Notes under the pieces: model-generated
Seen by the model: the letters and a program-made list of their open reading frames with translations, nothing else
What the model was told of the DNA's origin: nothing
Databases searched by the model: none
Part shown: piece by piece, positions 1 through 62,567 of the stretch
Layout of the letters: each line of letters starts with the position of its first letter
Numbering within the stretch: the stretch's first letter is position 1
Position numbers and translations under genes: made by a program
Assembly: GCA_030324005.1 (NCBI GenBank)
Contig: JARDVH010000031.1
Coordinates: 68,175,651 to 68,238,217 of the forward strand
From: Negaprion brevirostris
Taxonomy: Eukaryota
Direction: 5' to 3'
DNA: 62,567 nt

Positions 1-90
1 GCCTCTCCACCTCTATCCTATCCATCCCATTCATCATCTTATATGTCTCAATGAGATCTCCCCTCATTCTTCTAAATCCTAAATGGTAAA
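1..90 (-). mobile_element. CR1-type LINE ORF2 3' fragment
   Basis: Minus strand reads ...tttagaagaatgaggggagatctcattgagacatataagatgatgaatgggatggatagg (RRMRGDLIETYKMM-G-DR), the CR1 C-terminal motif; same segment as 58660-58690. Confidence 0.75.
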
Positions 91-124
91 GTGATATATT
101 TCACTGAGACCAAATGGGACAGTT

Positions 125-420
125 AAAGTTTATTGATTAGTGCCACAAGTAGACTTACATTAATACTGCAATTAAGTTACTGTGGAAATCCCTGAGACGT
201 CACACTCTGGCATCTTTTTGGGTACATTGAGGGAAAATTTAGTTTGGCTAATGCACCTAACCAGCACATGTTTCGGACTGTGGGAGGAAACCGGAGCACC
301 TGGAAGAAACCCACATGCACGCACGAGGAGAACATGTAGACTCTGCACAGACAGTGACCCAAACCCGGGTCCCTGGCGCAATGGCAGGCAATGCTAACCA
401 GGGCGCCACCACGTCGCCCT
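125..420 (-). mobile_element. tRNA-derived V-type SINE, family A (tail ...cacagtaacttcattgcagtgttaatgtaagcctacttgtgacactaataaataaacttt)
   Basis: Minus-strand tRNA-like head (gtggtggcgccctggttagcattgc...gacccgggtt), central ggtgctccggtttcctcccacagtccgaaa box, AT-rich tail; homologous to 22403-22708, 27371-27800 and 31372-31664. Confidence 0.9.
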
Positions 421-1488
421 GTTTGGAGTTACAATCAGTCAGCTTATTAAATTTTCTTAATTTGAGCAATGGGGTTGATTAAAACTTCTGAGAAATTGCT
501 TTTGATTTTTTTTACTTTAAGGGGGTTTTGATCACATATTTCAACTTGTTTTCATTGCCCTCAAAATTCAAGAAAGAAGTTTGCGATATCAGATCACACA
601 GATGTATGATTAAAATTGTCCAATGAGAAAATATCATGATTTTCCAGAGGCTACAGCTATTATAAAAATAATGATTAAGGTACAATAAGTTGCTTTGCCA
701 GAATATTCATCCTGATTATTCCCAATAGCTATTTAAGAAGATAAGTCAAATTAAAAGAGAGTTCAATTGAGCTGAAGAATCTTGCTTGTAGCAATATGTT
801 AGGAAGTTTTGGTTTGTCAGTGCTTCACCGGTATAACTTTCCTGGGTGGATAGGTCTTCCTGTAATTCAGGAAGAGCCTTATTAAGCTGACAGTTAATGA
901 AAAATGAAGTAGCTTTGAAAGTCTCTTAAGACAGTTCAATTTTAATACAGTCCCCCTGTGATGCCTACATGATAAGTAACATAATTTTTTTTCTCAATTG
1001 GTTAAAGTCATGTTCAATGTATGTAGAATTGTATAGAAATTATAACACTTAGACAAACTCAATCAGTTNNNNNNNNNNCTTCACGTATATAATTGTCATA
1101 ATTCCATTAAAATTCCACTCTTTTCAAGTTTCTCTTTCAGCCCATTCCGAAGGCTTATAAGCCGATGTAAAAGTATTTCTCCTGCTCTCTGTCCTAAAGC
1201 TCGTATATTTGATCTTCAATCCATGTCCCATCGTTACAGACCTTCAATTACTTACAATGATACTGTGCTGTTAATATATTTTATATTTAATGGAGACTGC
1301 TTTAAGAAAAAGGGCGCAGTCTTACCAACTGTTCATGCCATGCTCCTAGCACCCAGCCCAAGGAAAATCACACCACCTAAACGGTGGTAACACTCTGGCC
1401 TCAGTACTTTTCTACATGCAGTCAGTTTGTCTGGCCGGAAGGCAGCAGATGCTGAGAAAGCAGGATAATAACTCATTTTAGCTTGGAA

Positions 1489-2162
1489 TGTGATGCTTTG
1501 TAGGGTTAATGCTTTGTTTACTTAAATTCTCCTGGGTTTTTAGACTAGATTGGCAGAGCCATCTAGGTTGATGGGAGGAGTCAGCTTTGCAACAGAAAAA
1601 ATGGTTTCATTTACATTTTTGAAAGAGTAGTTGGTGACTGGAGCTGTTAAAAGGAAGAGAATTTCTCTCTCTCCTGCTCTGAAAAGCCTGAAAACTGCAA
1701 GGTTGTTACCAAAGTCAAAGCAAGTATATCTGTGTTTTCTAACTATATTTAAAGAGTATTCAAGTCTATAAAAGAAATGTTGTTTAATTAGAACTGAAAT
1801 ATTGATAAATTAGAAATTAGAATTGTTTCTTTTCAAATTTAAAGATTGTTCAACTGTTAAGAGTTAAACTGTTCTATTTATATTATAGTTATAGTCAAAC
1901 TGTGTTGTGAATAAAGCTTGTNNNNNNNNNNNNNNNNNNNNNNNNNNNNNNNNNNNNNNNNNNNNNNNNNNNNNNNNNNNNNNNNNNNNNNNNNNNNNNN
2001 NNNNNNNNNNNNNNNNNNNNNTAAAACAAATCCAAATTTGTCAGTAAAATCACACCTAAAGTGAAGCATCCTATCCTCACATTAATGCCAACATTGAAAA
2101 AATGTTGGGGTATAAACTGGCTTCATGATATAGCTTGGATTTTGGGTTTAGCACCCTAATAT
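1489..2162 (+). mobile_element. Putative solo LTR (Gypsy-like), spans a gap
   Basis: Starts with TG; AATAAA (~1910) is followed by aatcacacctaaagtg...ggcttcat, which is similar to 40681-40836. Confidence 0.4.
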
Positions 2163-3971
2163 TCTAAAAAGTTAGGCATATCAGCTGTCACTCACAATTG
2201 GCAGCACTATTACCTTGAAATCACAAGGCTTTTGGTTTGAATCCCTGTCAAAGGCTTGAACGTGGAAGTGAGTTAATTTGCAATGGAGCAGCGTGACTCA
2301 CTTACACATGCTAGAAGCTACATATATTCACACATGAGGCCCTGTCCTTTGCAAACAGAAAGAACAGGTCCACCCATTGTGCCTTTTTCAAAGAAACAAA
2401 AGACGGGGTGGGAGGGGTGTGGGGCAGCCATTCCTTGTTGCTTCTCCATGGAAGCACCTCTAGCAATCAGAGTCCACTTGTCGACTAATCATTCCCCGTG
2501 CCCATCGTGGAAGGCGAATTAGCCACAGAAGCCAGCATGCCCAGAAGAAAACTGCTCTGCAGACATAATGTACTGCAGGCAGGCTGAAGTAGTTGAGAGT
2601 GAAACTTCCACATCTCAATGGGACAAAGTCCCATTCTCAGGAGTTGCCAGCCAATTAGACAGGCTGGCAGCTCCAGCAATCTTACCAGTGCCAGAGCTCA
2701 GTTGTGGGCACTGCCAGGAACACAGCAGGAAGCACAAAGTTGATGGGAATCTGCCCCAGAAGGCTAAATCCTGTGGTTTCAGGGGAATGGGGGATCCTGG
2801 AGCCAAGGGAGCTGCATTTTGAAGAGTAGGCAATGCAGAAGAAAAAGAGTGGGGTGACATTTTGTCCCAATACAGAGAGCACTCCTCTTGAATGAGATGT
2901 CCCATCCTTCCAACCTTTTATCTTGTAGGCCATTAAAAAAGGACCTGTCCACTCTTACCCACACCAGTTGTATTATGGTGCGGGCAATGTATTATCCAGG
3001 TCAATAGGCTTGCTCAAAGGCCTCTAAATTATTTATTAACATATGTGAATCTTAGCCCCATTATCCAAGCGAACCCAAGGTCAGGTAANNNNNNNNNNNN
3101 NNNNNNNNNNNNNNNNNNNNNNNNNNNNNNNNNNNNNNNNNNNNNNNNNNNNNNNNNNNNNNNNNNNNNNNNNNNNNNNNNNNNNNNNNNNNNNNNNNNN
3201 NNNNNNNNNNNNNNNNNNNNNNNNNNNNNNNNNNNNNNNNNNNNNNNNNNNNNNNNNNNNNNNNNNNNNNNNNNNNNNNNNNNNNNNNNNNNNNNNNNNN
3301 NNNNNNNNNNNNNNNNNNNNNNNNNNNNNNNNNNNNNNNNNNNNNNNNNNNNNNNNNNNNNNNNNNNNNNNNNNNNNNNNNNNNNNNNNNNNNNNNNNNN
3401 NNNNNNNNNNNNNNNNNNNNNNNNNNNNNNNNNNNNNNNNNNNNNNNNNNNNNNNNNNNNNNNNNNNNNNNNNNNNNNNNNNNNNNNNNNNNNNNNNNNN
3501 NNNNNNNNNNNNNNNNNNNNNNNNNNNNNNNNNNNNNNNNNNNNNNNNNNNNNNNNNNNNNNNNNNNNNNNNNNNNNNNNNNNNNNNNNNNNNNNNNNNN
3601 NNNNNNNNNNNNNNNNNNNNNNNNNNNNNNNNNNNNNNNNNNNNNNNNNNNNNNNNNNNNNNNNNNNNNNNNNNNNNNNNNNNNNNNNNNNNNNNNNNNA
3701 TATGCACCCTATTTCTACCACCTTGCATTCTCTAACTCTTGCATCATCCAGAGATCTCTGTCTTTGTTCAACCTTTCCCTCCGGCAGCAATGAACCTCAA
3801 CTGTACCCAAACTATTTCCTCCTTAAAGGCATCCCATTGGTCCATTACAGTTTTGCCCTTTTAATAATTACGCCATTTTGTCAAAGGAACAAAAAAAAGA
3901 CTTCAGTGATTCCACAGCAACTCTGTTTTATACATTGGTGACAGTGTGACTAAGGATATAATATTCATTGT

Positions 3972-4258
3972 ATGGGAGGAATTTCACTTCGGGCAAAAGT
4001 ATCTGCACCCAGATGGAGGCAGGCAAGAAGGGATTGTAGGCCAACAGGCCCCATGGCCTGCCAATGGGTGCTCACCTCCAGGCAGTGGATATATTCCCCT
4101 TTTCCGTTGGTAAACTAGAGGCCAACTGAAAATTCCAGATGGTCTTCTGTCATTCCTGTTAATGAGGCTGCTAATGAGCCTAATTGGTTTCCCACCTCAT
4201 GCAGCTGGCAAATCCTGCCAGACCCAGAACCTACCACCCTTAAAATGGCGAGCACCAA
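3972..4258. mobile_element. Degenerate non-autonomous TIR element (Harbinger-like)
   Basis: Begins gggaggaatttcac and ends ccttaaaatggcgagc; GC-rich interior with ctaatgagcctaattgg; resembles other GG-terminal elements in the window. Confidence 0.4.
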
Positions 4259-4269
4259 GAACTTGTGTA

Positions 4270-4450
4270 AGAAAGTGCAGCAACATTGACAACATTTAAA
4301 AGGCATTTGGACAGATACATAGAAAGGAAAGGTTTAGAGGGATATGGGCCAAATGCAGGCAAATGGGGTTAGGTAAAATGGACATTTTGGTCAGTATGGA
4401 CCAGTATGGGCCGAAGGGCCTATCTCCATGCCATACATTGCATGATTTTA
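4270..4450 (+). mobile_element. CR1/HER1-like LINE 3' end
   Basis: acaacatttaaaaggcatttggacagatacat...gagggatatgggccaaatgcaggcaaatggg...gggccgaagggcct, the typical CR1 terminal codons (TTFKRHLDRY) plus 3' UTR. Confidence 0.8.
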
Positions 4451-5253
4451 TGAAAGCGGCACACTGGTTGGCACTGGAAATTTTGTGTCCCATTTTCTCA
4501 ATTCCTGACTTTGTCAGGGCCCAGAAATACCACCCGGAGCTAATATTTTGACTGTGATGTTCAAATTTTCTAAAATAATTGTGTGGATTCTTTTTCTGTT
4601 TTACCATCTCAGCACCATCAGGTTTTAATGGTGAAAGGTCAATTAGTTAGCCAATTTTGACAAATGTCAAATTTGAGCTGACATTCCATATCATATCCAA
4701 GTTCCTGGATCATTCCATCTGGACTTTAAAAGACAGCGCTTAATCTTTTCTTAAACTCCTATTGCTCCTGTATTTTAAACTTATTAGGAATTTCCCACCA
4801 CCCTATTCCTCTGTCCACAGAATTGTCTCATTATTTTTACTGCTATTATGGCTCTGCTCACAAACCTCAAATTTTTCCCTGGAAACTCATGCTTTAAATC
4901 TGTTCTCAAGAGTACTTTGTTCTGGCCTGTTGTCCTCATTTTCCCGATCTGTTCCTCCACCTCGGCCAGCCCTCTCATCTCTCAATGGGGCGACAACCCT
5001 CTGACGTTGTCACTTTAGAAGCCTCTTTCACTCTCTCTCTCTTTCCCTGATGTTTTAGATTGTCTCCAATTTCACTTTATGTCCTGAGATCATGGGCTCA
5101 AGCAATCTCAGTTGCACAACTTCCTGCGGATGTGTTTTCTTAGCTCACATGTGAACCCAAAATCTTCACATTCTGTAGGTACTGCACGCCACTCTCTCTT
5201 CAAGTGCTGACATTCACACTGAAACATTCGCTGTTTTCGTTAAGCTTCTGTCC

Positions 5254-5280
5254 ATATATATATATATACATATATATATA
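5254..5280. repeat. (TA)n microsatellite
   Basis: atatatatatatatacatatatatata. Confidence 0.9.
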
Positions 5281-5558
5281 AAATTCAATCAAACCATTCT
5301 GCTTTTATCTCCCTCTTTGCTCCAAATTTCTGCTCATCAAATTCAACTCAGGAAAATACTCTTCCCAATCTATTCCCACCTCACATCATTCCCAGTTCCT
5401 TCCATGATTTGCTGTCTGTTGGAATTGGTTAAGAACAAATATTAATTCCAGGAAATGCCAATGCATTTCAATGCCGTTGCTTAGTCCATTTGCACAACGA
5501 TTCACCAATTGGGATGGAGCTGGGGCACGTACGAGGAATACATGGAGTNNNNNNNNNN

Positions 5559-5685
5559 ATCTCGTCTGTGCCTGCTCCCACTGCCAGCAAGAATAGAGAA
5601 TTTGGCGTTCAGCCAAAACTCCATTCACTGCAGCGGCACCGGAGAATCCCAGCCACAGATAAGGTCAGAAGTTTTCGGCGAAAGG
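5559..5685. mobile_element. ~135-bp MITE, family M2
   Basis: Core gagaatttggcgttcagccaaaactccattcactgcagcggcaccggagaatcccagcc is shared with 45049-45185 and, in reverse, with 12712-12848 and 35765-35898. Confidence 0.7.
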
Positions 5686-6782
5686 GCTGGAAACAATTAA
5701 ATAAGAACATCACAATGGGAGAGTGACATTTATTTTAAAAGCCTTTGGAGATGCTCAAAATACATTTCAATCAGCTGTTTTTAATAAGAAATGAAGGAAA
5801 GAGAGCTTTGTGAAGCTTGACTATTATTGCCACTGGCTGCATCGGTATATAATATATTTTAGTAGCAAGAGCTGACTCAGTGGATGGCACCATATGCACC
5901 TGCTCAGAGATTAACCAGATCCAGCAATTTGGATAAAACTAGATTCAAGTAGAAAAGTTATTCTAGTTTAGCCTGTTAAATTCTGAACTGTTTCTGTGAC
6001 CAAATGTATATTAATAGCCTGGACTTTGTAGTAATAATGATGATGAAGTTGTCAGTGCCTGCCATCATTATTCTACTGAAACTGTCAGCACCTTCTAGGA
6101 TTTACACATTCACAGAATGATGCAGAAATCCAAGAATTGCTGTCGGTGATGTACTGCTCCAACAGCAGGTATGCTATTCAGGCTCCCATCTCAAAACAAT
6201 CCGAGAGTTCACAACATCCTCCATTTTTAAGCTACTAACCTTGCTGTAAAATAGCTGAATATTGAATGAGGTTTTTAATTGCGTACTGGACAACACACCC
6301 TCATCAACCCTAAGAAGCTAATTTTATTTGTGAAGTATCAAATTTTTCCATTATGATGAAAATACTCCACAGTTTTGAAAGATTTTTTAAGTTTATTCTG
6401 ATACTTTATCTTCCACCCTGATCCAATCATAATCGTGGTTCTGTGTATCATTCTGTGATTATTTTATGATCTGAAAATGTGATGCATAAAACACTTTACA
6501 CTTCCCAGTTTGCTGTCTGAGAGATACTTCGTCTCACTTAGAATTACAGATGCCGGTTAAATTTTGCATCACAGTTTATTGTTATTCCTTGAATATCAAA
6601 GTGTGCACATTATTTTAGCTTTCAAATTTTATGGGTCTTTTTCAGAATAACTTGTTTTAACAAGATTATATGATAGCCCCTCGATTGATTGGCAGTCTTG
6701 CATTCAAGCGGGTGAAGGCTCATACAGGAAAATCTTCAAATGCTTAAAAATTTGGCATAGTTTATGGATGCATTGAACTCCT

Positions 6783-7440
6783 TGGGTCGAATTCTAAGGA
6801 TGGTGGACAATTGACACTCGCCATCCCGAGAATCAGCACCTAACACATAGCAGTGATTCTCAAACTCCTGCTAACATTTCACACTCACTTGAGCACTGAT
6901 TGTCAGTGGGTAGGATTTTTATCCATCCTCAGAAGGAAGTCCCAGTGTGAGATCTGTGCGCCAATTAGATTAACCCAGGCCCTTTGCAAAGCAACTTTCC
7001 CGGGTTTTGGGGGTGGCAGGTGACGGGACACCCTTGGGGATCAGGAGGGGGGCAATCATGAAGCTGAAGAACAGGCAATGGAGGAAAGAAACCCTGGAGT
7101 TCCAATGTCCCTGTGGGAGAGGGTGCCCCAACTCTGAGGGGGCCTTCAAAGTGAGGTACCCCTCTGCCCCAACCCTTCCTCCCCGAGATGGGGAAAAGTT
7201 TTATTGTCACTGTCCCACCCTACCACACCTGTCAACCTAAAACTTGAACTGGGCAGAATTAAAGCATTTAGTGACCATGAAGTGGCCACTAAAGGACCTT
7301 GATTAGTGAATGGGTGGGCTTCTCACACAAGGTCCTACCTGCCAAAGTGTGAAATTGTGCCTGGTTTGGGTAGGTTGATTCCCAGAAGAAATCCAATCCA
7401 TTTAATTTCATGCTTCCCTCCCACCTCAGAACCTACCTTC
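6783..7440. mobile_element. Degenerate non-autonomous TIR element(s) (Harbinger-like)
   Basis: gggtcgaattct and gggtaggattttt TIR-like starts; GC-rich interior with ccaatta/ttaa motifs like other such elements here. Confidence 0.4.
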
Positions 7441-7444
7441 AGTC

Positions 7445-8177
7445 CCAACTGCAGAAATTACAGAGGAATTCCCAAACTCTTCGCCACAGGAAAGATCATC
7501 GCAAGAATCTTCTTCCCAGAGGCTGAAGAGCTCCTCCTTAAATCTCAGTGTCGCTTCCACCCATCAAGAGGCAAAGTGGACATGACTTGCAGCAGACAAC
7601 AAATTCAGGGAAAGTGCAGGGGCAGCATCAACCTCTGTAAAGGGCTTTTCTTCAATCTCACAAAAGGCCATTGACTTAGTCAATTATGAGGAAATTCAGC
7701 TTCCCACAGAAATTTATCATCATTCTCTGCCTGCTCCACAAATGGCATACAAACCACNNNNNNNNNNGCCAAAGGCCCAATTCTTGTGCAAACTGGGGTC
7801 AACGCTGGGTGTGTTATCGTACCAACTCTCTTCTCCATCTTCCTCGTAACAATACTCCACCCCATCATCTTGAAACTCCCCATTGGAGTGGCACTAACTT
7901 ACTCGAAATGGGGGGAAACTGTTCAATCTCCAACATCTCATCTTCTGTCATCAAGCTGCAGTGTGTAGATGATGCCTGCACGTGCACACATTCAGAGGCC
8001 AAGCTCCTAACCATCTTTGACACACCCAAGACATTTGAGAGGATGCGCCTCAGACTAACCATCCGGAAAATAAAAGTTCTCTATTAGCCCATACCTGCCA
8101 TATAAAACTGCTCCCAACCTTCAAGATCCATGTTGAGCAGCTGGAAAATATGTATCCCAGGTGTTGAGAGCCTCCCC
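7445..8177 (+). mobile_element. RTE-clade LINE reverse transcriptase fragment (degenerate)
   Basis: Translations CRNYRGI..ATGKIIARI..AEELLLKSQCRFHPSRGKVDM, PQKFIIILCLLH, QTGVNAGCVIVPTLFSIFL, LQCVDDAC and GLTI-like segments follow the RTE RT motif order, with frameshifts. Confidence 0.85.
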
Positions 8178-8277
8178 NNNNNNNNNNNNNNNNNNNNNNN
8201 NNNNNNNNNNNNNNNNNNNNNNNNNNNNNNNNNNNNNNNNNNNNNNNNNNNNNNNNNNNNNNNNNNNNNNNNNNNNN

Positions 8278-8352
8278 ATTGAATGGCGGGGCAGGCTCAA
8301 AGGGCTAGATGGCCTACTCCTGCTCCTATTTCTTATGTTCTTATGTTCTTAT
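8278..8352 (+). mobile_element. CR1 LINE 3' tail
   Basis: attgaatggcggggcaggctcaaagggctagatggcctactcctgctcctatttcttatgttcttatgtt (8-bp terminal repeat). Confidence 0.8.
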
Positions 8353-8827
8353 TCATTTTTTGCTGATAAGAATGGCTTATCAGATGATGGGTATAGGACT
8401 TTTGAACTCTCTGATTTGCATCATAGATGTTGCTATGAGATGATGGGAAAGGCACCTTTGAACTCTATGATTAATATTACAGACATTACTCAGAGACAAG
8501 CGGGTCAGAGCTTCGAGATTTTATGAATCAATGAATTCCCAATGATGTCAGAGGGCAGTATGCAGTTGGCTAAAGTATATGACATATATTAACAATAATT
8601 GACTGTACTAATGGTGATTGGTTCATGTCTGATAGGGATGAACCAGAAGGTGGGTAAAGCAAACTTGGGAAATCTATCATAATGATAATAAATGTAATGT
8701 GATATCAGAGAGGCATTGGACTGCCTGATACTTCCTCCCATTGTACATTGATCAATAAAGAACATCTTTCACCGTCATACTGCTGCATTGTGAGTCTTTG
8801 TATTAGCTAAAACTTTGGCAATACTTA

Positions 8828-9950
8828 GGGTTCGATTTTACCACTACATTGCACCCATTTTCGGGTGTGTAAACATGGTAAAGTCAGATGTGAGGCCATT
8901 AACACAATCCGCACTCATGTCTGTGCAGATGGCCACTTTACCAAGACCCGGGAGTGGCCGCAATCCGATTTGCGCCTGAAACGGGCACAACGCTGATTTA
9001 AATGTAATTGCATGCATTTCAATGGAATTAATGAACTGTCTGCCTAACTTTATCAGCATTTCCCGCTTTATCACGGCGTCTGCCGATCCAGAATCGCGCC
9101 GAAATGGACATGTTGAATAAAAGTCTAAATTGGGCACTCCAGCTACTGAAGAGGTGAGTTCAGAGCTTCCAACGGTTCTCTGACTCGGATCGGTGGTGCG
9201 GACAGGGAGGCAGGTCAGATCATTCTTTGGTGGGGTGGGGGGTGGGGAGGAGGAAAGCCCAATCGTTCTCTGATTGGGGGGGAAGGGTGGGGTGGGGAGG
9301 GCCAATCGTTGTCTGGTTGTCAGGGGGAGGGAGGCAGGTCAGATGTACCTCGGTGGGGGGAGTGAGGCGAGATCTTTCTCTGGGGAAGGAGGTGGTGAAT
9401 GAGGCCAGATCATTCTCGGGAAGGGGGCGTGGGGCAGCGGTGGAGGGAGTGAGGCGAGATCATTCTCTGGGAGGGAGAGTGAAGGCGAATAATTCTCAGG
9501 TGGAGGGAGAGAGCCAGATCATTCTCTTGGTGATGTGGGGAGGGTAGGGAGGACAGAGGAGGGACGTGGATAAAGTGTATCTCTGATGGGGGGCAGAGGC
9601 TCGATCACTCACTGGTGGAGGTGGGGGGAGGCCAGATGGATCCCNNNNNNNNNNNNNNNNNNNNNNNNNNNNNNNNNNNNNNNNNNNNNNNNNNNNNNNN
9701 NNNNNNNNNNNNNNNNNNNNNNNNNNNNNNNNNNNNNNNNNNNNACACGAGCACTTTATTCAAACTTTTTTTCTAACTGTGCGTGCGTAGTTCAGAGCTC
9801 CGAACGTTTCAGGTGCTCTAAGCTCTGCCCATAGCACGATTCAGACTCGCGATTCTTTTTTCAGGCTAACCGATGGGAGTGTCTGAAAGCAGATTTCCAA
9901 GTCGGATCTGAATTGTGCCCAGATTCAACACTTAGAACGAAAATGGGCCC
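8828..9950. mobile_element. ~1.1-kb non-autonomous TIR element (PIF/Harbinger-like) with internal G-rich minisatellite
   Basis: Ends gggttcgatttt / aaaatgggccc form an imperfect inverted repeat; flanks tta / ttt are a possible 3-bp TSD with one mismatch; interior is CpG-rich. Confidence 0.6.
9205..9645 (+). repeat. G-rich degenerate tandem repeat (unit ~25-45 bp built on agatcattctct + G runs)
   Basis: Repeated (cc/gcg)agatcattctc(t/g)gg separated by ggggagg tracts, roughly ten variants. Confidence 0.8.
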
Positions 9951-10000
9951 TTTGATTTTGAAAAAAACCCCGTCTATACCCTTTGACTCAAAGACAATGC

Positions 10001-10128
10001 TGGGCAGGATTTTCCAGCCATGCTTGCTCCAAGGCTGGAAATTTTTGCCTGACTTCAACTGACCTTTATATGGCCTACCCTCACCCGTTACGATTCCAGT
10101 GGCGGGTGAGATGAGAAAATTTTGCCCA
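10001..10128. mobile_element. ~130-bp MITE, family M1
   Basis: TIRs tgggcaggattttc / gaaaattttgccca, plus an internal third TIR-like copy ggctggaaatttttgcc. Confidence 0.8.
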
Positions 10129-10430
10129 AAGGGTATTACCAGTAAGCCGAAGCATCTTCCTGCTAAAACCCTTCAGGATCCATGGTCAACACACTCGAAT
10201 TAAATTTGTGCATTTTTAAAGGCAATCGAGGAATGTAACAAAATCAATATCTTATATTCATCCCTGGCTGTTCAAGTGAAGCTGAGTAGTAGGAATAAGT
10301 AGTTGGAAGGTCACTTTAATGGGTATTACATAATTAACCACACTATGCAGCTGTATGGGCTGCTCGGTGTCTAAAAGAATTCATAATACCAGGCTCTGTC
10401 TATTGGGATAGTAACACGTTTCAGTACCAG

Positions 10431-11611
10431 GGACTGAATTTTCAGCATGGAGATTGGAAATGGATTTGGGTCAGAAACTTGTTTCCAAAGTGAAACTGAT
10501 CAATGTTAATATTTTCACAGAACAAACCCTCAATCTTATTTGGAGACAGATTTCCTGTCCACTAAGAACCAGTGGGAGTGGGATTGAAAGTGAATTAGGT
10601 AAATTGTGGCATTCACTTAGACCCCCACTTAGCTGGCTGCTGGTTTTCCTGAGGGAGTGATTTGCTGATTGTGCCAAGACCTTACGTTGCAGTGGAAGAA
10701 ACTGGGATGCTGGCAGAGAGACAAGGGTCTGGAACCCAGCTGCCGGGCTGCCTATCACTTCATTGATGTTGAGTTGTACTTAACATTGGAGGCCAGGAAG
10801 CAGAGGATGGTACTCCCAAATTTCTAAGTTATGAATCTGCAACCAATGCTCCTAAACTGATGTCATCAGAGCAACAGATCAATGTCTGAGGTCTCAGCCA
10901 AGAATACATAATGAAGCTGGGCTATCAGCCCAGGTATCCATTACTCTGAAGAAACAGCTAAGTTCCAGGAAATGCTTGATTAGCAGACCAGGCTCTTTGA
11001 TCTCTGCTGTCAATCTCACAATGTTTATTCACACTAGGTTAAGAGTTTTAAAGTTCCTGCAGTTTCTGTTATTGATATTTTAAGGAGTCTGGATGATTAA
11101 TGTTTTATTGTCCTATTAAAGAAACTTTTTAACATTGTGGAAAATAGTAAATGATGATTATTTTTTGAAGTTATTTTACAAATACTAATGTCATTATGGT
11201 GTCCATTGGTTCTATGCAGCGCATAGTGGGTGAATGGGCATGGAGGTGTTATAGCTTGGATAGGGATCTTCGGGGGGCGGGGCGGCAGGCAGCATAACTT
11301 GGCATGGGGAAGTAAAAAGCCACTGGGGAGGCACAGCATGGCATGGGGTGCACAAGGTGGCATGACTGGGACATGGAGAATGAGGAGATGTGAGGGGTGT
11401 GCGTTGGGGTGGTTCTTTTTATTTTAATTGGGAGAGGACCCACAGAATCAAGGTGGGCTTTTTAAGCATCCCACCTCTGCACTGGCATCCCAAGTGGCTG
11501 TCTCCAAGTCAGAGTTGGCCTGCTTTGCAGGCATTTTCACCTGGGATAGCTGGGCTTAGCTGGAGATTTTCCTGACTCCCGTTACTCACTCTGGTGATGA
11601 AAATCCAGGCC
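10431..11611. mobile_element. ~1.2-kb non-autonomous TIR element (Harbinger-like)
   Basis: ggactgaattttca / tgaaaatccaggcc (14-bp IR, 2 mismatches); ggcatggg-rich interior at 11230-11420; a related reversed relic lies near 41150-41720. Confidence 0.55.
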
Positions 11612-11698
11612 AAAAAGTTTTATCCTCCCCCCATCTCAGATGTGAAATAGATATTTAAATGGTAGACTTCAATGGAGTATTGTGATGAATATGGCATG

Positions 11699-11838
11699 GA
11701 GACTAGATTTATGCACCGGAAGTCGAAAGCCTCACCCACTACGGAATTGGAGCAGATGAGGTGCGGACAACGGAAGTGTCCATTGACCCCGAGCGGGAAT
11801 TTCCGGTCTCACTCGAGTAAGGCCATAAAAACTCACCT
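11699..11838. mobile_element. MITE, M1-related
   Basis: ccattgacccgagcgggaatttccgg core as in M1 copies; degenerate TIRs. Confidence 0.55.
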
Positions 11839-12030
11839 GTGGTTTTCTTGTCTGTTCTATCATAGTTGTAGACACACTGTTATCATGTTTCCCCGGCAAA
11901 TCAGCTAAAATTTATTCCATGATGAGTGCTGCATTATCTCATGAAATAATTCAAATTATTTTTTTGCTAGTTGAGATTGCAATGCCAGATTAATATTAAG
12001 TTAACGACGGGTGAGTTAATTCAGACATTG

Positions 12031-12148
12031 CGGCTGGGAATCTACCACCTTGCCCGCCAGAGAATCAGATGGGTGAGGGCCCGACAACATAAATCTCCGT
12101 TGACTTTAGACGGACATTTCTGGGCTCGAGGCCTTAAAATCCTGCCCT
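12031..12148. mobile_element. MITE, M1-related
   Basis: ggctgggaatcta ... ccgttgacttt ... taaaatcctgccc. Confidence 0.65.
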
Positions 12149-12711
12149 GCAAGTGAGGCCTATGATCATACTCAGGCTTTAGTTGTGGAAAGGCATTTTA
12201 GAAGCTACAGATATTGTAGTGCGCATATTTTATATTCACAGAGGTGGTTTTATTTTGCACAGCGCAACTGATTGTTTCTTTGTGTACAGTTCTACAATTT
12301 GAATAGACTATTTACATGGCATTAGCATTAGAGACAAAACCACGTGAAGTAACTCTCCATTTTAATTGTCCCATTTTAAGTTGTTCTGCTTTAACTTAGT
12401 GGATTTCATAGGGCCAAAGTGTGCACTTAAATTCGGGTTTTCCAATTTAGTGCAGTTTTGCACTGAGCAAAAGTAGTTCATATGACCTGATGAATGCTAT
12501 TTTCGAATGGCCACTCCTTCTTGCTGACTATCCGGCTTGCCACATTGCTCCCAAGCCCTCCCACTCAACACTTCACTACCTGATCCTCCTACTTCCAGCT
12601 TCCCTTATTCCCTTGCTGTGTTGCTCCCTTTCATCACTTCTCTCCCGAGACTCATACACGGTGAGATTTGGGAGTGGGAAGCAGCAAGTGAGAGAGAAAT
12701 GGTGAACCAGC

Positions 12712-12848
12712 TGCCAGAAACCTCCGACCTTGCCCATGGTTGTGATTCTCTGGTGCTGCTGCAGTGAATGGAGGTTTGGCTGAGCGCCAAATTTTCTATT
12801 CTCAGTGGCAGTAGGGGGTGGGGCGAATGAGATCGGAGAATCCTGCCC
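12712..12848. mobile_element. MITE, family M2
   Basis: gattctctggtgctgctgcagtgaatggaggtttggctgagcgccaaatt...ggagaatcctgccc. Confidence 0.75.
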
Positions 12849-13102
12849 AGAGAGCGGGAGGGTTGGAGAGCAGTAGATTCAGCAAGTGAAAGATACAGTG
12901 AATGGGAGACAAATAGAAATAGCATATTTCTTTATTTTTTTAAAATTTATCTTATTTTTAAAGTTAATTTATTTACAGATATCAAAATGGAAGATTATAG
13001 AGTATATCAACTTACAAGGTGCATTTTTTCTGATTTCCTCCATTTTGTTTCATTTAAGCCTGCACTTTTCAGGAAGGCAATGACAATGTTAAGAAAGGAA
13101 TA

Positions 13103-13260
13103 AAGTTCAAAGTTTATTTATTAGTTGCAAGCCAACTTACATTAACACTGCAATGAAGTTAGTGTGAAAATCCCCTAGTCACCACATTCCAGTGCCTGTT
13201 CGGGCGACTGCGAGAGAATTTAGCATGGCCAGTGCATCTAACCAGCATGTCTTTCGGACT
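13103..13260 (-). mobile_element. SINE family A, 5'-truncated
   Basis: aaagtttatttattag...cttacattaacactgcaatgaagtt...aaaatcccctagtcaccac...ccagcatgtctttcggact. Confidence 0.85.
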
Positions 13261-14419
13261 ATAACTTCAGTGGCTATAGTGGTTAGTGTTTTCTGTTTGT
13301 GTTCACTGAAAAATACAGGCTGTCTCTCTATCGTATCTTTCAGATTTTATTCCACAGCCAATGGCATACTTTTTAACTGTTGTTACGTAGTAACTGTGCC
13401 AACTTGCAATTCTTTTCCCACATTCATTTTAATATTTTGGCTGCAGAGCACAAAAAACCCTGGCCCCGATTTTTATATTGCATGAGTGCTTGCATGTCGA
13501 GATTAATTAAATACATTTATACTGTTCCTGTTCATAACTAAAATCGCTAAATCATTTTGATTTAAAATATTCTTTTTGATTTTACTGTTTTCTAAAATGA
13601 TTGCCACTTATGCAAGGGTTTTTATGCATAAATCAGTCTGCACCATCAACCGAAAGTGTTTTGTTGAGTTTCTGGCTCACATCAATCATTTATTTCAAAT
13701 CCTGCAGGGTGAAATATCAGCAGGGGCTCAAAGTGTATCACCTAATTAAATGTCTTGTTCAGCAGATAAAGATAATTAATGTCTGAATTTTATTATCTCA
13801 AATTCATTTTTGGATAGTTCCTGATTGTTATGATTATTATGCAATTAAACAAATTGTATGCAATTGAGCAGCTGATGTAGAAATGAATGGGAATTCTCCA
13901 TTCCCTTCCCATCCAGCAGTTTTTCATCGAATGTGGCATTTTTTTTTGCGCGTGTTTGATCTTAAAAATGTAAAGAGAATGGAATGACACCAAAAATATC
14001 AGAACAAACATGTCAGACAATGATCAGCGTGCCCATCACATTTCTTGAGATCTTGCTGAGCAGGGTCACATCCGGATATAGCACAAAATGGTTCATCAAT
14101 TTGCTTCTTTGAATTGTTGAGGTGTTTATGGGACTCAGAAAAAAATTCACTAAGNNNNNAACATTACTGCTTGTCAATTCATTCACTGCTGTCTGTTCCA
14201 CATTGACTGGTGCTACGTACACAGTGGTGGTTCGTTTTTTCTCAGATCCCAGAACACTAAAACTATTCCCCCAACTTATACCACATGAAGCCCACAAATT
14301 TTGATTGTAACAGGGTTGCTGTTATTTCATAGATGCCTCCTCTCTGGTAAATCAAGTCTTGAAGAGTCAGCATTGCAATTTGTCCATTTCTTGTTTCTTT
14401 GCCAACAATAAACTGACTA

Positions 14420-15390
14420 TTTCCTCATCATAGGGAAAACGAGGAGAATGTCCTCATCTGGCCAGAGGTGAAAGGCCATCACACTATTCTGAGGATGTTT
14501 TTATTTCATTGATAGGGCAAATTAATCCACATCATAATTCACCTAGCTACAAGAGGTATGAAAGACACACACATCACTCCTCAGACACTGAAATAGTCCA
14601 TGTTCAATTGCAACAAGATCTGGGCAATAGCCAGGTTTATGCTGACAAGTGCCATGTAACATTCGCACCACACAATGACTATCACCAATCAGAGACACTC
14701 TAACCACTGCCCTTGACATTCAATGGGGTTACCATCACTGAACCCCTCCACTGTCAACATCCTTGGGGTTACCATTGACCAGAAACTCAACTGGTCTAGC
14801 CACATAAACCACAGTGGCTATAAGAACAGGTCAGAGGCAGAGAAGAATACTGCAATGAGTAACTAATTTCATTCCCCAAAGCCTGTAGTATGATGGAATA
14901 CTCCCCAATTGCGTGGATGGGTGCAGCTCCAACAACACTCAAGAAGCTTGACACCATCCAGGACAAAACAGCCCACATGATTAGCATCACATCCCCAAAC
15001 ATCCACTCCCTCCACCACCGATGCTCAGTAGCAGCAGTGTGTGGTATTTACAATATTCACTGCAGAAATTCACCAAAGATTCTTAGACAGCACCTTCCAA
15101 AACCCCAACCATTTCCATCTAGAAGGCCAAGGGCAGCAGATATATGGGAACACCACTACCTGAAAGTTTCCCTCCAAGCCACTCAGCATCTTGACTTGGA
15201 AATATATTGCTGTTCCTTCACAATTAAAATACCGGACTTTCCTCCTTAACAGCATTGTGGGTCAACGAACAGCACATGGACTGCAGTGTTTCAAGAAGGC
15301 AGCTCACCGCCACCTTCTCAAGGACAACTAGGGGTGGGCAATACATGCTCACCAGCCCGTGATGCCCATGTCCCACAAATGAATAAAAGA
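14420..15390 (+). mobile_element. CR1/L2-like (Jockey group) LINE 3' portion, degenerate
   Basis: LQQDL..QVYADK..VTFAP, VNILGVTIDQKLNW, MEYSPIAWMGAAPTTLKKLDTIQDK..IHSLHHRCSVAAV; ends tgggcaata..tgcccatgtcccacaaatgaataaa. Confidence 0.85.
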
Positions 15391-16952
15391 ACTATTACTA
15401 ATGGGCATTGAGTCCAAAGACAAACCAGCATCTGATTTCCTTAAAAAAGGGTGTTACTGTCAAAAGCATAGTCTCCTGGGAGTAAGTAGATACCAGTAAT
15501 AAATAGTGGAATAAAAAATAGTTCCACAAAACTTGATGTTACAAAGCCAATTATGGGATGCACAATTATTCCACTAATTAGAATTGGAGAGCTGAATTCA
15601 ATGTAGAACCCTCGTGAATATACGCTGTTCCTTATTTCTGAAAGGGATCTAAATAAATGATAGATTGTGTTATGATTCACAGAAATCAATTTATTTTAGA
15701 ACTTTTCTAACAAAATATTAGCTCTTTGTTTCAGTATTATTGAACTAATTAGTCCAGTGGGTGATTCTCTATATGTGTTTGAATGATGCAGTGGAACTGG
15801 TCATGGGGATATGCACCATTGTTCCCAGATGATTTGTGATGCTTGTGGTTTGCCTTCAGCAATTTGGTTCAAGCTTTAGTTTTGAGAACGTTTCAAAAGG
15901 ACTTCCTACCTCACCAAACGGGAAAAAAAAATACAATTTTCTTTTCCTATAATGCATGTTTTAATCCATTTTCTAACTTTTACAAGTATCTAACAGTCAA
16001 CCCGGTTATTAAAATTTAAGATTCATTTAATGATTGAATTACTTCATAAAATTTAGTGCTACGTTTATACATAATGACCCAAGTTTATCTCTCGCAACAC
16101 AAATAGTAGCCCATCCATTTTAATGGATTGTCAGCATGATGGTCAGGAAATTTAAATCAATTTCTTTACAACATTGCAATTCTATTAATTAAGTTCATGA
16201 AATGAACATGTCCCTGGACTTCAATAGTCACCAGTGAGATATGATATTTTCAAAGAAGATGGAAAGATTTCAGTCAGTGAAAAGGGCACCTGTGGCTTGC
16301 AATCTTAAATAGCCGTGTAAATTTTTATTAAGATGATAACGCGCAGACTATGCATTGCTTGAAGAGCAAGTAGAATCTGAAAGTACAGTTTATAATTAAG
16401 GTTCTGAGACTGTTATTCTGCTCTTTACTGCCTAGATACCAAAGACATGGCTGCAGAGTAGAGAAAGGTTGTCTGCTCCCATTTTGTAACTGCATCATAC
16501 TGCACCCAAACTTCCTCACTGACTTGCTCTCAAAAAATTGTGTGTTATTGATTTCTGAGCTGTGGTCTAGTCACCGTTTGGCTGAAGAAGCAGACCGATG
16601 TATTAAAGGTAGGTTTACATTTGTTTTACTCCTTGTTTTGCTGCAGAATATCGATACCATTTTACATTTTGTGACAAAGGCCAAGGTCCAAACTGCATCA
16701 GTCAACCTCATTATCCCCTTTTGTAATATGGCTTCGTTGGAAGCAGGCTAATCGAAATAATATCAGTTTTCCAGTGAAAGCTGCTGACTGCACTCATCTG
16801 AGCCTCTCTCAAGCTGCCAAGGACTGCTCCCTAATCACACTGGAGGAACCGTACCCTGCCCTGCACACATCACATCAATAGAGTTGCCAGACATTCAAAC
16901 CTGTGCCTTTCACAACCACACTTTTCTGCTCTGATCCTCTATTCTCCATGTA

Positions 16953-17252
16953 GCATAGAATCACACAATCCCTGAAATGCAGGAGGAGGGCATTCAGCCT
17001 GCACTGACAAGAATCCCACCCAGGCCCTCTCCCCATAACCCCATGTATTTACCCTGATAATCCATGTATTTATATTGATAATCTCACTGACACTAGGGGC
17101 AATTTAGTGCAGCAAATCTACATAACCCACACATCTTGGGAGTGTGGGAGGAAACTGGAACACCCAGAGACATGCAGACATGAGAAGAATGTGCAAACTC
17201 CACACAGACAGTCATCGAGGCCTGTGAGGCAGCAGGGCTAACTACTGTACCA
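16953..17252 (-). mobile_element. HE1-like SINE (V-SINE with CR1/HER1-type tail)
   Basis: catagaatc..ccctg..tgcaggagg tail; gacactaggggcaatttag; tgtgggaggaaactggaacaccc; caaactccacacagacagtca. Confidence 0.85.
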
Positions 17253-17419
17253 TCAATAATNNNNNNNNNNNNNNNNNNNCACATACAAGAGCAACTGCCA
17301 AGGCAGGATCTTTGAACATGCAGATTGTTACTTGAAGTTCCACTGCCATCCCAACCTTGCTCAGCAGCGGAGGCCCATTGGTGAGGTAAAGGACAAATAG
17401 CATTGAAAGTACAGCTTAT

Positions 17420-18900
17420 AGTGCGTGGAGTAGCAAGCCCCTTTAAAGAATTGAGTGTCTGGAGAGCCATGTGACCCGATTGCCCAATGGGGCAGGAATA
17501 TGTGAATCAGTGGAGGTGAGCGCAGGCTTTATGCCATCAGAATCAACCCTAGAGCTGAATGGAGAACATACAAATATTGAAGCACTCAGTGTATAGTTTG
17601 GGTTAATTAATAAATCATTGTTGTTATTGTTAACCTGGCCGGTGCCAATCATTGCAATTATCACACTGGCGACGAGGAAAATGGAAGTGACTAAAATCAC
17701 AGTAAAAAGCATGAATGAAACTTTGTTTGAAACGATCCGGCATTATGTCAATTAGGGTCCAACCTACAAAGAGGAAATCAGCAACATGACTATCTTTGAC
17801 AAGTTGGGTACAAATTCCGAAGACTGGATACAATATGTGGAGTGCTTGCAACAATTGAGAAACTCTGCCAGTGCTCTGTCACCTTCTGATTACCAGAAGT
17901 ACTTAATTCAGACAATGGAACAACATTCACACGTGTTGAGTTCCAAAGTTTTATGACATTCAATGGAATTAAACATATCTCCACAGCACCACCCCATCTA
18001 ATGGCCTTGCAGAATGCACATTTCAAACTTTCAAATCTGGCATGAAGAAATTATCATTGATATCCCTTGAAACAAAGTAAGCAAGGTTCCTGCTTGGTTA
18101 TGGGACCACCCAATATACAACCACAGGAATAGCTCCTACTGAGTTGCTGGTGGGTTGGAGTTTGAAGACCAGGTTGGTTCTGGCAATTCAAAGTTTGGCC
18201 GGGAGTGTGGAGTCGAGGAAGAGTATGCAGGAAAGAAACCATGATTCATCAACAGTCGAAAGAACATTTGAGATGGATGATCCAGTATTTGTAAAAGATT
18301 TTGGGAATAGACCAAGTTGGCTCCCAGGTGTTGTAATGGCCAGAAATGGTCCAGTGTCCTAGGAAATGGAAATTTAGGATACAATTCTAAAGAAGTGTTT
18401 CGATCATTTAAGAGGATGAGAGTTGTCTCAAGGGCAAGTGCTGCAGCCAAAGGAGTGAAGAGGCAAGTCAGCCAACTGTTGATTCCAGTGAAACTCAGGA
18501 AATAGTGCAAAGTGATATGTCTGTACAAGAGAGTCTGAATCAAGAAAGTCCAACTGAATCAACCTCTGCTGTTCAATCACAACTAGCTGACTACATCGCT
18601 CCTAAAGAAACTGAAAGTCCCCTGACAGACTGAACTTCTGATGAACTGGGTTAAAAATATTTATTATTGTTAAGATCATGGGCCGGCTTTTCAGGCCGTG
18701 CATGGCTCAAGACCAAACATTCCTGCCCGAGGTCAACGGAAAATTGAATGGCCTGTTGAATTTTCTGTCCTGCCCATTACAGTTCCTCTGGCAGACGGGA
18801 GCAGAAAATCTTGCCCATTGTGTAATAAGGGACTTAAAGGGGGACAAAGATAGTTGCTAGTTCCTTTTGGGGGCATAAAGGTCCAGAAGGTCATGTGAAA
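17420..18900 (+). mobile_element. Ty3/Gypsy LTR retrotransposon relic, internally deleted (LTR-PBS-gag start/integrase-PPT)
   Basis: LTR-like segment with AATAAA ending ..atcaca; PBS-like TGGCGACGAG at 17667; ATG at 17786 gives MTIFDKLGTNSEDWIQYVECL (gag start); from 17851 TIEKL..LPEVLNSDNGTTFT..EFQSFM..NGIKHISTAP and LKTRL..QERNHD..RTF..DDPVFVKDF..WLPGVV..GPVS (integrase); PPT-like ttaaagggggac near 18835. Confidence 0.85.
18680..18817. mobile_element. MITE family M1 nested in the Gypsy relic
   Basis: gggccggcttttc / gaaaatcttgccc TIRs; internal cattcctgcccgaggtcaacgg. Confidence 0.75.
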
Positions 18901-19404
18901 AAGTGCAAGGTGTACTCTTCCTATATTAGTCAGGCCATCAGGAAATCCCAGTGCTTCAGCCTTTCCTAAGATGCAGTTCTCCCTGGTGAATTGCACCCAC
19001 ATCACCTGCAGTCAGCCATGAGAGGGGAAAATAATGTCTTATTCAGAATTTCACATTCATTTTTAGGTATCAGTGTAGGATTTGAACTGGTAAAATAAAG
19101 ATAAAATGAAACAGTTAAAATTCAAGATTGATGCTCTCTCTCTCTCTCAATATGTCATGCTTTGCAAAGTTATCTAGCGTTTGTTAATTTGCCGATACTA
19201 TCTATTTCGTATAAGTACGCCGGTCTTACCCAATCTTTACTTTAATTGCACAGACATTCTGTCTAATTTAGTTACTTCAGATTATCTCTGATGTATCTCT
19301 GCCATCCATTGAAAACTTGAACTAATAATATTGAAATGTTATGACAGGTCATGTGAGAACATAATAGTTGGAGTAGTATCTGAGTATTTTGCTTTAAATT
19401 GATT

Positions 19405-19992
19405 TATTATTAGGATGTGGGTATTACTGGCTAGGATAGCATTTATTGCATGTCCCTAATTGCCCTTGAGAAGATAACAATTAGCCACCTTCTTGAACTG
19501 CTGCAGGCTACATAATGTAGGTACACTCATCGTGTTGCTAGGAAGGGAGTTCCATTATTTTGACCCGGTGACAGTAAAGGAATGGGATATAGTTCCAAGT
19601 CAGGATGGTGGGTGTCTTGGAGGGGAACTTGCAGGTAGTGGTATTCCCATAAATCTGCTACCGGATAGTAGAGGTCACGGGTTTGGAAAGAGTTGTCAAA
19701 GGAGCCTTAGTGAGTTGCTGCAGTGCATCTCGTAGATCGAACACACTGCTGCCACTGTGCAACGATAGGAGAGAAATTGACTCCTTAAGTTGGCGGATGA
19801 GGTATTATTCAAGCAAGCTGCTTATCCTGGATGGTGTCAAGCTTCTTGAGTATTGCTGGAGCTGGACTTATCCAGTCAAGTTGATATTATTTCATCACAT
19901 TCACGATTTGTGCCTTGGAGATGATGGACAGGCTTTCAGGAGTCAGGTGTGTTACTCACTGCAAAATGCACAGCCTCTGATTTGCTTGTGTT
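19405..19992 (-). mobile_element. CR1/L2-like LINE 3' portion (same family as 14420-15390)
   Basis: ggatgtgggt..ctggctagg..agcatttattgc..ccctaattgcccttgagaag...cctggatggtgtcaagcttcttgagt is the reverse complement of that family. Confidence 0.85.
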
Positions 19993-20579
19993 ATGTGTCC
20001 CCATCACCAGATTTGCCATTGAATATTTGACTCTAAACTCCCATGAATCATTCAAGTGTTGTAAACATTTTCACATTTTAAATGATGAACAATGACAGTG
20101 ATCTGATAAGATTTGTAAATGTCATTTTGACATATTGCTGTAAATACAATTCCACAATAGCTTATCAATTTGGGTAGCTTTGTATCATGACTTTATTCAC
20201 TCATTGATAGATTTCTATGAATCTGTTTGGAGCTGTACTTGCACTCATATCGAATGGCAAACCTGAAGATTGCTGTGTCAAGGCCCCTCAGCTAAGATTG
20301 CTGTGTCTCGCCACAATACATATCTCTAATTAAAATGCTCAACAAACGGATTGGAGCAGTTGTAATTTTCAGTTTCAGTTCAAGTTAAAGCTGTACCCAT
20401 GCCTACCTATCTCTGGTTACACTATTTGACAAAACTCATCGATGTACCACGAGAAATCACAGTGCTGATTGTTATAACCAGCTATGAAAACATCTTGTCA
20501 TTCAAAGCAAAAATCACAAGCTCTGGTGCTTTGATTCTGCCCTGCAGTTAAGTAGTTGCCACTTCTAAGTTACATTAAA

Positions 20580-21520
20580 CTTGGAAGCATTGTGAACCAT
20601 GAGGGGGCTGGTGCTGAATTTTAAAAGACCATGGACAAGTTGGTAGAATGAGTGAACGGGTAGCAGATGAAGTTTAATGTGAAGTAATTCATATTAGTAG
20701 GAAGAACATGGAGAGATAATTTAAAATAAAAGGTACAACTCTAAAGGGTGTAGCATCTGAGGAACTTGGGTGTATATGTACACTGAAGGTGCAGGAAACA
20801 ATGACAGCATAGTTAATAAAACATATAGTATCCTGGGCTTTACTAATAGGAGCAGAGAGTACAAGAGCGAAGTGATTATGCTAAATTTGCACGCAAGACT
20901 AGTTCAGCCTCAGCTGGAGTATTGTTCCAATTCTGGGCATTGCATTTTAAAAAGGATATAAAGACACTGGAAAGAGCGCAGGAAAAGTTCAGGAGAATTT
21001 TTCCACGGATGAGGAACTTCAGTTATGAAGATAGATTGAAGAAATAAGGACTCTTTTCCTTGGAGAACAGAAGGCTGAGATTTGATTGGGATACTTAAAA
21101 TCATGAGGGGTCTAGACAGAGCAGTTCTGGAGAACCTTCACATTTGTAAAAGGATTGAGAANNNNNNNNNNNNNNNNNNNNNNNNNNNNNNNNNNNNNNN
21201 NNNNNNNNNNNNNNNNNNNNNNNNNNNNNNNNNNNNNNNNNNNNNNNNNNNNNNNNNNNNNGAAACAAAGGTGACCTGAGGAAAAAAATTTACTCATACC
21301 CAGTGGCTTAGTTCTGGGCTGCATCTATGAGTGTGGTGGGGACAGGTTAAATCAAAGCACTTAAAAAGGCAATTAAACAGTAATCTACAAAGCAAGAATG
21401 TTCAGGGTTACAAGGAGAAGGTGGGAGATATTGGCGCTAAGTGAATTGCTCATTCAGAAAGGCGGTGCAGGTATGATGGCCTGAATGGCTTCCTTCTGTG
21501 CCTGAAAAGTTCTGTGATTA
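20580..21520 (+). mobile_element. CR1 LINE 3' region, degenerate
   Basis: QMKFNV, ILGFTNRSREYKSEVIMLNL..LVQPQLEYC, agttatgaagatagattg, and 3' UTR ..gcctgaatggcttccttctgtg..ttctgtgatt. Confidence 0.85.
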
Positions 21521-22402
21521 AAATAGTTAGAAAGATGTTGTTTCTGATTTCTGCTTTAGTAAACAGATTAATAAGAATTAAAAAAAAAATGTCCATTGTC
21601 ACTCTAAATTGATGACACTTTCTTCATGCAAGCCTAAACTGGAAGGCCCAAGCCTAAAATAAGTTGGGCCTGGTCAATGTAATAATATGGGCAAGACGCT
21701 GTGGTCCAAACACATGCAAATTTCATTAGAGGAAAATGGATGTTAGAAAGTTGTACCCCATTTTGCCATGATATAAAAATACCCTTTCCTTTTTAGTACA
21801 TTATCAGTAGTGCAGTATTCCAGCTGAGGCAAAACCCATACCCTGGTCATCATGCTGTTTTAGTGTTGTTAGCAGAATAGAAACTTCAACACATGGCACC
21901 AACCATGTGCTGCCTCCAAGTTGATGTTATTGGTGTAACAAATCCATGCAGATTTAGAAAAGGAAAAAAAAACTGCTTTGAGTCATCAAATAACTATATT
22001 AAAGATATAACCTCACCTTTCCCATGATGGGATTGCAAAGTGAGCAATGCTATTAAATTAGTGAAATGTGTTATGAGAATCGTGCACTGCTGAGTAAAAG
22101 CTGCTCTAAATATCATGGCGGTAATGAAATTATGAATAATGGAGGGTTTGTTATCAGCATAGTCTACAAAATACAGGCTTTGACATAATGCGCTTGCTCA
22201 TGGAGTACTTCTATGCATTACTAACTAGGCAGACTGTCTTCAAATGTGTCTTCAAAAGACTTTGACATGATTGGATCTTTTAAAATTCTCAATCCATCTC
22301 CATGGTTTAAATCAGTTTTAGAGATGAATTTGTAAAGATTGTAGACAGAATGATTATCCTTTTATAAGTATAAAAATAACGATTACAGATTCCTCATCCT
22401 TA

Positions 22403-22708
22403 GGATGGCACGGTGGCACAGTGATTAGTACTGCTGCCTCATATTGCCAGCGACCCAGGTTCAATTCCCAGCTTGAGTCACTGTCTGTGTGTAGTTTGCA
22501 TGTTCTTTGTGTAGGCTTCCTCTGGGTACTCCAGTTTGCTCCCATAGTCCAAAAGATGGGCTGGTCAGGTGCATTGGCCATGCTAAACTGGTCCTCCGTG
22601 TATTTCAACAGGTGCCAGAGTGCGGCGATGAGGGCATTTTTGCAATAACTTTAATGTGTTAACGTAAGCCAACTTGTGACACTAGTAAATAATCCTTAAA
22701 ACTTAAAC
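22403..22708 (+). mobile_element. SINE family A, full length
   Basis: ggcacggtggcacagtgattagtactgctgcctc (A-box-like), ggttcaattccc (B-box-like), V-type core and family-A tail. Confidence 0.9.
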
Positions 22709-22764
22709 AAAGCATAATGTAAAGTATGAGTAAAACTGACCAAATTTCCGAACCATCCACAGGA

Positions 22765-23432
22765 GAAGAAGTCTACCAATGCCTCTACTCTCTCAGGAGA
22801 CTAAGAAAATTTGGCATGTCTGCTACGACTCTCATCAACTTTTACAGATGTACCATAGAAAGCATTTTTTTTTGTCACATCACTGCTTGGTATAGCTCCT
22901 ACTCTGTCNNNNNNNNNNNNNNNNNNNNNNNNNNNNNNNNNNNNNNNNNNNNNNNNNNNNNNNNNNNNNNNNNNNNNNNNNNNNNNNNNNNNNNNNNNNN
23001 NNNNNNNNCCAAGACTGAACAAAAAGACTACCACAGGTCGAGAATGAAGTATAGTCCATCACGCAAACCAGCCTTCCATTCATTTACTCTCTCTACACAT
23101 CCTGCTGCCTCAGAAAAGCAGCCAGCATAATTAAGTACCCCATGCACCCCAGACATTTTCTCTTCCACCTTCTTCCGTCAGGAAAAAGATACAGAAGGCT
23201 GAGAACACCAACTCACGAGTAGCTTCTTCTCTGCTGCCATCAGCCTTTTGAATGGACCTCCCCGATATTAAGTTGATCTTTCTCGATGTCCCAGCTATGA
23301 TTGTTTTGCTACATTCTGCACTCTCTCCTTTCCTTCTTTATGTACAGTATGTATTGTCTGTATGACATGAAATAAACAATAGTTTTCACTGTATATCGAT
23401 ATGTGAGAATAATGAATCGAATCAAATAAATA
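22765..23432 (+). mobile_element. Rex1/Babar LINE 3' end
   Basis: QCLYSLRRLRKFGMSATTLINFYRCTIESI..ITAWY, then HP..F.LLPSGKRY motifs and a 3' UTR ending aatcgaatcaaat. Confidence 0.85.
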
Positions 23433-24129
23433 ACTTTTTAACTTACTTATCCTCACTAAATTTGGAATTATTTTGAAATAGCAAGACTTTAACAGTGAAA
23501 AATGAACATCGTGTCAATTAAGTGAAAGATCACATATTGTTGACGGCAACAAAATGTGATGTACAAAAGAAGTGAAACATACCCTGGCTGCATTTATTCA
23601 AGTGCTGACAAATTAGTCAGCATCATTTAATAATGGGGTACATTCAGTGTGGGCCTGAGGAGAACAGTCTTGAAAACGCTTTTTTTTTCCGACAAGCAAT
23701 TTGGTCAAGCTCACTTAACGGTGTCAACTTGTACTCGTCTATAATTAATGTGAAGATGGGATTTCGAGACAGGATTCAGCAGCCTTGGAAAAATGAGCAA
23801 AGAATTGAATTAGCCTAATGTCTGAGAGAGAGAGCTGCCCAGTCAAATTATCTCCCTGCATTCATTTAAATGCAGTTCACTTTAAATCACCACCTCTGAA
23901 ATTTTTGTGGGTTGGGTGGAGGGCTGGATGAGACTTTTCCAGGCAAAGGGAGGCAGGTTTGACATCATCCTGCCTCTCCCGACTTTTCATCTGAGGAGGT
24001 TTGAAGTCAACTCACGCAGCTGTCAAGTAAGTAAAATATCAAAATAGCTTATTAAGTTGTGCTTTAACCAAAGATTCAGGCTTTTACAGTCAGGTGTCCT
24101 ATTTCCCAAGCTGTCATGAGCTATCCAGT

Positions 24130-24374
24130 ATCATAATATGAACGAGGAGCTTGAGACTTTTCTGTTTAACCATGAATTGTTTATTGTTAACGCTGTGCTA
24201 TTTACAGGTCGCAGTAATCGTCATGCATTAAGCTGTTCCTCCATTCAGACATCTGAGCCGATTACCATGTGACTCTATACATCATACCATTGACCATACA
24301 GTTCTCCAATCCTGCTCTGCCAAACCCCATTACATTATAATGGCATACAAGACCATATATAACATCCCCCTTTC
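24130..24374 (-). mobile_element. Putative 3' LTR plus polypurine tract of an LTR element
   Basis: Minus strand aaaggggga|TGttatatatgg at 24373-24353; minus-strand AATAAA at 24180-24185. Confidence 0.55.
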
Positions 24375-24650
24375 TTCTCCAAAGAAATCTCTCCATTCCA
24401 CTGGAGTATAACTATTTACAATACAATCTTAACTTCCTATCCCTTCCCTCCCCCACCTCAAGTCTCTGAAGATTTAAATTCAGATGGTCTTGAGAATTGA
24501 CAGTTCTTCCACATCTCAGTCTGTCATGTTTGGAGGAATAGTGGTAGTACTTTCTGTTCCTGGTACTTTGTTATTTCCACTTTATTCACTTTTTGAGTTC
24601 CTTTGAGTTTATTCTTTATTAAAAACTCACCTGCTTTTTTCACTCATGGT

Positions 24651-24789
24651 GGGAAAGATTTTCCCATTCCACCTGCCATGGGAATCATAGTAGGCAGGAA
24701 GGGGGGAGGGGTGTGGATCATCCAAAGGTCTGTTGACTTTGGGCAGAATTTTCCAGTTTTGGAGTGAACACGTCTGGAAAATCCTGCCC
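24651..24789. mobile_element. MITE family M1
   Basis: gggaaagattttcc / ggaaaatcctgccc TIRs with internal gggcagaattttcc. Confidence 0.8.
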
Positions 24790-24927
24790 TGGAGGTTTGT
24801 CCCATTTCTTCTGAAGGGAATGTGCATTCTGTTCATTCTTAGATCAAACTCAAATTTTCTTCTTTTGTGGTGTTTGTCAAGTGCTTGCTGGACATACATG
24901 TTTGTAATTGGTACCTCAACTTCCACT

Positions 24928-25132
24928 TCATAGAATCCCTACAGTGCAGAAGGAGGCCATTTGGCCCATCAAATCTGCACCGACTCTCCGACAGAACATC
25001 TTTTACCCAGGCCCTTCCCCTGCCCTATACCAGCAACCTCACATGTTTACCCTACTAATCCCCCTAACCTAGACATCGTTGGACACTAAGGGGCAATTTA
25101 ACATGACCAACCCATCTAACCTGGACATCTTT
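24928..25132 (-). mobile_element. HE1-like SINE 3' half
   Basis: catagaatccctacagtgcagaaggaggccatttggccc...ggacactaaggggcaattta. Confidence 0.85.
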
Positions 25133-25579
25133 GTTTTACAACTTCCATCATAAACATATGTGTCACTTCATTTTAAAGTAGTGTTGCAAGCTTATGAATC
25201 TTTTTCATTCAGCTCAATGTTTCTCAGTATGTTTGAGATATCCAATGTTTTCTCTTCTTCTTGTTTTTCACACTTAAATGTCAGGTTTATACTTTCCAAT
25301 TTAATTTATCTCTTTTCTTTCTTTTGTGTCCTTGTCCATCATTCTGGTTTCACTGTGAGCCTAGTCTGTCTCTGATGAAGTCCTAACATTCTTTGTTTCT
25401 GTAATTGTGCTCTAAATGGCTTCATTGTCTGTTTGCAGTTTGGAAAGTTCACTGATTCTTCCTTTCAAAGCCTCCTTGTTTTCATTCAACTGCGTTCAGT
25501 TCTTTAGTCTGTTTCCTGTAGCTTTCAATTTCCTCCTGGAAGAATTAACATTGCTTTGCCTGTTTTGCCGAATAGTTTT

Positions 25580-25652
25580 AAAGTTTAAAATTTATCTAGC
25601 TACGTCACAAGTAGGCTTACATTAACACTGTTACTATGAAAATCCTCTAGTT
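25580..25652 (-). mobile_element. SINE family A tail fragment
   Basis: gtcacaagtaggcttacattaacactg..tgaaaatcctctag. Confidence 0.7.
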
Positions 25653-25660
25653 CTTTAGTT

Positions 25661-25985
25661 TAAAAGCAAAATACTGCAGATGCTGGAATCCAAAACAAAA
25701 ACAGAAAATGCTGGAAAATCTCTGCAGGTCTGACGGTATCTGTGGAGAGAGAATATCATCCAGACTTGAAACCTTGGGTGGAATTTTCACATCTCGCCTG
25801 TCACAAAAATCAAAGGGGCTGGGAGGACAGACGCACCATGCAAGGGTCCATTGACCTCAGGGGGGATTTTCCAGTCTTGGGGTCAGTGCCGCTGGAAAAT
25901 CCTGTCCATTGGCTTTATTGTCTCTCCGCAAACGCTATGAGACCTGCTGTCGTTTTCCAGCATTTTCTGCTTTGGTTCTTCAGTT
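25661..25985. mobile_element. Penelope-like inverted pLTR fragment (family P2) interrupted by an M1 MITE (25776-25907)
   Basis: aaaatactgcagatgctgg..acagaaaatgctggaaaatctctgcaggtctg..tgtggagaga pairs in inverted form with tctctccgca..agacctgctg..ttttccagcattttctg; hammerhead remnant catccagacttgaaac; MITE gggtggaatttt/aaaatcctgtcc flanked by ctt/att. Confidence 0.7.
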
Positions 25986-26285
25986 TGTTCAGTGGCATCA
26001 AATGTATTTCGTTTCTCTTTGTAATTTTCCATAGGAATAAACTTTAACCTGAGGGATCCTTGCAGCATGTGAAGGTCTGTCAACAGGTTTTACTTTTCTT
26101 TGCGAAGCTCACTTGTTTCATCACTGATTTTCCTGAAGTTCACAGAGCTCCCTTGTGTTCTTCTATTGTTTAAGACAGTCATCATGTCTTTGTGTAGTTC
26201 AAATGGCCACACACTTTTTTTGCTTTTGATCTTGAGGGATAATTAACTATTCTTTCAACTGTTCATTTTCTTCCCAACTCACTCT

Positions 26286-26472
26286 GGGGGCGGCATTTTT
26301 CAGGCACCCATGCGGTATGTTTGGCAGTGGGAGATGGAGCCTACCATTTGTTGGCCACGGAAACAGAAGATCCCACCACGATCAGTTGGGTTTCTCATTC
26401 AGTGCACCCCATGCCATCAGGAAATTCACTGTGGAAGATCCCATTGGCAAGAACAGCTGAAAAATTCTGTGC
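26286..26472. mobile_element. MITE family M3 (~170-185 bp)
   Basis: gggcggcattttt / aaaaattctgtgc ends; tttctcatt..caccccatgcc..gaaat core shared with 51104-51273. Confidence 0.6.
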
Positions 26473-27370
26473 AGTGTCTTTGAGGCAGCTTAAATGTTGT
26501 ACTTCAAAGTTCTGATGTGAACATATTCATGCAGAACAGCTTCATTTACTATTTGCATGTTTTGTTTCTTTTGAGTTGCCTTGGATAACTTTCCTTCATT
26601 CACAGCCATCTGCAGATTCTGCACTGCCATCTGATCTTGCAGCTTGGGTACTATGGCAGCATTTTCAAGGAACCCTATGTTGAGCCCTTCAACTACTTCT
26701 CAGCCATTTCTTTGTTTTACGCTGAAGTCATTGGCTCATGCATTTCATTACAGTGCCTTGGTCAGCAACCATCTTGTGGTTTACTTGAATATTGTGTCCT
26801 TTGCTCAAGAGTCTTCTATCACACGTATTCTGTGGTCTTTTGGCCTCCTCGATTTTGGGCTCCTGTTACCCTGTCTCTGGGGTCTTTTGCTGCCTTTGGC
26901 ACTTACTTGGGAGTTGGCCTTTCTCTCGGATCTTGTTTAATTTTCTGCCCATGGCCTTTCTTTTCTATCATTACAACTTTGTATGACAGTGTGCCGTTAA
27001 GGCTGTCAGTACAGTCACCATTCTTTATACTCAGGTTTCTTTGCTGTGAGCTTCTGGAACTTTTATGATCTTGGCGGGTGCCTCAGAAGTTGTGGGTCTT
27101 TAAAAAAAGCTTTTAAAAACTGCAGCACTTCTTTGCAGAGTGATTATTTCTGTTTTTCCCTTGATCTCTGCAGGTCCTTCTGACATTGGACATCCCTGCT
27201 AGAACTTTACTGGCATGCTCACCCAAGGCTTGTAAGATCCCACTTGAGGCCAATGGAGAATGCCATTCTGCGAGACTCGGTAAAATTCTGTGCTTTTGGA
27301 GTTTTGGCAGGCTTTTGGTCCGATAGGGACTTGTTCATTTTTAAAACGTAAAATGACAGCAGCTCTGCTC

Positions 27371-27800
27371 AAGTTTAGATTTATTTATTAGTGTCACTAG
27401 AAGGCTCCCATTACCAATGCAATGAAGTTACTGNNNNNNNNNNNNNNNNNNNNNNNNNNNNNNNNNNNNNNNNNNNNNNNNNNNNNNNNNNNNNNNNNNN
27501 NNNNNNNNNNNNNNNNNNNNNNNNNNNNNNNNNAGGCTCCCATTACCAATGCAATGAACTTACTGTGAAAATCCCCTAGTTGTCACACTCGGGCGCCTGT
27601 TCGAGTACACTGAGGGAGAATTTAGCATGGTCATTGCATCTAACCAGCACATCTTTCAGATTGTGGGAGCACCCAGAGGAAACCCACACAAACATGAAGA
27701 GGACATGCAGACTCCTTACATACAGTGACCCAAGCCGGGAATCAAACCCGGATTCCTGACACTGAGGCAGCAGTGCTAACCACTGTGCCACCGTGCCACC
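27371..27800 (-). mobile_element. SINE family A (spans gap with duplicated ends)
   Basis: tttatttattagtgtcac tail through gcagcagtgctaaccactgtgccaccgtgcc head. Confidence 0.9.
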
Positions 27801-28861
27801 CAGGAGAAGGAGTTTTTTTTATATACTTAGCAGGTTCTTGTTTGCTCTGAACTTTTTCCTTTGCTCTTTACTCTGTCTGCCTGCCGATTTAAATTTTGTT
27901 TCATTTGTACATTAATCACTGCTCTGATGGGTACCCTTACGTCACAATGGCATGCAGGCATATGCACATCGTACAACAGCCAAGGTAACTGAGGCAAGTG
28001 CACAGCAATGGACTGCTTCTTCTATAAAACTGGCCAGCTGGGAAAGCTTTGGTCAGTGAAATGGAAGAGCTGCAGTTATTTCCAGGTGATAGGCTGCTAC
28101 AACAACTCCTCAGAGTGAGCTATCAGCACTTGGCGGGGGACTGCCAACCTCCTGGAAGTGAATTGATCTGTCTTCCATTTCCCACACCTTCAATGTACTT
28201 CCCTGCTGTCAGCCTACACTATGACATGGGAGCATTTGATGCAGCTCTACNNNNNNNNNNNNNNNNNNNNNNNNNNNNNNNNNNNNNNNNNNNNNNNNNN
28301 NNNNNNNNNNNNNNNNNNNNNNNNNNNNNNNNNNNNNNNNNNNNNNNNNNNNNNNNNNNNNNNNNNNNNNNNNNNNNNNNNNNNNNNNNNNNNNNNNNNN
28401 NNNNNNNNNNNNNNNNNNNNNNNNNNNNNNNNNNNNNNNNNNNNNNNNNNNNNNNNNNNNNNNNNNNNNNNNNNNNNNNNNNNNNNNNNNNNNNNNNNNN
28501 NNNNNNNNNNNNNNNNNNNNNNNNNNNNNNNNNNNNNNNNNNNNNNNNNNNNNNNNNNNNNNNNNNNNNNNNNNNNNNNNNNNNNNNNNNNNNNNNNNNN
28601 NNNNNNNNNNNNNNNNNNNNNNNNNNNNNNNNNNNNNNNNNNNNNNNNNNNNNNNNNNNNNNNNNNNNNNNNNNNNNNNNNNNNNNNNNNNNNNNNNNNN
28701 NNNNNNNNNNNNNNNNNNNNNNNNNNNNNNNNNNNNNNNNNNNNNNNNNNNNNNNNNNNNNNNNNNNNNNNNNNNNNNNNNNNNNNNNNNNNNNNNNNNN
28801 NNNNNNNNNNNNNNNNNNNNNNNNNNNNNNNNNNNNNATACCTGTCTGGCTCAATCTGCTT

Positions 28862-29208
28862 TAGAATCACAGAACCCTTGCAGAGCAGAAGGAAGTCATT
28901 CAACCCATTAGGTCAGCATTGAAAGAACATCCCACACAAGCCCTTCCCTCTGCACTACCCCCATAAACCCACACATTTACTATGGCTAATCCACCTAACC
29001 TCCATATCTTGGGACACTAAGGGACAATTCAGCTTGGCTAATTCACCTAGCTTGTATATCTTTAGACTGTGGGAGAAGACCAGAGCACCTGGATGAAACC
29101 CACACATATATGGGGAGAATGTGCAAACCGTACACAGTCATCCAAGGCCAGACTCAAAGCTGGGTCCCTGGTGCTGTGAGGCAGCAATGCTAACCAGTGT
29201 ACCACCCT
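28862..29208 (-). mobile_element. HE1-like SINE
   Basis: tagaatcacagaaccc tail, ggacactaagggacaatt, tgggtccctggtgctgtgaggcagcaatgctaacc head. Confidence 0.85.
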
Positions 29209-30173
29209 TTGCTAATGCCTTGTTCTCTTTCCCATAAGAGTGCGGTATAATTGTGTTTTCTACCCTTGAACTGGAAGAGGGAATTGCATTAGATATTTTA
29301 ATTCCAGATTATTATTAAATTCAAATTTTACCATCTGCCGTAGTAGGATTCAAACCCAGACCCCCAGATCTTACTTGGGTTTCTGGATCACCAGTCTAGT
29401 GACAGTACCACGATGCCACTGCATTCCCATGGATGTTGGAGGTTATGTACTCTCTTCTCCCGCAAGGGGAGAAGGCAAAGAATTATGAGTGTTCACAGTG
29501 GCAAAATACAACAGTTGAGAGGGTAACTGTGAGACATGGAAATGAGGGGACATCAAGGCAGCATTTGACTAGATATGGCATCAAGGAGCTGAGAAAAACT
29601 GGAGTCAATGGTTATCAGAGGGAAAACCCTCCAATGGTTGGAGTAATACCTGACACAAAAGAAAATGACTGTGGTGATTGGATGTCAATCACCTCAGTTC
29701 CAGAATGTCACCTCAGCATTCCTTACGATTACATCCTAGGCCCAATTATTTACAGCTGCTTCATCAATAACCTTCCTTTCCATCCTGAGATCATCATGAA
29801 ATGTTCAATGATGACTGCACAATGTTCAGCACCATTTGTGACTCCTCAGACACTGAAGCAGTCCATGTCCAAATGGAGCAAGATCTGGACAAAATCTCTG
29901 CTTGGTCTGACAAATGACAGATAGCATTCGCATCACACAAGTGCCAAGGAATGACCATCTCCAACAAAAGAGAATTCAACCATCTCCCTTTGACATTCAG
30001 TGGTATTACCATCATTGAATACCCCAATATCAACATTCTGGGGGTTACCAATGGCCAGACACTGAACTGGACTAGCTTTATAAATATTGTAGCCACAAGA
30101 GCAGGTCGGAAGTGAGGAATCCTGCAGCATGCAATTTACCACCTGACTCCCCAAACCCTGTAAATAAGGCACA

Positions 30174-30532
30174 ATGAGATGGAGCTGCCAGTGTTGGACT
30201 GGGGTGGACACAGTAAGAAATCTCCCAATGCCAAGTTTGCAAGATCCTATTAATTATCTTGGCTAGAGACAATTCTCACCTTTTTAAGCTGTGATTATCC
30301 CTGTCTCCATTCACACTGTTTGTACTTGTAAAGACTTGATTACCTGTGAAGACCTGCAATCCAATCATTCTTCACTTACCAATTTGTAATTATCTTGCAA
30401 TTATGTCTTGGCCTATATATGCCGTGTTTGTGAACCTACCTCCACTCACCTGATGAAGGAGCAGGGCTCCGAAAGCTCATGATTCCAAATAAACCTGTTG
30501 GACTTTAACCTGGTGTTGTGAGATTTCTTACT
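30174..30532 (+). mobile_element. Penelope-like element derivative (family P1): short inverted tail + pLTR with hammerhead; 10-bp TSD
   Basis: Starts atgagatggagctgccagtgttggactggggtggacacagtaagaa and ends ..aataaacctgttggactttaacctggtgttgtgagatttcttact; flanked by ataaggcaca (30164-30173) and ataagtcaca (30533-30542) inside the host LINE. Confidence 0.8.
30446..30482 (+). ncRNA. Minimal type I hammerhead ribozyme motif (PLE-associated)
   Basis: tcac-CTGATGA-a-GGAGC-agg-GCTCC-GAAA-gc-TC-atga: both core boxes intact, 5-bp stem II, loopless palindromic AGCT stem III, stem I with one mismatch next to the cleavage site. Confidence 0.75.
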
Positions 30533-31371
30533 ATAAGTCACAGGTTAATAGTGTGATGTAATTCTTTCCAGTTGCCTGGATGAGCGCTTCTCAAACAACA
30601 CTCAAGAAGCTTGATGCTGTCCAAGACAAAGCAGTCTGCTTAATAGGTACCCCTTTCACAAACACTCACTTTCTCCACCACCGATGAACAGTGGCAGCAG
30701 TGTCTACCATTTACAAGATGCACTGCAGCAATGCGCCAAGACTCCTTTGCTTGTGCCTTCCAAACACATGACTGCTACTGTTTTGAAAGGCAAGGGCAGC
30801 AAATACCTGGGTACCCATTTGTTCCCCTCCAAGTCTCTTGCCTTCCTGACTGGAAAATACATTGCTGTTTTTTTCTCTGTCACTGGGTGGAATATTGTCA
30901 TCCTAGGAATCATAGCAGGTGGGACACAAGCCACTCAAAGGTCCATTGATCGCGGGTGGGATTTTCCAGCACTGGGGTCAAAGTCCTGGAGCTCCCTTTT
31001 TAACAGCATTGTGGGTGTACCAGCACATCAAGGACTGAAGCAATCAAGAAGGCAGCTCACCATCACATAATTAACGGTAATTAGGATGGCAATAAATGTT
31101 GGCCTGATCAGCATCACTGACATCCATTAAATGATTTAAAAATATTCTAATCAATGTGGCCTATTGCAGACTGTGAGGAAAGTTCCAAAAATTAAGCTTG
31201 AAACCTAGGGCTATTAGGTCTGGTTTGAAAGGTTTACAATGTTTTCAATTTTTAAAAATGTACTTACTATGGGTCTAATGACAGTTTCCCCATCAGATTA
31301 GAAAATCGTTTTGCAATTTTTCTTGTGAAACTCATTTAAAAGCAGATTATGTGTGAATGTAGGCCATCACA

Positions 31372-31664
31372 GAGGCATAGTGGTTAGCACAGTGCCTGGG
31401 ACCTGGGTTCAATTCCCATTTTGGGTCACTGTCTGCGCAGAGTCTGCACGTTCTCTCCATATCTGCATGCGTTTCCTCCAGGTGCTCCAGTTTCCTCCCA
31501 CAGTCTGAAAGACATGCAGGTTAGATGCATTGGCCATGCTAAATTCTCCCTCAGTGTACCCAAACAGGTGCCGGAGTGTGGCAACTGGGGGATTTTCACA
31601 GTAACTTCATTGCAGTGTTAATGTAAGCCCATTTGCGACACTAATAAATAAACTTTAAACTTTA
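31372..31664 (+). mobile_element. SINE family A
   Basis: gtggttagcac..gggacctgggttcaattccc..ggtgctccagtttcctcccacagtc..gggattttcacagtaacttcattgcagtgttaatgtaagcc..taataaataaactttaaacttt. Confidence 0.92.
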
Positions 31665-32011
31665 ATTAGTATTCAAAATATTTATGTTTTTTAACGATAA
31701 ACCTATTTACAGCTCCATTGTACAAACACGACCATGTTACCATTTTGAAACATTGAGGAATATTTTAGAAGTAATTAAAAATAAAGCTCATGTGTGAAAT
31801 ATGCTAACAGATTGTGCTGATTCAAGGCAGATTTGTCATACTGCAATTCACACATGAGATTGAGCCAAAATTCAGAAGGGAAAATGAATCTTGAAAACTG
31901 ACAACATTTATACTGGAATCACTGGTTTCACTCAAAATAGTAATTTATTCTCTAGGTACTTTCCAAAGAGCAGTTGAGTCACTTGATAGAAGATTTGAAT
32001 GTAAAACATTT

Positions 32012-32727
32012 ACACTAATTTAATCCCACATGTTCGGGGCGGATGGGATTCCTGCTAGTGTTCGCCATGGGCAAAAGTAGTGGCGTTGGTGGAAAATCAA
32101 GTGAGATGTGGGAACATGAATCTTAGTGACGAGGTCGCCTTCTTGGATTTTCATTGCCCCTTGCCCACAGGAATCTTCTGTAAATACATTTAAATAAACT
32201 TAAATGTGTTTAGAGGACTGCCCACGATATATTCCCCCCAGGAGAGAATTCTACCCCTCCCTCCTCGCCGATGTGATGTCCTGTGCCTTGATGTTGCCCT
32301 CTTGGCACTGCAGTTCCAGAGGGACAGTACCAGGAGGCTGTGGCAAGGGCTGGCTCTCTGGGGAGGGGGTTCAGCTCAAACCTTTGTGGCGGGAAGTGCC
32401 TCANNNNNNNNNNNNNNNNNNNNNNNNNNNNNNNNNNNNNNNNNNNNNNNNNNGGTCCATCATATCCACATTGGGATGGTGTAGAGTTTATTTCTAACGG
32501 GGAAGACCAGGGCGCCCTTTGAAGATGACGGTCTGATCTCTGTAGAACCGGCATTGCCAGCTATATCAGCCGGCTCACCATTGTGACAGCAGAAACCACA
32601 TCCCCAGATTCACAGTGTACTGAGCGCCAGAGTATCTGGTGAGAACTCGGCTGTGCTGCTGAAATGTTACATCCTGGTTTTCTCACTGAAACTGACACTT
32701 CGACAAATTATCAGAAGATTCCGTCCG
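32012..32727. mobile_element. Degenerate Harbinger-like non-autonomous element
   Basis: GC/CpG-rich island ending ..agaagattccgtcc (TIR-like); the left end is uncertain. Confidence 0.4.
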
Positions 32728-32743
32728 TCATTTGAACTTTACC

Positions 32744-32871
32744 AGGCAGAATTTTCCCATACCATCCACCATGGGAATTGTAGCAGGCGGAACACAAGAC
32801 ATGCAAAGGCCTGTTGACCTCAGGTGGGATTTTTCGGCCGCACTCACCACAATGCCAGAAAATCCCACCCA
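32744..32871. mobile_element. MITE family M1
   Basis: ggcagaattttcc / agaaaatcccaccc; core ggcctgttgacctcaggtgggattttt. Confidence 0.8.
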
Positions 32872-32994
32872 CCTTTTTTGGCACGTTTTTGGGTCAATAA
32901 ACCAGGGCAAATTATACACAGCATAAGGTTGTGTGCAGTAGCAATAGCACTTGACGTTTTACATGCATTATAAAAGTCTGACTTCCATGCTAAA

Positions 32995-33285
32995 AAATTT
33001 TTAAAAACAAAAGTCTCAGCGGCTCTGATAGCACGTGTGGAGAGAGATTAGAGCGAATGTTTTGAGTCAGGANNNNNNNNNNNNNNNNNNNNNNNNNNNN
33101 NNNNNNNNNNNNNNNNNNNNNNNNNNNNNNNNNNNNNNNNNNNNNNNNNNNNNNNNNNNNNNNNNNNNNNNNCAGCGGCTCTGATAGCACGTGTGGAGAG
33201 AGATTAGAGCTAATGTTTTGAGTCAGGATGACCCTTCGTCATGGCTGAAGCCAGCTGGAAGTAGGATGAGATTTATACTGGGGGT
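32995..33285 (-). mobile_element. Penelope-like pLTR fragment (family P2) with degenerate hammerhead
   Basis: tctcagcggctctgatagcacgtgtggagagaga..aatgttttgagtcaggatgacccttcgtca; minus strand reads TGACGA-a-gggtc-atcct-gactc-AAAA-ca-TT. Confidence 0.6.
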
Positions 33286-34317
33286 GTAAACCGTGTAATC
33301 ACTTGTGGGAACATCCGGCAGTGGGGTCTCCCAGCACATCTTCCGGAGTATCTCTGGGGTACAACCATCATAGTAACTTCATTGCACTATTAACGTAAGC
33401 CTACTTGTGACTAATAAACGAAAATAAACAGTTATCTCGAGATTGGATTGAGGAACTAAAGGGCTTCCTCTTATTTGCAGGATACAAAATGAAAGGATGA
33501 TCTGGGTTGTGATCCTTTCCATTAGTTCTAAAAACACTGTGTCCTCAGCAGGCCCTCATATCAAAACCATCTCCAGTCTCTTCCTTAATCAAGTGCACTA
33601 CAGCCTAGGAATCTGTGTTAGTGATATTAGTCAGTGAATGACTAATACACTTGTGTAAGTTTACTTTCTCTGCTAACAACAGCATTAGCAGGGGAACCAT
33701 TGACTTCTTCACTCATCTCATGTGATGTTATGGTATACATTAGATAAGAATAAAAGATTGTTAATATGTCTTGTTGCCATAAGAAGAACTGGTTTTAAGA
33801 TATTTTTGCTGATGTAATGTTTCAGAACTACACATTTCCTATTTTAATGCATAGTATATTGAACATGCAAAATGGAAAAGATTAGCACTAAAATGTAATA
33901 TAAAATGCTACAGCAGGGACCCTTATAATAAGAAAGCCATTTCCAACTTGATTCCTTTCATACCTCCAGATTTAACTCTAAATCTGTTTATTATTCCAAG
34001 ATCTCCAGAAAATTTGAACTTATTGCTTTAATGAATGCAATTTATTTTAATAGAATAATTTAAAAATGTCTTCCTCTTACAAGGAGGATTTTTTTTTCAC
34101 CAAAGCCAGTGACGTATTCTTGAACAATTCCATCGATTAAAATGACCCAAGGGTTAAGTTGCATTCAACTCAACAAAATTGGAATTGCATCATTCCACAA
34201 GAATCAAATTTTAATTTTTATGACATGAAAGATTATACTAGTTTGTCCCTTTAAAATTGTATAAACTGTACGTAAGCTAATTGTTCTATTGCGAACAAAT
34301 TATCAATCGCAAACAAA

Positions 34318-34506
34318 CTTCTGCCTTCATCCAAAGACGTGCAGGTTAGCTGGATTGGCCAGGCTAAATTGCCCCTTAGCGTCCCAAGGTTGTGGGCATT
34401 AGTAGGGTAAGTACTTGAGGTTTATAGGGATAGGGCCTCTGTCGGACTGTCAGCTCAGATTCGATGGGCCAAATGGCCTCCTTCTGCACCGGAGAGATTC
34501 TACAAT
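34318..34506 (+). mobile_element. HE1-like SINE 3' part
   Basis: ccaaagacgtgcaggttag..gctaaattgcccctt..gatgggccaaatggcctccttctgcac..gattcta. Confidence 0.8.
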
Positions 34507-34809
34507 TTGTGGTTTTNNNNNNNNNNNNNNNNNNNNNNNNNNNNNNNNNNNNNNNNNNNNNNNNNNNNNNNNNNNNNNNNNNNNNNNNNNNNNNNNNNNN
34601 NNNNNNNNNNNNTTTTTTGACTCGTGATTACACTTCTGTGAAGCATCTCGAGCTGCTTTCCTATGTAAAAGGCACTATATAAATATAAGCATTCTTTTTC
34701 TATTATTCTTGTACACATACCTATTATCCGAATAACCAGGTGATTATTCCGCCAATGTATTTATCTTTATGACTTTCTGGAAATCCTATTTTCTCCTCAA
34801 ATGCATCCT

Positions 34810-35600
34810 ATATCCAACTTTGATTTGAACATTCAAAAAGGATAGTAGCTTGATACTGTCTATTCTAAACGGCTGGATCAAGTGTCAGTTTTAAAACTGA
34901 GATTGAGAGCTTTTTATTTGTCAAACTATTTAGAGATATGGAGAAAAGGCCGGCATATGGAATTAGGTCACAGGTCAGCCATGATCTCATCTAATGGCGC
35001 GGAAGAAACTTGAGGAGCTAAATGGCTTCCTCTTGTTTGCAGGACTCAAAATGAAATTAATCCCATGACCCTACTCTCTCTGCATATTTCAAATACTTAT
35101 CCAATTTATTTTAAAAAGTGTAACGGTCACTGATTCAATTACTGACATCACAATGCATCCTAAACTCCAAAATCTCACAGCATAATAAAACTTTTTCTAA
35201 TCTCTATCCTCCCTCAGGAAGCATCTTAAACTGATTACTCCTATTACTTCCAACTATGGGAAATAGCCTTTCCCCACGCAAATCAATCCAAGTTCTTAGA
35301 ACCCTTTGGGTAAACACACTTCTCCTAACCTTCATCCTTACTCTTGATGACAGTTATGTTGATGACCCTTATTTCTTATTCCCCAACCACGAAAAAAGTC
35401 TTTCCATTTTCACTCTATCATAACACTTTATAACTTCAAAATGCTTCATTAAACTTCATCCCTGCTCCAATGAAAGCGGCTCTAGAATCTCAAGTGTCTC
35501 TTTAGAATTATGGCTACATATTGCTGACATTATCTTGGTGAATCTATACTTTATATTGTTCTTGGCACTTAAGTAGACCACCCAAAGCTCTTTTTACTCT
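34810..35600. mobile_element. Old CR1 fragments (plus-strand 3' end 34810-35045; minus-strand decayed pieces 35050-35600)
   Basis: ttttaaaactgagattgag..agatatgg..tcagccatgatctcat..aatggc..aatggcttcctcttgtt, then reverse-oriented CR1-like pyrimidine-rich segments. Confidence 0.6.
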
Positions 35601-35764
35601 TGCATTTTGTACCGCACAATTAAAGATACATGATGTGACTGACCTCTTTATCAGGGAATTGCATTTTTGAATGCTTAACCTTGCTTCTGCTAATGACATC
35701 TTTCAGTGTCTTTCCATTGAATACACGTCCTAAGTCCTCGGCTATTCCTCCCAAAATATATTCA

Positions 35765-35898
35765 TTGAAAACCTCCAACCTCATCCACGGCTGGGATTCT
35801 CTGGTGCTGCTGAAGTAAATGCAGTTTTGGCTGAGTGCCAATTTCCCCATTCTCCCTGGCAGTGGAGCAGGAATGGACCCGATAGGAGAATCCTCCCA
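35765..35898. mobile_element. MITE family M2
   Basis: ggctgggattctctggtgctgctgaagtaaatgcagttttggctgagtgccaatt..ggagaatcctccc. Confidence 0.75.
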
Positions 35899-35906
35899 TG
35901 ATTCCA

Positions 35907-36222
35907 GGGTGGAACGGTGATTAACACTGGTACCTCACAGCACCAGAGACCTGGGTTCAATTCCAGCCTTGGGTGACTGTGTGAAGTTTTCACATTTTCC
36001 CCATGTATGCATGGGTTTCCTCTGGGTGCTCCGATTTCCTCCTACACTCCAAAAGATATGCGGGGTTAGGTTGATTGGCCATGCTAAATTGCCCCTTAAT
36101 GTAAGGAGGATTAGCACGATTAATTTGTGAGGTTACAGGAATATGGCCTGAGTAGGACTGCTGATGGTGGAGGCTCGATGGGGCAAATGGCCTCCTTCTG
36201 TAATGTAGAGAGTCTATGATCT
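35907..36222 (+). mobile_element. HE1-like SINE, near full length
   Basis: Head cggtgattaacactg..gacctgggttcaattcc; V core gggtttcctctgggtgctccgatttcctcc; tail aaatggcctccttctg..tgtagagagtctatgat. Confidence 0.9.
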
Positions 36223-37431
36223 CACATGAACTTGCACTTGCCATCTGTTTTCTAAGTCTGTTAACTTGTCTATGTGATTGAAGAGTAATCTCACACTAAA
36301 TAGTCCAATCACCCAATATTATTTCTCTTCCTCTTTTTCAAACAGGAGACAGCGATGCTGATATATAAGTGGATATCACTCCAGAGGTTAAAATTAAAGG
36401 GACATGAAACAGGACAGAAAGGGATACTCAAAGCAAAAGTGCAATAAAGGAATGATGAAAGATATGAGGCATAACATCAGAGATTTCAGCTGGGAGGTGG
36501 TAACAAATATTAAGGGACACATGGAAAGCAACTGATGCACAGAAGAGAAAAGAATTTGCGGCAATTGGATATGGAAAGAGTCAGAAGTATTGGAAAGAAT
36601 GGACAACAGGAGAAAACAATTAATCAATAGCACTGTCTGTTGTTGTCTTTTTATTTAAATACAACCTTCGAATTCAACTATTGTCTTGTATTTGCCTAGC
36701 ATCCAGGGCCAATGACACTACAGTCTTTAATTAGATGGAGCTGTAACAGGCAGCCAATTTTAATTCTTCGATTCAATGTCATGGGACAAATCAAAAGAGA
36801 CCACTCACTATTAACTTGGGCAGATAATGCAGCAATTTGGACGTATAAAACTTGCTGCTGGCCTGCCTTAATGGCATGTGTTCAAGTTAGTTACTGGCAA
36901 GCTCTACTAAACAAAAAAACAAAAATGTGAATTTAATGTCTATTTATAGACACAAAAGCAGGCAATGCAGTGCATTTAGGTTGGTGTCTTTCTTATCACA
37001 GATCATGACACGTATGCTTTCAGTAACAAATATCAGATTAACGAGGGGAAAATCCTGACTAAGGCCGGCATGATTAACATTGAAGAAACTTAAAATACTT
37101 ATCATGTGGAGTTTGGCTTTNNNNNNNNNNCAAGTGGATCCAAGCTCAGGGATTATGATATTTTTGGCCATGAATAAGACTAAGTTCCGATCCTGCATCA
37201 TTCCTTGTAAGTAGGAACAGATTTCCTTTACACAGATGAACTGCCTGCCTATGACTATATTTAGTTTGCGGATGTTTCGTTTGATCAAACTGACTCCAAT
37301 CCATTTATTGTTTACTGTGGACATGAAAGAACTTCACAAATCCACCTGCATTGATTGCAGTGTCAACAGTTTTCTTCTTGACTGCGTTGTTTCCATTTAT
37401 ATGTTTTTCAAACAAAGAAGAAAGATTTAGA

Positions 37432-37566
37432 TAACTTAGTGTCAGGGGGATTATCAAGGTAAATGCGTGGGGTTATGGGGATAGAGCCTGGGTGAGATTA
37501 TTGCTGGTGCAGGCTCGATAGGCTGAATGGCCTCATACCGTATTATAGGGATTCTATGATTCAATG
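37432..37566 (+). mobile_element. HE1-like SINE 3' fragment
   Basis: cttagtgtcaggggga..ggttatggggatagagcctggg..tgcaggctcgataggctgaatggcc..tagggattctatgatt. Confidence 0.8.
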
Positions 37567-37716
37567 AAATGTAGCACCTTTTTCAACTTCAGGATCTGCC
37601 AAAGCACTTGACTGCCAGTGAAGAATTTTTGAAGTTAAAGCATGTGGATGCTGCAATGATCAAATAAAATACTTGGCAGATCTGGTAGCTTCTTTGGAGA
37701 GGGAAGCAGACTTAAC

Positions 37717-37843
37717 AGCCGGAATCTTACCAGCACACCCGCCCTGATTCTGGGGACAGGCAAGGCTTGGAGAACGGCATTCTCCGTTGGCCTCGGGATG
37801 GATTATACGAACCTCAGGTGTACATGCCAATAACGTTTCACCC
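37717..37843. mobile_element. MITE, M1-related
   Basis: gccggaatcttacc..tctccgttggcctcgggatggatt..tttcaccc. Confidence 0.6.
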
Positions 37844-39613
37844 AAGATTTTGAGCCAGATGTGACTCTTCTTAATTCTTGTACTTCAAGATCTTTAGTCT
37901 TTTCTGTTAGATTAAAAATTGTTTGTGTTTTTAAGCAATGTAGCCTAGAATTTCCTAAAATGTTGCTTTAAAGTAGCCCTGGCAAAGGAGAAATCTTTTT
38001 CAATTGTTTGCACTACTTCAGGGCATCTGTTAGAACCCTCAGCCATTCACTTATATCATTCCATCCATGCAGAAGTACCTCATACAACCACCCTGAGTTG
38101 ATGCTGCTTTGAAATAGATTTATGCCCAACAACTTAAGCATAACAAGACCCAAAATCACTCAATACTGACTGTTCATTTATACTTCTGGAGTTTTTGTAC
38201 ACTTTTCTAACAGAGGCCTGAACTATTTTTCACAAAGACACTGTCAGTCTCAGAGAATCTGAGATCTTTTAGGCTTCCACCCCATCCCCAATAGTGAATT
38301 TAGTTGGACCAAAATGTTGCAATGGATATCACTGTTCTACATAAAGANNNNNNNNNNNNNNNNNNNNNNNNNNNNNNNNNNNNNNNNNNNNNNNNNNNNN
38401 NNNNNNNNNNNNNNNNNNNNNNNNNNNNNNNNNNNNNNNNNNNNNNNNNNNNNNNNNNNNNNNNNNNNNNNNNNNNNNNNNNNNNNNNNNNNNNNNNNNN
38501 NNNNNNNNNNNNNNNNNNNNNNNNNNNNNNNNNNNNNNNNNNNNNNNNNNNNNNNNNNNNNNNNNNNNNNNNNNNNNNNNNNNNNNNNNNNNNNNNNNNN
38601 NNNNNNNNNNNNNNNNNNNNNNNNNNNNNNNNNNNNNNNNNNNNNNNNNNNNNNNNNNNNNNNNNNNNNNNNNNNNNNNNNNNNNNNNNNNNNNNNNNNN
38701 NNNNNNNNNNNNNNNNNNNNNNNNNNNNNNNNNNNNNNNNNNNNNNNNNNNNGTGAACTGCCATGATAAAAGACAACAGAACATTTTATGTTACGCTATT
38801 TGCTTATGTTTTTTGCAGGAGTTTTATGTCAGTTTTTTGAGGCAAATTTTGAGCAACTCCACAGAAAACAATTGAAGAAGGCTCCTCTTTATGTGGAAAC
38901 TGTCATAGGTTTCACTATAATGTTTTTGGAAACAGCCGTAAATTTAAGAGGCTGGTGTCTTCACACAATTTCATTTTAAAAAGCAACTCAGACAGAAGTG
39001 CCTGAAATGTGAAAGAGAAAGGCAGTTAATTTGTTCTCCGAAAGAAAAAGTACTCAATTCATTACAATCTATGGTAATAATAAACAACACACCACATTGG
39101 GAAGTTTTTGATTCCAGAAAGTCGGGAAGCGTTGTCTGGCATAACCACTCTCCATTCAGTTTGGACACAAGGGCATAAGATAGAGCCCGAAACAGTCACA
39201 GGCTGGTTTTTACACACAAAACTATACAAGGGTAAGGTCTCAGCAGGTTCATCAATAAGAGATAGAACGAAAGAGCTAGGAATATTTGCCCACTTCATCC
39301 ATCATTTCCTTATATACTTTTAATTCTCCATCCTCACTCTCTAAGAGGACCAACACTCATTTTACTTAACTTCCTTTTTAAATACTTGTCTAAACTCTTG
39401 TTACCTGGTTTGACATTTCTAGCTAGTACAAGTTAGTGTGCGTTTAAGAAAGGTTTTTTTAAAAAAAACATAATTTCTGCAGTTTTCACGGCTTCAGTCA
39501 TTTCTTAGCTCACAGCTTCAGTGATTGTCATTGTTGCCGGGCTGACAATAATTAGTCCTTGTATTGCTACTTCAGTAATTTAAATGGAGTTGGTGTGTTT
39601 ACTCTGGGATTAA

Positions 39614-40836
39614 TGTTACAATCCCACATTGTTCAGAGGACAGTCATGTGCTTTTTGACAGGTTTTCCTCTTAGTGAGTTTAAGGTTTCATTTTCAGTTC
39701 TGAGCTGCGTTGAGTATTAGAAGGGGTNNNNNNNNNNNNNNNNNNNNNNNNNNNNNNNNNNNNNNNNNNNNNNNNNNNNNNNNNNNNNNNNNNNNNNNNN
39801 NNNNNNNNNNNNNNNNNNNNNNNNNNNNNNNNNNNNNNNNNNNNNNNNNNNNNNNNNNNNNNNNNNNNNNNNNNNNNNNNNNNNNNNNNNNNNNNNNNNN
39901 NNNNNNNNNNNNNNNNNNNNNNNNNNNNNNNNNNNNNNNNNNNNNNNNNNNNNNNNNNNNNNNNNNNNNNNNNNNNNNNNNNNNNNNNNNNNNNNNNNNN
40001 NNNNNNNNNNNNNNNNNNNNNNNNNNNNNNNNNNNNNNNNNNNNNNNNNNNNNNNNNNNNNNNNNNNNNNNNNNNNNNNNNNNNNNNNNNNNNNNNNNNN
40101 NNNNNNNNNNNNNNNNNNNNNNNNNNNNNNNNNNNNNNNNNNNNNNNNNNNNNNNNNNNNNNNNNNNNNNNNNNNNNNNNNNNNNNNNNNNNNNNNNNNN
40201 NNNNNNNNNNNNNNNNNNNNNNNNNNNNNNNNNNNNNNNNNNNNNNNNNNNNNNNNNNNNNNNNNNNNNNNNNNNNNNNNNNNNNNNNNNNNNNNNNNNN
40301 NNNNNNNNNNNNNNNNNNNNNNNNNNNNNNNNNNNNNNNNNNNNNNNNNNNNNNNNNNNNNNNNNNNNNNNNNNNNNNNNNNNNNNNNNNNNNNNNNNNN
40401 NNNNNNNNNNNNNNNNNNNNNNNNNNNNNNNNNNNNNNNNNNNNNNNNNNNNNNNNNNNNNNNNNNNNNNNNNNNNNNNNNNNNNNNNNNNNNNNNNNNN
40501 NNNNNNNNNAATCCATGTTGTATTGAACCTGTTTAAAGGGTTGTTTATGGAGGTTGGTTTGATTGGGACAGCTTATATATATTCATTAAGGGTTATACGT
40601 TATTGTGGGTGTTTTGTTTTTGCTTGTAATTGTTAGAAGTTACTGCTAATTTTCTTTCCATACATGTTAACCATATTCTTAAATAAACTTTGTTTGAGAA
40701 AAGCTGAACAGTAGGTCTTTTGAATCACACCTGAAGTGGAACATATTATGCTTATTCAAGCCAAATTCAAGATGCAAAACCTATGATTCAGGCAGGCTCC
40801 ATACAATACTCTAGAGTTTCTAACTTGAACCATAAA
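39614..40836 (+). mobile_element. Putative solo LTR spanning a gap
   Basis: Starts tgttacaatccc; AATAAA at ~40682, then gaatcacacctgaagtg..ggctccat..ccataa, similar to 1489-2162. Confidence 0.4.
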
Positions 40837-42454
40837 GTTAGTTTTCTCTCATATTCTAATTAATTTCTCCAGAATAATCTTCTGGTCATTTTCTGCCACC
40901 CTTCATTTGCTGACCAACCATCTGACCTACCACTTTCTTTGCACATTTATATACTTTTTATTTAAGTTAGATGCTTTCATTAACTTCTTTAGTTAACCTA
41001 ACTAATTAAGTAATTAAGGAAAGTGGTACGGATTTGTTAAAGGCAAATCATGCTCAAATATCCTGCTTGAGTTTTTGGAGGAGTTAACAAGGGTGAGTTT
41101 GAATTTGTAAAGGAGATGGTTATCTGAAGTTAGTAAATCCCTCAATCCACAAATCTATCCATGGAGGCCCCCACCTTACATACTTTCATTCCAGGAAGGC
41201 TGAAGAAGGATGGAGTCAGGCCTAAGGCAGCAATAGAGGTGGGTGGGTGGCAGGGCTTGCAATCTGGAATACTTGTCTTCATTTGTTGGAATATCAGCCC
41301 AATTGTAATGGTGGATGTAAGACACTCAGCCTTTTATCTTCCAACCCAATACATCCATGCCCTATTCATGTTAATAAATTTATCCATGCTATTAATTTTA
41401 CTCATATCTCCTCATGACTCCCAAACCCTGCCTTCATGCTGTCTTATATCTTTCATATCACTTCATGCTCTCCCAAAATTCCATATCTCCTCAAATAACC
41501 CCTCAAAGCTGCCTCATAACCCCCCTTGCCACATACATCATCCATATTGACCCCCTCAGTATCTATTCTGTACAGAACCTATGACTCATTGGCAAGTCTT
41601 TGAAATCATCTTAAAAGTTACGCAGTAAACGAGGTCCTTCAGATTGTCAATATAATAAGGTTTTATACACTTCAGATCTCTTGATCCTGTGTAAATAAAT
41701 TCACAGGTAGTGAAAAATTTCTTCAGATAATTACAGGTTATTACAAAGTAATGAAGATATTAATCAAACAAAGTTTCCCTCCACTCTGAACTTTACAAGC
41801 ATTGTTTACTGTGATCTAAGTGGATTAGCCAGACATTCATGATGAGGCTAGCTGACAATTGTATTATCCAAAGCAGGCTGAATAAGTGTGATATTGTGCT
41901 TGTATTAGTTGTAGGTGTAGATAATGAAATGAACAGATAACAATGGGCAATGATTAATGGGAACAAGAACAAAGCTGTCACGCATTCTGAAAACCACTAT
42001 GATATTGGTTAGTAGAGCAGAAGTAGAACTCATAATTTCACATGTGGCTCCATGCTATTAAGTAATCAAAAATGTTCTTTCATCTGACATATCTAAAATA
42101 AAAATGAAGTTGCCAAAATCATGCCGGGGATTCACACTGGAACTTGATCCAAGAACATTTGCCAATGCCTTATTGAACCTTTTTGAATATTCTTTCACAA
42201 ACAAATTACTTGCAGAGCTATGTGTCTGTACAATATATACACAATATGAATTTTTGACTAAATCTCAGATGCTCATAAGTAAAACATTTAATTTTTGATC
42301 CAATGGCCCAACTTCTTCGAGATCAAAGGGGAATGTTGCACTGAACGAAAAAAACTAAGGTATCAGTCAAACAAAATTGCAAAAGCATTTATCGGTGTTA
42401 AACTGAACTTGTTGTTAAGAATAACTTGCATCAAAATAAATTGTGCTATTAAAC

Positions 42455-42575
42455 CAAGCAAGGTGAGAATGAATCAAAAGTCTTGTTTTACACCCCATTG
42501 GTTTTATTCCCATTGAAATCAATGGAAAATAATACAGTGTGGGACTCAAAACTGGTTGTTATTTCACCATGACCT
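42455..42575. repeat. Imperfect palindrome centred on ccattga-aa-tcaatgg (old palindromic MITE)
   Basis: ggtgagaat..gtttt..cccc..ttattcccattgaaatcaatggaaaataa..ggg..aaaac..atttcacc. Confidence 0.6.
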
Positions 42576-45048
42576 ACTTTGTGTTACCGTCTCCATATCG
42601 ATTTCATTTTGATTGCCATTCCAGACGAATGATTCTTGTGGTGGAAGCTATGCTATTAAATGGCAGGAATTATCAAAGCAAATGATAGCTGTAAAGCAGA
42701 CATTTTAATTTAGAATGCCTTTATGTTTTCCACATTATAATTGTCTACGTCATCTATTTTGAAAACATATCATTTGATTTCCCACCATAGAGTGTGGAAG
42801 GCATTTGTTTTAATAACGAACACATGTTATTCTGACTTCAGAAGGAAGTCCCACAATGCATGGCATTGACTTGATGATTGTAGGTTCATTTTCAGACAGA
42901 TTGAGAGTCATGCTTTTAATCATCATCTGTCATTTGTTAGCTTGCCATGCTAAGTGATTATCCTCGATGTGCTCATATGTTCTTTTCGGAGGAAATATGA
43001 GCGGAGTTTTAGAAGAAGCAAATAGAGCCCAAATATGCAAATTGGGCAGAAGACTATTTTCCTTAACCTATTCACATCTATATTTACTCCATCAGAAAGA
43101 CCACGTGCTTCTATCATTGTAAAATCATCTGCTAATTTTATTATATTCCAATTATTATACAGAGGACTTTTTAACGTTGTTTGGGAGAGTAAGGGAATAA
43201 AACGGATACATAACAGGACAGTTCTATTTCTAAATATCAACATTGCTCATATAAATAATGAAAAAAAAGCAAAATAATTCAGCAGCGTTTTATGAGAACC
43301 ACTGCGAGCAGCAGCAACATCTTCTCCAAGTTTAAAATAAAATGTTGCTTTCACCTGAAGAATTGGAGCACCAGGTAAGATATCTGGTCTATCATACCAC
43401 TCCTATTCAAGGTATCTACTATCTTTATGAGAAACCTGGTCACTTCAGGTGAAAAAAAAATGAATAAAACTGATCATTGAATCCTTCACAAAACCTTCTG
43501 AAACTGCTTTGTATTAGGTTATATAAAAGCTCCAAGAAAAGATGCATTTTGAACAAGCCAGCATTTTGACAAATGGAATTCACCTTTCTATGCCTGAAGT
43601 TGAATCAAAGCAAAAGTAAAAATCTAATGTGTTTTTAGAGAAATTAAATATTTGGTGTCCCCCAACATGAAAAAGATNNNNNNNNNNTAAGTTAAATGTC
43701 AAAGATTTTGTGCTTGACGGAAGCACAGGTCATATAATCAATGCCACTGTGTCAGAAACACAGCCCCTTGATGCAGTGCCCTGCTGGGTGTGCAGACCCA
43801 TTGAATTTACTCTACAGCAAGGGTTACTTGCAAAGGTTTATCTTGGACATCAATCTTTGGCTAATGTTCCCATGCATAATCGCATTGAGCACTTCTTTTT
43901 CCCTTCCATTTTTTTCTATTGATAAACAAACATGCTGTGAATAGGCATTTTTAATCATCAAATTAAACTTTATAAGAATATAAAGTTTATCAAATATGAA
44001 TAGATATGTGGACTGCTATTCTCTCCTGATATCTGATCCTTTATACACATGTACAGTTATAAAAAAAATTGGCAACCGTACCTAATCGCTAACAGATTGT
44101 TGGAATGCGAAAGCTAAAGTGCAATGAGAAAAGTATTGAATACGAGTGTTAAACAAAATGTTAAAGCAATAAATATTTCTAATCTCCCATGGAGATGAAA
44201 GAGCAAGAATTCTCTGAACCTTCAGCTGAAATCAATAGACAAAAAATAAGATAGATAGTGAGTTAGTGGAAGGAAATCCAAACTAACCTTCAATCTTATT
44301 TTATCTTATACTTGGCACTTCGTAAGATTTCCCTGTGTAGTCTCTTACAAGGGAATTTTCACAGGAGGTGTACAATGAGTGTTGTTGATCGTCATACTAA
44401 TTAAAATGGCACTTAAATGGCATTTGTGAATTATTGAAATACATGGTTCAATGATTATTCATTGGGGTGGTGTATCATGAGTTCCTAAATCATTTGCCTA
44501 AGATCTCTGTCACCGTATTTTAATTTGAAACAGCAAGGTTTCAAAGCAAAATCTTTGGAAACTGGCTGAAGGGAATGAAGCAGCAGTTATGTGCTGTAGG
44601 AATTATGTAAAAGTGCTGAGCAGGGTGCCCAAGGATTGATTTACTATTACTGTTTTTCTAATTTNNNNNNNNNNAGAAGCTGAATGTAAACTGGGCGAAT
44701 ACACAGCTGGGAAGGGAGCCAAATTTGAGGAGTTTGGTTGAGTTAGATCAAATATGTATGGACTTTTAAAACTGGGCTGCAAATAGGAAGAAAATATGGT
44801 GGGCTTAACTACTTAATGACTGGTATGTACATAGATAAGGAAACTGAAGAGAATTATGGGTTTTCGTAGATTTGGTTCTTAACATTTCCGACAGAATTTG
44901 AAACTATCTTCTGAAATAGTACAACACAAAACAGAGAAAGTTACACCAAGTACTCCAGTCAGACATCAGATTGAGGATTTTCCTCAGTTCAGCCCACTGA
45001 AGCATAAAGGATACACTGAAGTCTCATAGGCACTTGATAAAAGATATT

Positions 45049-45184
45049 GGCAGGAATTCTCTGACCTCATTGACTCTGTCAATGCTGCCAGTGAGAACGG
45101 AGAATTTAACACTCAGCCAAAACTCCATTCACTGCTGTGGCACTGGAGGATCCCAGCTACGGGTGAGGCCAGAGAATTGCAGCC
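45049..45184. mobile_element. MITE family M2
   Basis: TIRs ggcaggaattctc / gagaattgcagcc; core ctcagccaaaactccattcactgc. Confidence 0.8.
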
Positions 45185-45689
45185 ATGATCTTTAACATCA
45201 GTAACTTGATGTGGTTAACTGCATTAAAGATGTTATGCATATGCAAACTGTTGTTGTTGCTGTTGACTGAGCACTCAGAAACAGCTAGAGAAATCTGGGA
45301 CTGGATATTCAAATGTGGGGTCAGGATCCTGATGCACGGATGCATTCTAGGTCCTGATCCCGTCCCCGAACAGCATCACTCTCGTGAGATGGTCTTAGAA
45401 TGTAAAAGGTCCAATTGGCCAGGAGATTAGCTCGGTGCCTGGTGGGAATCACCTGCTGGGCACCAGCAGGAAATGCAAGTGGCAACCATATTGGTGGTTT
45501 GTGCTGCCCTGCCAATTTGGGCAGGCAACTCCTTGGAAGGCCATGGGCTGGAAAAAGGCAGAGAGCATGACAAGCTAAGGACCAGAGTTTGCGTTGCCGT
45601 CAACTGACCCCCACGTTTGTCTCAAAAATCTCAGAAAAAATTTATTTGGGCCCCAGGGCGAACATGACAGAGGTGAACTGAAGTACACA

Positions 45690-45900
45690 ATAAGAAGCCT
45701 CACAACACCAGGTTAAAGTCCATTAGGTTTATTTGGAATCACAAGCTTTTGGACATCTGCTTTTTCATCAGGTGAGTGAGGAACATGAAGAAGGAGCAAT
45801 GCTGAAAGCCCATAATTCCAAATAAACCTATTGGATTTTCACCTGGTATTGTGAGACTTCTTACTGTGCCCACCCCAGTCCAACGCTGTCTCCACATCTT
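45690..45900. mobile_element. PLE-derived fold-back element P1 (degenerate hammerheads), ~10-12-bp TSD
   Basis: taagaagcctcacaacaccaggttaaagtcc..tcatcaggtgagt / ..aataaacctattgga..cctggtattgtgagacttcttact plus tail gtgcccaccccagtccaacgc..tctccacatc; flanks gaagtacaca (45680-45689) and gatgtacaca (45901-45910). Confidence 0.85.
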
Positions 45901-46436
45901 GATGTACACAAGGCTGTTCTCGGGCTTGCCAGAAACAATTCTGAAGATTGCATCCTGTTTCAGACAGGTCCATTAACAAGCTCCTAAAGGAGTTTAAGGG
46001 ACTGTTAGTTGGTAGCGAGTGTCTCCCTCACTCCCTGTTCCATGCCAGCCCTTGGATTTTTCAAGGTTGTTCTGGAGGTGTTGGGATCCTGAGATGACCT
46101 CCAGGACTGAGATCATCAAAGCCCTCCCTTCCAGGTTCCAAAACTTGCAACTCTTTGAAAATCTCAGCTCTGCACTTTTCAACCTGAAAAGGTAATTTTC
46201 AACTGATGAATGACAACAAATGGTCTATAAAGATAGATACAGAATTTGATTACAAATTTAATCATGACAAATGGACCAAGTGCAAGAATAAATCAGTAAA
46301 AATTACAATTTGGGACAGATGTGATGGAGTTCTTCTTTAAATAGATTGTTGTCAGCCTACAACAAATTTTATAGTGTGAACAATACACTGGCAGATGGTT
46401 TCTTGAATAAACCTTGCTCACTGCCACATAAGACTC

Positions 46437-46621
46437 ATGATGTGGAGATGCTGGCATTGGACAGGGGTAGGCACAGTAAGAAGTCTTATAACACCAGGTT
46501 AAATTCCAACAGGCTTATTTGGAATCAAGAGCTTTTGGAGCCATGATTCACCTGATGAAAGAGCAATGCATGATTCCAAATAAACCTGTTGGACTTTAAC
46601 CTGATGTTGTGAAGCATTACT
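46437..46621. mobile_element. PLE-derived fold-back element P1, opposite orientation, centre partly deleted
   Basis: Tail atgatgtggagatgctggcattggacaggggtaggcac, then agtaagaagtcttataacaccaggtt.. / ..tcacctgatgaaagagca..aataaacctgttggactttaacctgatgttgtga. Confidence 0.85.
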
Positions 46622-48682
46622 TGATTTTTGCAAGGTAGTCTTGGGCTGCAGGAGGGAGTGTCCCGGCTTCTGAACCAGAAACTCTGGATTTGCGCCCCCG
46701 CCCAAAGCCTCTTGGCCAATAACAAAGGTATATTTAGAACACGACCAAACAGGTGGAGGGAGCGTCAATCTGCAAATCCTTCCAGTGCACACAAATGGGA
46801 GACAGTAAGAGTGGCAGATACTCTACCATCACTTCCCATAATTCAACACCACAACACATACGTAAAACTGCATGTTACCACAACAGCTCGGAGTACCCGA
46901 GTGAACGATAGCACACACTACTCAATTTCTGAACAGATGCTGGAATAGGCAGTCACTGCTCCTGCCAACAATATTTGAACTAAAAATCCCTCAGGTTTTG
47001 GGACCACAATGCAGTTTTGCTCCTCCTCTGGGTAGGGTGCATTGAACCACTAAATTAGACATGCTAGAAAAAACTTTTGGCCGACCACTCCAAAACAAAA
47101 CCAAGAAATTATTTTGCTAATTGTATTTGAAGGGTCAGAATTTTCCTAGCATTGCACAATTACTGCCACTGCCGACCCCTCCATGTCCCCTCCCCACTGG
47201 CTCCCAATGGAGCCCTCACCTCTGCATCCATCTAAGTTTTAAATGTGAATTTCTGGCTTGGTTCCACAGATTTTTAATCCTCTGGCGTGACAAGCTGCCA
47301 GTCATCGCTTGTTCAGCAAAGTCATACTAACACTTTATGTTCAGTGCAATTGAGTGACTGTTGTAGGGCAATATCGGGGATTGTGTCTTTTATATTTTAA
47401 TTTATGTGTCAATTTGTGTTTTATTTAATTTCAATATGATACATGCAGGGCTACATAGAGCAAACCCAGAGGGCCAGGCCTCACCAGAGGAAAGGAAAGG
47501 ATTGATGCAGACAGCTAGAGGCTGCTCTGCAGACAGACAATGATTAAATCATGCTACCAACTTCTGATGTGCAGGAGGTCGATCTAAATTATTATGACAA
47601 TGGGAGAACTAACATTAAGACAGTCAGACTCCAAGTAGTCTAGAGAGGGTATAGTCTTCCATAAAACATGGGGATAATGATTAACACATCAGTGCAAATC
47701 AATAGAGCAAATACAACACTTTGACATTATAATTGGGTAAATGCAACTGCCCAAGAAACTGATTAACAAAGTTGTACTAAACATGTCTGCATAACGAGAT
47801 TAAAAGAACCATTATGTACCCAACTCGAGGAATCACTATGCTAATATACACCTTTGTGACTCCAAATAGTATGTTAACCTGTATCAATCTACCAAGGGCA
47901 GAGAGGACTCGCAGGCAACCTGAGAGTTCAGGTCCTAGTTCAGCTCTCCCTCATGCATGTGGAATAGAAACTTTTCTTGAAGTTCAACACGGTCTCCAAA
48001 GCTCGACTCATTTTATTTCCTTCCTACAGTAACACCCGAGATCGAAAATGAAGCAAACCGCCCATCGATGTTGTTAATCACGTGGGGTGTGCTTTCTGTC
48101 CATTGACTGAAGTTGCACACCAACATCATCATCAGAGTGATTGGCCAATGGAACAAATAACAGCCTGAGAAAACTTCAGAGATGGTTGGATGCCATGGTT
48201 GTTGGTCGAGGTGGCCCATTTGCTCATCTAATATGTAAAATCAGCCCGGGTGAATGAGCAAAGAAGGGACTTCCTCACACCAACTAGGATGTTTTAAAAA
48301 TGTAGGCTGGACGTCAATGGGAATTCCAGAGAATCTCACTGCTGGCAANNNNNNNNNNNNNNNNNNNNNNNNNNNNNNNNNNGTGTAGCTGGGAGGCAGG
48401 AGAATCTCACCCCTAATTTCTGTCAGCCTCATTTTCCTAGAAAACGGACATATTTTTAAAATGAGCGGTCATATTTATTGATGCCTACAGCAGTATTCAC
48501 ATTTGCTAACCACCGCTGAGTTAAATGTCTTTCAAAACATGTAAAATATTTAACTTTGGTTAGACTTGTCAAAGGCACTCACTGCTGCAACACCAACATA
48601 CTTTGCAATAGGTTGATTGCAAATTTAAAACACCCATTTATCTACTATAATAGAATGAATTCTTAAATATATCGAGACTCAC

Positions 48683-48946
48683 TGTGCAGGCTGTGTGAAA
48701 TATTGATGATTCTCTCTTCAGTAAATCCATTCAGCGGTGTCATCTTGGCACATTTCAGTTCAGCATGAGTGGACATTTCCTCAGCTGTTATCCAGCAGAC
48801 CAGCTCCTCATCATAAATAAAATCCAGTGCTATGATTCCATTAATGTTAACAGAATTGAGAGTCGGAACACTTGATCCATTCAGACTGGTCACCACAATA
48901 TTTTTAACATTGGCGATTAAAAGTACAGGTGGTCTATCAATGGGTT
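48683..48946 (-). CDS. LRP1B: Internal coding exon of an LRP1-family LDL-receptor-related protein, most likely LRP1B (exon-6 equivalent: end of EGF linker and start of first YWTD beta-propeller)
   Basis: Minus strand reads acceptor ttgttaatcttttccAG|AACCCATT... to ...CTGCACA|GTgagt donor; 264 bp, phase 1-1, open frame (E)PIDRPPVLLIANVKNIVVTSLNGSSVPTLNSVNINGIIALDFIYDEELVCWITAEEMSTHAELKCAKMTPLNGFTEERIINISHSLH. From memory this matches LRP1B (EPTDRPPILLIAN...[24 protein letters not shown]...LKC...TINI) and LRP1 (EPVDRPPVLLIAN...LKCARM...INISLSLH). The LDFIY/LNG motifs and giant introns favour LRP1B. Family call is strong; paralog call is moderate. Confidence 0.88.
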
Positions 48947-49254
48947 CTGGAAAAGATTAACAAAGAGCGTAATTTAAAAATAAAACTACTTCACAATACC
49001 TTTCAATTACAAAGCTCAAATCAATCCAGAACTTGGAAAGAATTTAGACATATGCAGAATAAAACGGGAATTGTGTAATTTATTCTGATGACATAGCATA
49101 AAATGATGCATTGAGAAGTAAAATTGATGATCACATTGTGGAAAAACATTTGCATATTTGCTCATAATTGTCTTTCCATTGGAAATCCAGTAGGCATAGT
49201 ACAGCTGAGGCCTGAGAGAAAATATTACAGCTGTTTTGTTTTCCCTTCCTGGGC

Positions 49255-49378
49255 CATAAGACCATAAGATATAGAAGTAGAATTAGGTTATTCGGCCCAA
49301 CAGGTCTGCTCCGCCAGTCTATCATGGCTGATAAATTTCTCAACCCCATTTTCCTGACTTTTCCCTGTAACCTTTAAA
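49255..49378 (-). mobile_element. CR1 LINE 3' end
   Basis: cataagaccataagatatagaagtagaattagg..attcggccc..tctgctccgcca..atcatggctgat. Confidence 0.8.
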
Positions 49379-50627
49379 CAATTTACCTTAGGCAATTTAC
49401 ATGGCCTGGAATTTCAGGGATAGGTTTACTCCTTAACTCAGCAGTGCACTTAAAAAAGTGGGGCCAAATTCTAATCACGGAGATTGGGGTCCTCTCTGTT
49501 CCTTGGTGGGCAGCAATGAGAAGGCCCTGAGTGTTCCTAGTCTTTTGAAGGGAAAAAGGATTCAACATAATTGAGAGCATGATCTTCAGACTGTCCCCAT
49601 AAACATGGGAGCATTTAAACCAAGATGCTGAGGTGGGGTGGGCTGGGGTGGCCGGGGGAGGAGGGGTACTATAAACCTTTGCTACCTATCTGGCTGGTGG
49701 TGTACTGCCAAGGGATTATCCTCCAACAAGTGTGGCCTGGCTGATTTCTATGATTCGTAACTTCTGAGGAACGACAGCAGAAATCCATGGGCCACCAAAA
49801 ATTGTTGAACTTTTTGCACACTGACCGAAGTTGAAAAATCACGATCCAACTCCTGATGGGAGCAGCAGCCTTTGGTTTTCAGCAATACAATCACTGCAGG
49901 TATGGCACAGGAGGACTTGAGCCATGCCCCCTTGTGACGGGGCCAGACTGGGTACGCCCTTTGAGGTCTAACAGTTTTAAAGTGAAGGCAAGAGATCAAA
50001 AGAATTCCCTGCTATTATAACGGTATGTTGATTTTTTTTTTTGCTATTTCTTTTAAGCAGTCAATTCTATTATTATTGGTTCATTTAAAGTGTAAATTTT
50101 AATTTTATTTTTATGATTGAACATGAATATTATTTAATATGCACTAATGAAGATCTATTTTGCTATTTGTTTTAATCTGTGAAATTACTCTGAAAGTCTG
50201 CATTATATTATTATATAATTTAATGTGTGGCATGCTTATAATTGTTCATATGCTTTAATTTAGAATATGGAAGCTGAAAATGTAATTGGGAAGAAGAGAG
50301 TTCGGAGCTTCTTGGACCACGATTTGGATACCTTATTTCATGAGGTTAAGCAAAGAAGAGTTTGCAGTTTGAGCCATGGAAAGTCTAAGCCACCATGTGT
50401 TTATCATTAGTATTCTCCTGCCTTGTTTACTTTATTTATAATTATCTCATATTCAACTGTTCTGTTTTGATGTTTCAATAAAGCACTTGTGCAATTTCAT
50501 ATTTAAATATTTTGTTTTATTGCTTCAATAAAGCATGAGTAGAATTTTGTAAAGTTTAATCAAAGACATTTATTCACAAAAATAATGTTATAAATACAAA
50601 ACTTTGATACCATGTGAGCATTTAACT

Positions 50628-50839
50628 ACAGTAAGAAGTCTCACAACACCAGGTTAAAGTCCAACAGGCTCATTTGGAATCACAAGCTTTCAGAGTGCTG
50701 CTCCTTCATCAGGTGAGTCACTCACCTGATGAAGGAGCAGCATCCCAAATGCTTGTGATCCCAAGTAAACCTGTTGGACTTTAATCTGGTGTTGTAAGAC
50801 TTCTTACTGTGCCCACCCCAGTCTAATGCCAGCATCTCC
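50628..50839. mobile_element. PLE-derived fold-back element P1 (91-bp arms, 1-nt spacer, ~30-bp one-sided tail)
   Basis: Arms 50628-50718 and 50720-50810 are near-reverse complements around ggtgagt-c-actcacc; tail gcccaccccagtctaatgccagcatctcc. Confidence 0.9.
50680..50716 (-). ncRNA. Minimal type I hammerhead ribozyme motif, sense to LRP1B pre-mRNA
   Basis: Minus strand: TCAC-CTGATGA-a-GGAG-cagca-CTCT-GAAA-gc-TT-GTGA; intact core, stem I TCAC/GTGA, stem II with a G-U pair, palindromic AGCT stem III. Confidence 0.72.
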
Positions 50840-51103
50840 TGTAAACAAATAGGGAAGGGAAGTAGGGATTGAGGTCTGAATGTGAGGAGGGATATGGAGG
50901 AGAGGAGAAGGGACGGAAACAGCAAGGAGAGAGTTTGGACATATTAATTGTACATTTTATGTGTAGTCAGACTCGCCTCTCATGATCTCTGAACTTATGT
51001 TGAAGCCTCAAAAGAACTTCAGTGATTTTAAGAAGCCAGGCTAAAAGTATAATGCACCAGCGAAGGTAGAACATGACTCTGGGCGTGCAGGGGTGGGAGA
51101 GTC

Positions 51104-51273
51104 GGGGGGAATTCTCCGGCCCCCCAGTTGTGTGTCTTTTGGCACTCTGGTCTCGCTGCTATCAATGGAATTTCTCATTGATGTCACCTCATGCCACCGC
51201 AAAATCCACAGGGGTTTGTCCTCTTAGCAGGACCAGAGAATCTTGTCAATGTGAACAGTCGGAAAATCCGCCC
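51104..51273. mobile_element. MITE family M3
   Basis: ggggggaattctccg / cggaaaatccgccc TIRs; central atcaatggaatttctcattgat palindrome. Confidence 0.7.
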
Positions 51274-52164
51274 ACTACCCCCCCATTAGATTTTCAACCT
51301 GCACTGTATTCTGGAATACCGATCAGAGAGTTAGTTCACATCAGCTTACAGGAGGCTTGCATATGTNNNNNNNNNNCTAAAGCATTTGAAATGACCAACT
51401 TGCATTTTTCCCAATACAGAAGTAGAACGCATTTCACCCGATATCTTAAGAGGCTTCTAAGGATTAACATTGTGTCAGGGAGACTCTTACAATTAGGATA
51501 AACAATGCTTCTGAAAATACATAGCAATATCCAAATGAACTTGCACTGAAATCTATTATAGACACAGCAAACCCACTTTGTTATACATGAACGCATTTCT
51601 GGCTGGAACTAACAGCAGGTCATGACAAAGTTGTAAAAAAAATAAACATTTTTCTTTCACTTTCTGTGCGTTGCACATACGTTAAACATCTTTGAAACAC
51701 ATTTTCAGAAACATTAACCCATCCAAAGAATGTCTGCTGCCTCGACTTGCTTCAATTAGAGCAGAAAAATAGTGAGCAAATAAAGAAGCATAAAGGACAA
51801 GTACGCAAAATTAGACAGAGATTTCAGTGAAATGCTTCAATCCTGACAGCTTAAAGAGCAGAACTGGGGGATTAAACTTCATATGCTTTCAACACACGTC
51901 CACATGTCGGGCATTGCCCCAACGTGCATGGGTGGCACACAATCCCCGTTGGTCGAGATTCGGGCTCGAAGTTACAGGCCTATTTTTAAATTGAATTTTT
52001 TTTTTAAAAGTGGTTCAGAGGGCACCTTTCTATAGAAGTACCCCCTCAGTAGCTCATTACTGCAGTTGGGTGCTCCTCTGAAGATCAAAGGCTTCTTCTT
52101 GGCATTCTAGCTTTGAAAGACATTTTACCACCCTAAATTGAACAAGGAACTGGTTTCCATGCCA

Positions 52165-52356
52165 CCTAAAGGAGATGTCCCCATCAAACTTATCTTTCTC
52201 TCCACCCTAGCTATGACTGCAATATTACCTTCTGTGCCTTCTCCTTTCCTTATCCCCAGGTACTCGATGAACAGTATGTTTTGTCTGTACAGCATGCAAA
52301 AAGCAATACTTTTCACTGTGTACCGATACATGTGACAATAATAAATCAAATCAAAA
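52165..52356 (+). mobile_element. Rex1/Babar 3' UTR fragment
   Basis: Homologous to 23255-23432; ends catgtgacaataataaatcaaatcaaa. Confidence 0.75.
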
Positions 52357-52574
52357 ACTTCAAATGGGTGACTATTTCTCCCCATCCAGGGCAGGATCGG
52401 GACCTGGAAACTGTTCCGACTCCTCTTTCCTGCCACTGAAGCAAAACATTCCTCAAAGGCACAGATGATATTTTGTTGTAAAAAAAAGTTCTGCAATTTT
52501 TGTACTCAGCTCTGCAGTGTTCATATATAACTAACAATAAAATGTTGGACCTCTACTCTAGTACAGAGATAGAT

Positions 52575-52810
52575 ACTTGATATAGGTCATAGNNNNNNNN
52601 NNNNNNNNNNNNNNNNNNNNNNNNNNNNNNNNNNNNNNNNNNNNNNNNNNNNNNNNNNNNNNNNNNNNNNNNNNNNNNNNNNNNNNNNNNNNNNNNNNNN
52701 NNNNNNNNNNNNNNNNNNNNNNNNGACAAAATTATATCTGCCTCTATTATTACCTCTGGCAGCTTGTTCCAGACACTCACCACCCTCTGTGTGAAAAAAT
52801 TGCCTCTCTA
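52575..52810 (-). mobile_element. CR1 LINE 3' end (mostly in gap)
   Basis: Minus frame RQFFHTEGGECLEQAA / VSVWNKLPEVIIEA, i.e. the FFTQRVV.VWN.LP motif. Confidence 0.75.
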
Positions 52811-53697
52811 GGCATGTGGTTAAAGATCTAACAACTTGGTGGTCATTGAACAAACAGATTAAATTTTGTTAGATTTTTATGCACATTCTCTCTTTTACAA
52901 AGAAAGAATATAACAGGAAGGATTATTTGAAATTTGGATTTTGAGCTGTGAAAATGGATAAGCACCAGAGTTTCTGCTCACCTATAGATTTTTCACAGAT
53001 AGAAAATTTGTGATCCTTCAAGCATGACTGTGCTGCTCCGTCTCATTATGCTTAGGGAACATTAAAGATGAATACACCTTTGGTTCGTGCTTAGCCATCA
53101 TGCGCCCCCAAAGGATCCAACAACACCTACTGCTTTTATCAAGGGATTTGTTAGGTTTGTTGCTGGCATTGTGAAATATATGATATATCTTTTATGTTTT
53201 GTTTTATCGCATGAACAATTGGTAAAGGTACATTTTATTGAAAGCACAACGGGCAAAGTTATATTTGTTAACACTTTTGATTAGCTGCTGGCAATGTATT
53301 AAGTAATACAATAGGGNNNNNNNNNNNNNNNNNNNNNNNNNNNNNNNNNNNNNNNNNNNNNNNNNNNNNNNNNNNNNNNNNNNNNNNNNNNNNNATCCAC
53401 TTGCGTGCTATGCCCCAATAACAGCTTGCAATTATATTGCACTTTCAACAAAGCAGAACATCTCAACTTGCTTCACAGGAGTTTAAAGAAAGAATCCATG
53501 TTAAGCCTCTGAAATGCTTCTGTCCAGTTAGGGATGACAATTATTCCTGACCCAGTCAGTGCTTCTCACATCCCACAAATGAATACAAGCTTGCTCATTG
53601 AGGCAGTTTTAAAGAGGACCTTAAAGAATGAGAAAGAGGTGGAGAGGGGTAGCGAAGAATTTCCAGAGTTTAGGCATTAGGCAGCTGAAGTCACTGC

Positions 53698-53985
53698 TAT
53701 CATACAGCGCAGAAGGAGACCATTTAGCCTATCGAGCCTGCACTGACAACAATCCACCCTGTCCTATCCCCATAATCCAACCTATTTACTCTGCTAGCAC
53801 CCCCTGACACTAAGGGGCAATTTCACATGGTCAATCAACCTAGTCCTCATATCTTTGGACTGTGGGAGGAAACTGGAGCAGGCACAGGGAGAATGTGCAA
53901 ACTCTACACAGACAGTGACCTAAGGCCAGAACTGAACCCGGGTCCCTAGCACTGTGAAACAGCAGTGCTAACCACCGTGCCACCT
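53698..53985 (-). mobile_element. HE1-like SINE inserted in an old L2-like fragment
   Basis: tacagcgcagaaggagaccatt..gacactaaggggcaattt..gaacccgggtccctagcactgtg..agtgctaaccaccgtgccacc. Confidence 0.85.
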
Positions 53986-56900
53986 GAATAAATATGTTCT
54001 TTGTTCCAACAATCCTCGTTCAAAACTGAAGCTTTGTTTTGAAGTGTCTGTTTTTGATAGATTAAGATTGAAGTAGTGACGTTCACTATCTCAGATTTAT
54101 ATTGTCAAATAAAACATCTCCTTGAAGCACTGCAACAGATATTATATGGTCAATTTTGCAAGGTCACTGACAGGACCTTGCAAAATTCATCCCTAAATGC
54201 CANNNNNNNNNNNNNNNNNNNNNNNNNNNNNNNNNNNNNNNNNNNNNNNNNNNNNNNNNNNNNNNNNNNNNNNNNNNNNNNNNNNNNNNNNNNNNNNNNN
54301 NNCAAAATTCATCCCTAAATGCCAATATGTTATATTATTAAATGTGTTGGAGTGAAATAGAACAGCATTTGTATTGCTGCCATTCACATGAAAATGTGGT
54401 TTAAATATTGCTGAAAAAAGAGACATGCTATCTGTTTTAATGGTCACGGGGGATTGTCAATAGATGTCTCCGTGGACCTCATAGAATTCGAGCTCCGCTA
54501 TTAGGTGAGTGGTGAATCGCTCAATAGGGAAGGAACAATGGGAGGGGGTTTAAAACTTTAAGGGCTGTAATTCTGAGGGGAGTGCAATGTGTGACAAATA
54601 TAGAATGAGAACAATTCCTTTTGGTCTTTTAAAGTACAAGTTACCTCTAAAGAATACGATAGTGTTTAGTCAATTGCTCTTTCAGTCATTTGTTAAAATT
54701 AAAGTTTCAAAATGTGAAACTTTGCTGCGTCATTCTTCAAGCTTGTAATTGGAAGTTTGAATCTCTTTTAAAAGTTATTGGTCTCTACGGAGATCCTAGC
54801 ACTTTGCATTCCCATGCCTTGCACCCTGTAATGAAGACATCTCTCAAGTTTAACTACTGACCACATGTAGCACAAACAGAAAGCATCTCAGTGCTTTGGA
54901 GTGAGGCTGACAGCATGAGGATCCAGACTTTGCAAAATATTGTTGTTTGTGTGTTCATTCATTGGTGTGGTTGAGATATATGTGCTCATGGCTGACACTG
55001 ACCTCCATCCTTTTTCACTTTCCTCACCAATACCTTCTGATTTTAAATGGTTGGCAAAAGTTAAAAATATCAAATAATAAGCTTCATTGGCAAAACTCTA
55101 TTGATCGGTTTCATTCAAACTATTCTGTTAAAAATGAACAAAGAGTGTGAACATATATAAGGAATGTACTAAATAACTGACAGAAGAAATGGAGAGAGTT
55201 TGGATTTTTGACCTTTGAATGTTCTGATTCAAAATGTTGGGATAACTTTAGATCAGCTGTATTCCTCTGTCATTAGAATGTTTTTTTTCAAATTGAATTT
55301 GCACTGATGTTGCTCTCCATTATTCCACTGAAAAATAAATATGTTTAAAAGGCTAGTGATAAATGCAAGATGCATTTTCAGTCATCTTTATATTGTGCTT
55401 ATCCTGCCATCTAAAGACAGTGGGAGATTATGCCACCTGTTCAATGATAAACACTTTGTGTGAGTCGATCTTTCAAATTAGCCTTGCGTAGGAGTTAAAT
55501 AAGTTAACCCAATTAGCACCAAGTGTAATCAAATTCTTCCGGATGTGCCCTCAACTAAGCATTCACATTGATCAAATGTTACGTTTTAGAGTGTGGGTGT
55601 ATTGCAGGCCTTAGAGTATTGCTAGTGGAGAGAGATTTATATTCACAAATGATCCACAATTGGATGAGCAGCGCAATGCTTTTTTTTGAGGATGCGCAAT
55701 TTGATTTTAGCTTCATACTCACCAAAATAAATGAAAATGAAGAAACACCAGTAGTGCTATTTTCAGCTGTACTGACCCTGGGACTTAAGTGTTGAATGAC
55801 TTGTGTTGTCAATCCCGAAGGAGATAGAGAATGCTTGGAATGAAAACTAACTAACCAACATCTGTTGTTAGCTGTTATTTTTTTCAGTTCACCCGGAAGA
55901 TAAAATCAATGGCCTATGCATCTGTTGCAACCTATAAGGACAAACAAAATGAAACTTGGGGGAATTCCAAATTCAGGGATCATGTTTTAAAAGAAAATGA
56001 ATTATATGCTAGATTAGCCATAGGACAGCTGAAAACTTATTCTTTCTTATACAGCGGTTACTGAACATACTAGCACAGCTTTAGGAGGTTGTAAAGAACC
56101 AGACAGTATTTTAGATTGCCTCGATGCTCTGGCTTTTTGTTTCTCACTTTGCCATTTCTAATTGATTCAGTTCTGTTCCAACTTGAACCATATATCCCCC
56201 AGTTAAAAAAGAAAGCAAGTTGATGCCTACTGGAGCTTAAGAGACCAACCATTTCCTCGCTGACTAAATTATATGAATCTTGCTCCTGATACCTAACTCA
56301 AAACCTTTGCTGTTCTTATCCTAAACTCTGCCAAATCCCAGAGATAAAACACAAGACCTGGCATAAAATAGCAGTCAGCGCTTCTGAAGCTTTCCATTTT
56401 AAACTCTAATTGACTTTGCAGCCTTTGCTTCTTCTGAATGAAAGTGTTCAGAGGCAGACTGTAATGACCTCTCTTCTACCTCTCCAGCGTCCTATAATGT
56501 TACTCTCAGAAAAGTATTCCCAATAGCAAGATTGTGAACTTTCACTAAATCACTGAAGCTCGGAATTGGAGCTCAAATAATCAACATTAAAGTTTCACTA
56601 GAATACACATATCTGTGAATCTTAGCATGGCTTTACTCAATAATTGTATTCTCTACAATTAAAGAAAAGATTAATGTACAGGAAAGTATTTGTTAGGTGG
56701 GAATTCTGTATTAACAGGGGTTTATTTGAATTGACAGACAGAGGATGATTCTACACTAACACTGATGGAGAATGTCTGGCAAGACTATTGCTGGTACTGA
56801 CAATTACAGCATTGATAGGATGTACATTGAATGTTCTTCCACAATGTGTAGTGGTAAATGGTACAATTTAATGTTTGTTTTCTAAGATTCAGCTTCTTAC

Positions 56901-56999
56901 TCTTCCTGGGTGCTGATGGACACGAAGGCAGTCCATTTTTACCATTGCTTTTGCATTAGCATATTGTGCTCTGGGTTTATTACATACTGCAAATCCTTT

Positions 57000-57225
57000 A
57001 TATATGGAGAAGTGATTGGCCTGACTCACGACTCCTTACCAGAGGGTAAGACACGATGGGTGTTGTTTTGATCCACTTCCACCAGATACAAGTATCCCTC
57101 TGGATGATAATCCAATATTCAGACATTGGAGCTTTGACCTCCTGCTCATTGAACCTGGCAGGAATGAAACTTAACCCCTAACCTTCTGACCCAGAAGCCA
57201 GAATGCCAACACTGAGCAAAAGTTC
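57000..57225 (-). mobile_element. Old tRNA-derived SINE relic (possibly Deu-domain/SacSINE1-like)
   Basis: Minus-strand head gctcagtgttggcattctggcttctgggtcagaaggttaggggttaagt; a similar head occurs at ~2180-2270. The family name is tentative. Confidence 0.35.
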
Positions 57226-58460
57226 ACTCTTTTTCTAAGGTTACTAATGTCAAACTACACATTGTGGACTCAAATATTAAACATTTTTGGGTGCAAAAAA
57301 ATTTGTCATCTCTATAATTATCAAACATCATTTTAAAACCTTGGTCATATTCAGCTCAGGAAGACCTCTAACAATGTTATGTTTTATTTTCTGTACAAGT
57401 TAATTTAAATTGGAGATATACAAGACTTATAAATTGGGGACTTAATTTGCCTTATAAATTGGATTAACATCTTAGAAATTGGATTTATGCCCAAAACGGG
57501 TACAAAGCTGATTCTGGTCCTAATGCTTTAGCGTCATTTGGTTTTTGGCTTTATTTAGATCTCACCGAGTTAAGGATGCGAAACAGAATCCGTCGTGCAA
57601 CATGTTGATTGGGGATGGCAGGTAATCAATGGTTCCGGCATCGAATCNNNNNNNNNNNNNNNNNNNNNNNNNNNNNNNNNNNNNNNNNNNNNNNNNNNNN
57701 NNNNNNNNNNNNNNNNNNNNNNNNNNNNNNNNNNNNNNNNNNNNNNNNNNNNNNNNNNNNNNNNNNNNNNNNNNNNNNNNNNNNNNNNNNNNNNNNNNNN
57801 NNNNNNNNNNNNNNNNNNNNNNNNNNNNNNNNNNNNNNNNNNNNNNNNNNNNNNNNNNNNNNNNNNNNNNNNNNNNNNNNNNNNNNNNNNNNNNNNNNNN
57901 NNNNNNNNNNNNNNNNNNNNNNNNNNNNNNNNNNNNNNNNNNNNNNNNNNNNNNNNNNNNNNNNNNNNNNNNNNNNNNNNNNNNNNNNNNNNNNNNNNNN
58001 NNNNNNNNNNNNNNNNNNNNNNNNNNNNNNNNNNNNNNNNNNNNNNNNNNNNNNNNNNNNNNNNNNNNNNNNNNNNNNNNNNNNNNNNNNNNNNNNNNNN
58101 NNNNNNNNNNNNNNNNNNNNNNNNNNNNNNNNNNNNNNNNNNNNNNNNNNNNNNNNNNNNNNNNNNNNNNNNNNNNNNNNNNNNNNNNNNNNNNNNNNNN
58201 NNNNNNNNNNNNNNNNNNNNNNNNNNNNNNNNNNNNNNNNNNNNNNNNNNNNNNNNNNNNNNNNNNNNNNNNNNNNNNNNNNNNNNNNNNNNNNNNNNNN
58301 NNNNNNNNNNNNNNNNNNNNNNNNNNNNNNNNNNNNNNNNNNNNNNNNNNNNNNNNNNNNNNNNNNNNNNNNNNNNNNNNNNNNNNNNNNNNNNNNNNNN
58401 NNNNNNNNNNNNNNNNNNNNNNNNNNNNNNNNNNNNNNNNNNNNNNNNNNNNNNNNNNNN

Positions 58461-58690
58461 CCTCGCCTGTCAAAAACCTATCTACCCGCGTCTTAAAAAT
58501 ATTTAGCGAGGCAGCCTCCACCACTTCAACGGGCAGAAATTTCCAGAGATTCACCACCCTTTGAGTGAAGAAGTTCCTCCTCAACTCCGTTCTAAACCGC
58601 CCCTGCCTTTATCTTGAGGCTGTGCCCTCTAGTCCTACTGTACTTTCTGAGCAGGAAGAGCCTCTCCACCTCTATCTATCCTATCTTACA
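58461..58690 (-). mobile_element. CR1 LINE ORF2 C-terminus (relatively young; continues into gap)
   Basis: MRRNFFTQRVVNLWKFLPVEVVEAASLNIFKTRVDRFL. Confidence 0.9.
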
Positions 58691-59176
58691 TTGTCAACAT
58701 GGATCCTCTCCATATTACAATGTAAATACATTCCAAGAAAGGATAATTTAATTCCAATTGTCTTTGGAAAATGCCTCTCCCTTCAGAATAAAATACCTTG
58801 TAACGAAAAGTGAGTAATTTAGTTTGAATATTGCTGAAAAAAAGAAAAGGTCTTTTGGCAGTAATGCTCAAGTTCTGTACCACCACACAATTATTTATAA
58901 TTTTGTTTAATTTGAGGACTGATAGATACAAACCTGAATTTTTACCCACTTATGTATATTATATCTGAGTGGTTGGTGCTAATTTTCACAGATGCTCAAA
59001 TAGAAATATGCTACTTACATTCAATTTAAAAAAAGATCTATTTCAACAGCACTGAGTGCAGATGTAAAAATAAGAAAATAGCAACAGGACTACAAGTGGC
59101 CCCTTGAGCCTCCTCCTCTGTTTGATAAGACCTTTACTGATCTGCTACCTCAACTCCCCGCAATTTCTTGCTTGTT

Positions 59177-59508
59177 TCATAAAATCATAGAATCCCCACA
59201 GTGCAAAAGGAGGCCATTTTGCTCACCGAGCCTGCACAGACAACAATCCCCATCCAGGCCCCTATCCCCGTAACACCACATAATTACCCAGCAAATGCCC
59301 CTGATGTTAAGAGAGAAGTTAGCATGACCAATCAATCTAACCCACACATCTTTGGAGTGTGGGAGAAAACCAGAGCACCCGGAGGAAACCCCATGCAGAC
59401 ACAGGGAGAATGTGAAAACACCATACACAATCATTTGAGGCTGGAATTGAACCTGGCTTATTGGCTCTGTGAGACAGCTGTGCTAACCACTGTGCCACCA
59501 TGCTGCCC
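59177..59508 (-). mobile_element. HE1-like SINE, full length
   Basis: catagaatccccacagtgcaaaaggaggccatt tail to gtgctaaccactgtgccaccatgctgccc head. Confidence 0.9.
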
Positions 59509-59554
59509 TACTCCTCGATTGCCTTAATCTCAGTCATGAATATTTTCTGAGCAT

Positions 59555-59725
59555 CTATGGGCACACTCTAGGCCATCAGCAGAAGACTGGTTCTCAACCA
59601 CAATCTGTAACATCATAGCCGGATGTATCCCCCTGACTACTATTACCATCAAGCCAAGGGATCAACCCTAAATCAATGAGGAGTGTAGGAAAATATGTCA
59701 GGACCAGGAACAAGTAAAAACTGAA
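59555..59725 (+). mobile_element. CR1/L2-like LINE internal fragment
   Basis: tattaccatcaagccaagggatcaaccc..aatgaggagtg; homologous to the reverse complement of 60670-60800. Confidence 0.7.
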
Positions 59726-59744
59726 ACAGAAAGAGGGGAAACTG

Positions 59745-60029
59745 GTTGCCTAATATGAGAACCATTCATGGCAGACATGAAATGGATACAATTATGTTGC
59801 ATCGGATCTGAATAAGCAGATAATTGATCAGCTAGTCCAACATAGCAAGCCACATAAGTTGAGGCGTGAGCTGCTGGAAAGAGGTGACTTAACATTGAAT
59901 GACTCTTTGAAAATGGCAGCTACATTGGAAGCAGTGAAGGAAGAATCCTACAGCATACGACTTGGTTCCACTTCTGTCATGGGACTGACAGAAGTTGAGG
60001 TTAACCGAGTGGCACAACAGAATTGCTGA
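59745..60029 (+). mobile_element. Ty3/Gypsy gag fragment
   Basis: Frame from ~59805 reads DLNKQIIDQLVQHSKPHKLRRELLERGDLTLNDSLKMAATLEAV, the Gypsy gag D(Q/R)..LR..LL...DLTL..A...E signature. Confidence 0.75.
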
Positions 60030-60862
60030 GTTAGATGTCGCTTTATAGTACTGTTGACGACGCTTCCATCTCTTTGCTGATGATCAGGAGTAAACTGATG
60101 GTTTGGTAACTGGCCAAGTTGGATTTATCCTGTTTCTTCTGTACAGATATAACTGGGCAATCTTCCACATTGCCGGATAGATGCCAGTCTGTAGTTGTAA
60201 TAGAACAGCTTAGCTTGAGTGCAGCACATTCTGGAGCATAAATCTTCAATACCGTTGTCAGAATATTGACAGGGCCCATAACCTTTGTAACATCCAATGC
60301 TTTCTTGATGTCACATAGAGCGAATGGAATTAGCTGAAGACTGACATCTCTAATGCTGGCGACCTCCGGAGGGGGCCAAAATGGATTGTCCAATCAATTT
60401 CTGGCTGAAGATTGCTATGAATGCTTTAGTCTTTTTTTTATACTTACGTGTTGGAGTCTTCAATAGTTGAGGATGAGGATACTTACGGAACTTTCTCCTC
60501 CAGTGAATTGTTTAATTTTCTACCACAATTCACAGCTGGATTTGGCAGGACTGCAGAACTTAGATCTGATCCGCTGTTTGTGGAATTGCTCACCCCTGTC
60601 TATTACTTGCTGCTTATGCTGTTTGGCACACACGTAATTCCGTTTTGCAGCTTTACGAGGTCGACACCTCAGTTTTAGGTATGCCTGGTGTTGCTCCTGG
60701 CATGCTCCCCGGCACTCTTCACAGAACTAGGGAGATCCCCTTACTTGATGGTAATGACGGATTGGGGGATATGCCGGGCCACGAGGTTACAGATTGAGAT
60801 TGAGTACAATTCAGCTGTTGAAGATGTCTCATAGCATCTCATGGATGCACTGGCTTGAGTGG
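60030..60862 (-). mobile_element. CR1/L2-like LINE RT-proximal fragment
   Basis: Minus ORF ..DIKKALDVTKVMGPVNILTTVLK..APE..VQKKQDKSNLASYQTISLLLIISKEME (RT domain 0/1). Confidence 0.85.
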
Positions 60863-60874
60863 CTAATTAGATTG

Positions 60875-61070
60875 CTAATCTTGAATTCAATGAGATCATG
60901 AGTGATCTGATATGATAATCCTCAACTCCACTTTCCCACCTTATCCCCATAACCCATGATTCACTCTATATTAAAAATCTGTCTATCTCAACCTTAAACA
61001 TGTTCAATGACTCAGCCTCAGCAGCTCTCTGCAGTAAATTCCACTATCTTCAGAGAAGAAATTTTGGGTA
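60875..61070 (-). mobile_element. CR1 LINE 3' fragment
   Basis: ttcaatgagatcatg..tgatctg..cctcaactccactttccc..tccccataaccc..aaaaatctgtctatctca. Confidence 0.75.
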
Positions 61071-62567
61071 ACCACCCCTCCTCCCTGAATCCAATCCTCC
61101 CTGCCCCGACCTCCCCCAGACATGACTAGTCCCCTCACCACTCGACTACCTCCCCAACTGCCCAACTACCCCAGACCTGACAACCACCGCATCTGCTCAC
61201 CCATCACTTTGATTTAGACAACATACAAGCTTGCACATAATTTGTAACATTCATGTTTTATGCATTCCAGTAGGAGGAGCACAGCCGCCCCTTCCTGACC
61301 CTCAAAGGCATGATCATCAAGCTCCCTATCATTCTTTCGGAACTCAACACTTAACCCGAAACTTAACAAGATCAGCAATATCAGCAATGTGGCAACAAGA
61401 GTAGATCAGGGCTTCGCTACTCTGGAGTAAGTGGCTTCCTCCCAAATCTCATAGGTCTCTTCCGATATCTTCTAAATTCAAGACAAGCTGGAGCTTTATG
61501 GAATACACACTGTTCAAGACTGTGAATTTTCCCTTAATCTCTGAAGCCATGGATTAGATAGAGTTCAATTCCCAGATTGAAATATCACCAGGATTCAAAT
61601 ACCTGTGAACATTAACTCAATTTTACTAAACCTCTGTATTCTCTAGAATTAATGGTAAGATTAATGTTAAGCACGCAGAAAATTATTTGTTAGCTGGGAA
61701 TTGTGTTCTTTAATATGGCCAAAACATGCCCATCTAATTCACCTTCATTGCCTTTCAAAGTGACCCCTGACTTCACCATTGCCGAGTTGATTTCCATAAA
61801 GCAATCAATTTCAGATTCTATGATGTTAATGAAGGAATGTATTACTTAGTAATGAGTTCTGTAAAAAGCCATCTGCTAATATTGCCACTTTATACTTATG
61901 ATATCATGGTTAATGAGATGGACATGTTTCAATCTAAGAGTTTATTAATGCTTTTTTAGTATCTAGGAACTAAATAAATTTCAGTCTGGGATAGGATTAG
62001 TCAATCATCAAACTGATACATCTAAGCATGTCATAGCCAAGCTTCAGAAACTACCATATCACTGCAGAGATTATGAAGGACATCATCACCTTCTGCTGTT
62101 CAGGTTCCACTGTGCCATAGCCTCGCTAAGATTTAACTTATTGCAATCTGCACTAAGGTAGGTGGCTGATTTCTGAGATCATATTTTATGTATGTATTAA
62201 GTATGCACAGAAGACATTTGTTGGAACCACATAATTTCACAAAAAAGAACATATTAAAATTATAAAGACTTTGTGCATCTATGAGATTTTCTTTTCACCG
62301 GAAAAAAAAGTTCTTACTTTTAAGTAAAGATGTCATTCAACTTTGTGGAATAGGAATAAATGTGAGAAAGATAGGTAAATGATGCCAATAAAATCTAATG
62401 ACTTGCGCAAAACTATTATGCTGCGTATTACTTTTATTTAAAGACATGGAAGTATTTTGTATTGTAATGCTCAAAGTAATTTTCTGCTACTAAAAGGTCT
62501 GTAAAAGCAAACTTAGTGAGACCACACCTGGAGTATTGAGTGCAGTTTTTGTCTCCTCATCTAAGAA

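What the first reader, a model, noticed from the sequence alone, without database searches (positions are those of the whole stretch)
50628..50839. Penelope-derived fold-back element with head-to-head minimal hammerhead ribozymes, one intact in the LRP1B pre-mRNA sense
Seen: a 91+1+91-nt near-perfect palindrome with a ~30-nt one-sided tail. Each arm carries a hammerhead motif. The minus-strand one (50680-50716) has intact CUGAUGA and GAAA boxes, stems I and II, and a loopless AGCU stem III; the plus-strand one has lost GAAA. Established: Penelope-like elements carry minimal type I hammerheads that cleave as dimers, and their insertions often show an inverted pLTR plus a short 3' tail. Inference: this is a protein-free, MITE-sized ribozyme-bearing retroelement derivative ~1.7 kb upstream of the LRP1B exon. 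In the pre-mRNA the long hairpin would compete with ribozyme folding (self-silencing) and could be an ADAR/Dicer substrate.
Basis: partly seen in the sequence, partly recalled or inferred. Interest (0 to 1): 0.72.

Follow-up and report, generated by a model that had tools for sequence, protein, structure and literature searches.

The report
Decayed Penelope fold-back insertion stub
This is an ordinary, worn-out scrap of a very common shark jumping gene, two copies of its ribozyme-bearing end joined back to back inside an LRP1B intron and predicted unable to cut itself, though its many sister copies likely record where the element's RNA begins.

Summary
The palindrome (80 of 91 pairs), 29-nt tail, hammerhead motifs and LRP1B-like exon 1.68 kb away are real. 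The arms are the pLTR of an abundant Neptune-like Penelope family; RT and GIY-YIG-like ORF pieces adjoin the arm in longer copies. A systematic 1.32-Mb sample held 77 insertions, 34 head-to-head. 'Intact' is overstated: the minus arm keeps both boxes, but CpG decay removed G10.1-C11.1 and a stem II pair, and the hairpin is predicted to bury it. Cores are no better kept than flanks (p=0.15). It is not its own MITE family: 14 other copies with the same centre come from several subfamilies, with the tail on either arm. The anatomy is published, and this scan noted it before elsewhere in this genome. Not found in my searches: family 5' ends pile up 5-7 nt before the core (714 exact hits at -6, 28 at the cut site), with an extra G in 80 of 100 listed. 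That likely marks a capped, uncleaved template RNA.

The parts
50628..50718 (-). Short arm: pLTR piece from family offset -6 to +84 (offsets count from C3 of the CUGAUGA box); ends at the short 3' end site
   Evidence: 5 differences in 91 nt from the family majority, 3 at CpG
50680..50716 (-). Minimal type I hammerhead remnant: boxes kept, stem II weakened (G.U at 10.1-11.1, one pair lost), triplet CUU; predicted cut between 50684 and 50683
50719..50719 (.). Single centre base: reads G just 5' of A(-6) on the short arm, where long copies have C; likely the extra G seen at most family ends at -6
   Evidence: cap origin is inference
50720..50810 (+). Long arm, paired part: pLTR piece from -6 to +84
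50722..50758 (+). Dead hammerhead remnant, GAAA box and stem II broken
50811..50839 (+). One-sided tail (+85 to +113), 5-6 nt short of the family's long end; no target-site duplication found beside it
48683..48946 (-). Host exon, LRP1B-like, 1,682 nt downstream in the pre-mRNA sense (context, not part of the element)

Best explanation
This is a decayed, protein-free stub of a very abundant shark Penelope-like retrotransposon: two copies of its hammerhead-bearing end (pLTR) joined head to head, likely written into the LRP1B intron in one insertion by the parent's RT-endonuclease, and predicted not to self-cleave. Shown: the arm is the pLTR of a family with RT and endonuclease-like ORF pieces; family 3' ends fall at two sites about 35 nt apart; most head-to-head insertions have one arm ending at each site; 5' ends pile up 5-7 nt before the ribozyme core, often with an extra G. 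Inferred: the enzyme cuts both target strands, starts reverse transcription inside the RNA at the two sites (as shown in vitro for the anole element), runs each cDNA back to the start of a capped, uncleaved RNA, and the two cDNA ends are joined through 1-2 nt of microhomology. That gives a short arm, a long arm with the tail and a variable centre. Since insertion the copy has decayed like its sisters, mostly at CpG. In LRP1B pre-mRNA it would fold as a long imperfect hairpin that excludes the ribozyme fold.
For: Link to ORF: L091 RT piece hits Pfam RVT_1 above cut-off (E 5.5e-8); thumb, endonuclease and arm lie in order in L104, L107, L112, L113; tail runs into the ORF start in L034, L053, L056, L060 and others; relatives in several shark genera carry RVT_1/PF26215. 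Abundance: 77 insertions in 1,324,609 non-N bases, reversed-query control 0, about 1.0-1.6 x 10^5 genome-wide by extrapolation; 3 more in this window. Architecture: 34 of 77 head-to-head, none tail-to-tail; 3' ends 35 at +79..+88 and 56 at +114..+119 (reference stops at +119); 22 of 34 have one short and one long end, 29 of 34 exactly one long end; 7-16 nt TSD in 12 of 34 vs 7 of 284 mismatched pairs. 5' ends: 20 of 58 main-group fragments in -12..+10 vs 2 and 6 in the flanking bins; genome-wide exact patterns 606 (-7), 714 (-6), 293 (-5), 12 (+25), 28 (+29), reversed controls 0. Decay: CpG columns 135/372 changed, core 32/626, downstream 187/2759; 28 of 63 copies keep all 11 core bases, so intact boxes are common; 7 of 63 keep core plus full stem II. 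Folding. Literature: inverted 5'-truncated pLTR plus 30-40 bp tail (PMC8557442, PMC3846280, passages), two internal RT start sites and uncleaved template (PMC11167929), min-HHRs in fish PLEs, inactive as monomers (PMC4209133).
Against: No TSD at this copy, so its right end is probably eroded and single-event origin is not shown for it directly. The GIY-YIG Pfam hit is below cut-off (E 0.022) and 4 further linker/EN pieces gave no Pfam hit. A prediction of a blunt join of two cap-copied ends failed: only 2 sites have a 2-nt centre and neither is CG or its decay products, against 15 with this 1-nt centre. Inner ends of the two arms are somewhat more alike than random pairing (median unpaired centre 16 vs 27 nt, n=22, p=0.04), which fits snap-back as well. 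Pattern counts are not normalised for pattern degeneracy or subfamily variants. No intact full-length parent was found among the loci read.
Confidence: 0.87

Rival explanations
1. Same family and origin, but the inversion forms by snap-back self-priming of one cDNA (or on an antisense template, as proposed by Arkhipova et al. 2013) rather than by joining two cDNAs, and the pile-up at -6 reflects an RT stop or microhomology at hammerhead stem I rather than a capped RNA start.
For: Arms are more alike in length than random (p=0.04); several junctions show 1-3 nt overlaps and tiny inverted bits; 35 of the 80 G cases could be templated by an inverted arm, plus 8 more shorter ones; the double-cap centre was not found; PMC3846280 (passages) argues for self-priming.
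Against: A 1-nt centre cannot be a snap-back loop; a short-site cDNA cannot template a tail it lacks, yet the tail lies on the G arm in 7 and on the C arm in 5 of 15 same-centre copies, 3 unresolved (my reading of the printed arms); G stays at 37 of 57 after removing the 43 templatable cases, and is 30/100 at -7 ends and 39/100 at -5 ends (hand counts; tests).
Confidence: 0.35
2. The fold-back is an independently replicating non-autonomous unit (MITE-like or retrozyme-like).
For: Fold-backs are frequent (34 of 77) and this exact centre recurs at 15 sites.
Against: The 14 other same-centre copies belong to at least three sequence variants, carry the tail on either arm and share neither non-CpG change of this copy's short arm; one shares two changes of the long arm. 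Centres vary widely across insertions. Ends are asymmetric and TSDs vary 7-16 nt. No tandem direct units.
Confidence: 0.04
3. The copy is kept because it acts on LRP1B, as an intronic ribozyme or an edited or diced double-stranded RNA.
For: It lies in the LRP1B pre-mRNA and would form duplex runs of 25, 19, 14 and 22 bp on that strand. One single-depth contig of organism B covers 50810-50912 with 2 differences, hinting that the insertion is shared (30 letters on the element side, under the tool's 31-letter rule).
Against: Both arms carry ordinary decay (5/91 and 10/121 differences; family mean 9%); there are on the order of 5 x 10^4 such hairpins; the ribozyme fold is predicted excluded even in the 91-nt arm alone; metazoan min-HHRs did not cut as monomers (PMC4209133).
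Confidence: 0.07

Closest known systems
Complex insertions of endonuclease-bearing Penelope-like elements: inverted 5'-truncated pLTR plus 30-40 bp tail (PMC8557442, PMC3846280, PMC2377424; passages)
   Same: Head-to-head arrangement, tail on one end only, variable TSD, pLTR reaching the ORF start.
   Different: No ORF body between the arms; both arms stop at the 5' edge of the ribozyme; very high copy number in a shark.
[quoted passage not shown]
   Same: CUGANGA and GAAA boxes, unpaired base before stem II, 4-bp stem I, palindromic loopless stem III, dispersed single and opposite-strand pairs.
   Different: This copy has lost G10.1-C11.1 and one stem II pair; family stem II is 5 bp; sharks are not named in the parts I read.
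PAc, Poseidon element of the green anole (Frangieh et al. 2024, PMC11167929; parts 1-2 of 4 read)
   Same: Two internal RT start sites that define the tail, both strands cut and extended, uncleaved RNA as template.
   Different: Here the clade looks Neptune-like (Cys linker), the tail lies just before the ORF start rather than about 111-118 nt inside it, and the evidence is genomic only.
Non-LTR retrozymes (bioRxiv 10.64898/2026.07.22.740005; part 1 of 5 and passages)
   Same: Protein-free, PLE-derived, type I hammerhead.
   Different: Retrozymes are direct tandem repeats with a ribozyme in each unit; this is a single inverted pair.
Untemplated 5' G of full-length L1 insertions (PMC9341517, passages)
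   Same: Extra G at a sharp 5' end, at a pyrimidine/purine start, read as reverse transcription of the cap.
   Different: Proposed here for a Penelope-like element, from counts over fossil copies.

Membership tests
Endonuclease-bearing Penelope-like element | RT ORF linked to the repeat | tested here: met
   RVT_1 E 5.5e-8 on L091; arm and tail run into the ORF start
Endonuclease-bearing Penelope-like element | C-terminal GIY-YIG endonuclease | tested here: inconclusive
   Pfam E 0.022, below cut-off, on 1 piece; none on 4 more; VYL..YIG..R..H motif visible by eye after the thumb
Endonuclease-bearing Penelope-like element | pLTR present at the 3' end of the ORF and before its start | tested here: met
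   L053, L034, L107, L112, L113
Endonuclease-bearing Penelope-like element | Inverted 5'-truncated pLTR and a one-sided 30-40 bp tail | tested here: met
   34 of 77 head-to-head; two 3' end peaks about 35 nt apart; 29 nt in this copy
Endonuclease-bearing Penelope-like element | Target-site duplication at this copy | tested here: not met
   None here; present in 12 of 34 sister fold-backs and 4 of 14 same-centre copies; optional in the literature
Neptune clade | Cys-rich linker between RT and EN | tested here: met
   C-x4-C-x2-C in L107, L116, L110; feature per PMC3846280 passages
Neptune clade | Placement on an RT tree with named PLEs | not tested
   No named reference PLE proteins fetched
Minimal type I hammerhead of PLEs | CUGANGA and GAAA boxes, palindromic stem III, NUH | tested here: met
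   Minus arm only; plus arm lacks GAAA
Minimal type I hammerhead of PLEs | G10.1-C11.1 pair and stable stem II in this copy | tested here: not met
   G.U and a C.A mismatch; -2.0 vs -7.2 kcal/mol; met by the family majority
Minimal type I hammerhead of PLEs | Covariation between subfamilies | tested here: inconclusive
   One fully compensated stem II among 19 well-paired of 80 motifs; further variants seen by eye
Minimal type I hammerhead of PLEs | Self-cleavage as dimer or with protein | not testable with these tools
   Needs a bench assay
MITE | Uniform symmetric ends, fixed short TSD, clonal copies | tested here: not met
Non-LTR retrozyme | Direct tandem units each with a ribozyme | tested here: not met
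   No such direct repeat in 49500-52000; isolated inverted pair

The most novel reading that the evidence does not exclude
The roughly 10^5 stubs of this shark family are a fossil map of Penelope's replication cycle: the RNA starts, capped, 6 nt before the hammerhead core, about 30 nt behind a TATA-like box; RT starts at two internal sites, reads through the uncut ribozyme to the cap and copies it as an extra G; two such cDNAs, one per cut target strand, join head to head. This would explain the inverted pLTR and one-sided tail without antisense self-priming, and this copy is a textbook product.
Probability: 0.5. Interest if true: 0.55.

Novelty: new member of a known kind. Interest (0 to 1): 0.27.

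Why it matters
The copy itself matters little: it is one of tens of thousands and is decaying. The family pattern could matter to specialists, because how Penelope-like elements make inverted ends and whether their ribozyme cuts the template in vivo are open points in the papers read (PMC3846280, PMC11167929). A sharp 5' end with an extra G, and few ends at the cut site, give a precise testable RNA start and argue for an uncleaved template. It also implies that shark introns carry many 60-90 bp inverted hairpins, comparable in principle to inverted Alu pairs (my analogy, untested).

Tried and rejected
Rfam scan: 7 hits, all below gathering score, none a hammerhead. PDB searches: exon gave only weak LRP4/LRP6 hits; RT piece gave nothing meaningful. 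RNA: no RNA holder listed, so expression, editing and small RNAs are untested. Contigs of organisms A-C were swamped by paralogues; the second lay left the junction without cover, so presence at orthologous sites stays open. An apparent pile-up of 5' ends at +35..+37 near the cut site was rejected as a subfamily-divergence artefact. Double-cap centre: not found. In one search, 10 of the 32 two-fragment fold-backs were dropped (anchor missing in one arm 9, N 1), 14 of 113 fragments were dropped (N or edge 7, no 3' part 7) and 41 set apart as other subfamilies, 36 of 99 copies were set apart as other subfamilies. The -12..+10 bin was chosen after seeing the first half of the sample, and arms of one insertion are not independent, so its p-value is soft; the genome-wide counts are the stronger test. 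Two other splice-donor-like words on the LRP1B strand showed no exon. Searches for a published account of the 5' pile-up or cap G in PLEs listed none by title or abstract start; the library lacks most subscription journals and I opened no supplements, which may list shark families.

Full report
Observation. The window holds arms at 50628-50718 and 50720-50810 around one base, 80 of 91 complementary. The RNA hairpin is -145.8 kcal/mol, z -22 against 200 shuffles. The right arm continues 29 nt as a tail. The minus-strand arm reads stem I, CUGAUGA, an unpaired A, stem II, GAAA, AGCU and stem I; the plus-strand arm has lost GAAA. The exon at 48683-48946 on the minus strand has AG and GT ends, is 82% identical to a skate protein named LRP1B-like, and a second paralogue in the genome is 42% identical to that protein. 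The element is 1,682 nt upstream of it. Offsets below count from C3 of the CUGAUGA box.

The parent. The arm has many genomic matches (393 candidates, 40 scored). Walking out from copies showed that the tail runs into an ORF start and that the sequence upstream of the ribozyme follows the ORF's end. The ORF pieces include an RT (Pfam RVT_1, E 5.5e-8), then a thumb region, a C-x4-C-x2-C linker and a GIY-YIG-like stretch, followed by the arm in L104, L107, L112 and L113. The Pfam GIY-YIG hit is below cut-off and four more pieces had no Pfam hit. Relatives occur in several shark genera (117 proteins of 508 candidates). A Cys-rich linker marks the Neptune clade (PMC3846280, passages); I built no tree. 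All ORF copies read were broken.

Abundance and anatomy. I took 160 stretches of 10 kb, mostly at round-number spacing, from large scaffolds (1,324,609 non-N bases). They hold 77 insertions, against 0 hits for the reversed query, which extrapolates to about 1.0-1.6 x 10^5. Of the 77, 34 are head-to-head and none tail-to-tail; at least two scored as single look head-to-head by eye. 3' ends fall at +79..+88 (35) and +114..+119 (56; the reference stops at +119). In 22 of 34 fold-backs one arm ends at each site and 29 of 34 have exactly one long end; 12 of 34 have a 7-16 nt TSD against 7 of 284 mismatched pairs. This copy has none and its tail is 5-6 nt short, so its right end is probably eroded. 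This is the arrangement described for PLEs (PMC8557442 and PMC3846280, passages), and the two ends match the two internal RT start sites shown in vitro for the anole element (PMC11167929, parts 1-2). The window itself has three more insertions.

Not a separate MITE. The exact centre recurs at 15 sites. The 14 others span at least three sequence variants; the tail is on the G arm in 7 and the C arm in 5 of the 15, with 3 unresolved; none shares the two non-CpG changes of this copy's short arm, and one shares two changes of its long arm. Centres elsewhere range from 2 to 323 unpaired bases. The form is made afresh at insertion.

The ribozyme. Among 63 main-group copies not chosen for ribozyme likeness, non-CpG core positions differ at 32/626 and downstream positions at 187/2759 (p=0.15); CpG columns at 135/372. 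28 of 63 keep all 11 core bases, 14 also keep G10.1-C11.1, 7 keep a full stem II. So intact boxes are unremarkable. This arm's three ribozyme changes are all CpG transitions. As a 47-nt piece it still folds (stem probabilities about 0.83, family majority about 0.99), but in the 91-nt arm they fall under 0.01 and in the LRP1B-sense context to 0.000. Metazoan min-HHRs did not cleave as monomers and were weak as dimers (PMC4209133, parts 1-2); the anole one needed protein. Subfamilies differ in stem II while keeping the boxes, with one clean compensated case, which fits selection on master elements only.

What the family adds. 5' ends crowd at the ribozyme's 5' edge: 20 of 58 main-group fragments in -12..+10 against 2 and 6 in the flanking bins, peaking at -8..-4. 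Genome-wide exact patterns (four non-matching flank bases plus 19 family bases) gave 606 at -7, 714 at -6, 293 at -5, 12 at +25 and 28 at the predicted cut site +29, reversed controls 0; about 17 of the 100 listed at -7 look like read-through copies with a small change. The counts are not normalised, but I estimate the bias at about three-fold at most, against a 25-fold gap. In the 100 listed -6 ends the next base is G 80, A 10, T 10; G is 30 of 100 at -7 ends and 39 of 100 at -5 ends (hand counts; Fisher tests). Removing 43 cases that an inverted arm could template leaves 37 G of 57. None of the 20 long copies printed has G there. A TATA-like word starts at -38..-36 in 18 of 34 long copies, and A(-6) sits in an initiator-like word (motif recalled). 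An extra 5' G is read as cap copying for L1 (PMC9341517, passages). I infer a capped RNA starting at -6, copied uncut from two internal starts, with the two cDNAs joined by short microhomology; this copy's centre is that G. Against it: no double-cap centre, arms more alike in length than random (p=0.04), and the D. virilis promoter is internal and TATA-less-like (PMC2377424, passages). Snap-back remains a live rival. My searches listed no paper on this pattern, within a library that lacks most subscription journals; supplements were not opened.

Host effect. On the LRP1B strand the hairpin has uninterrupted runs of 25, 19, 14, 6 and 22 bp, enough in principle for dsRNA-binding enzymes (general knowledge), but this was not tested and nothing marks this copy out from tens of thousands. 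One contig of organism B hints that the insertion is shared, below the tool's bridging rule.

Earlier notes. After I had stated my reading, the scan's notes showed three like stubs elsewhere in this genome judged the same way; they prompted the TSD test and the 2013 paper. A word search found no note on the cap reading.

Verdict. Real, Penelope-derived, known anatomy, ribozyme likely dead in place; low interest for the copy, moderate for the family-wide 5'-end pattern.

Noticed in passing
window 30180-30532, 45686-45898, 46438-46612: Three more insertions of the same family; the first two have 10-nt TSD-like flanks, the second is a fold-back like the finding, the first keeps both boxes on the plus strand at 30450.
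   Followed up: partly
window 50720-50728 (minus) and 50710-50718 (plus): The antisense of the ribozyme's 5' edge reads as a perfect 5' splice-donor word (CAG/GTGAGT), so every antisense arm puts a donor-like site into a host pre-mRNA; 4 of the 6 such words in the window come from this family.
   Followed up: no
window 50714-50720: The junction creates TGAGTCA, an AP-1-like word (motif recalled); many -6 ends give the same word because TG precedes them in 59 of the 80 G cases (hand count).
   Followed up: no
L117-L276, L285: Several subfamilies with different stem II and cleavage triplets (CUC, CUU, CUA) but the same boxes and AGCU.
   Followed up: partly
L053 and L034: pLTR-to-pLTR units of only about 1.8 and 1.3 kb, apparently internally deleted Penelope copies.
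   Followed up: no
L278:520-783: A paralogous exon 43% identical to the window's, probably LRP1 (name inferred).
   Followed up: partly
window 50924-51080 and 51145-51200: Other repeat families lie just right of the element; organisms B and C have 22 more bases at 51144.
   Followed up: no
window 50444-50543: Two 50-nt direct copies, 74% alike, each with AATAAA, 85 nt left of the element.
   Followed up: no
window 52553-52807 (minus): A short frame that looks like the end of a CR1-type LINE (recalled likeness), next to an N gap.
   Followed up: no
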